A stretch of 35,777 bases of DNA from Deltaproteobacteria bacterium (GTDB lineage Bacteria; JAEEML01): assembly GCA_016283195.1 (NCBI GenBank), contig JAEEML010000021.1, positions 1 through 35,777 of the forward strand, written 5' to 3'. Position numbers and translations under genes: made by a program. This document shows positions 1 to 35,777 of this stretch, piece by piece (position 1 is the stretch's first letter; every line of letters starts with the position of its first letter). The notes beneath the pieces are model-generated. The model was not told the DNA's origin, searched no databases, and saw only the letters and a program-made list of their open reading frames with translations.

Positions 1-79
1 CTTCGTGAGTGCCGCAGCCGATAGCCAAAAAGAGGGCCAGCCCGGCAAAGAGGAAGATGTTTTTACATTTTTTCATCAT
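1..79 (-). CDS. 5' end of a lipoprotein gene running off the left edge (MMKKCKNIFLFAGLALFLAIGCGTHE...)
   Basis: Read manually, not in the ORF track. AAGGAG RBS at 89-84, ATG at 79/76, basic N-region, hydrophobic core and lipobox-like AIG-C. Confidence 0.75.
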   Translation of the reverse strand, partial: MMKKCKNIFLFAGLALFLAIGCGTHE

Positions 80-482
80 ATTTCTCCTTGGCGCATAAGC
101 GCATAATACACCGCTATTGGTGCAAAATTATTACAAAAATCATTATTTATGGATTGAGAAAATTTGGAATATATGTTATAATTAATTACCGCGACTGAAC
201 TGAACTTCATATACCTACCCTTAAAAGCCAAACAAAAACAAGGGGAAGGGTAGCACGGCCATATATAGATAGCAAGATGAAAATATGACGGTCTATATTT
301 CAGCACTTTAGGGCCGATATATCGGCAGCTGATTCTGCACGGCTATTTTAAGACCTTATATACCGCGTGCTCCGGCCGCTGCCCACTTTGCGCAGCTTAT
401 TCTTTTTAACCAGCCGGCCGAGCACCGCTTCGATGGGAGTGGCACTGAGGCAGAACTAGCGGTTTTTTCACGGGAAATGCCT

Positions 483-561
483 TTTCTGCATAAAAAGAGC
501 ACTTTTATATGCAGAAAGTCAAATCTTATCTGCATAAAACCCGGCATTTTATATGCAGAAA
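483..561. repeat. Two tandem imperfect palindromes with a 44-bp period (TCTGCATAAAA-N7-TTTTATATGCAGAAA)
   Basis: tctgcataaaa at 485 and 529; ttttatatgcagaaa at 503 and 547. Confidence 0.85.
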
Positions 562-692
562 TGGTAGTGCAAAATGCTCAAAGCCTTGTGTTTAGTGGCT
601 TATAGCGGAAGCTGTAGTCTTGATGTAATGGAGCGTGTAATTTACCCTTGTTTGTGATACATTATAGGCAGCGGTGTTGAAGGAGGTCCAGG

Positions 693-905
693 ATGCGCTT
701 AATTACTAAAGAATATCAGGAGATGCTTAATCAGAGCGAAGCGTGGAAAATCATCAAGAATACGCCCCGGCCTGATTTTACGGAACTGAACCGTTTGTCA
801 AATGAATTTGAGCAGTGGATAAAAAAAGAGCATGAAAAAGATCGCCTCATTTTGCGGGAGGCGCCTTACCGGCCAAACAGGAGAAATTTGTTCAACGCCA
901 TGTAA
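693..905 (+). CDS. Small hypothetical protein (70 aa)
   Basis: AGGAGGT RBS just upstream of the ATG; helical, charged sequence; no family recognised. Confidence 0.6.
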   Translation: MRLITKEYQEMLNQSEAWKIIKNTPRPDFTELNRLSNEFEQWIKKEHEKDRLILREAPYRPNRRNLFNAM

Positions 906-1141
906 AGCCCAAGTACGATGAGGGCTGCATTTTTATGTATCAGACTTTATAAATTGCCCGGAAAGTGCTTGTTCAATTGGCATATAGTTTACTTTTTAAG
1001 TTTGCCATAAACGGCCTGGGCCTATTTTGCTACTCTGCCGGGCGGTGATAAAAATCTTAAAAAAACGTCTACTGAAGCCGTAACGGGTTGAAAAATTTAT
1101 AAATCTATGCTACGAGGCCGCCTGGATAAGGAGGCAGAGAT

Positions 1142-4051
1142 ATGCCGGAAGAGAAGAAGATAAAAGACCGTTTCAGCTGGATAATAGAGCGGCGCCTGGC
1201 CATTATATTGTTAGTTATTGTCATGGCCGGAGTCGCCGTGTTGGCTCTGCCGCGCCTTAGAGTTGATGCCGACTTTTTTAATTATATGCCGACCGACCAC
1301 CCGGTGGTGCAAAAGTTTCAGCGCCTGACAGCCAATTTCAGCCGCGACAGCGCTATGCTGGTGATTGAGAGCGACAATCTTTTTAGCCGCGAAGGGCTCA
1401 CGGCGGTGTGGAATATTTCCAAAAAAGTGGAAGAACTTCCCGGCCTGGCCTCGCTCACCAGCCTCACCAACGTGGCCTCAATTAAGGAGATTGATGGCGG
1501 CATAGAAATAATGCCGCTCTTAAATAAAGAGACGCTCACCAAAGAAGAGCCCTATTATGCTGAACTGAAAAAAGAGGTGACAAATGACCCCCATTATCGC
1601 GGCGTTTTGGTTTCGCCCGATGGCCGTTACACGGTGATTGTTATTAATTTTAAGAGCGATGCCAAGCCCGACCAGGTGGCTCTCGATATTCGCCGCATTG
1701 CCATGGAAAACAAGGGTGCGGCCAAGGTGCATTTTGCCGGCACCCCCATGATGATGAACAGCATTGAGAAAATCCTTTGGGGCGATATGCGCTTTTTGGT
1801 GCCGCTCGTGATTTTGCTCTTGGTTCTCACCCTCTATCTCAGCTTTAAACGGCTTATTGGCATTCTTTTGCCGCTTTCCGCTGTGGGCATTGCCACGCTC
1901 ATGAGTATGGCCATTATGGCTCTTTGCGATGTGCCGCTCACCATTATCTCGGCCATTTTGCCCATTATTTTGCTCTCCAACGGCAGCGCTTACGGCATTC
2001 ATGTCTTGAGCGCCATTCGCCAAAAACAGTCGCGCGAGCCGGAAGCCGATAATAATGAAACTATTCTGGCCGCTGTAAAAAGAGTGGCTCTGCCAGTTTT
2101 CCTGGCTGCTCTCACCACTTTGGTAGGCTTTTTGTCCTTCATCTCTTCGCCGCTCTCCATTTTTAAGGAATTTGGCGTGGAAGTGGCTATAGGTATTATC
2201 TTTTCGCTGGTTTTGGCTCTCACCTTTATCCCGGCAGTGTGTAGCTTCTTCCCGCCGAAAAAGAAAGCTCAAAAAAATGCTGCTGAATCAGCTGAAAAAG
2301 CGGGAGCAAAAGCCCAAAAAAGTCACTGGATCGATGTGCTTTTGGGCGCTTGGGCCAATATTGTGGGCCGCCATTACAAGGCTATAGTTATTGCCGCAGC
2401 TCTGGTGGCGCTGGCCGCGGTGCCCGGTATTTTAAATCTTAAGAGCGGCCTGGATATGATGGGCCTTTTTGGCAAAAAAAGCGAAGTGCGGGTGGCCGAC
2501 GATATTATGAACGAAGCTTTTGGGGGCAGCCAGCCGGTTTTTGTCTCCATTAGCGCCGAAAGCGTGAAAAATCCTCTGGTTTTGCAAAAGATAAACCGCC
2601 TGACTAAAGAATTGCGCACTTTGCCGGAATTGCACCAGGTTAATAGTGTTTCCACCATTGTCGCCGAGCTCAATTATCACATCGATGAGGAGGAGCTCAT
2701 TCCCGAATCGGAGGCGGCTATCGGCAATTTGTGGATGATGGTGGCCGGTAATGAATCACTCAGCCAGATGGTGTCGGAAGATAGCAAAACAGCCATGATT
2801 GTGGGGCGCTCGCGCATGGCCAGCACCACTAAAACCGAACAGCTCATCAAAAAAATCGATAAACTTTTAGCGCCGGAAAACCACTTGGTAGCCCTTCCAC
2901 TTAAGGAACTTTCGCCAGAAAAACTGCCTAATATACAAGAAGATTTAGCGCTTGATATCGCCCAGGAACTTAAAGAAACGGCCCTCTATTACGGGGCCAA
3001 AGATTTTGATGTGGTTAAAGCTAATGAGCTCATTTTGGCGGCTATAAAAGCTCCCATGCCAATTTTGACCGCTGCTGACCGGGAAAATATTACCCGAAAA
3101 TATTTAACTTCACCGGATGCCGATTTGCTGGTGGAAGATGGCGCTTTAGTAGCTAAAATAGCCAAAGCGGTGGGAGAGAGCACAGCCAGTAGCGAGGAAG
3201 ATCTTAATGACCTTTTGGCTGATGCTGCCTCCGATATAGCTGGTGATGACCCAGACAGCATCTTTATGGCCGCCGGCAGCCTGGCTGACCTTTTGGCGCG
3301 CGGGCAAAAGAGCAAAAAAGTGGATAACCTTTTGGCCGCTTTACAAGAGGGCGGCCTTTTGCCCAAGAAGCTGGACCCGCTCTGCCGCCGGGAGGCCCAC
3401 GGCGCGCTGTTCCGCCTTTATAGCGCATCTTTTGCCGTGTCGCCGGAGCGTTACCAAGAGCTCACCGGCAAAGAAGCGGCCAAAGAGGCTATCGTGAGCT
3501 TTAAAGTGGAACAAACCGGTATGCACCTTGTCAACGTGGCTATCGGCGATCAATTGGCTTCCAGCCAGATATACAGCCTGGTATTGAGTCTCATTTTGGT
3601 TTTCTTTGCGCTACTTTTGCAACTGCGTTCCGCCAAGGGTTCATTAAGAGCTTTAGTGCCGGTGCTCTTTACTATTATTTTCATGTTTGGCCTCATGGGC
3701 TATCTGGGCATAAATATTGATATTGTAACCGCACTCATCGCCTCTTTGGCCGTGGGCATTGGCGTGGATTATTCCATCCACATCTCCTTTGCCATAAATA
3801 GAGCGGCCAAAGCGGGCGCTTCTTTAACGGAGCAGCTTGCCCAGTCGATTAACGGATCTGGCCAGGCGGTGCTCATCAATGCCAGTGCTGTTGTGGCCGG
3901 CTTTTTGGTCATCACCGCCTCTGAGATGCCGGCTCTTCGCACTTTTGGCGGCCTGGTGGCTCTTGCTATTGCCCTTAGCGCCTTTGGGGCGCTCACCCTC
4001 ATCCCGGCGCTCTATCTCACTTTTGCCCCCAAAAAATCACAGGATAAATAG
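1142..4051 (+). CDS. MMPL/RND-superfamily transporter
   Basis: Two repeats of 1 TM + large extracytoplasmic loop + 5 TM; motifs VHFAGTP, GSAYGIH, GIGVDYSIH, ALTLIPAL; AAGGAGG RBS. Confidence 0.9.
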   Translation: MPEEKKIKDRFSWIIERRLAIILLVIVMAGVAVLALPRLRVDADFFNYMPTDHPVVQKFQRLTANFSRDSAMLVIESDNLFSREGLTAVWNISKKVEELPGLASLTSLTNVASIKEIDGGIEIMPLLNKETLTKEEPYYAELKKEVTNDPHYRGVLVSPDGRYTVIVINFKSDAKPDQVALDIRRIAMENKGAAKVHFAGTPMMMNSIEKILWGDMRFLVPLVILLLVLTLYLSFKRLIGILLPLSAVGIATLMSMAIMALCDVPLTIISAILPIILLSNGSAYGIHVLSAIRQKQSREPEADNNETILAAVKRVALPVFLAALTTLVGFLSFISSPLSIFKEFGVEVAIGIIFSLVLALTFIPAVCSFFPPKKKAQKNAAESAEKAGAKAQKSHWIDVLLGAWANIVGRHYKAIVIAAALVALAAVPGILNLKSGLDMMGLFGKKSEVRVADDIMNEAFGGSQPVFVSISAESVKNPLVLQKINRLTKELRTLPELHQVNSVSTIVAELNYHIDEEELIPESEAAIGNLWMMVAGNESLSQMVSEDSKTAMIVGRSRMASTTKTEQLIKKIDKLLAPENHLVALPLKELSPEKLPNIQEDLALDIAQELKETALYYGAKDFDVVKANELILAAIKAPMPILTAADRENITRKYLTSPDADLLVEDGALVAKIAKAVGESTASSEEDLNDLLADAASDIAGDDPDSIFMAAGSLADLLARGQKSKKVDNLLAALQEGGLLPKKLDPLCRREAHGALFRLYSASFAVSPERYQELTGKEAAKEAIVSFKVEQTGMHLVNVAIGDQLASSQIYSLVLSLILVFFALLLQLRSAKGSLRALVPVLFTIIFMFGLMGYLGINIDIVTALIASLAVGIGVDYSIHISFAINRAAKAGASLTEQLAQSINGSGQAVLINASAVVAGFLVITASEMPALRTFGGLVALAIALSAFGALTLIPALYLTFAPKKSQDK

Positions 4052-4060
4052 AGGAAAAAA

Positions 4061-5059
4061 TTGCATTTTAAAGATTTGGCCCGGGAAATAGTTGCCGGGC
4101 GCCGTTTGACAAGAGCTGATGACCTTTCACTGTTTTTGCAAGGAGACCTTAAAGAGCTCATGGCCGGAGCCGATTATATCCGCGCCGCACTCATGGGCAG
4201 TAAGGTAGATCTTTGCACCATTATTAACGGCAAGAGCGGCCGCTGTGGTGAAAATTGCCGTTTTTGTGCCCAATCGGCCCACCACCACACCGCTTGTGAA
4301 AGTTATCCCTTTTTAGATATAAAAACCATTTTGGCCGCAGCTAAAGCCAATGAAGCGGCCGGAGTGGACCGCTTTTCCATTGTTACTTCCGGGCGCACGC
4401 TCTCCGGGGCGGAATTTGCCGCCGCTATAGCCGCCTATAAGTGCTTAAAAGCAGAGTGCCGCCTTGAGCTCTGCGCCTCCATGGGCTTTTTAACGAGAGA
4501 TCAGCTAATTGCCCTAAAAGAGGCCGGAGTTACCCGCTATCACCACAATATTGAAACTTCGCGCCGCTATTTCCCAAAAATATGCACTACGCACACTTAT
4601 GACGACAAAATAGCCATGATTAAAGAGGCTCAGGCGGCCGGCCTTACTGTCTGCTCCGGCGGCATTATCGGCCTGGGCGAGAGTGGGGAAGATCGCCTGG
4701 ATATGGCTATTTCTCTGGCCGAGCTGGAAATAAAATCTATTCCCATAAATATTCTTATCCCGGTAAAAGGAACGCCTTTAGAGAATTTGCCGCCTTTAAA
4801 CGCAGATGATGTTTTGCGTGCGGTGGCCTTTTTCCGCTACATAAATCCCGAGGCCGATATCCGCCTGGCCGGCGGGCGCAAATTGCTTTTAAATAACGGC
4901 TGCGCGGCTTTTAGCGGCGGAGCCAGCGCGGCTATTACCGGCGATATGCTCACCACCAGCGCTTCTACTATTGCCGAGGATAAAAAAATGCTCCGGGAAA
5001 TGGGGCGCGACACCGAGCCGCGTTATGATACAGTTCCTTCTTGTAAGGGAAATAATTGA
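4061..5059 (+). CDS. bioB: Biotin synthase (radical SAM)
   Basis: GRCGENCRFCAQS (CxxxCxxC), LCASMG, YHHNIET, VCSGGIIGLGE, IRLAGGR; TTG start after GAGGA. Confidence 0.95.
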   Translation: MHFKDLAREIVAGRRLTRADDLSLFLQGDLKELMAGADYIRAALMGSKVDLCTIINGKSGRCGENCRFCAQSAHHHTACESYPFLDIKTILAAAKANEAAGVDRFSIVTSGRTLSGAEFAAAIAAYKCLKAECRLELCASMGFLTRDQLIALKEAGVTRYHHNIETSRRYFPKICTTHTYDDKIAMIKEAQAAGLTVCSGGIIGLGESGEDRLDMAISLAELEIKSIPINILIPVKGTPLENLPPLNADDVLRAVAFFRYINPEADIRLAGGRKLLLNNGCAAFSGGASAAITGDMLTTSASTIAEDKKMLREMGRDTEPRYDTVPSCKGNN

Positions 5060-5066
5060 CGAAAAA

Positions 5067-5678
5067 TTACTGAATCCCTCTTTTGACATCTTCAAACATC
5101 TTGATATAGCGGGTGGAAGCAAAGCTGTTAATGGAAGCCGGATTGATGCGCATAAAGGCCGAGCGCCCCACTTTAGCGGAAAAAACAGTGGCATCGTTGC
5201 CGTTGACCGCCCAGAGCACTACTAAGGAAACTATGTGTCCGCCGGCTTTGACGGCCGCCGCCACATGACAGGCCTCTTTATCAAAATCGAGGGCATTAGC
5301 TGCCTGCCACTTGACAAAAAGCACCGCCTGTTCTGTCTCGGTGTTGATGGTGACCTCTTTAATGCGTCCTTTTAGGGGCGTTTTCTCGAGCTCTTCTTTA
5401 ACACCGGCTACAGTGCGCTCCTCAATACCGGCTGCTTTGACTTCGCCCTTGGCAATAGCCGCATCGAGCGCTCCCGGAGTGATATTGATACTGGCAGCTA
5501 TTTTAGCTCTTTTTTGCTTATCGCTAAGTTTGGCGAGCTTGGGGGCATCGCGCAAATTCATATATGTGCGATACTGAGTATATTCCTCAGCGGTCATTTC
5601 CACCGGGGCGGCAAAGGCACTGCCGGCAGCAAAAAGAGTCAAAGAGAAAGTTAAAAAAAGTTGCTTCATGGTGGTCAT
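5067..5678 (-). CDS. Secreted hypothetical protein
   Basis: Sec signal peptide (MKQLFLTFSLTLFAAGSAFA), GGAGG RBS, 203-aa ORF convergent with bioB. Confidence 0.8.
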   Translation of the reverse strand: MTTMKQLFLTFSLTLFAAGSAFAAPVEMTAEEYTQYRTYMNLRDAPKLAKLSDKQKRAKIAASINITPGALDAAIAKGEVKAAGIEERTVAGVKEELEKTPLKGRIKEVTINTETEQAVLFVKWQAANALDFDKEACHVAAAVKAGGHIVSLVVLWAVNGNDATVFSAKVGRSAFMRINPASINSFASTRYIKMFEDVKRGIQ

Positions 5679-5856
5679 TTTTTCCTCCCCCGCCCTTTAG
5701 CGGACAGGTGAAGTCTATAGTAAAATGGCGCCTCCGGGCAAGAGGTTGGCAGCTTTTTTGCCAATTATTTAACTAAATGATACTAAAGCACAAGCTATGC
5801 TCCGTTTCTCTATTAAACGGAGCGCCCATAAGGGGTTTGGAATATTGGAGCTGTAA

Positions 5857-7560
5857 ATGGCCAAAGCTAAAAGATTTTCCGCCGCTATGCTGCTTGTCCT
5901 TTCTTGCCTGATGACGGGTTGTGCCAAAAAAGCGCCTGTTGCCGATATGCCTCCTGCCGATTTCCGCTTGCCCAAAGGCTTTGAACAGAAGATCACGGCG
6001 CAACGCGGCGAGGAGATATTGGTTCCGGAAGGACACACGATTTTACTTAATATAAAAGGGGTTTTTGCCAAGAACACGGCCTTTATGCAAGACCTTAGAC
6101 CTTTAGAAAGCGCTTTGACAGTAGCCGAAGTGCCGGCGGGTACGGAAGTGCGTTTTTTGCCGGAATACAGCAATATACGCAAGGTTGACAGGCGGGTAGA
6201 GAGCAGCGGTGTTATGCGGATAGATGTTATTAACTTAAGTGCCGGAGCCTCTTTTGACTTAAGCGGCAAGCAAATGCTGCGCGAGCGTTTTAGCAAAGAC
6301 AACGTATTAGAAGAAAAACCCTATAATTTTACAATTAAAATTGTGCCTTATGAAGCCACTTTGGAGATGATTAAAGACGACCGCGCCGCAGCGCTCTTTT
6401 ATGTGGAAAATTCCCTGCGCCAATATGACAAACTCACTAAAAACGGTCATGAAGTTCCTTGGGAACCGGCAGAAATCGAAAAGAAGCTGGCCGAACTTGA
6501 TGCTATGGAAGCAACCGGCCTCAAAAAGCTCCTTATCTCCCGCTTAAGAGCCGAGGAGGCCAGGCGCCATCTTTCCGTGGCGGCGCAAAACGGTTCCGGC
6601 GAAGTGGCGAGTGCGGCTAAAGATGCCTTGAAAGATGTTGATACCGCCTTTGAGCAGTGGAAAAATAAAGGCCTGGACAAAGAGAAAAAGGCCGAGAAAG
6701 TAGATCAGCTTTTTGCGGAAGATAAGCTGGATCGCCGTTATGCGCCGCTGGTTTTACCCAAAGAGGAAGGGTTTAATGCCAATATCGATTTGCCAACCAT
6801 AGCTCGCCCGTGGCTCACCCCCATTTCTATGGGCCTAGAGCTGGAAAGCCGCTTTGGCGCTGTGGGCAATGCTAATCGCCGCTCTACTGCTATTGTGGAA
6901 ACTCTTTCCGGCCAGCTGGCTATTCACCCCAGATTTTGGGTTGCTCTGCGCTTGCCGGTAGCTTTTATCAGGAGCCAGGCTTCCGGCAGTAAGTGGACTA
7001 CCGAGCTTTTGAATCCCGGTGTTACTCTCGGTACTGCCTTTGTGAATCGCGAGCATTGGCGCATTCGTTTGGAAGTGGAATATCTGCCTACTTTTTCCGT
7101 TGACGAAGATTTGCAGCGCCTGGAACTCGTGCTCACCGAGATGCCCGGCTCGGCCACCAAAGCCCATACTATTGGCATTAATCCCAGTGTGGAACTTGCG
7201 GCTTCGCAATTTACGCTGGCTGTTTTAACCGGTGTGCAACTGGCGATAAATACCGGCAATAACAAGACATCGGCTCTTGATGCCTGGTTCCGCTATGCTA
7301 TTGTCGGCGGTGTGTGGCTACATAAGCGCTTTGCTTTGCAACTGGATGGGCGGGGCCGTGTTTTGCTGAATGGTGACAACCACACATCTTACGGCTCCTT
7401 TGGCTTTTCCGGCCTTATCAATATTCACGATTATTGGAATCTTGAGCTTGGTTTAACTACCCCGCTCGGTGATGATTCCACCCTCTCCAGTATGCAGTTT
7501 TATATAACTATTGGCTGCGGCAAGTGGGGCGCGCTCACCGGCAAGAAAAAGAAAGATTAA
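5857..7560 (+). CDS. Hypothetical lipoprotein with a C-terminal beta-barrel-like region
   Basis: Lipobox LMTG-C, helical middle region, alternating hydrophobic strands over the last ~250 aa. Confidence 0.75.
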   Translation: MAKAKRFSAAMLLVLSCLMTGCAKKAPVADMPPADFRLPKGFEQKITAQRGEEILVPEGHTILLNIKGVFAKNTAFMQDLRPLESALTVAEVPAGTEVRFLPEYSNIRKVDRRVESSGVMRIDVINLSAGASFDLSGKQMLRERFSKDNVLEEKPYNFTIKIVPYEATLEMIKDDRAAALFYVENSLRQYDKLTKNGHEVPWEPAEIEKKLAELDAMEATGLKKLLISRLRAEEARRHLSVAAQNGSGEVASAAKDALKDVDTAFEQWKNKGLDKEKKAEKVDQLFAEDKLDRRYAPLVLPKEEGFNANIDLPTIARPWLTPISMGLELESRFGAVGNANRRSTAIVETLSGQLAIHPRFWVALRLPVAFIRSQASGSKWTTELLNPGVTLGTAFVNREHWRIRLEVEYLPTFSVDEDLQRLELVLTEMPGSATKAHTIGINPSVELAASQFTLAVLTGVQLAINTGNNKTSALDAWFRYAIVGGVWLHKRFALQLDGRGRVLLNGDNHTSYGSFGFSGLINIHDYWNLELGLTTPLGDDSTLSSMQFYITIGCGKWGALTGKKKKD

Positions 7561-7572
7561 TCAAAGCAATAA
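7540..7572 (+). repeat. Left copy of a ~33-bp imperfect direct repeat flanking the FISUMP gene
   Basis: ggcaagaaaaagaaagattaatcaaagcaataa; contains the stop codon of the upstream gene. Confidence 0.85.
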
Positions 7573-7684
7573 CAATTTGTCACTAAGCGAAGGTTGACGC
7601 TAACAAGAGAAAAAAATAAAGTGCCATCCGCTAGACTGCAAATTTGGCAGTTAAGAGACTCTTTGGGGCCAGCGGAGGGATTTT

Positions 7685-10303
7685 ATGAGGAAGTTCAATC
7701 GTCTATCCTTTGTACTCGCTGTGGCGCTCTGCCTAAGTGGGTGCGGAACTAAACCAAGAGACAGTCATAAAGAAGAGCCAGCCAAAAATACGGATGCCCA
7801 AACCGACAAAACTCAAGATGCTAAAAGCGATGCCGGTAGCGATGATGCTAATACCGATTGCGCTGCCGGCTTCTTTGGCCCGGATTGTAAGCCCTGCACC
7901 TGCCAAATTGGCCAGTGCGATGATGGCAAAGAGGGTAATGGCAAGTGCCTCACCTGTGATGAAGGCTATTTTGGCGAAAATTGCCAAAATGAATGCGCTT
8001 GTGACGATGATGATGAAAACCAAATATGTGATGACGGTCCGGAGGGCTTTGGCTGTATATGTGCCAATAATAAAATAGGTGATAATTGCGATATAGAAAT
8101 TACCTGTAAGCATGGTGAATTAGATGTTTCTAACGGTCAGTGCAGCAGTTGTAACAGCGGCTGGGCTGGTGCTGATTGCGATGAATGTGCTTCCGGCTTT
8201 TTTGGCGGCAAGTGCGATCAAAAAATTACCTGTCAGCACGGCGAGGCCAGCTCCGGCCTAACCGGTAGCGGTAAGTGCATAAAATGTAACGGCAATTTTT
8301 GGGGCGAAAATTGTGATAAGGAGCCCTCTTGCCAACATGGTAAGCCCAGCATTGGCCCGGGCGGCAATGGCAAATGTCTCTCCTGTTACAACGGCTGGGC
8401 CGGTGATGGTTGTAGCGAATGTGCCCCGGGTTTTGATAGCAACGTTAATTGTGTGGATTGTCTTTCCGGCCACTTTGGCGCCGAATGTCTGGGTATTTGC
8501 CCCGGCGGTAGCGAAAACGAGTGTTCAAATAACGGGGAGTGCGATGATGGCATCGATGGCGAAGGTTTTTGTACATGCAATAATGACCTAGTAAGTAGCG
8601 ATTGCTCCGGTTGCCCGGCGGGTAAAACCAATTATCCCGCTTGTGATGAATGTATTCCCGGCTTTTTTGGCGGCAGTTGCGACCAAAAAATTACCTGCCA
8701 GCATGGCGAAGCCAGCCAAGGCGTAAACGGCAACGGCAAATGCCTCTCCTGCCATGACGGCTACTTTGGCGAAAATTGCCAAAATTATAAAACCTGTGTC
8801 AACGGCACCCCAAGTCTCGGTATTAACGGCGATGGCACATGTACAAAATGTAATGGTAATTACTGGGGCGAAAACTGCGACCAAACGCCATCTTGCGTAA
8901 ACGGCACCCCAAGTCTCGGCACTGACGGCAACGGCAATTGTACAGAGTGTCTTCCTGGCTTTTATGGTAGCGATTGTAACCAGGCGGTCATCTGTCAGCA
9001 TGGCGAGGCCAGCCAAGGCTTAAGCGGCAACGGTAAATGCCTCTCCTGCCATGACGGCTACTTTGGCGAAAATTGCCAAAAATATAAAACTTGCCTTAAC
9101 GGCACCCCGAGCGTGGGTCTTACCGGCAACGGTAAGTGCACGAAATGTAATGATAATTACTGGGGCGAGAACTGCGATCAAACGCCCAGTTGTGTAAACG
9201 GCAGACCCAGTCTTGGTATTAGCGGCAACGGTAAGTGCACAGAATGTATCGGTAATTACTGGGGTATCAATTGCAACAAAAAGTCCACCTGTGTGAACGG
9301 CACCCCCAGTGTGGGTATTAACGGCGATGGCAAATGTACAGAATGCCTGAGCAATTTTGTAGGTGAAAACTGCGATGAGTGTAAAAACCCCGACATGACC
9401 GGTACTAATTGCGACCGGGAAATTTTGTGTCAGCACGGCACTCTGGATACCCAAACAGGGCATTGTCTGAGCGGTTCTTGTACTTCTGACTTTACCGGGA
9501 TTGATTGCGATAAAAATACTCTCTGCCAGAACGGGACACTAGACACCCAAACAGGGCACTGCCTTAGCGATTCATGCGCTTCTGGCTTTACCGGGATTGA
9601 TTGCGATAAAAATATTCTTTGCCAACACGGCACATTGGACACCCAAACAGGGCACTGCCTGAGCGATTCTTGTATCCCCCATTCCGGCGGCCCAGATTGC
9701 GAGTGTGCTGAAAAATGGAGCGGAGATAACTGCGATGTCTGTAGCGGAGGCTTTGGGACTAATTGTGCTACCTATGGTTCCGTAACCGATGCTGATGGCC
9801 ACACCTATAAAACGCTCGTTATAAACGGCCTGGAATGGATGGCCGAGAATTATAAACGCCGGACCGGTTCTTGGTATTATCCCAATAATAAACCAATTAA
9901 CGCAGATACTTATGGCTTGCTTTATGCTTGGAATACAGCTAGTAGGAGCGGATTTTGCCCAAGCGGCTGGAGATTACCAACCAAGTCAGAATTTAATGCT
10001 CTCTTAAATGCTGCCGGTGGTAGCGAATCCGCCTCGCTCAACCTGCGGGCGACAAGTTTTGCCGGCGGCGCCGATAAATATGGCTTTTCTGCGCTTCCGG
10101 CCGGCGCCTACAACCCCGTGGCAATTTATAATCCCTACACTGATTTCGGGACAGCTGCCTACTTCTGGACAAGTTCGGTTTATGATGATTTTGATGCCTA
10201 TTACCTCTATTTGGGTAACGGTGTTGGTTCCGCCAATGCGTCCATACCCCACTATGACAAACCCACCGGCTTTTCGGTGCGTTGCGTCAAAAGCCAGTCC
10301 TAA
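7685..10303 (+). CDS. Lipoprotein with EGF/laminin-like Cys-rich repeats and a C-terminal FISUMP (Fib_succ_major, TIGR02145-type) domain
   Basis: Lipobox LSG-C; many CxNG...GNGKCxxC...WGENC units; DADGHTYKTLVINGLEWMAEN, YGLLYAW, CPSGWRLPT, GFSALPAG, FWTSS, GFSVRCVK. Confidence 0.9.
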   Translation: MRKFNRLSFVLAVALCLSGCGTKPRDSHKEEPAKNTDAQTDKTQDAKSDAGSDDANTDCAAGFFGPDCKPCTCQIGQCDDGKEGNGKCLTCDEGYFGENCQNECACDDDDENQICDDGPEGFGCICANNKIGDNCDIEITCKHGELDVSNGQCSSCNSGWAGADCDECASGFFGGKCDQKITCQHGEASSGLTGSGKCIKCNGNFWGENCDKEPSCQHGKPSIGPGGNGKCLSCYNGWAGDGCSECAPGFDSNVNCVDCLSGHFGAECLGICPGGSENECSNNGECDDGIDGEGFCTCNNDLVSSDCSGCPAGKTNYPACDECIPGFFGGSCDQKITCQHGEASQGVNGNGKCLSCHDGYFGENCQNYKTCVNGTPSLGINGDGTCTKCNGNYWGENCDQTPSCVNGTPSLGTDGNGNCTECLPGFYGSDCNQAVICQHGEASQGLSGNGKCLSCHDGYFGENCQKYKTCLNGTPSVGLTGNGKCTKCNDNYWGENCDQTPSCVNGRPSLGISGNGKCTECIGNYWGINCNKKSTCVNGTPSVGINGDGKCTECLSNFVGENCDECKNPDMTGTNCDREILCQHGTLDTQTGHCLSGSCTSDFTGIDCDKNTLCQNGTLDTQTGHCLSDSCASGFTGIDCDKNILCQHGTLDTQTGHCLSDSCIPHSGGPDCECAEKWSGDNCDVCSGGFGTNCATYGSVTDADGHTYKTLVINGLEWMAENYKRRTGSWYYPNNKPINADTYGLLYAWNTASRSGFCPSGWRLPTKSEFNALLNAAGGSESASLNLRATSFAGGADKYGFSALPAGAYNPVAIYNPYTDFGTAAYFWTSSVYDDFDAYYLYLGNGVGSANASIPHYDKPTGFSVRCVKSQS
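8696..9700 (+). repeat. Intragenic coding tandem repeats: 99-nt units with a 297-nt higher-order duplication, then three 96-nt units
   Basis: CQHGEASQG starts at 8696 and 8993; CQ(H/N)GTLDTQTGHCLS starts at 9428, 9524 and 9620. Confidence 0.9.
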
Positions 10304-10316
10304 CCGACCATCCTCT

Positions 10317-10348
10317 GGCAGGAAAAAGAAAGATTAATAAGGCAATAA
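10317..10348 (+). repeat. Right copy of the direct repeat flanking the FISUMP gene
   Basis: ggcaggaaaaagaaagattaataaggcaataa; 2 substitutions and 1 gap relative to 7540-7572. Confidence 0.85.
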
Positions 10349-10523
10349 TTCTCAAATCCCCAAAAATTTCTTAACTGCGCTATAAATTATTTTTCTGCTC
10401 TGCGAAGCTCCAGAAAATGTATATTCATCTTATCTCTCAGCGGCTTACTTGTTGCCAGGTCAACCATCTGGGTTTTGTGGTGGGGTTGGTCATCGGCGGG
10501 GAAGTGTGGGCTAAATGGCATGA

Positions 10524-11321
10524 CTAGCTCCTTTGCATAGGATTATCCTTCTTGCTGTTTTGTTCAACTGTTGCGTTTTGTGCTGCCTTTTGAAACAAGT
10601 TAATAAATCTTTTTAGCTTGGTGGTTATTTTATTATTGTCGGCATTAGCTAGTGCTTCTTGTAACAATGGTACAATTTGCTCTGCATAGGCAACATATTG
10701 TTTTTCTTCGACCATTTGAAGCATTTCTGTCTTAGCATATTTGGGCAACTGCTTTTTGATAGCAGAATTTAATGGCCTAGCAAAGCTTTTATCCTCAATA
10801 CGTAGTAGAGAAATAATGGCATCAAGCAATAATTTACTGTTTTTGTTAGCCTTAAATATCTGACTTACATAGTTTGCGGTATATTCTTCGAATTTCTGGG
10901 GAAATGTTTTGTAACACTGCAAAATAAAAATATGTACAGGAGAATTATTGGCTTTTGCCGCATTTAAAACAAGTTTTTGGAAAAAGTCGCTATTTAATTG
11001 ACTGGGTGTAAAATAAAAAGCTGCTTCTGCCGTTGTTTTTGTGAGAATAGCGGCATATTTTTCGCTTTTGCTGCTATGCACTTTTAGTGCCTGGCTTAAA
11101 TTGTATAAAGTGCCAGGTGTTGAGTAACTATGGACAATTAAAGCAAAATCATTTATTTTGTCATATAATTCCGCCAACTTATTCTGGTTTAGCTCTGCGC
11201 ACTCCCCCGGTAATGGCAGTGTTTTGTCAATTTGGTGGAAAAGGGTAATTTGTGTGCTGACATCAAGATTGGTATCAGTAATGGCGTTAATAATAGTGCT
11301 TAATTCGCTCGGTGTTGCCAC
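10524..11321 (-). CDS. AT-rich helical hypothetical protein, possibly a 5'-truncated fragment
   Basis: 265-aa ORF; GTG start without a clear RBS; the frame stays open 10 codons further upstream (HQLFFESWLS). Confidence 0.6.
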   Translation of the reverse strand: MATPSELSTIINAITDTNLDVSTQITLFHQIDKTLPLPGECAELNQNKLAELYDKINDFALIVHSYSTPGTLYNLSQALKVHSSKSEKYAAILTKTTAEAAFYFTPSQLNSDFFQKLVLNAAKANNSPVHIFILQCYKTFPQKFEEYTANYVSQIFKANKNSKLLLDAIISLLRIEDKSFARPLNSAIKKQLPKYAKTEMLQMVEEKQYVAYAEQIVPLLQEALANADNNKITTKLKRFINLFQKAAQNATVEQNSKKDNPMQRS

Positions 11322-11860
11322 TGATAACCAGCTTTCAAAGAATAGCTGATGCTATGGATAAAGAGGTAAAGGCGCTCGATGGATTTTATCAGCAGCATAA
11401 TTATCAGGTAAAATAGTGAAATATGTACAAGGTAGTAATATATTATTAAAAATATTGCTACAAGCCATAAACTGGTGCCGACATAGCCGATAACCATGGG
11501 TAGTATAAGCCAATTGCTTTTATCCATGCCGCTCCTAAGGCGGCTGTGCATTTCGGCAAATGAAATGCAGAATACTTCGAATAAATATGCGTATAAAGGG
11601 CCTAAAATAATTACTTTGAACGCTTCGCCGTCTTTTACCGAGCGGTATTCAGATAACTTGGTGGCTTTATCGAAGGCGTCAGCGATGCAAACAATAGCAA
11701 ATATTAGACAAGTCACAAGGGTGATACCTCCTAGGGTGCCAAATATAATGGCAGCGTGGGCGGCTATAAAGCAAAAGAGCTCGTAGATACACCAGCCGAT
11801 GAGGATCACGATGGCTACTATAGCGACAAATCCAATAAGGGCGAATAATGATTCTTCCAT
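11300..11860 (-). CDS. Multi-pass membrane protein, possibly 3'-truncated
   Basis: Start reassigned to ATG 11860 (MEESLFALIG) after GAGGT; about 4-5 hydrophobic segments; AT-rich. Confidence 0.65.
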   Translation of the reverse strand: MEESLFALIGFVAIVAIVILIGWCIYELFCFIAAHAAIIFGTLGGITLVTCLIFAIVCIADAFDKATKLSEYRSVKDGEAFKVIILGPLYAYLFEVFCISFAEMHSRLRSGMDKSNWLILPMVIGYVGTSLWLVAIFLIIYYYLVHISLFYLIIMLLIKSIERLYLFIHSISYSLKAGYQWQHRAN

Positions 11861-12123
11861 AGAAGACCTCGTGGAGCAAGAAATGCCAATGCTAATCCCT
11901 AACGCAGAGGTCAGAAAGAGCATATTTAGAGATTATGATAAACATAATCATACCGCATACCGGCATAGAATACGCTGAACTGAACATTACCAGCCCCTTA
12001 TGGCTAAAAACCGTAAAAAAATCTAGCGGATCGGAGTAGGGCTGTCAAGCGGAAAATTGCGCTGGGAGGAAGGTGCTTCTCGGCGCCGGCTAAGGCCGGT
12101 AAGGGGCAGTTCGTGAGAAGTTT

Positions 12124-13395
12124 CTATGGTGTTTTTACCATAGATTTCTTTTTCTCCTTCTTCTCCCAGGGAGCGCTATCTCCGGCTTTAAAATTGTAAA
12201 TCGGTTTGATAATCTTGATAACCTCGGCGGTCGGCTCGATATTTTGCAAAATGCTCTCCAGCGGTTTATAGGCCATGGGCGCTTCGTCGATGGTTTCCAG
12301 GCCGATGGTCGAAGAATAAATTCCCGCCATTTCCTTTTGAAAATCATCTAGTTTTAATTCTCTTGCCGCCTGTGCCCGGCTCATGATACGCCCGGCGCCG
12401 TGGGGCGCTGAATAGTTCCAATCGGGGTTGCCCTTGCCCAGGCAGATGAGGCTGCCGTCGCGCATGTTGATGGGAATTAAGAGTTTTTCGCCTTTTTGGG
12501 CGCTTACTGCCCCTTTGCGCAAGATCATGGCTTTGGTATCAATATAATTATGAATGGTGGTAAATTGCTCCAAAATATCTTTTGGGGCAATATTCATGCC
12601 GGTGCAAATGGCTTCGATCATGGCCCGGCGGCTAAGGACGGCAAAATGCTGCATGATGCGCATGTCGCTAATATAATTATCAAATAGCTGCCCGCTCACA
12701 TAGGCCAGCTCGCGGGGAATTTTGGTAAGCACCTGGTTTTTCAGCCTTTTGAGCTCGCTTTCTATCTCTTTATCGCGCCCGGCGGCTTTGAGAGTGGCGA
12801 TTAAAGAAGCTCTATCGCTTTTTAAATTGCCGTTTAGCTGTTTCCAAGCCTCTTCCTGGTAAAAGCCGGCTATTTCCAGCCCGGCATGGCGGCTGCCGGA
12901 GTGCACCACAAAATAGAGATTGCCCTCATCGTCGCGGTCGGCTTCGATAAAGTGGTTGCCGCCGCCCAGAGTGCCCAGGCTGAGTTGGGCCCGCGCCTTG
13001 TTATAGTGGCCGCGGATATTATCCCACTCCACCGCGCTGGCTAGCGGGTGCGGGGTTTCTCTAATGGCAAACCCGGCGGGAATATTGGCTTTTATAACTT
13101 CATCCAGCTTCTTAGGGTCAAAATTCTGGCTTGCCGGAGCGGCGGCGTGAATGGCTATGGTCTCCATACCACACCCTATATCCACGCCCACCAAATTGGG
13201 GCAAATTTTGCCCTCTATGGTCATGGTGGTGCCGATAGTGCAGCCGGCTCCGGCATGAATATCAGGCATGAGGCGTATCTTGCTGCTTTCTACAAATGGT
13301 TGATCGCAAAGAGTTTTTACCTGTTTTAACGAAGTGTCGTCAACGAGGTCGGTATAAATTTTGGCACAGGCATAGCGGCCGCTGATTTCTTTCAT
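12124..13395 (-). CDS. rtcB: RtcB-family RNA ligase
   Basis: MPDIHAG, VGVDIGCGM, GTLGGGNHFIE, VHSGSR, HNY, RKGA, SAPHGAGR, DEAPMAYK. Start taken at ATG 13395 (MKEISG) after GGGGA. Confidence 0.95.
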   Translation of the reverse strand: MKEISGRYACAKIYTDLVDDTSLKQVKTLCDQPFVESSKIRLMPDIHAGAGCTIGTTMTIEGKICPNLVGVDIGCGMETIAIHAAAPASQNFDPKKLDEVIKANIPAGFAIRETPHPLASAVEWDNIRGHYNKARAQLSLGTLGGGNHFIEADRDDEGNLYFVVHSGSRHAGLEIAGFYQEEAWKQLNGNLKSDRASLIATLKAAGRDKEIESELKRLKNQVLTKIPRELAYVSGQLFDNYISDMRIMQHFAVLSRRAMIEAICTGMNIAPKDILEQFTTIHNYIDTKAMILRKGAVSAQKGEKLLIPINMRDGSLICLGKGNPDWNYSAPHGAGRIMSRAQAARELKLDDFQKEMAGIYSSTIGLETIDEAPMAYKPLESILQNIEPTAEVIKIIKPIYNFKAGDSAPWEKKEKKKSMVKTP

Positions 13396-13428
13396 TGCAG
13401 ATTCCCCGGTCTTTGTAGATAAAGGCAT

Positions 13429-13455
13429 AAAAAAAGCCCGCTAAATTAGCGGGCT
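13429..13455 (-). terminator. Intrinsic terminator just upstream of rtcB
   Basis: The minus strand reads AGCCCGCTAA-T-TTAGCGGGC followed by 7 T. Confidence 0.85.
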
Positions 13456-13489
13456 AAATTTTATATAAAATCTTGCGAAAAGCAAGACA

Positions 13490-13585
13490 GAAAAAACAGG
13501 GGGTAGGACTTGGAGTCCAAGGTTGCGGCATTTGCGCCGGGGAGATGTGAACAATACCCCACTCACAACCTTGGACTCCTAAGAC
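13490..13585 (-). ncRNA. Putative structured RNA domain (three-way junction closed by a 14-bp stem)
   Basis: Perfect inverted repeat ggagtccaaggttg (13512-13525) / caaccttggactcc (13566-13579) enclosing two smaller hairpins (GGGG...CCCC and GGC-GCAAAU-GCC), then CCCCCUGUUUUUU. Strand inferred from the promoter and the U-tracts. Confidence 0.6.
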
Positions 13586-13735
13586 AATAACCAATATAAA
13601 TATTGGTTATAAAATGATATGTCTATTGAAGGTAGGTCAGGTAAAATTTTTTTAAAAGATCCAACACAAAACTCTATTGAGAACCGTGCCAGCTCATTTC
13701 CAAGTCAGGCGCTCATGCGCAACGCCCTTATAATA

Positions 13736-13752
13736 TGCAAGTTCCGTGCCAA
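13736..13752 (-). promoter_or_regulatory. Sigma54 (RpoN) -24/-12 promoter, predicted +1 near 13725
   Basis: The minus strand reads TTGGCACGGAACTTGCA, matching YTGGCACG-N4-TTGCW. Confidence 0.85.
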
Positions 13753-13780
13753 CTTTTTGATACAAAGTATTGTTGAATTA

Positions 13781-13793
13781 AATCAATCAGTTA
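13781..13793. promoter_or_regulatory. IHF-binding site
   Basis: AATCAA-TCAG-TTA matches WATCAA-N4-TTR, at about -56 to -68 from the predicted sigma54 start. Confidence 0.7.
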
Positions 13794-13839
13794 CAGAAAT
13801 GCACCATTTTGTAAAAACTCTATGCATTACCAGTAATAG

Positions 13840-13883
13840 GGTAAAATTACCACACGAAGCCACTACTTGTGGTAAAATAGCCA
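13840..13883. promoter_or_regulatory. Candidate upstream activator sequences for an enhancer-binding protein
   Basis: ggtaaaattacca (13840) and ggtaaaatagcca (13871), plus inverted repeat ttaccaca-N13-tgtggtaa (13847-13875), about 115-160 bp upstream of +1. Confidence 0.5.
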
Positions 13884-13887
13884 TAAA

Positions 13888-14904
13888 TTAACCCTTGTTG
13901 CCTCTTATAGCGGTCTGATAAGTTGCCGCTTGCCGGCAACGGGGCTGATAGGGGACATCGATCCCGCCGCCCATTTTCAGATTGAGTCCGAGACAAGGAG
14001 CACAAAACTGGCGCTTTTCACAGGAGTGGCAAGGAGTTGGCTTCTTCAATAATTCGCGGGCCTCTTGCATAACCGGGCCATTCCAGAGTTCTATAAAAGG
14101 CGCTTTGATTAATGATCCTGCAGCCTTAGGCCAGTTTATACAGGGCCAGAGCAGCGCCTCGGCATCAATAAAGGCGCTCATGGTGGCTGCACCGCAGAGT
14201 TCCGGGCCAATTTGCCTTTTGGCCATCCAGCCTATGAAAGAGGATTTTTGCCAATTTTCCCTATATTTCTCAATAGTTTTTAATGTTGGAACCTCAACTG
14301 GAGGTGCTTCCTTTAGGCGGTTTATAGGGTCCATAAAATAAATACCGGCACAGCTCGCGCCAACATCGCGGCATAATTGTTCGATCTCAGCTAATTCACT
14401 AATGTTTTCATCAAGGAGCATTACTTGCACTTTGCTCTTTATGCCATATTTGCGGAGCAATTTAAGAGCCATAGTGGTGGCGGCAAAGGCGCCTTTGTGG
14501 CCCACAAAGCGGTCATGTTTTTCCGCTGTGGCAAAGTAAAGGGAAGTGCGCACCAGGCGCACGCCGAGTTCTGCTAGAGCCGCAATTTGTTCTTCACTGG
14601 CCAAAGTCAGGTTGGAAATAAAGGTTACATCGAAATAGGCCTTTCGAGCATCACTAATGATATCAATGAGATCTGGATGAGTAAAGATTTCACCGCCGGT
14701 AAAAGTGAGCTCTAAAGTGCCGGCTTCTGCCAGCTGTGGCAAAATGTTTTGCCAGGTTTCGCGCGGCAGGCGCACGTTATCAAATTCTCCGTGATAGCAA
14801 TGGCGGCAGCGCAAATTGCAGCTTCTGATGAGCTCAATAGTAATTTTAAACGGGCGAGAGTTTTTTTGAGCTTTTTGCACCATTTCCTTAAAAATAGTGT
14901 TCAT
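13888..14904 (-). CDS. Radical SAM protein with SPASM domain (PqqE/ScmE-like maturase class)
   Basis: CNLRCRHC, FTGGEIF, CGAATMSAFIDAEALLWPC, CHSCEKRQFCAPC...C. Start reassigned to ATG 14904, giving an ATGA overlap with the upstream stop. Confidence 0.9.
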   Translation of the reverse strand: MNTIFKEMVQKAQKNSRPFKITIELIRSCNLRCRHCYHGEFDNVRLPRETWQNILPQLAEAGTLELTFTGGEIFTHPDLIDIISDARKAYFDVTFISNLTLASEEQIAALAELGVRLVRTSLYFATAEKHDRFVGHKGAFAATTMALKLLRKYGIKSKVQVMLLDENISELAEIEQLCRDVGASCAGIYFMDPINRLKEAPPVEVPTLKTIEKYRENWQKSSFIGWMAKRQIGPELCGAATMSAFIDAEALLWPCINWPKAAGSLIKAPFIELWNGPVMQEARELLKKPTPCHSCEKRQFCAPCLGLNLKMGGGIDVPYQPRCRQAATYQTAIRGNKG

Positions 14905-15779
14905 AAAGTGCCCCGCAGAATTATCTCTTTGAGTGGCGCTTTTTGCTCCAAACCATTGCCAGTTAAGTAATAAGTGAGCTTTTTTATTGGATAATTTTCG
15001 GCTATGCGCCGCGATAGCGAGAGCATATCTTCGGCCTCTTGCCAAGCAATGCCCACACTATTTTCCAAAATAGCCTTCATCCTGGCGGCAACAGAAGGAA
15101 TGTCTGCCAGCGAATAAGGGCGGTGGCCATCTAAAAGATATATCTTTTCCAGCTGATAGCCATCAGGATAGCGCTCGATATAAGTTAGGTTATCGAGAAA
15201 AGTCGGCCAAATCATGAAGTTGCCCTCCGCAGTTTCCCCCAGCAAAGTTAAGTCGCCGGTTAAAGTATCGGGAGCAAAAAGTTCAGCTATGGTAGATTTA
15301 CCACGGCCAGACATCCCCATGAAAAGATAGCCTTTTTTATCAAAGCATAGGGCGGCTGAATGAATAAGCAGGCGCTTATAATGCGGAAGCCAGAGCATCA
15401 TCATCAGGCGTATTATATTGCAAATCGACATATAATAACCGGCACAGCGACCTTCGGCAAACTGCGGGTCGGCAATAGTAAAAAAGGCCAAGGGCTCTTT
15501 TAAGCTGTAATAGCCGTCGTAACTGCCGGAATGAAAGGCATAAATGCGATCTTCTAGGCGGTTAAAGCGCGGGATGCCGTGGTCGGTCATATATGGTTCG
15601 GCCACATGGCCCGGGGTAACAAAAATGCGGCAATGGGGCAGGGCGCCCTCTTTATGGCAGGCAAAATTATTATAACGCCTGCTGAAATCCTCTATTACCG
15701 CCTGGCTTTCGGAGCTGATTTGCCAAACTGTTTCGCCAAGAGTGCAAAAAAAGCTATATTCATTAGCCATTGTTGCCAA
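14901..15779 (-). CDS. HPr-kinase-related P-loop protein (ScmC-like class)
   Basis: LLIHSAAL...GYLFMGMSGRGKST and LTGDLTLL; translationally coupled to the radical SAM gene. Confidence 0.75.
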   Translation of the reverse strand: MATMANEYSFFCTLGETVWQISSESQAVIEDFSRRYNNFACHKEGALPHCRIFVTPGHVAEPYMTDHGIPRFNRLEDRIYAFHSGSYDGYYSLKEPLAFFTIADPQFAEGRCAGYYMSICNIIRLMMMLWLPHYKRLLIHSAALCFDKKGYLFMGMSGRGKSTIAELFAPDTLTGDLTLLGETAEGNFMIWPTFLDNLTYIERYPDGYQLEKIYLLDGHRPYSLADIPSVAARMKAILENSVGIAWQEAEDMLSLSRRIAENYPIKKLTYYLTGNGLEQKAPLKEIILRGTL

Positions 15780-15787
15780 TATCTTTC

Positions 15788-17068
15788 TCAGCGCGCCGGC
15801 AGGAGGAGGGCGATTTCGGCTTTATCTAAAAGCAGCTCGCCGGAGCAGGGCGCGGTGCTGACTTTGCCAGTGCTTGAAATGCGCCAGAGGTTATGGCCGG
15901 CTGCTACGGCTTTTATCTCTTCGGCCGGGATTTTTTGCGGGTTATCCCAATCTTTATTGATAAGGGCTACCAATGTTTCACCGCTGGCGGCCCGTTTTTC
16001 AAGAAGCATAGTGGGGCGCTCAAAGGGAGTGAGCGGTTTTAGGTGGCCCTCGGTTTGCAAAAGCGGCTCAACCTGTTTAAGCACATTTACGCTCTTTATG
16101 AAGGGGCGAAAATCAAAATTAATCTCTTCCCTGTCGGCCGGTTTAGTAGTTACCACATTAAGCCTTTTGGTGAAGCCTAATTCAAAGCCCATGGGCATGA
16201 GGAGGCCTTCGGAGAAAATAGCCGCCAAAAGATAACGTTGGCATACCACTTGCGGCCTTCCTCCTACTTCGGCAAAGAGCCTTTCGGTATCATGCGATTC
16301 CGCAAAAGAGACGGAGGGGGCAATGCTACCGAATTGCTCATGCTGTGTAAGAGCCCAGGGGGCATCGAAGTTCCAATATTTTGAGCTGTTAAAAAGGTAA
16401 TCCATGCCGGCCTCTTTTAAGGCGCTCACCTCTTCCAGGCGGCAGCCCAAAGTTTCGGCAAAAAACTTGGTGCGCTCATCGCGCGCTTTGGCCTCTTTTA
16501 TAAGGCGGGCCCAGAGAGCTGCCGGTACCTTGTAGGCCGCATCGCAGCGAAAGCCCACAAAGCCCAGGCTTTGGGACCAGGCCAGGAGATCCGACCAATA
16601 GTTCCAGAGCGCCTCTTTCTCCGGCGAGGCGTTATTATCTATTTCGGCCAAATCGCCCCAAACGGTCACTTTGCGGGCATCGGCCGGGTCGATGGCGCTG
16701 GGGTGCACTATTTGGCCGTTTTCGTCATGCTGATACCAGGCCGGGTGCTCTTTTACCAGTGGGCTGTCTATAGCTGTGTGGTTGATAACTAAATCCATGA
16801 TGGGCAGAAGCCCCTCTTTTTGAAAGCCAGTTAGAACGGCTTTGAGTTCCCGCATATCGGCTCTGTCCTGGCCTTCCTTCACAAAATCCTGGCATAAAAG
16901 GCGATAATCGCGCACGGAGTAGAGGCTGCCGGAGAAGCCTGGCTGGCTGATGGGATTTAAATAAATCCAATTAAAACCCATAGATTTGGCCTCTTTGCCA
17001 AAATGGGCCCACTCGCTTACAGTCCCGGCCAGGCGGGGAAAAAGATTATAAATAATAGGTGCTGTCAT
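15788..17068 (-). CDS. GH13 alpha-amylase-family glycosidase
   Basis: WIYLNPI, SLYSVRDY, MDLVINHT, GFRCDAA (nucleophile), FAETLG (acid/base), ESHDTER. Confidence 0.9.
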   Translation of the reverse strand: MTAPIIYNLFPRLAGTVSEWAHFGKEAKSMGFNWIYLNPISQPGFSGSLYSVRDYRLLCQDFVKEGQDRADMRELKAVLTGFQKEGLLPIMDLVINHTAIDSPLVKEHPAWYQHDENGQIVHPSAIDPADARKVTVWGDLAEIDNNASPEKEALWNYWSDLLAWSQSLGFVGFRCDAAYKVPAALWARLIKEAKARDERTKFFAETLGCRLEEVSALKEAGMDYLFNSSKYWNFDAPWALTQHEQFGSIAPSVSFAESHDTERLFAEVGGRPQVVCQRYLLAAIFSEGLLMPMGFELGFTKRLNVVTTKPADREEINFDFRPFIKSVNVLKQVEPLLQTEGHLKPLTPFERPTMLLEKRAASGETLVALINKDWDNPQKIPAEEIKAVAAGHNLWRISSTGKVSTAPCSGELLLDKAEIALLLPAR

Positions 17069-17221
17069 GGCTAAATCCTCCTTCGCCGCTGCTTTTTTAA
17101 CACAACATAAGGTAGCTAAAAATGAAAAATCCGCTCTGATGCGCTTTTTTTCTTAGGCTATTCGCATAAATTTTGCTAGAAAGGGAAGCTGTCGCCAGAG
17201 CGGCGGCGCGGTGAGGATAAT

Positions 17222-17644
17222 ATGGATAATCTTCAAGAAGATGCTAGGCCCAAAACAGAAGCTAAAAACGCCCAGCCTATTGAATTAAAAGTTGAGTATC
17301 GCAAACTGAATACCTTCTTTTCCGATTATACCAAGAATATTCTGCATGGCGGTACTTTTATCAAAACTGATGTGCCTTTAAAAATCGGCACTAAGTTTCT
17401 TTTTAAATTGCTATTGCCGGTTGATATGCCCCCGCTGGAGATTAAAGGCGAAGTGGAATGGATTCGCCTGGCCAGTGAAGCTGAAGCCGCCCGCAAAGAG
17501 GGGCAGGAGAGCGACCCGGGGATGGGCATAAAGTATATTTACGATGATGATGCCCAACATAAAGCTTTTGATGATACGGTAGCCGGGCTGATGATCGATG
17601 CCCTCGGCGAGCGTATTTATAAAAAGCTGACCGCCAGCAAATAA
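17222..17644 (+). CDS. TIGR02266-type PilZ-domain protein
   Basis: PIELKVEY...FFSDYTKNILHGGTFIKT...GEVEW...PGMGIKY. Confidence 0.85.
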   Translation: MDNLQEDARPKTEAKNAQPIELKVEYRKLNTFFSDYTKNILHGGTFIKTDVPLKIGTKFLFKLLLPVDMPPLEIKGEVEWIRLASEAEAARKEGQESDPGMGIKYIYDDDAQHKAFDDTVAGLMIDALGERIYKKLTASK

Positions 17645-17666
17645 AATAACATAAAGGGTTTATGTC

Positions 17667-20273
17667 TTGACGATATTTGATTTATTTCGTGCCAAAGATA
17701 AAAATGGCCAGCGTCTTGCCGACAATAGCCCGGCGCCGCGATCGGTAACCGAGGAAATAGCGAGTAGCAGCCGCTTTCGCCGCTGGTTTAGTGTTTATGG
17801 CGGCAAATATCTTTTGGTGATTTTTGCCGTTATCAGCTGCTCTTTTATTTTATCCATGAACAACGAGAGCGGCAGCTATGACCTCCATTTAAAAGAAGAA
17901 GATATCGGTAATCGGGTGGCCGAACAGGACATCAAAGCACCTAAGGACCTCTCTATTTTAGACCCGGAAATTACCAAACAGCGCCAGGATGAGGCGGCCA
18001 GCAAGGTTTATCCGGTTTATGATCACGACCCCAATGTTACCTCTGTTTTGGCTCAGCGCCTGGTGGATAGTTTTAGTTATATGCGCCAGGTGCTGCTGCC
18101 GCTTGATAAGCCAAAAGCCGCTAAAACAGCCGACGGTGCCAGCGAAAACGCCGATGCTCTTTCGGATAGCGCCGACAGCGATACCGATATCACCCGCCTG
18201 GCCCAGCGGCGGAATGAAATTTTAGAAAACAGCCGCCGGCAATTTGAGCAAAAATTGCAATCATCGGTAACCGACAGCGAATATGCGCTTCTTGCGCAAA
18301 CGAATTTTTCCAAAGACATTGAGCAGTTGGCTATAAACATACTTAAGCGCTCCATGACTATGTATGTGGTGGCCGATATTTCTATGATGGAAAACGAGTA
18401 TTCGAGCGCTTTTACCATTAAAAATACCGGTAGTTTAAGTGGCGGCGAGATTGTCCTCACCGACCTTTCCCGCGTGACAGAGCTCAAAACAGTGCGCGAT
18501 AAAGTTTCGGCTGTGAGCCAGGATTTAACGGCGCAAAGCAGCGGACTCAGCCCGGAACTAAAAGCGGCCGTTACCGAGATAGTGAAGCGCCTGGTTTGCC
18601 CCAATTTAACGCCCAATAATACCGAGACCAAAGAGCGGCGTGAAATCAGCGCTCACAACGTGCCCAATGTGATGATTGCCAAAAAGAAAGGCGAGATTAT
18701 CTGGCGCGGCGGCGAGCTTTTAAATGCCCAGCAATTTCTTATTTTGCAATATTTAGAGGCGGAAAATTCCAATAAATACAGTGGGCAGCTCTATTTTAGC
18801 ATTATTTTGCTTTCCCTCATGCTGGTGCTCATCTCCATTCAGTACTGGGAGAATATTTTTTGGAAAATTAATATATCTTATAAGGACTTATTGCTCCTTG
18901 CCATTATTCTGGCCTTTTCTATGGCCATGGTGCGCTTGGGGCAGGAGCTTGGCTCCTCTTTGCCTTTTAGTCCGCCGGAAACCTTTTATCTTTACCTTAT
19001 GCCCGTAGCCACCGGTGCTATGCTTTTGCGCTTTATTTTAGACCGCTCGCGGGCTCTTATGTTTACTATTATTCTCACTATGTCCACGGTGATTCTCTGT
19101 AACCGCCCGGTAGTTTATTGTTATTACATTCTTCTCAGCTGTCTGGTGGGCTCCTGGGGAATTTCGCACTCCAGAGAGCGCTCTTATATGTTTAAAACTT
19201 CGCTTTATATTGTGGGCGTAAACCTCGCTACCATTATTTCCATTGCCGGTCTTTCGCAGCGTATTTTTTCCATGGCCACCTTCTGGGAGGCTCTGGCCGG
19301 TATTATTTCCGGTTTTGTTTCCGTGCTTTTGATCTCAGCTCTGGCGCCGGTTATCGAATCGGTTTTCGGCTATATCACCGATTTTAAACTTTTGGAGCTG
19401 GGCAATCTTAACCACCCGATTTTGCGCAAATTATTAGTAGAAGCTCCGGGAACCCATCATCATAGCGTCATGGTGAGCCTTTTAGCCGAGCCGACAGCTC
19501 AGGCTATTGGCGCTAATCCCTTAAAAGTGCGCGTGATGGCTTATTACCACGACATCGGCAAAATGAAAAATCCCAAATATTTTGCCGAAAATCAGAGCGG
19601 CGAAAATCCGCACGATAAAATAGACCCCGCCCTCAGCGCCAGAGTTGTAAAACGCCATGTTACCGATGGCCTCAAAATGGCTCAGGAATATAAATTAGGC
19701 GAGATTATCGAGGCGGCTATTTTGGAGCATCACGGCACCTGCCTCACCGGCTTTTACGGCAAAGCCAAGCAACTGGAAACCCCGGAAAACCCGGTAAATG
19801 AGAGCGATTATCGCTATCAGGGGCGCAAGCCGCAGACTAAAGAAGCGGCGCTTATTATGCTGGCCGATAGTGTCGAAGCGGCAGTTAAGAGCTTGAAAGA
19901 TCCCAATCCCGACCGCATCATGGCCATGGTTTCTAAAATAATAAACGGCAAATTTACCGATGAACAGCTCAATGAATGCGATCTTACTCTTAAAGATTTA
20001 CACATTATTGCCAAGCAATTTACCGAGATACTAAAGGGCATGAATTATACACGGCCGGAATATGTCTCCACCAGTAATAATAATCGCCCCAAAGAGAAAG
20101 AGCCTAAAGAAAATAAAGAAGCCAAAGAGAGCAAAGAGGCTAAAGAATCCAAAGAGGTTAAAGAAAAAGAAAATGCAAATACTGATCAGAAACAAACGAA
20201 GCGCCCCGACAGTGTCCTCTACGTTGCTCCGTACAGCAGCCCGGAAGGCATTAAGCATCTTGGGCAAGTCTAA
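17667..20273 (+). CDS. 7TM-HD (HDIG) phosphohydrolase, PgpH/YqfF-like
   Basis: N-terminal TM, extracytoplasmic domain, TM bundle; EAPGTHHHS, YYHDIGK, FAENQ, HHGT, IMLADSVEAA; directly upstream of ybeY. Confidence 0.92.
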   Translation: MTIFDLFRAKDKNGQRLADNSPAPRSVTEEIASSSRFRRWFSVYGGKYLLVIFAVISCSFILSMNNESGSYDLHLKEEDIGNRVAEQDIKAPKDLSILDPEITKQRQDEAASKVYPVYDHDPNVTSVLAQRLVDSFSYMRQVLLPLDKPKAAKTADGASENADALSDSADSDTDITRLAQRRNEILENSRRQFEQKLQSSVTDSEYALLAQTNFSKDIEQLAINILKRSMTMYVVADISMMENEYSSAFTIKNTGSLSGGEIVLTDLSRVTELKTVRDKVSAVSQDLTAQSSGLSPELKAAVTEIVKRLVCPNLTPNNTETKERREISAHNVPNVMIAKKKGEIIWRGGELLNAQQFLILQYLEAENSNKYSGQLYFSIILLSLMLVLISIQYWENIFWKINISYKDLLLLAIILAFSMAMVRLGQELGSSLPFSPPETFYLYLMPVATGAMLLRFILDRSRALMFTIILTMSTVILCNRPVVYCYYILLSCLVGSWGISHSRERSYMFKTSLYIVGVNLATIISIAGLSQRIFSMATFWEALAGIISGFVSVLLISALAPVIESVFGYITDFKLLELGNLNHPILRKLLVEAPGTHHHSVMVSLLAEPTAQAIGANPLKVRVMAYYHDIGKMKNPKYFAENQSGENPHDKIDPALSARVVKRHVTDGLKMAQEYKLGEIIEAAILEHHGTCLTGFYGKAKQLETPENPVNESDYRYQGRKPQTKEAALIMLADSVEAAVKSLKDPNPDRIMAMVSKIINGKFTDEQLNECDLTLKDLHIIAKQFTEILKGMNYTRPEYVSTSNNNRPKEKEPKENKEAKESKEAKESKEVKEKENANTDQKQTKRPDSVLYVAPYSSPEGIKHLGQV
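20097..20168 (+). repeat. Eight 9-nt units (AAAGAR-NNN) encoding a KEx low-complexity linker
   Basis: KEP-KEN-KEA-KES-KEA-KES-KEV-KEK in the tail of the HD protein. Confidence 0.8.
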
Positions 20274-20652
20274 AAGCGAACTCTCCATTTTGGTGGTTGG
20301 CGATGACAAAATGCAAAAATTAAATCTGGACTGGCGGGGCAAAGACCGCCCGACAGATGTGCTCTCTTTTCCTATGGAAGAAGGTGAAGATGCTTCTTCG
20401 GAACTGGCTGCCCAAAGCGGCGAGGAAAAAGCTGCCGAGTGCCTTGGGGATATTGTTCTTAATATGGATGCGGCCAAGCGCCAGGCTGATGAACTTGGTT
20501 TTTCGCTGGAAGAGGAGGCAGTGCGCCTTTTAGTGCACGGCCTGGCTCACCTTTTAGGCTACGACCACGAAAAGAGCGAAGAAGAAGCAATTAAAATGCG
20601 GGCCATAGAGAGCAACGTACTTAAAGAGCTTGGTGTTAATATAGAGCTATAA
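20173..20652 (+). CDS. ybeY: rRNA maturation endoribonuclease YbeY
   Basis: LNLDWRGKDRPTDVLSF, LGDIV, HGLAHLLGYDH; start reassigned to ATG 20173 (MQILIRN). Confidence 0.93.
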   Translation: MQILIRNKRSAPTVSSTLLRTAARKALSILGKSKSELSILVVGDDKMQKLNLDWRGKDRPTDVLSFPMEEGEDASSELAAQSGEEKAAECLGDIVLNMDAAKRQADELGFSLEEEAVRLLVHGLAHLLGYDHEKSEEEAIKMRAIESNVLKELGVNIEL

Positions 20653-20661
20653 AGAAGTTAG

Positions 20662-21594
20662 TTACGGTGTGAATTGCACTGCCACGCCGAGATAGACACC
20701 GTTAAGCTGGATATGTTTCATGAAATCGCCGGAAAGCCCAGAGAGCCAATAGCCGACGTGCGGCATAATAGTAAAATATGAGACAGGAATAGAAGCACCC
20801 ACCTGAGCTGAGAAGGAGCCGCTCACCATAATATCGCTCCTTTTATCAAGCTCGCTCTTGGCCAGCACTAAGGCGCCGGTGCCGGAAATATAAGGGCCGA
20901 TTTTATCCAAATCGCGGAACCAATAAGCCACTTTGGCACCGAAATTCGTGGTGTGAATTTTGAGATCATAAGTCATAGCGCTATAGACCGGTATTCTGGA
21001 ACCAAAGAAAGCATAGCCAAATTCACCGGCAACAAGGAGCTTGCCGCCCAGCGGGCGGGCGCCTAAAGAAATATTGATAAGTGGCGATGTGCGCCCGACA
21101 TGGCCGGTATCAATCAGCAGAGCGCCGGAAAGCATAAGGCTTAAATTATGAATTTTAGAGCCGTCGTTTTCTCTTGGCTCTCTTTTGGGCCTTTCTTTCT
21201 TTTCTTTTTTCTTTTTCTCTTTTTTAGCTTTCTTTTCTGCCGGTGCCGGAGCTGTTTCATCGCTTGAGCTATCAGCCTCTACGCTTAAAGGTGCCAGAGG
21301 CAGCAGATCGGTAACACTGTCGTCGGAGGTGGCATCGTTAGCTTTATCACTGGCGGCATCACCGGCAATATCACTGGCAGCATCGGCTTTTTCAGCTTCT
21401 TCGGCTGTAGGCGCGGCGGCAGGGGCACTTACGGCTGCGCTATCGGCTGTATTGGCCGGTGGCAGCGGGTCGTCGGGCAGAGCTAAATCCAGATCATCGT
21501 CAAGTAGCGGATCGTAATCCGCACCCTCCTGGGCAAAAACAGGAGCAGCACATAAAAGCAAAGCCGCTAAAAAAGATGTAAGTCTAAGGCGCAT
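20662..21594 (-). CDS. Outer-membrane beta-barrel protein with an acidic disordered N-terminal extension
   Basis: Signal peptide (..APVFA), D/A/P-rich linker, Lys-rich patch, about 8 amphipathic strands ending GVYLGVAVQF; GGGGAGG RBS. Confidence 0.75.
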   Translation of the reverse strand: MRLRLTSFLAALLLCAAPVFAQEGADYDPLLDDDLDLALPDDPLPPANTADSAAVSAPAAAPTAEEAEKADAASDIAGDAASDKANDATSDDSVTDLLPLAPLSVEADSSSDETAPAPAEKKAKKEKKKKEKKERPKREPRENDGSKIHNLSLMLSGALLIDTGHVGRTSPLINISLGARPLGGKLLVAGEFGYAFFGSRIPVYSAMTYDLKIHTTNFGAKVAYWFRDLDKIGPYISGTGALVLAKSELDKRSDIMVSGSFSAQVGASIPVSYFTIMPHVGYWLSGLSGDFMKHIQLNGVYLGVAVQFTP

Positions 21595-21670
21595 CTAACT
21601 CCTCCCCATAAAGGCCCATTATTTGTACCACAGAGCGCCGCCGGTAACAAACTATAATTTAAGCTCCGGC

Positions 21671-22219
21671 TCAGAAGGGGTAATTATCCTCTTCATCGCT
21701 GGAAAAATCAGGTGCTCCGCCGGCCGGTTCGGCCATTGGCGGCGGTGCCGGTTGGCGATATTGATTTTGCCCGCCGTGCGGGGAGCTGCTGCCATACTGG
21801 CTATATTGATTGCCGCCGCCGTATTGGTTGCCATCGTCGTATTGGGCACCGCCGCCGGCGCGGTCGTAATCATCGCCGCCGCGAAAGCCGGAATTTAAAA
21901 AGACTATATCGCGGGCGTTTATTTCGGTGGTGTAGCGAGTATTGCCGCTGTTATCCTGCCATTGACGGGTTTGGATGCGCCCTTCGACATAGACTTGGCG
22001 CCCCTTGCTTAAATATTTGCTGCAAAGCTCGGCCAGCCGCCCAAAAGCCACAATGCGGTGCCATTCGGTGCGTTCCTGCTTTTGGCCGTCTTTATCGGTC
22101 CAGTTTTCGGAAGTGGCCAGCCGGAAGGTGGCAACCGGCTGGTTGCTGCCCTGGGTGTATCTGAGTTCGACATCGGCGCCTAAGTTGCCGATAATTATTG
22201 CTTTGTTGAGTCCTGACAT
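21671..22219 (-). CDS. ssb: Single-stranded DNA-binding protein
   Basis: [38 protein letters not shown]; acidic tail ending EDNYPF. Confidence 0.97.
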
Positions 22220-22237
22220 TGTTTACTCCTTTTATCT

Positions 22238-23875
22238 TTACGGCCTAGCCGCAAATTCAGTTAGTTTTATGGTTAAGTCTAAAATGCGTTCTGCCCAGCC
22301 GCTATCACCGGCTTCCTGGTGAGCGGCAGCCCGTTTTAAAGCGGCGGCAGCTTTATTTATATTTCCCTCGCTTATTTCGAGCTCAGTGAGATCCAAAAGA
22401 GAGCCCAGTGAGCCGGTATCGCCAATATTTTCTTCCCATGCTTCCCTGGCCAGGAGGCTTTTACCGCTCATGTAATAAGCCCGCCCCCGCATGGTGCCCA
22501 GTATGTTATCAAAAACAGTAAGTGATAACAATCTGATAACTTTTTTATAATCACCTTTTTTAAAATAATAGCCAGCCAGCTTTTCCAGCACTTCCCGGTT
22601 GTTTGGTGTTAGGTGGTAAAGCTCGCTAAGTGCTTTAAATTCAAGTGTATTTTGCCCGGATTTTTGAGCGGCGATAGCTATTTTCCTGAGTGCTTCCAAA
22701 AGGTATGGAGCTGCTTTTTTAGCCGCGCGATAATCTTTTACGGCGGCGCTGTATTCTCCGCACTCCAGGTGATATTCGCCCCAAAAATAGCGGCGCTCGG
22801 CTTTATTTTTAAAGCCGCCGATAAGATCACGGGCTTTTAAAAAATCCTTTTCGCGCAGTGCTATGTAAAATAACTGGCTCCTGGCTACGGTATTCTCTTT
22901 GTTCAAAGAGAGAGTAAATTCATAGGCTTTTTTAGCGGCCGCATAATCGCCGCGGCTATGGGCAATTGTGCCTAAATTTAAATTGGCCCACTCATGATTG
23001 GGAGCAATTTTTAGAGCCATATTAAGGGCTTCTTGCTGCTCTATATATTGCCCCAGCCTGGCTGCGCAAACGCCTTTAAAATTCCAATAATCGGCACTTT
23101 CCGGGCGGGCCGGCGCGCGCTTTAGCGTGCGCTCTATAGCTCCGACTTCCATTAAAATATTGGCTATTTTGTTATCTTTTGCCGGATCCGCTTGTCTTTC
23201 CAAATAGCTTACATAATCTTCTACCACCTTGGGGCAGATGTCCTGCTTTTTAAAGAGCTGCATGGTAAAAGTCCAGCCGGCTACTTCGTGGCGCAGATTT
23301 ATTAGCGGCGTCAAAGTGTGGCAAAACTGCAAAATGGCAGCTGGTTCAGGGTAATAGCGCAAATCATCAAGCTGAAAGACGCGGCTCTCCAGAAGGGCCC
23401 GGGCCGAGAGCAAATTAAAAGAGAGAGCCACTTTGGCAAAAGAGAACATACGATAAATCATGCGCCTCACGTAGCGCTCGTGATTATGCAGGCGCAAGGA
23501 GACGGAGCCGGATAAGAAGACATAATCAAAAGAATTTTCTTTATAAGGATTTTGCAAAATATCGCGTACTTCAAAAACGGCCTCAGGGTAGCGTCTTTGG
23601 CACTCTTTAATCATTTCAGGAGCAATATCAATGCCGGTGTAGTGGACTTTGTAACCTTCGCGCTTTAAAAAGTCATAGAGCGCGCCCAGGCCGCAGCCCA
23701 CATCGAGAATTTTGGCTGTGCCGGATTTTAAGTGCTCTTTGTTTAGGCTATCCAAAAGAGCAAAAAAGAGCAGTTCCTGCGCTTCTTCGCAGTTCCAATC
23801 AACGGCTAAGCCACCATCTTTATGTTTTTTAAGTTTTTTTTGGTAATAGTTGATGAGCTCTTCGTGCGTTTCCAT
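22238..23875 (-). CDS. Class I SAM-dependent methyltransferase fused to TPR repeats
   Basis: ILDVGCGLG, YTGIDI, FDYVFLSG; C-terminal TPR-like helices (YWNFKG..., ANLNLG...). Confidence 0.85.
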   Translation of the reverse strand: METHEELINYYQKKLKKHKDGGLAVDWNCEEAQELLFFALLDSLNKEHLKSGTAKILDVGCGLGALYDFLKREGYKVHYTGIDIAPEMIKECQRRYPEAVFEVRDILQNPYKENSFDYVFLSGSVSLRLHNHERYVRRMIYRMFSFAKVALSFNLLSARALLESRVFQLDDLRYYPEPAAILQFCHTLTPLINLRHEVAGWTFTMQLFKKQDICPKVVEDYVSYLERQADPAKDNKIANILMEVGAIERTLKRAPARPESADYWNFKGVCAARLGQYIEQQEALNMALKIAPNHEWANLNLGTIAHSRGDYAAAKKAYEFTLSLNKENTVARSQLFYIALREKDFLKARDLIGGFKNKAERRYFWGEYHLECGEYSAAVKDYRAAKKAAPYLLEALRKIAIAAQKSGQNTLEFKALSELYHLTPNNREVLEKLAGYYFKKGDYKKVIRLLSLTVFDNILGTMRGRAYYMSGKSLLAREAWEENIGDTGSLGSLLDLTELEISEGNINKAAAALKRAAAHQEAGDSGWAERILDLTIKLTEFAARP

Positions 23876-23878
23876 CGC

Positions 23879-24745
23879 TTAATTCTTTCGCTTTAGAGAG
23901 AAAAAAACTTCTTCTGCCAAATAGGAGCTGCGCACCAGCGGGGCGGCAAAAACATATTTTAAACCCATTTCCCGGCCGGCGGTGGCAAATTCGGCAAATT
24001 CTTCCGGCGGCACATAGCGAGCGGCCGGGTGATGGCGCGGAGAAGGGGGCAAGTATTGGCCGATGGTGACGATATCCACGTTGCTATCGGCCAGAGTTTT
24101 AAGTAATTTAAGCACTTCATCATGACTTTCGCCAAGGCCCACCATAAAACCGCTCTTGGTCAAAAAGCCGTTTTCGGCTACCTCTTGCAAGATGGCAAGC
24201 GAGCGCTTAAAAGAGGCCCGTGGCCTAAGAGAGCTAAAGAGGCGCTCCACAGTCTCGATATTGTGGTTAATAACCTCTGGAGCTGCGGCCATAAGAGCCA
24301 GGAGTCCGCTAGCGGGAAAATCGGGAATGAGAGTCTCAATAGTGGGCTGCGGATTTAAGCGGCGGAGAGCGGCCACAGTAGCGGCAAAATGGGCGCCGCC
24401 GCCGTCATTAAGATCGTCTCTTGTCACCGAAGTGAGCACCACATGGTTAAGGTTTAGTTTTTGCGCCGCCGCGGCAATATTTTCCGGCTCTTTTTCGTTA
24501 AGCGCTTCCGGCGTGCCTTTAATAACCGCGCAATAGCGGCAAGCGCGGCTACACACCGGCCCCATGAGCAAAAAAGTGGCGCGCTTTTGAGCGAAACATT
24601 CACCTCTATTGGGGCAGGCAGCCGATTCGCAGACACTATTTAAAGAGCTTTTTTGGAGAAAAGCTTCAACATTTAAAGCTTCACCGCTTAGACAAACATT
24701 GCGCCGGAGCCATGCCGGCTTGGGCCCCGGCAGTACGCGGCTCAT
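23879..24745 (-). CDS. lipA: Lipoyl synthase
   Basis: CESAACPNRGEC (Cx4Cx5C), CSRACRYC, TSVTRDDL, NHNIETV, TIGQYL, VRSSY. Confidence 0.96.
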   Translation of the reverse strand: MSRVLPGPKPAWLRRNVCLSGEALNVEAFLQKSSLNSVCESAACPNRGECFAQKRATFLLMGPVCSRACRYCAVIKGTPEALNEKEPENIAAAAQKLNLNHVVLTSVTRDDLNDGGGAHFAATVAALRRLNPQPTIETLIPDFPASGLLALMAAAPEVINHNIETVERLFSSLRPRASFKRSLAILQEVAENGFLTKSGFMVGLGESHDEVLKLLKTLADSNVDIVTIGQYLPPSPRHHPAARYVPPEEFAEFATAGREMGLKYVFAAPLVRSSYLAEEVFFSLKRKN

Positions 24746-26856
24746 AGAGAGATTTCGCCGATATCGATATCAATACCGCCGGCTTCACCGGCTGATTCGC
24801 CCATATCTATGGTGATGCCGCCCTCATCGCTAGCCGGAGCTTCTGCCGGCTTTTCATTGGCGCCGCCGTAAGGTTTCACGGCCGGAATGGCATCTTTGGG
24901 GTCAACTTTTTTGGTCACTTCGATAACGAGGCGCGTTGATTTGCCGGCGAGCTTGCCTTTAGCCGGTTTCTTGTCGCCCATGGCTTCGGCTTTAATGCGC
25001 TTTTTAGCCACGCCCTTACCGGTTAAATATTTAATAATGACGCCCATTTGCTCTTTGGAAAGAGCCAAGTTTTTCTTCTTGTTGCCGCCGCTTGTGGTGT
25101 AAACCAGCATTTTTACTTGCTCTATTTCCTGATGATTGACGAGGAAAGAGGCCAGTTGATTGAGTACATCGGAATCAGCCGGTTTCAGAGCCGATTTCTT
25201 GGGCACAAAGGTTGGTTGTGCTTTGAGTGTTATCTCTTTCTTCACGAGAGACACCAAGGCTTTACCGCCTTTATCCGGGCAGCCGTCGCGGTCGTCTATG
25301 CCATTGATATTTTCCGGCTCATTCGGGCATTTATCTTTAGCATCCAAAATGCCGTCGCCGTCGTTATCGGGATCGGGGCAGCCGTCTTCGTCTTCATATT
25401 CGTCGATATCTTCAGGATGGAGTGGGCAGAGGTCGCCGTAATCGGGGATGCCGTCTTTATCGTTATCGGGTTCCGGACAGCCGTCATCATCTTCAAATTC
25501 ATCGAAATCTTCTTTTTCGTTCGGGCATTTATCGTCGCCATCCAAAATGCCGTCGCCGTCGTTATCGGGATCGGGGCAACCGTCTTCATCTTTGAAGCCA
25601 TCCATATCTTCCGGTTCGGTAGGACAGGCGTCCTGAGCATCAAGAATACCATCGCCATCGTTATCGGGTTCCGGGCAACCGTCTTCATCTTTGAAGCCAT
25701 CCATATCTTCCGGCTCATTCGGGCACATATCGTCTTCATCGGGGATGCCATCATTATCATTATCGGGATCGGGACAGCCGTCTTCATCCTGGAAGCCATC
25801 GATATCTTCCGCCTCATTGGGACATTTATCTTTCTTATCTTCTATGCCATCGTCATCGGCATCGTCGATGCGCTCACCCATATAGTAACCGGCGCGGGCA
25901 AAAACGCGCATTTTCGGTGAACCGTAGCCGGGCAGAAGGCCAAAGCCGATACCGCCACCAAAGAATATTTCGCCAAAGTGATAAACGCGAGTGTGGGTGA
26001 GGCCAATCATGGCTTCCATGGGGTTTTGGGCTTCGGCTTTTGAGGCATCTACCAGGCCAAAGGGGTTAAAGGCGGCAGTGTGGCCGTAAATCTCGGCCAT
26101 GACTTCCTACTAAGCTTTTTCGGCGCCGAAATTGCTACCTACACCGACTTTGTAAAAGATTTCGTCATCAAGTTCCAAAGAGAGCACTTTAGCGCTCTTG
26201 GCCCGCCAGCGATAACCTAAATCAACAGCAAAACGCACCATATCGAAAGTGGAAGAGAGAGCGAGGTAAGGGGCTAAAACTACACCCGCTTCACCGGCAA
26301 AAGCCTTTTCGTTACCTGTCGGCAAAATGGTATTCATGGCAATGGCCAGAGAAAAACGGCCATCTTCCAAATTCACTACTCGCACTTTGGGAGTTAAGCG
26401 AATATCGCCAAAATTTACAGCTTGCAAGCTGTCGCTCTGGACGCCTATTTGTACCTGCGGGGTGGAAAGGCCGCTTTGAAAGAGTATTACCGGAATATCA
26501 ATAGCCAGTTCCACATAATTCCAAAAACCGATGGCGGCTACGATGTTGGCATCTAAGCGATGGGCCACCAGTTCACCGGCGCTGACTTTGGGCTTGGTGT
26601 TTTTATAAACCACAGCCAGTGGCGCCCAGGCATAATTAAAGTTTAAGCTGGCATTAACCTTAAGGTGTGGGTTGATATCGCCGGAATCAACGCTCATAAA
26701 GCCATACATATCACCGGCTACATGGAAATTTTGCACATCAACAGCGGTTCCCGAAGTGGAAGAGGCAATTTCCGCCTTAGCTTCCGGCTGCAAAGAGAAA
26801 AGAGATAAGGAAAGCGCTGCTATTGTTAAGGATAATCGGCTTTTCAACTTAACCAC
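24742..26856 (-). pseudogene. TraB-like protein (beta-barrel + TSP type-3 repeats + OmpA-like domain) interrupted in frame by TAG TAG at 26112-26107
   Basis: ORFs 26856-26110 and 26100-24742 share a frame; the junction reads GCT TAG TAG GAA GTC ATG. Signal peptide and barrel strands lie in the 5' part; remaining strands, DxDxDG repeats and the OmpA-like domain lie in the 3' part. Confidence 0.8.
25275..25870 (-). repeat. Six 99-nt coding repeats (thrombospondin type-3 / Ca-binding, DNDGDGILD..D.CP.E.ED.DG..DEDGCP)
   Basis: Visible in both DNA and protein. Confidence 0.92.
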
Positions 26857-27036
26857 AAGCCACCTCCGGAGGTGTAAAAAACGTAAAAAGTGCCGATGAA
26901 AACTAGGTAAAAGCCGCTTTAGGCCAATTCTCGAGGCAAAAAACGAGCTTTTGCCACCGACACAGCATCACAATTTGTCACAAAAAGAGGTGAAGTTCAA
27001 TTATTTAATATGGCGCAATATAATAATCGCTGTTTT

Positions 27037-28425
27037 TTAGGCTAATAGGGTGAGGAGCAATTGGGTATTGGCGAGGTAAATAAGAATACCGGTAATATCA
27101 AGAACAGTGGTAACGAGCGGCCCGGAGGCGATGGCCGGGTCGGTGCCGATTAATTTAAAAAAGGAGGGCACGGCTACGCCCATTAGGGCTGCCGTTGTCA
27201 TGCTGATCATCATAGAGGTGCCGACAATAATCCCCACCAGCGGGGCGCCGTTATGAATGGCACCGATGGAACCGACCAAAATGCCGCATATAAGGCCGAT
27301 GGAGAGGCCAACCAGAAGCTCGCGGATAAAGGTGCGCGAAAGATTATGTAGTTGCACTTTGCCGAGGGCAAAGCCGCGAATGACAATAGTGGCGCTCTGA
27401 GATCCCATATTGCCGGCCATAGCGGTGATAACCGGCACAAAGCTGATTAAAATCATGGCATCGAGCAGTTTTATATTGTCGAATTTGGTGATTAAATAGC
27501 CGGTGATGAGGCCGCCCAAAAGGTTGGAGACCAGCCAAGGCAGGCGGCGCATGATGATGCTAAAAATTTTATTTCCATAGACGAGGTCTTCCGAAGAGGT
27601 ACCCACAAAGCGGAGCATATCTTCCGAAGCCTCTTCATCTAAAACATCAACTACATCGTCGATAAGAATACGGCCTAAAAGAACTTCGTTTTCATCGACA
27701 ACCGGCATACTGACGAGATCGTATTTGCGGAAGAGGCGGGCTACATCTTCCTGATCCAGCTGAGGCGGCACGGTGATGACGGCCGGCTCTTTGAGATCGT
27801 CCAGCGTGGTATCCTGATCGGCATAGAGCAGGCGGATAATGGGTACCAGGCCCAAAAATTTACCATCTTTGTCGGTGACGTAAATATGGCGCAGTTCTTC
27901 TATTTCCTGGTGCATTTCGCGGAGTGAAGCAATGGCCTCCCGCACGGTGAGCGTGCTCTCCATGGAGGCGAGTTCCGTCTGCATGATACCGCCGGCGGAG
28001 TCATCGGGGTAGGACATAAGTTGCTGAATATCTTCGGCATCTTCTTCGTCCATAGAGTGGAGAATGGTCTCAACCTGCTTATCCGGGAGCTCGGCTAAAA
28101 GGTCGGCGGCGTCGTCGGTATCCATTTCGCCGACAATGGCGCTAAGGCGCTGGGTGCTTAAAAAATGCACCATCTTTTGGCGTTGATGTTCCGGCAGCTC
28201 TTCCAAAACGAGGGAAGCATCTTCGTCATTAAGATATTTAATAACGCGCGGCCAGTCGTCTTCATCTGGCAGCAGCATTAAAAGCTCGGCAATATCGGCC
28301 GGGTGCAGCGGCTCAAGGTATTCTTTAAGCGCACCGTCGCTTTCATCGGCCAAAATGCGGGCTATCTCCTCTTTATCCGGCGGGGTGAGCCCCTCTTCAA
28401 CTTCGGTATTTTCTATCTCTTCCAA
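27037..28425 (-). CDS. mgtE: Magnesium transporter MgtE
   Basis: LHPADIA, MDTDDAAD, YPDDSAGGIM, CBS pair, RRLPWL, MAGNMGSQ, DPAIASGPLVTTVLDITG. Confidence 0.96.
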   Translation of the reverse strand: MEEIENTEVEEGLTPPDKEEIARILADESDGALKEYLEPLHPADIAELLMLLPDEDDWPRVIKYLNDEDASLVLEELPEHQRQKMVHFLSTQRLSAIVGEMDTDDAADLLAELPDKQVETILHSMDEEDAEDIQQLMSYPDDSAGGIMQTELASMESTLTVREAIASLREMHQEIEELRHIYVTDKDGKFLGLVPIIRLLYADQDTTLDDLKEPAVITVPPQLDQEDVARLFRKYDLVSMPVVDENEVLLGRILIDDVVDVLDEEASEDMLRFVGTSSEDLVYGNKIFSIIMRRLPWLVSNLLGGLITGYLITKFDNIKLLDAMILISFVPVITAMAGNMGSQSATIVIRGFALGKVQLHNLSRTFIRELLVGLSIGLICGILVGSIGAIHNGAPLVGIIVGTSMMISMTTAALMGVAVPSFFKLIGTDPAIASGPLVTTVLDITGILIYLANTQLLLTLLA

Positions 28426-28584
28426 CGTCTTATCTCTTCTCTAATCTTCTTTAGAAGCACCAAACTGCCGCCCCCTTAGTAACAGAATGAAATGGTGATT
28501 TCAATGATCTTTGGCAATTTTATGTGAATTACGGTAAAGCTCTTTTTTAAAAGTGGCCGCGTAGGCCGGATAAGGTGGATATAT

Positions 28585-30213
28585 ATGCAAAAGATATTGA
28601 AAACCCATGGTTTAATGTTTACTTTGGCTGCTCTTTTATTTTTGTGGGCTTGCAATACGGCTCCTGAACCTGTGCGGGTTTCCATTATTTCCACCAACGA
28701 TTTTCACGGGCGCATCGACGGCGGGAGCGATAGCGATTTGGGCTATCGGGCGCATGGCGGTTTTGGCTGGATTTTGGGCTATTTTAACGCCGTGCGCCAG
28801 GATAACCCGGACGGCGTGATTTTAGTCGATGGCGGTGATCTCTGGCAGGGCACTTTGCTCTCCAACATGACCAAAGGCCAGGCGGTGATAGACCTTTACA
28901 ACACTGCCGGTTACGATGCGGTGGCTCTTGGCAACCACGAGTTTGATTTTGGTAACGGCGGCGGTGAGAGTTCTGATTTGCGCCATGTTTTAAAAGAGCG
29001 CTTAAAAGAGGCTCACTTCCCCATGCTGGCGGCCAATGTTATTACGATAGAAGACCGTAAGCCACTGGAATTACCCAATTTTAAGCCTTATACCATTATC
29101 GAGCGCAAAGGGGTGAAAGTGGGTATAATAGGCCTCGCCACTCCCAATACCCGGCAGACAACTCTCACCAAAAATATTAAAGACCTCGATTTTACCGAGC
29201 CGGCGGCGGCAGTAATGCGCTATAGCGCCATTTTGCGGCAGAAGGGGGCCCAGGCGGTGGTGGTGCTCACCCATCTTGGAGCCACCTGGGATAAGGAAAA
29301 GCAGGAATGGAGCGGCGAACTTGTTGATTTAATAAAAGAAGTCGGTAGCGAAATAGACCTGGCCGTCGGTGCTCATACCCACACTATTATTAGTGAGCGC
29401 ATTAACGGCGTGCCTATGATGTCGGCCGGTTTTTACGGGCGCTCTTTTACGAGAGCCGATCTCCTGATTGACAGCCGCAAAAAAGGGCGTGATGCTCTTT
29501 TAGGTGTTGAGCTGGAAGGAGCCACCTTTTTCTTTCGTAAGAGCACTAGCGAGGCTCCGCCCACTTACCATGGCCGGCCAGTTAAACGTGATAGTTCGTT
29601 TGATGCTAAATATGCTGAATATTACAAAAAAGTAGCTGCTATTGTCGATGAGGTATATGGCGAGGTGCCGGTGGAAATATCTCGCGAGGGCGACTATGAT
29701 ACCCCGATGGGGCGCCTTGTGGCCGATGCTCTTTTAGCGGCCGCTCCCAAAGCCGACCTGGCTATGACCAATCGCGGCGGTGTGCGTACCGGCCTTAATG
29801 CCGGGAAAATAACTTATGGCGATATTTTTAAAGTAATACCTTTTGATAATGAGCTGATGGTGGTGAATCTTAGCGGGCAGCAGATTATAACGGCTTTGGA
29901 ACATGGGCTCAACACCTACTATTGGCCGCTGGAAATTGCGGGAATTATTGTTATATTTGATAAATCTCCCGGCGGTGATTCACGGGTGAAAAAGATAATT
30001 CTGCGCGATGGCAGCCTTTTGGCGCCCGCAAGTTCTTACCGGGTGGCCACCAACGATTTCCTCTTTGGCGGCGGCGACGGTTACGGCGCTTTTACCGGCG
30101 GTAGCGGCGAGCATACCAATATTCCGCTACGTGAGGCTCTGGCCCGTTATTTGCGTAGCCACTCGCCGATTGTAGCTCCGGAAGAAGCCCGCTATATTGT
30201 GGCTAACCCCTGA
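28585..30213 (+). CDS. 5'-nucleotidase/UDP-sugar hydrolase-family lipoprotein
   Basis: Lipobox LWA-C; TNDFHG, DGGD, LGNHEFD, LTHLG, GAHTH, NRGGVR, PFDN, FLFGGGDGY. Confidence 0.93.
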   Translation: MQKILKTHGLMFTLAALLFLWACNTAPEPVRVSIISTNDFHGRIDGGSDSDLGYRAHGGFGWILGYFNAVRQDNPDGVILVDGGDLWQGTLLSNMTKGQAVIDLYNTAGYDAVALGNHEFDFGNGGGESSDLRHVLKERLKEAHFPMLAANVITIEDRKPLELPNFKPYTIIERKGVKVGIIGLATPNTRQTTLTKNIKDLDFTEPAAAVMRYSAILRQKGAQAVVVLTHLGATWDKEKQEWSGELVDLIKEVGSEIDLAVGAHTHTIISERINGVPMMSAGFYGRSFTRADLLIDSRKKGRDALLGVELEGATFFFRKSTSEAPPTYHGRPVKRDSSFDAKYAEYYKKVAAIVDEVYGEVPVEISREGDYDTPMGRLVADALLAAAPKADLAMTNRGGVRTGLNAGKITYGDIFKVIPFDNELMVVNLSGQQIITALEHGLNTYYWPLEIAGIIVIFDKSPGGDSRVKKIILRDGSLLAPASSYRVATNDFLFGGGDGYGAFTGGSGEHTNIPLREALARYLRSHSPIVAPEEARYIVANP

Positions 30214-30225
30214 GCATTTTCTTGA

Positions 30226-30594
30226 CCTCAGCCCCCGGCTAAGCGGACCTCACCTCCTCAAGTACTGGAAATCATTGAAGTTCGCCCCTCTCCCAAGCGG
30301 CGAGGGGCTCCGCAAAATGTCAAAATGTAAAATAACTAGTTACCGAGCTCGGGCAGGGTGCCGGGGCAGCAGCCCCGGCTAAGCCAGCCCCAGTTCAGAA
30401 GGCAGATCTCTAAAAGCAGGCAAAGCAGGTGGTACGGCAGAAAAAACGCAATAATCTGCCATCATTAGTAAATAATTCGCCTAGCTAATGACGGGGTTAT
30501 TAGGGGCAGAGCCCATAATTCGCGGGCGGAGGAAAGGGAGGGAGCGGGAGGGAAAAACAGAGCGCCTCGAAACAAGCGGGGTTTTCCCTCCCGC
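30226..30594. repeat. Cluster of GC-rich REP/MITE-like palindromes
   Basis: gcccctc..gaggggc (30284-30308), gccggggc-agca-gccccggc (30360-30379), ggggcagagccc (~30503-30514), gcgggagggaaaa/ttttccctcccgc (30544-30556 and 30582-30594). Confidence 0.65.
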
Positions 30595-30831
30595 AAAGAA
30601 AAAACAGCATAAAATCAAGAAGAAAAATCGAGAAGAAACGGGCGTCGTAGTTAAGAAGAAAAGAGACCGCACCGTTAGCGGAGGTTTTCCCAAAAAAGAA
30701 AAAACAAGTGACGAAAACAGAGCGGACTAAAATTGCACTCCACCTATAAATAACGGTGGCTTTTTTATTTTGATAGAGTAGAGTGACCTTTAATATTTTC
30801 GGCGGATGGTTCGCCGTTTTGGAGGTTCTCT

Positions 30832-32172
30832 ATGAATTCTTATGCAGCTCGTGTTCTCGATGATCTCAAAGCGCGTAATGGTTGGGAAAGTGAATTTTTG
30901 CAAGCCGTAGCCGAGGTTTTTGAATCACTTTCCGAAGTTCTGGACAGTGATTCCAGCTATGAAGAAGCCGGTATTTTGGAGCGCATTGTTGAGCCGGAGC
31001 GGGTGATAGAATTTAGAGTACCCTGGCGGGATGACCAAAATAAGCCGCGCGTCAATCGCGGCTACCGCGTGCAATTTAATAGTGCTATCGGTCCCTATAA
31101 AGGCGGCCTGCGTTTTGCACCAAATGTTACTCTTAGCACCATGAAATTCCTGGGTTTTGAGCAGATTTTCAAAAACAGCCTCACCGGCCTGCCCATGGGT
31201 GGCGGCAAAGGCGGTGCCGATTTTGACCCCACCGGCAAGAGCCAATATGAAGTGGAGCGTTTTTGTCAGAGCTTTATGACCGAGCTCTGTCGCCACATTG
31301 GCGCTGATACCGATGTTCCGGCCGGTGATTTGGGCGTGGGCGCCCGCGAAATTGGCTATATGTTTGGCCAATATAAACGTTGCCGCAATATTTTTGAGGG
31401 TGTGCTTACCGGTAAAGGCCAGACCTGGGGCGGCTCCATCATGCGGCCTGAAGCTACCGGCTTTGGCGTTATTTATTTTGTGCGCGAGATGTTAAAGCAC
31501 ATCGGCCAGGATATCGAAGGCAAGCGCATTGCCATCTCCGGCTTTGGTAACGTGGCCTGGGGCGTGGTGAAAAAAGCCACCGAACTGGGCGCCAAAGTAG
31601 TGACCCTCTCCGGCCCGGATGGTTACATTTTGGACGAAGACGGCTTTAACGACGAAAAGATCGACTATATGCTCACCATGCGCGCCTCCGGCCGCAATAA
31701 AGTCCAGGATTATGCCGATAAATTCCATGTGCCTTTCTATGCCGGTAAGCGCCCGTGGGAAGTGGCCTGCGATGTGGCTATCCCCGCCGCTTTGCAAAAT
31801 GAGCTCAATGAAGACAACGCCAAAGACCTCATCAAAGGCGGTTGCAAAATGGTTTGCGAAGCGGCCAATATGCCCTGCACGCCGGAAGCTATCAATGCCT
31901 TTATCGCTAATAAAATTGTTTATGCTCCGGGCAAAGCAGCCAATGCCGGCGGCGTGGCTACTTCCGGCCTGGAAATGACCCAAAACAGCATCCGCCTGCG
32001 CTGGACTAAAGAAGAAGTCGATGCCAAACTTTTAGGCATTATGCAAGGTATTCACCATAGCTGCCTGGAAGCCGCCGCCAAATATGGCCACCCGGGTAAT
32101 TACATGGTTGGCGCCAATGTGGCCGGCTTCCTCAAAGTGGCTACAGCCATGAAAGAACAGGGCCACTGCTGA
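30832..32172 (+). CDS. gdhA: Glutamate dehydrogenase (NADP-specific GdhA type)
   Basis: GPYKGGLRF, FKNSLTGLPMGGGKGG, DVPAGD, RPEATGFG, SGFGNV, KAANAGGVATSGLEM; GGAGGT RBS. Confidence 0.97.
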   Translation: MNSYAARVLDDLKARNGWESEFLQAVAEVFESLSEVLDSDSSYEEAGILERIVEPERVIEFRVPWRDDQNKPRVNRGYRVQFNSAIGPYKGGLRFAPNVTLSTMKFLGFEQIFKNSLTGLPMGGGKGGADFDPTGKSQYEVERFCQSFMTELCRHIGADTDVPAGDLGVGAREIGYMFGQYKRCRNIFEGVLTGKGQTWGGSIMRPEATGFGVIYFVREMLKHIGQDIEGKRIAISGFGNVAWGVVKKATELGAKVVTLSGPDGYILDEDGFNDEKIDYMLTMRASGRNKVQDYADKFHVPFYAGKRPWEVACDVAIPAALQNELNEDNAKDLIKGGCKMVCEAANMPCTPEAINAFIANKIVYAPGKAANAGGVATSGLEMTQNSIRLRWTKEEVDAKLLGIMQGIHHSCLEAAAKYGHPGNYMVGANVAGFLKVATAMKEQGHC

Positions 32173-32378
32173 TTAGTCTTTGAACACCGCTCCTAAAAAC
32201 TAGCGGAAATAATTGTATATCACCACCTCCAATTTTTCTCATTACTCTCCCTCACCACCTCCGTTACAGCTGGTTATTTTTTTAGCGTAAGTGGCAAAAA
32301 CAGGCGTTGCTTTAAAATCTAGCCATTGGTTATATTTGTTAGGGCAGGGTAATAAGCCCTGACAGAATGGAGGCAGCC

Positions 32379-34130
32379 ATGAAAAAAGCGGTTAAAAAAG
32401 CAATTTTGGGTCTTGTAACCTCTCTTTGTCTCCAAAGCTTTAATGCTTGTTGTGGGGGCAAACCTGCCGAACCCGAAACTCAGGAGGAAGGTAATGCCAG
32501 TAATAGTAATGTAAACGAAAGCTATCCTGATGTGCGCGTTGAAGAAAATAACCGCGCGATAGTGGATGAAACAAATTGTCTTGCCATTGATTTGGGGAGT
32601 CCTGAGGGCTCCAGCGATTATGATGTGAGCGTAAAGGCCGAAGAGGGCGCTCTTACAATTGATATTAAAGCCGCCGAAGCGCTTTGTTTAAAACTTTCCG
32701 GCACTTTTGACGGCGGGGTGAAGGTTAAAAACAGCAAAAATGTCGATGTCGATCTCATATTTGATAATATTTCTATCACCAGCGAGGCACATGACGGCTT
32801 TTTAAAACTAAATACCGCGGATGATAACAGCGGAGCTCTCTACCTGGTAAAACTGGTGGGCAACTCTTCCATCAGCGGCTCAGCAACTGAGGAAGCCAAA
32901 AAGGTGCTCTCCGCCCAAACGCATCTGAGCTTTACCGGCGACGGCGTACTTAATGTAAATGCTCAATATAAAACCGCTATTGCCTGCGACGATGTATTAA
33001 AAATCTATAGCGGCACCATCAATATCAATGTGGATAGAAAAGCAGCGGCAAAGATTGATGGCTATGCAGAAAAAGGCTTTGGAATAAAGGCACTTAACGG
33101 CTTTGTGCTGGCCGGTGGCGCCGTTAATATAAAGGCCGATGACAATATTACCTCCTATGAAGCGCGCGGCATTAAAGTAGATGGCAGCGACGAAGCGGCC
33201 TATAGTAGCGGCAAAGGTTATATCCGCATTGAGGGCGGCTCGCTCACCATTATTGCCGATGCCAAGGGGCTCACGGCCGGCTGGGATATCGACGAAGACG
33301 CCACTACGGTAGCGACCGATGATGACCCGCGCCCCGATGTCATCATCAGTGGCGGGAAGATTAATATTACCACTTTGGGCACGCCGCGCGAGGATGAGAC
33401 CAACAGCCTGAGCCCGGAAGGCATTGAAGGCAAACGCAATGTCACCATTTCTGGCGGCGAGATTATAGTAAATTCCACCGATGACGGCATAAATGCCGGT
33501 AAAAGAATTGCTATTGAGGGCGGTAAAGTTTTTGTTAAAGCCAGTACCAACGATGGCATGGATGCCAATAGTTCTATAATAATTTCCGGTGGTTTGGTCT
33601 TTACTTTGGGGGCCGGCGCGCCTGAAGCCGGGCTGGATGCCGATAGCAACAGCAATGTGGTTTATAAAGGCGGCACCCTTATAGCTATCGGCGGCGATAA
33701 TAATGTGCCGCAAGGTAGCGGCTCTTTTGTCTCGGCAGCTCTTAATATTACTGAAAGCAGCGGCGGCGCCGGCCCCGGCGGTAATCAGCCCGGTGGCATG
33801 GGCAATTCTGCAGCTCTTGCCGGGCACACCTTGGCGCTTACGGCCAAAGATTCCAGCCAGGTATTAGCAGCCGTAAAAGTACCAGATAATTATGTGGGCG
33901 GCACCAATGTGCTGTTTTTGGCCAGCGGGATAACTGCCGGTTCTTCTTATGTTATTCACGATAACCCGGCTTTCTCTGCCGCTGATTTAAGCTGGTTTAA
34001 TGCGGCTATTTTGGCGGGGAGCGCCACTTTATCAGCGGGGAGCGCGCTCACGGAAGTTACAGCCGGCCAGGCCAGCGGCGGCCAGGGTGGGCCCGGCGGC
34101 CCGGGTGGACCCGGCGGGCAGCCCTTCTGA
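32379..34130 (+). CDS. Cthe_2159/DUF4353-type carbohydrate-binding beta-helix protein, probably exported or lipidated
   Basis: Repeated I.GG.I.I...DG turns (ISGGKINI, EGIEGK, DDGINA, DGMDAN); GGPGG tail; start ATG 32379 after GGAGG. Confidence 0.82.
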   Translation: MKKAVKKAILGLVTSLCLQSFNACCGGKPAEPETQEEGNASNSNVNESYPDVRVEENNRAIVDETNCLAIDLGSPEGSSDYDVSVKAEEGALTIDIKAAEALCLKLSGTFDGGVKVKNSKNVDVDLIFDNISITSEAHDGFLKLNTADDNSGALYLVKLVGNSSISGSATEEAKKVLSAQTHLSFTGDGVLNVNAQYKTAIACDDVLKIYSGTININVDRKAAAKIDGYAEKGFGIKALNGFVLAGGAVNIKADDNITSYEARGIKVDGSDEAAYSSGKGYIRIEGGSLTIIADAKGLTAGWDIDEDATTVATDDDPRPDVIISGGKINITTLGTPREDETNSLSPEGIEGKRNVTISGGEIIVNSTDDGINAGKRIAIEGGKVFVKASTNDGMDANSSIIISGGLVFTLGAGAPEAGLDADSNSNVVYKGGTLIAIGGDNNVPQGSGSFVSAALNITESSGGAGPGGNQPGGMGNSAALAGHTLALTAKDSSQVLAAVKVPDNYVGGTNVLFLASGITAGSSYVIHDNPAFSAADLSWFNAAILAGSATLSAGSALTEVTAGQASGGQGGPGGPGGPGGQPF

Positions 34131-34298
34131 TTGTAAACCGTGCCGGCTTTGGGGCCAGAACAGGCAATTATTATTCATTAGCCCGATTATCTCCTGGTGG
34201 CTTTTTTGTAAGTTATAAAATGGCTTCTAGCCGGTTGAGAGGGAGGTGGCAAGTGAAAAACAGAGTAAAATATGGTAGTTAGTGCCCCGCGCCAAACT

Positions 34299-35291
34299 TT
34301 AAGCCTTATATAATTCTCCCATAGCGCTAATTTCCTCTTTAATTTCCCTGATGAGTTCCGGCGGCGCTAGAACACGCACTGTTTTCCCTTGGCCCAAAAC
34401 CCAGCGCTTTATTTCCGGGAGCTGGGTGGTTTTAAAGTGCACATCCACCGAACCATCAGCGTTGCGCGTGATTTGCTGGGTGGAATTCCACACCAATTCT
34501 TTGGCAAAAGCGGCGAGTTCCGGGATAACGCGCAAGGTGATTTCATAAGGCACGCGCTGCGAGGCCCAAACGCCGATTTCCGGGTCGATATAATCGCGGA
34601 AATTAAAGCTTTTTGGCACGCTAAAGTGGCGATTTTCCAGCTTTGTTTCGCGCATTCGGCTAAAAGTGAAGAGGCGCACATCATCTTTTAATGTATCGTA
34701 ACCGATGACATACCAGCGGCTTTTTTGGCACACCACATGGTAGGGGCGGATGGTGCGCTCTTTGTAATCCGGCTGCTCCATGGGGCGGTACAAAAAGGTG
34801 ATTTCCCGCTTTTCGCTGAGAGCGGTAAAGATATCTCTAAAAACAGCGGAATCAATAGGTGGCAGCGCTTCGGGGATAAAAGTAAGATTATTGAGCGGAT
34901 CCTCCTCCAGGATGGTCACTTTTTCGCTCAGGCTGGCCACAATTTTTCTGATAACGGCTCTAAGCTCGCCCTCGAGAGGTGTATTGCTGTAAGCCATGAG
35001 CAGTTTTTTGAGCAGCATGACACTGAAAAGCTCGTTTTTATCGAGGCTTATGTCTTTAATATAAAATGATTTTTCGGTGTAATAATAGCCGCTTTTGCTT
35101 CTGTCGAAGGCAATGGGAGCGTTGTAAAAGAGCTTTAGTTCCTCAATATCGCGGCTGATGGTGCGCACGCTGACTTCCAGCTTTTGGGCTAGAAAAGAGC
35201 TATTGGGGTAAGTATTTTTTCTCAGCTCGCTGTCGATGGCTTTTAAGCGGCGCAGAACCACTTTTTCCTGGGCCTTTTGCTGGCTTTTCAT
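34299..35291 (-). CDS. wHTH-WYL-WCX transcriptional regulator (YafY/PafBC-like)
   Basis: LAQKLEVSVRTISRDIEELK (HTH), ERTIRPYHV..SRWYVIGY..VRLFTFSRM (WYL), WVLGQGKTVRVLAPPEL (WCX); start ATG 35291 after GAGGA. Confidence 0.92.
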   Translation of the reverse strand: MKSQQKAQEKVVLRRLKAIDSELRKNTYPNSSFLAQKLEVSVRTISRDIEELKLFYNAPIAFDRSKSGYYYTEKSFYIKDISLDKNELFSVMLLKKLLMAYSNTPLEGELRAVIRKIVASLSEKVTILEEDPLNNLTFIPEALPPIDSAVFRDIFTALSEKREITFLYRPMEQPDYKERTIRPYHVVCQKSRWYVIGYDTLKDDVRLFTFSRMRETKLENRHFSVPKSFNFRDYIDPEIGVWASQRVPYEITLRVIPELAAFAKELVWNSTQQITRNADGSVDVHFKTTQLPEIKRWVLGQGKTVRVLAPPELIREIKEEISAMGELYKA

Positions 35292-35440
35292 AAAAATCCT
35301 CACTACTGCCAAAGTGTTTCATCTAAACCGAGTTATCTTTTACCAAAAAGGCGGCTCGGGTGCAATATGGTAAGAGGGAGAGGTGTGGGGGGCACTCTTG
35401 TCAAATACCTATGTTTTTGAGAGTGACTATTTGTATGTTT

Positions 35441-35777
35441 TTAGCGCATTTGGCGGATCTTATTAGCGGCTTTGACCGTACATTTATTTATCAGCTCAAT
35501 AAAATGATCGGTCTTATCATTGCCTTTTATGTCGTAGTACTTATTCTTTTGGGGATTATTATTATAAGTTCCCCAAAAACAGATATTTTTGCATTCTTTA
35601 TCGGCAATTTTATATGAGATACAACTATTTAACTGAATATCAGCTTGTTCGTCCTCAATGGCTTTAATAAGAGTCAGGCGCGTGCCGATGCGCTTCATAT
35701 AGGGTGAATCTTCGGCCTGATCCTGGGGATTATTCCGCAAATGGCTAAAAACCTTTTCCAGCCAGGCTTCAGTGGCC
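35441..35777 (-). CDS. 3' end of a hypothetical gene entering from the right edge
   Basis: The frame is open to the window edge (...ATEAWLEKVFSHLRNNPQ...); AT-rich; no family recognised. Confidence 0.6.
   Translation of the reverse strand, partial: ATEAWLEKVFSHLRNNPQDQAEDSPYMKRIGTRLTLIKAIEDEQADIQLNSCISYKIADKECKNICFWGTYNNNPQKNKYYDIKGNDKTDHFIELINKCTVKAANKIRQMR

What the first reader, a model, noticed from the sequence alone, without database searches (positions are those of the whole stretch)
13429..13883. Unannotated sigma54-dependent structured RNA unit directly upstream of rtcB
Seen on the minus strand, in order: candidate enhancer repeats (13840-13883), a consensus IHF site (13781-13793), a consensus -24/-12 box (13752-13736), about 145 nt of leader including a 10-bp palindrome (13587-13610), a three-way-junction domain closed by a perfect 14-bp stem (13579-13512), a U-tract, a 6-bp hairpin (13471-13487) and an intrinsic terminator ending about 35 nt before the rtcB start. 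No long ORF lies in the unit. Established: UAS-IHF-(-24/-12) is the canonical sigma54 layout; enterobacterial rtcBA is sigma54/RtcR-dependent; in Salmonella it is co-transcribed with Y RNAs; myxobacterial Pxr sRNA is associated with a sigma54 promoter. Inference: this is a regulatory sRNA (Pxr-like in architecture only) or an RtcB-associated RNA or attenuator. No rtcA, rtcR, Ro60 or enhancer-binding-protein gene is in the window, so it does not fit the known operons.
Basis: partly seen in the sequence, partly recalled or inferred. Interest (0 to 1): 0.8.

Follow-up and report, generated by a model that had tools for sequence, protein, structure and literature searches.

The report
Sigma-54-driven structured RNA before rtcB
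Just ahead of the RNA-repair ligase gene rtcB, an uncultured gut bacterium carries a textbook sigma-54 promoter that should produce a folded RNA of about 300 bases ending in two terminators; it looks like a new example of a known kind of regulatory RNA, but its expression and its job are not yet shown.

Summary
The -24/-12 box is the only sigma-54 consensus match in the window (0.07 expected). The window's only two IHF consensus sites lie directly upstream of it. The genome has rpoN, seven enhancer-binding proteins and three HU/IHF genes, but no RtcR, Ro60, Hfq or CsrA was found. The palindromic hairpin, the three-way junction and the terminator region each fold far better than shuffled sequence. 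The unit is single-copy and matches no Rfam family at its curated score.

No homologue was found in any set of other genomes or loci searched, including 41 related rtcB loci. Those loci instead carry a WYL-type regulator pair, a conserved operator-like motif and a sigma-70-like promoter.

One related strain in a public DNA run keeps the promoter and RNA almost unchanged (4 differences in 294 nt), while the enhancer region (24 in 120 nt) and the flanking genes diverge. One metatranscriptome contig lies inside the predicted RNA.

Best reading (about 0.5): a lineage-specific sigma-54-dependent non-coding RNA whose tandem terminators also gate rtcB. This is a new member of a known kind. Function, strand-specific expression and activator are unproven.

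The parts
13827..13875 (-). Candidate upstream activating sequence, at about -100 to -148. It has four TTACC/GGTAA half-sites in alternating orientation: TTACCAC-N15-GTGGTAA, GGTAA-N2-TTACC and TTACC-N8-GGTAA.
   Evidence: Sequence. The cluster count is not above chance genome-wide: 4 found, about 3 expected. In the related strain, 3 of 4 half-sites are unchanged while the 19-nt spacer carries 6 changes.
13781..13793 (+). IHF consensus site AATCAATCAGTTA, centred about -60.
   Evidence: In the related strain all three changes fall in the N4 spacer and the consensus positions are unchanged. Three HU/IHF-family genes are in the genome.
13750..13762 (-). Second IHF consensus match, TATCAAAAAGTTG, abutting the -24 element.
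   Evidence: one of only 2 matches in the window.
13736..13752 (-). Sigma-54 promoter TTGGCACGGAACTTGCAT (-24 GG, -12 GC). The inferred transcription start is about 13727.
   Evidence: 1 match, 0.07 expected. rpoN is present. There are no listed differences at 13704-13767 in the related strain. The same core, with the AAAGT flank, lies upstream of genes in 10 Treponematales loci. The start site is inferred from spacing and was not measured.
13640..13727 (-). 5' third of the RNA. It holds a small GC hairpin and a hairpin that contains a second TGGCACGG (13690-13683) lacking a -12 GC.
   Evidence: The fold is not better than shuffles (z -1.1). An RNA-library contig covers 13558-13708.
13587..13610 (-). 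Perfect 10-bp AU-rich hairpin (ATAACCAATA / TATTGGTTAT, loop TTTA).
   Evidence: z -5.4; mean pairing probability 0.81.
13512..13579 (-). Three-way junction: a 14-bp perfect closing helix (plus a U-G pair), a GGGG/CCCC hairpin and a GGC/GCC hairpin.
   Evidence: z -6.4. A covariance model of it finds only itself in the genome and in 41 rtcB loci. There are no differences in the related strain.
13489..13511 (-). Unpaired C-rich stretch (CCUACCCCCUG) followed by a U-run; a possible seed region.
   Evidence: Mean pairing probability 0.26. One U-to-C change in the U-run in the related strain. The target scan was no better than shuffled queries.
13470..13488 (-). 7-bp hairpin GTCTTGC/GCAAGAT followed by UUUAUAU. 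It is a first, weaker terminator-like site. It overlaps a weak house-keeping promoter candidate, TCTTGCTT-N16-TAAAAT.
   Evidence: terminator scan; promoter score 8.7 bits against a training median of 17.2, with about 0.4 such hits expected in the region. The change in the related strain lies in the loop.
13429..13455 (-). Strong intrinsic terminator: 9 bp, 6 GC, loop of 3, U7.
   Evidence: mean pairing probability 0.83.
12124..13395 (-). rtcB (423 aa from ATG 13395), the only RtcB gene in the genome.
   Evidence: Pfam RtcB, E = 2.6e-60. Single locus in the genome. Relatives align from residue 1.

Best explanation
The 460-nt gap between an unrelated radical-SAM operon and rtcB holds a lineage-specific, sigma-54-dependent non-coding transcription unit.

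Proposed mechanism:
1. One of the genome's seven enhancer-binding proteins (which one is unknown) binds the inverted TTACC/GGTAA half-sites at about -100 to -148.
2. IHF bends the DNA at about -60.
3. RNA polymerase with sigma-54 starts transcription near 13727.
4. The product is an RNA of about 260-300 nt. It has a loosely folded 5' third, a 10-bp AU-rich hairpin, a three-way junction closed by a 14-15-bp helix, an unpaired C-rich stretch and two intrinsic terminators, giving 3' ends near 13468 and 13430.
5. The last terminator ends 34 nt before the rtcB start codon and no strong house-keeping promoter lies in between. Transcripts that read through the terminators are therefore the most likely source of induced rtcB mRNA.

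So the unit would act both as a small-RNA gene and as a gate that keeps the RNA ligase low unless sigma-54 activation is strong or termination is relieved.

Shown: the sequence elements, the genome's capacity (rpoN, EBPs, HU/IHF), single-copy status, conservation in one related strain, and one RNA-library contig.

Inferred: activation, start site, termination, read-through, and any trans-acting target.
For: Promoter and its cofactors:
- The promoter is the only consensus match in the window, with 0.07 expected.
- Both IHF consensus matches of the window lie within 45 nt upstream of it.
- rpoN, 7 EBPs (5 receiver-type, 2 FHA-type, all with HTH_8) and 3 HU/IHF genes are present.
- The same core promoter with its AAAGT flank lies upstream of genes in 10 Treponematales loci, so this sequence type is in use in gut bacteria.

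Structure and termination:
- The structured modules fold far better than shuffles.
- Two terminator-like sites end the unit.

Conservation in the related strain in DNA run X3:
- 4 listed differences in 294 nt of RNA plus core promoter.
- 24 differences plus 2 indels in the 120 nt upstream.
- 8 in 68 nt of the rSAM 3' end, and 9 in 163 nt of rtcB.
- Fisher test, RNA against coding flanks: p = 5.6e-4. If the 4 unlisted differences are all charged to the RNA, p = 0.02.
- The two 3' changes fall in unpaired positions.

Expression hint:
- Metatranscriptome run X8 holds one 151-nt contig identical to 13558-13708. It holds no own-organism piece elsewhere in 13100-14200.

Context:
- No strict sigma-70 promoter was found in 13300-13950. 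The best match to this genome's own tRNA-promoter profile is weak.
Against: - Only one relative, at strain level, could be compared. Its pieces are low-depth contigs (2.1-3x) that may come from more than one strain, and 4 of the 38 differences in one piece are not listed.
- The sharp change in divergence at about 13768 could be a recombination boundary rather than selection.
- The RNA-library contig gives no strand, start or end, and DNA can be present in such libraries.
- The half-site cluster is not above chance genome-wide, and one of four half-sites is changed in the relative.
- Two changes in the relative (13701, 13703) would break the long-range helix predicted between the 5' region and 13511-13505, with no change on the partner side.
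- No Hfq or CsrA was found, and no target stands out.
- No antiterminator pairing was found, so regulated read-through has no visible mechanism.
- The terminators could simply end the upstream operon, which has no terminator of its own before them.
Confidence: 0.5

Rival explanations
1. Pure cis-acting leader. The sigma-54 promoter is the rtcB promoter, as in enterobacteria. The 300 nt are a long structured 5' leader whose terminators attenuate transcription until some factor or RNA state relieves them. There is no separate trans-acting RNA.
For: - rtcB starts 34 nt after the terminator, with no strong promoter in between.
- rtcBA is sigma-54/RtcR-dependent in E. coli and Salmonella, and non-coding RNAs lie upstream of rtcB in the Salmonella operon (PMC7790460, passages read).
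- 15 of the 25 related rtcB loci that matched the stricter motif pattern also carry a long hairpin followed by a U-run between promoter and ribosome-binding site. Terminator-like leaders before this rtcB clade therefore recur.
Against: - No alternative (antiterminator) pairing with either arm of the terminator was found.
- Two tandem terminators, one very strong, fit the end of a gene better than a switch.
- The RNA-library contig lies in the leader, with none on rtcB (weak evidence).
- The leader hairpins of the relatives are not detectably homologous to this RNA.
Confidence: 0.22
2. RtcB-partner RNA. The structured RNA is made together with RtcB and works with it as decoy, sensor, scaffold or substrate. 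It would be a functional analogue of the Y RNAs of the Salmonella rsr-yrlBA-rtcBA operon, but unrelated in fold and independent of Ro60.
For: - The order sigma-54 promoter, non-coding RNA, rtcB parallels the Salmonella operon (PMC7790460).
- The RNA is more conserved than rtcB itself in the related strain.
- The rtcB piece and the RNA pieces are all seen in the same run X3.
Against: - No Y RNA or YrlA model appears among the 31 Rfam matches at E up to 10.
- No tRNA-like gene was found by ARAGORN.
- No TROVE/Ro60 gene was found in the genome.
- No such RNA was found at 41 related rtcB loci.
- Nothing in the sequence points to a ligation or cleavage site.
Confidence: 0.08
3. No dedicated RNA function. 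The hairpins are the 3' untranslated region and terminators of the upstream operon, or DNA-level palindromes bound by proteins. The sigma-54 site is silent, or is just a promoter whose transcripts mostly die at the terminators.
For: - The upstream operon has no other terminator before 13488.
- The 5' third folds no better than shuffles.
- No homologue was found in the other genomes and loci searched.
- The UAS is not significant by count.
- A weak house-keeping promoter candidate overlaps the small hairpin, and its start would fall inside the terminator's 5' arm.
Against: - A perfect promoter with two IHF sites in canonical geometry is unlikely by chance.
- Promoter and RNA are the best-conserved part of the locus in the related strain.
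- The junction and hairpin z-scores are about -5 to -7.
Confidence: 0.18

Closest known systems
GlmY/GlmZ sRNA genes of Enterobacteriaceae (sigma-54 promoters with GlrR binding sites and IHF sites; PMC3045617, seen as search listing and abstract)
   Same: A small non-coding RNA gene driven by a -24/-12 promoter. Activator sites lie about 100-150 bp upstream, IHF sites lie between them and the promoter, and an intrinsic terminator ends the unit.
   Different: - No sequence or Rfam similarity.
- Different half-site motif.
- The activator is unknown.
- This RNA is longer (about 300 nt) and sits directly in front of rtcB.
rtcBA and rsr-yrlBA-rtcBA operons of E. coli and Salmonella (sigma-54 plus RtcR; PMC7790460, passages read)
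   Same: A sigma-54 promoter lies upstream of rtcB. In Salmonella, non-coding RNAs are encoded between the promoter and rtcB.
   Different: - No RtcR/CARF activator and no Ro60 were found in the genome.
- No rtcA was found among the 24 large ORFs of the window.
- No Y-RNA model match.
- Strong terminators lie between the RNA and rtcB.
Pxr (Myxococcus) and Qrr (Vibrio) sigma-54-dependent sRNAs (recalled, not read here; a Qrr1 paper, PMC10162802, appeared in the listing)
   Same: An enhancer-dependent small RNA made under control of NtrC-type activators.
   Different: - Those RNAs are shorter (recalled) and have their own conserved folds.
- None appears among the Rfam matches at E up to 10.
- Hfq, on which Qrr depends (recalled), was not found here.
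Second sigma-54-driven sRNA candidate of the same genome
   Same: Same genome and same layout: a palindromic UAS, a -24/-12 box, then hairpins and a U-rich terminator with no ORF.
   Different: - Different UAS motif (ATGACA-N5-TGTC type).
- About 130 nt.
- No sequence similarity to this RNA.
- Not next to rtcB.
WYL-pair-regulated rtcB loci of rumen Treponema and other gut MAGs
   Same: The rtcB clade is shared (63-70% protein identity). A dedicated regulatory region and, in many loci, a long hairpin plus U-run lie directly upstream of rtcB.
   Different: - Regulators of a different class (WYL/WCX-domain proteins).
- A conserved motif TTTTCGCAC-N-AAATTTTCCGTGAT with a sigma-70-like promoter (read by eye) in 30 of 41 loci.
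- No sigma-54 box within 800 nt upstream of rtcB in 43 other metagenome loci checked (one relaxed-pattern hit, in L075), and none at rtcB in the genome-collection loci.
- No homology to the window's RNA.

Membership tests
Sigma-54-dependent (enhancer-dependent) promoter | GG at -24 and GC at -12 in TGGCAC-N5-TTGCW with correct spacing | tested here: met
   exact match, 1 found against 0.07 expected.
Sigma-54-dependent (enhancer-dependent) promoter | Genome encodes RpoN and AAA+ enhancer-binding proteins | tested here: met
   (Sigma54_DBD, 194.6 bits); 7 proteins with Sigma54_activat plus HTH_8.
Sigma-54-dependent (enhancer-dependent) promoter | Activator binding sites about 80-150 bp upstream | tested here: inconclusive
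   Inverted TTACC/GGTAA half-sites lie at -100 to -148. The cluster is not above chance. 3 of 4 half-sites are kept in the relative.
Sigma-54-dependent (enhancer-dependent) promoter | Transcription start about 12 nt downstream of the GC, dependent on rpoN | not testable with these tools
   Only contigs of an RNA library were available, with no strand or ends.
Intrinsic terminator-bounded sRNA gene | GC-rich hairpin followed by a U-run at the 3' end; no coding potential | tested here: met
   The small ORFs have no family support above cut-off.
Intrinsic terminator-bounded sRNA gene | Conserved structure with covariation across homologues | not testable with these tools
   No homologue beyond one strain-level relative was reached. 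In that relative, 2 changes fall in loops and 2 break a predicted long-range helix.
RtcR-regulated rtc operon | RtcR activator with a CARF-like N-terminal domain | tested here: not met
   PF06956 has no match in the genome, which is 100% complete by markers. All 7 EBPs have receiver or FHA N-termini.
RtcR-regulated rtc operon | rtcA next to rtcB | tested here: not met
   No RTC-cyclase domain among the 24 large ORFs of the window. Not searched genome-wide.
Bacterial Y RNA / YrlA | Match to the Rfam Y-RNA-type models; tRNA-like module | tested here: not met
   Not among the 31 matches at E up to 10. ARAGORN finds nothing in the window.
Bacterial Y RNA / YrlA | Ro60 (TROVE) protein partner encoded in the genome | tested here: not met
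   no match.
GcvB sRNA (RF00022) | Score at or above Rfam's gathering score; Hfq present | tested here: not met
   38.9 bits against a gathering score of 42. The alignment rests on the hairpin and the terminator, with low posterior probability in the middle. No Hfq was found.

The most novel reading that the evidence does not exclude
The RNA is a new, Ro-independent partner of the RNA ligase RtcB. It would be a sigma-54-induced structured RNA, co-expressed with rtcB through terminator read-through, that senses or buffers RNA damage. For example, it could act as a decoy for a nuclease, or as a ligatable reporter whose state controls read-through. This would be an independent invention of the ncRNA-plus-rtcB pairing known from the Salmonella rsr-yrlBA-rtcBA operon.
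Probability: 0.08. Interest if true: 0.75.

Novelty: new member of a known kind. Interest (0 to 1): 0.42.

Why it matters
If it is transcribed as predicted, this is a new RNA family with no Rfam match at curated scores. It would also be a third way of wiring the RNA-repair ligase RtcB to a stress signal:
- CARF-type RtcR plus sigma-54 in enterobacteria.
- A WYL-domain regulator pair in the rumen Treponema-type loci found here.
- A sigma-54 promoter with a receiver- or FHA-type activator and a terminator-bounded structured RNA in this organism.

It would show that sigma-54 control of rtcB and the placement of a non-coding RNA in front of it arose more than once. It would also give a compact system (promoter, RNA, two terminators, ligase) for asking how RtcB expression is gated.

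If the RNA is only a leader or a 3' untranslated region, the finding is an ordinary lineage-specific promoter swap.

Tried and rejected
1. Rfam. There were 0 matches at gathering scores in the window. At E up to 10 there were 31 matches, nearly all resting on the terminator. The best, GcvB, scored 38.9 against 42. Rejected as membership.

2. Homologues of the RNA.
- Family, order and phylum searches for the window's genome returned only the genome itself.
- 60 and then 400 'relatives' were all only 'same domain'.
- RpoN is at most 41% identical in the 400, 31-36% in 4 of 5 Treponematales genomes tried, with no match in the fifth, and has no match at E <= 1e-105 in 93 genomes of the phylum of the best hit.
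- No relatives were therefore reachable.
- In 401 Treponematales genomes, 16 had short matches. 10 of these were promoter cores; the rest were short AT-rich or terminator-like stretches.
- blastn and nhmmer on 80 metagenome and 80 genome rtcB loci found only the window's own record.
- Covariance model R1 of the junction found only itself in 41 loci plus the window, and in the own genome.

3. Synteny. I first read the two genes upstream of rtcB in relatives as amylase-like plus rSAM, from ORF sizes. Pfam showed WYL/WCX-type regulators instead, so that claim is withdrawn.

4. Shared operator. TTTTCGCAAGATTTT at 13481 resembles the relatives' conserved motif. Only 3 such extended matches occur in the genome. 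However, a profile of the relatives' motif does not hit it. Rejected as unsupported.

5. Genome-wide partners of the UAS. No other sigma-54 site shares the half-site arrangement. The 12-mer GGTAAAATTACC recurs at C36 and C125 inside a different repeat.

6. Antiterminator and RBS pairing. No convincing duplex was found.

7. Trans targets. Two unpaired segments were tested against 2704 crude translation-initiation regions. The minima (-28.2 and -31.2 kcal/mol) were no better than 5 shuffled queries each. The top hits of the C-rich segment fall on a dispersed G-rich repeat.

8. Coding. The ORFs of 41, 46 and 90 aa have no Pfam support above cut-off.

9. Strict sigma-70 scan. It found 0 sites in 13300-13950. 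A profile of this genome's tRNA promoters gives only a weak hit at 13487.

10. Run coverage. Parts of 13100-14200 without cover in runs X2, X5 and X8 say nothing.

11. Papers. PMC5062991 is not held. Searches for RtcB with sigma54 or noncoding RNA, RtcB with WYL, and Fibrobacter with small RNA or sigma54 listed nothing that describes this RNA.
Full report
**What is in the sequence**

- TTGGCACGGAACTTGCAT at 13752-13736 is an exact -24/-12 box. It is the only match to TGGCAC-N5-TTGCW in the 35.8-kb window, with 0.07 expected from shuffles.
- The IHF pattern WATCAANNNNTTR matches twice in the whole window, with 1.89 expected. Both matches lie directly upstream of that box, at 13781-13793 and 13762-13750. 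That placement is hard to ascribe to chance.
- Further upstream, four TTACC/GGTAA half-sites alternate in orientation at 13827-13875. Such a cluster occurs 4 times in the genome against about 3 expected. So the 'enhancer repeats' are only a candidate.
- Downstream of the inferred start (about 13727), the RNA would have a loosely folded 5' third (z -1.1). It then has a perfect 10-bp AU-rich hairpin (z -5.4) and a three-way junction closed by 14 Watson-Crick pairs plus a U-G (z -6.4). An unpaired C-rich stretch with a U-run follows, then a 7-bp hairpin followed by UUUAUAU, and a strong terminator with 9 bp, 6 GC and U7 (z -6.8 for the terminator region).
- The whole 311 nt fold with z = -6.4.

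rtcB most likely begins at ATG 13395. Relatives align from residue 1 of that form, so the U-run ends 34 nt before the start codon. Small ORFs exist in the unit: 41 and 46 aa on the minus strand and 90 aa on the plus strand. None has family support above its cut-off.

**Can the genome use it, and is it a repeat?**

The genome (3.22 Mb, 190 contigs, 100% complete by markers) has the following:
- rpoN.
- Seven proteins with Sigma54_activat plus HTH_8. Five have a receiver domain and two have FHA, one of those also with GAF.
- Three HU/IHF-family genes.

No RtcR domain, TROVE/Ro60, Hfq or CsrA was found. There is a single RtcB locus. The 466-nt region and a covariance model of the junction each match only once in the genome, so it is not a dispersed repeat.

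A pattern scan gave 39 sites fitting TGG[CT]A[CT]-N5-TTGC[AT]. Several have their own recognisable upstream repeats (TGACACAC arrays; ATGACA-N5-TGTC). One of them, at C149:7445, is followed by hairpins and a terminator rather than a gene. Enhancer-dependent small RNAs may therefore be a habit of this organism.

**Known families**

Rfam gave no match at gathering scores. At E up to 10 there were 31 matches, almost all resting on the terminator. The best was GcvB at 38.9 bits, below its gathering score of 42, with poor posterior probabilities through the middle. No Y-RNA-type model was among them. ARAGORN found no tRNA-like gene in the window.

**Relatives of the locus**

- The genome has no kin in the held collection. 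Family, order and phylum searches returned only itself.
- Its RpoN is at most 41% identical to that of 400 sampled genomes. It has no match at E <= 1e-105 in the 93 genomes of the phylum of the best hit.
- The closest RtcB proteins outside the window's own record are 63-70% identical. They sit in rumen Treponema/Spirochaetia MAGs and some Bacteroidales MAGs.
- None of those 160 loci holds the RNA by blastn or nhmmer. Neither do the 41 closest by the covariance model.
- None of the 43 other metagenome loci checked has a strict sigma-54 box within 800 nt upstream of rtcB; one relaxed-pattern hit occurred, in L075. None of the genome-collection loci has one at rtcB.

Instead, 30 of the 41 closest loci carry a conserved motif, TTTTCGCAC-N-AAATTTTCCGTGAT, next to what reads by eye as a sigma-70-like promoter. 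Of the 25 loci that matched a stricter motif pattern, 15 also have a long hairpin (AAAGGTTC ... GAACCTTGTTTTT) just before the ribosome-binding site. One base pair of that hairpin's stem switches between G-C and A-U.

The two genes upstream of rtcB in three such loci tested are WYL/WCX-type regulators, with partly sub-threshold scores. My earlier reading of conserved synteny with the window's upstream genes was wrong and is withdrawn.

In 401 Treponematales genomes, the only recurrent match to the window's region was the promoter core with its AAAGT flank. It was found in 10 loci upstream of genes that I read by eye as sigma-factor-like and Hsp20-like.

**One strain-level relative and one RNA contig**

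Nine of the 11 listed public runs hold part of the stretch, from nine studies. Most are gut metagenomes, several of them from cattle or sheep; one is a sediment metagenome. Four runs were laid.

DNA run X3 holds three low-depth pieces of a related strain:
- 13429-13602 with 2 differences.
- 13648-13955 with 38 differences and 2 one-base indels.
- 13178-13340 (rtcB) with 9 differences.

Within the second piece the listed differences are very uneven:
- 2 in 13648-13727.
- 0 in 13728-13767.
- 24 plus both indels in 13768-13887.
- 8 in the last 68 nt of the rSAM gene.

Overall the RNA plus core promoter has 4 differences in 294 nt. The coding flanks have 17 in 231 nt. The Fisher test gives p = 5.6e-4, or p = 0.02 if the 4 unlisted differences are all charged to the RNA.

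In the diverged upstream part, the IHF consensus positions are untouched while 3 of the 4 spacer bases changed. Three of four half-sites are untouched while the 19-nt spacer between two of them took 6 changes.

The two changes in the 3' part of the RNA lie in a hairpin loop and in the U-run. The two changes in the 5' part would break a predicted long-range helix with 13511-13505, so that helix is not supported.

Caveats: the pieces may come from more than one strain, and the sharp boundary at about 13768 could be a recombination joint.

Metatranscriptome run X8 holds one 151-nt contig identical to 13558-13708. It holds nothing else from this organism in 13100-14200. Its other three pieces match only a conserved rtcB motif, with 3-8 differences, and then run on unlike the window. 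Contigs give no strand or ends, and DNA may be present in such libraries. This is a hint of expression, not proof.

**How rtcB is transcribed**

A strict sigma-70 scan found nothing in 13300-13950.

I built a profile of this genome's own house-keeping promoters from 27 of 34 tRNA upstream regions; the consensus is tCTTGACA-N17-TAnAAG. Its best match in the gap is TCTTGCTT-N16-TAAAAT at 13487. This scores 8.7 bits against a training median of 17.2, and about 0.4 such hits are expected in a region of this size, so it is weak. If it is used, its start (about 13451) would fall inside the 5' arm of the terminator and escape it.

Otherwise rtcB depends on read-through of the two terminators. I found no antiterminator pairing.

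**Reading**

The best-supported explanation is a lineage-specific, sigma-54-dependent non-coding transcription unit whose tandem terminators also gate rtcB (about 0.5).

The rivals are:
- A pure cis leader/attenuator (0.22).
- No dedicated RNA function (0.18).
- An RtcB-partner RNA, a functional analogue of the Y RNAs of the Salmonella rsr-yrlBA-rtcBA operon (PMC7790460, passages read) but Ro-independent (0.08).

A scan for trans targets gave nothing better than shuffled queries.

The closest described systems by layout are the sigma-54/GlrR/IHF-controlled glmY and glmZ genes (PMC3045617, listing and abstract) and the RtcR-dependent rtc operons. The unit meets the sequence-level features of a sigma-54 promoter and of a terminator-bounded sRNA gene. 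It fails the defining features of the RtcR operon, Y RNA and GcvB.

Literature searches listed no description of this RNA. Supplements were not consulted.

**Verdict**

This is a new member of a known kind, of moderate interest. The rtcB link and the apparent replacement of a WYL-type control region by a sigma-54/RNA unit are the parts worth following up.

Noticed in passing
Loci L043-L052, L072, L124-L148, L186, L192 (upstream of rtcB): 30 of the 41 closest rtcB loci share a motif, TTTTCGCAC-N-AAATTTTCCGTGAT, next to what reads by eye as a sigma-70-like promoter. Of the 25 loci that matched a stricter motif pattern, 15 also have a long leader hairpin, AAAGGTTC...GAACCTTGTTTTT, with a variable interior and one G-C/A-U switching pair. 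No Rfam family matched in the 14 loci scanned. This may be an undescribed rtcB operator plus leader element.
   Followed up: partly
L136:176-2421, L048:146-2360, L134:252-2436: The two genes directly upstream of rtcB in these relatives give WYL, WCX or PaaX-like HTH hits, some below the Pfam cut-offs. This suggests a PafBC-like pair of WYL regulators controlling rtcB in rumen Treponema-type genomes.
   Followed up: partly
window 34299-35312 (-): A single HTH_11-WYL-WCX regulator lies 21 kb from rtcB. No link to the rtcB region was found. The relatives' motif profile gives only a very weak hit inside this gene.
   Followed up: partly
window 13683-13690 (-): A second TGGCACGG lies 37 nt downstream of the inferred start. 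It is followed by TTCTCAAT and so lacks the -12 GC. It sits in a predicted hairpin of the 5' leader.
   Followed up: no
Genome contigs C7:15841, C186:2480, C19:4738, C72:5906, C88:28161, C27:32500, C82:46706: A family of sigma-54 boxes is preceded by arrays of TGACACAC-type repeats. They sit upstream of small proteins with a shared KGVWS..GKPIW.RMG motif, or of repeated genes starting MRI.V.NDVIFRALFGNP. This is probably one large regulon of one activator.
   Followed up: no
Genome contig C149, promoter at 7445 (-): A sigma-54 box with an ATGACA-N5-TGTC palindrome upstream is followed by about 130 nt of hairpins and a U8 terminator, with no ORF. A similar palindrome precedes the box at C151:198.
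   Followed up: partly
L212, L214, L216-L220, L222, L223, L226 (Treponematales genomes): Near-identical sigma-54 promoter cores (AAAGT TGGCACGGAAnTTGCw) lie upstream of genes that I read by eye as sigma-70-family factors and small heat-shock proteins. The gene identities were not checked with a tool.
   Followed up: no
L045:2776-2847, L050:3279-3547, L051:3929-4000: tRNA genes lie shortly downstream of rtcB in three related loci. No tRNA gene is found in the window.
   Followed up: no
window 13888-17068 (-): The upstream operon encodes an amylase/debranching-like protein, a 292-aa protein with a weak HprK-related-kinase-B hit, and a radical SAM/SPASM enzyme. This resembles a peptide-maturation cassette and is unrelated to rtcB in the relatives.
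   Followed up: no
window 10524-11923 (-): Two ORFs downstream of rtcB (207 and 265 aa) have no match in Pfam, NCBIfam or PADLOC.
   Followed up: partly
Genome contigs C36:3547 and C125:996: These share a palindromic element of about 40 nt (CTACTAAGCAAAACYGGTAAAATTACCAGAAACG...) that contains the same 12-mer as the window's UAS centre. Its context is otherwise unrelated.
   Followed up: no
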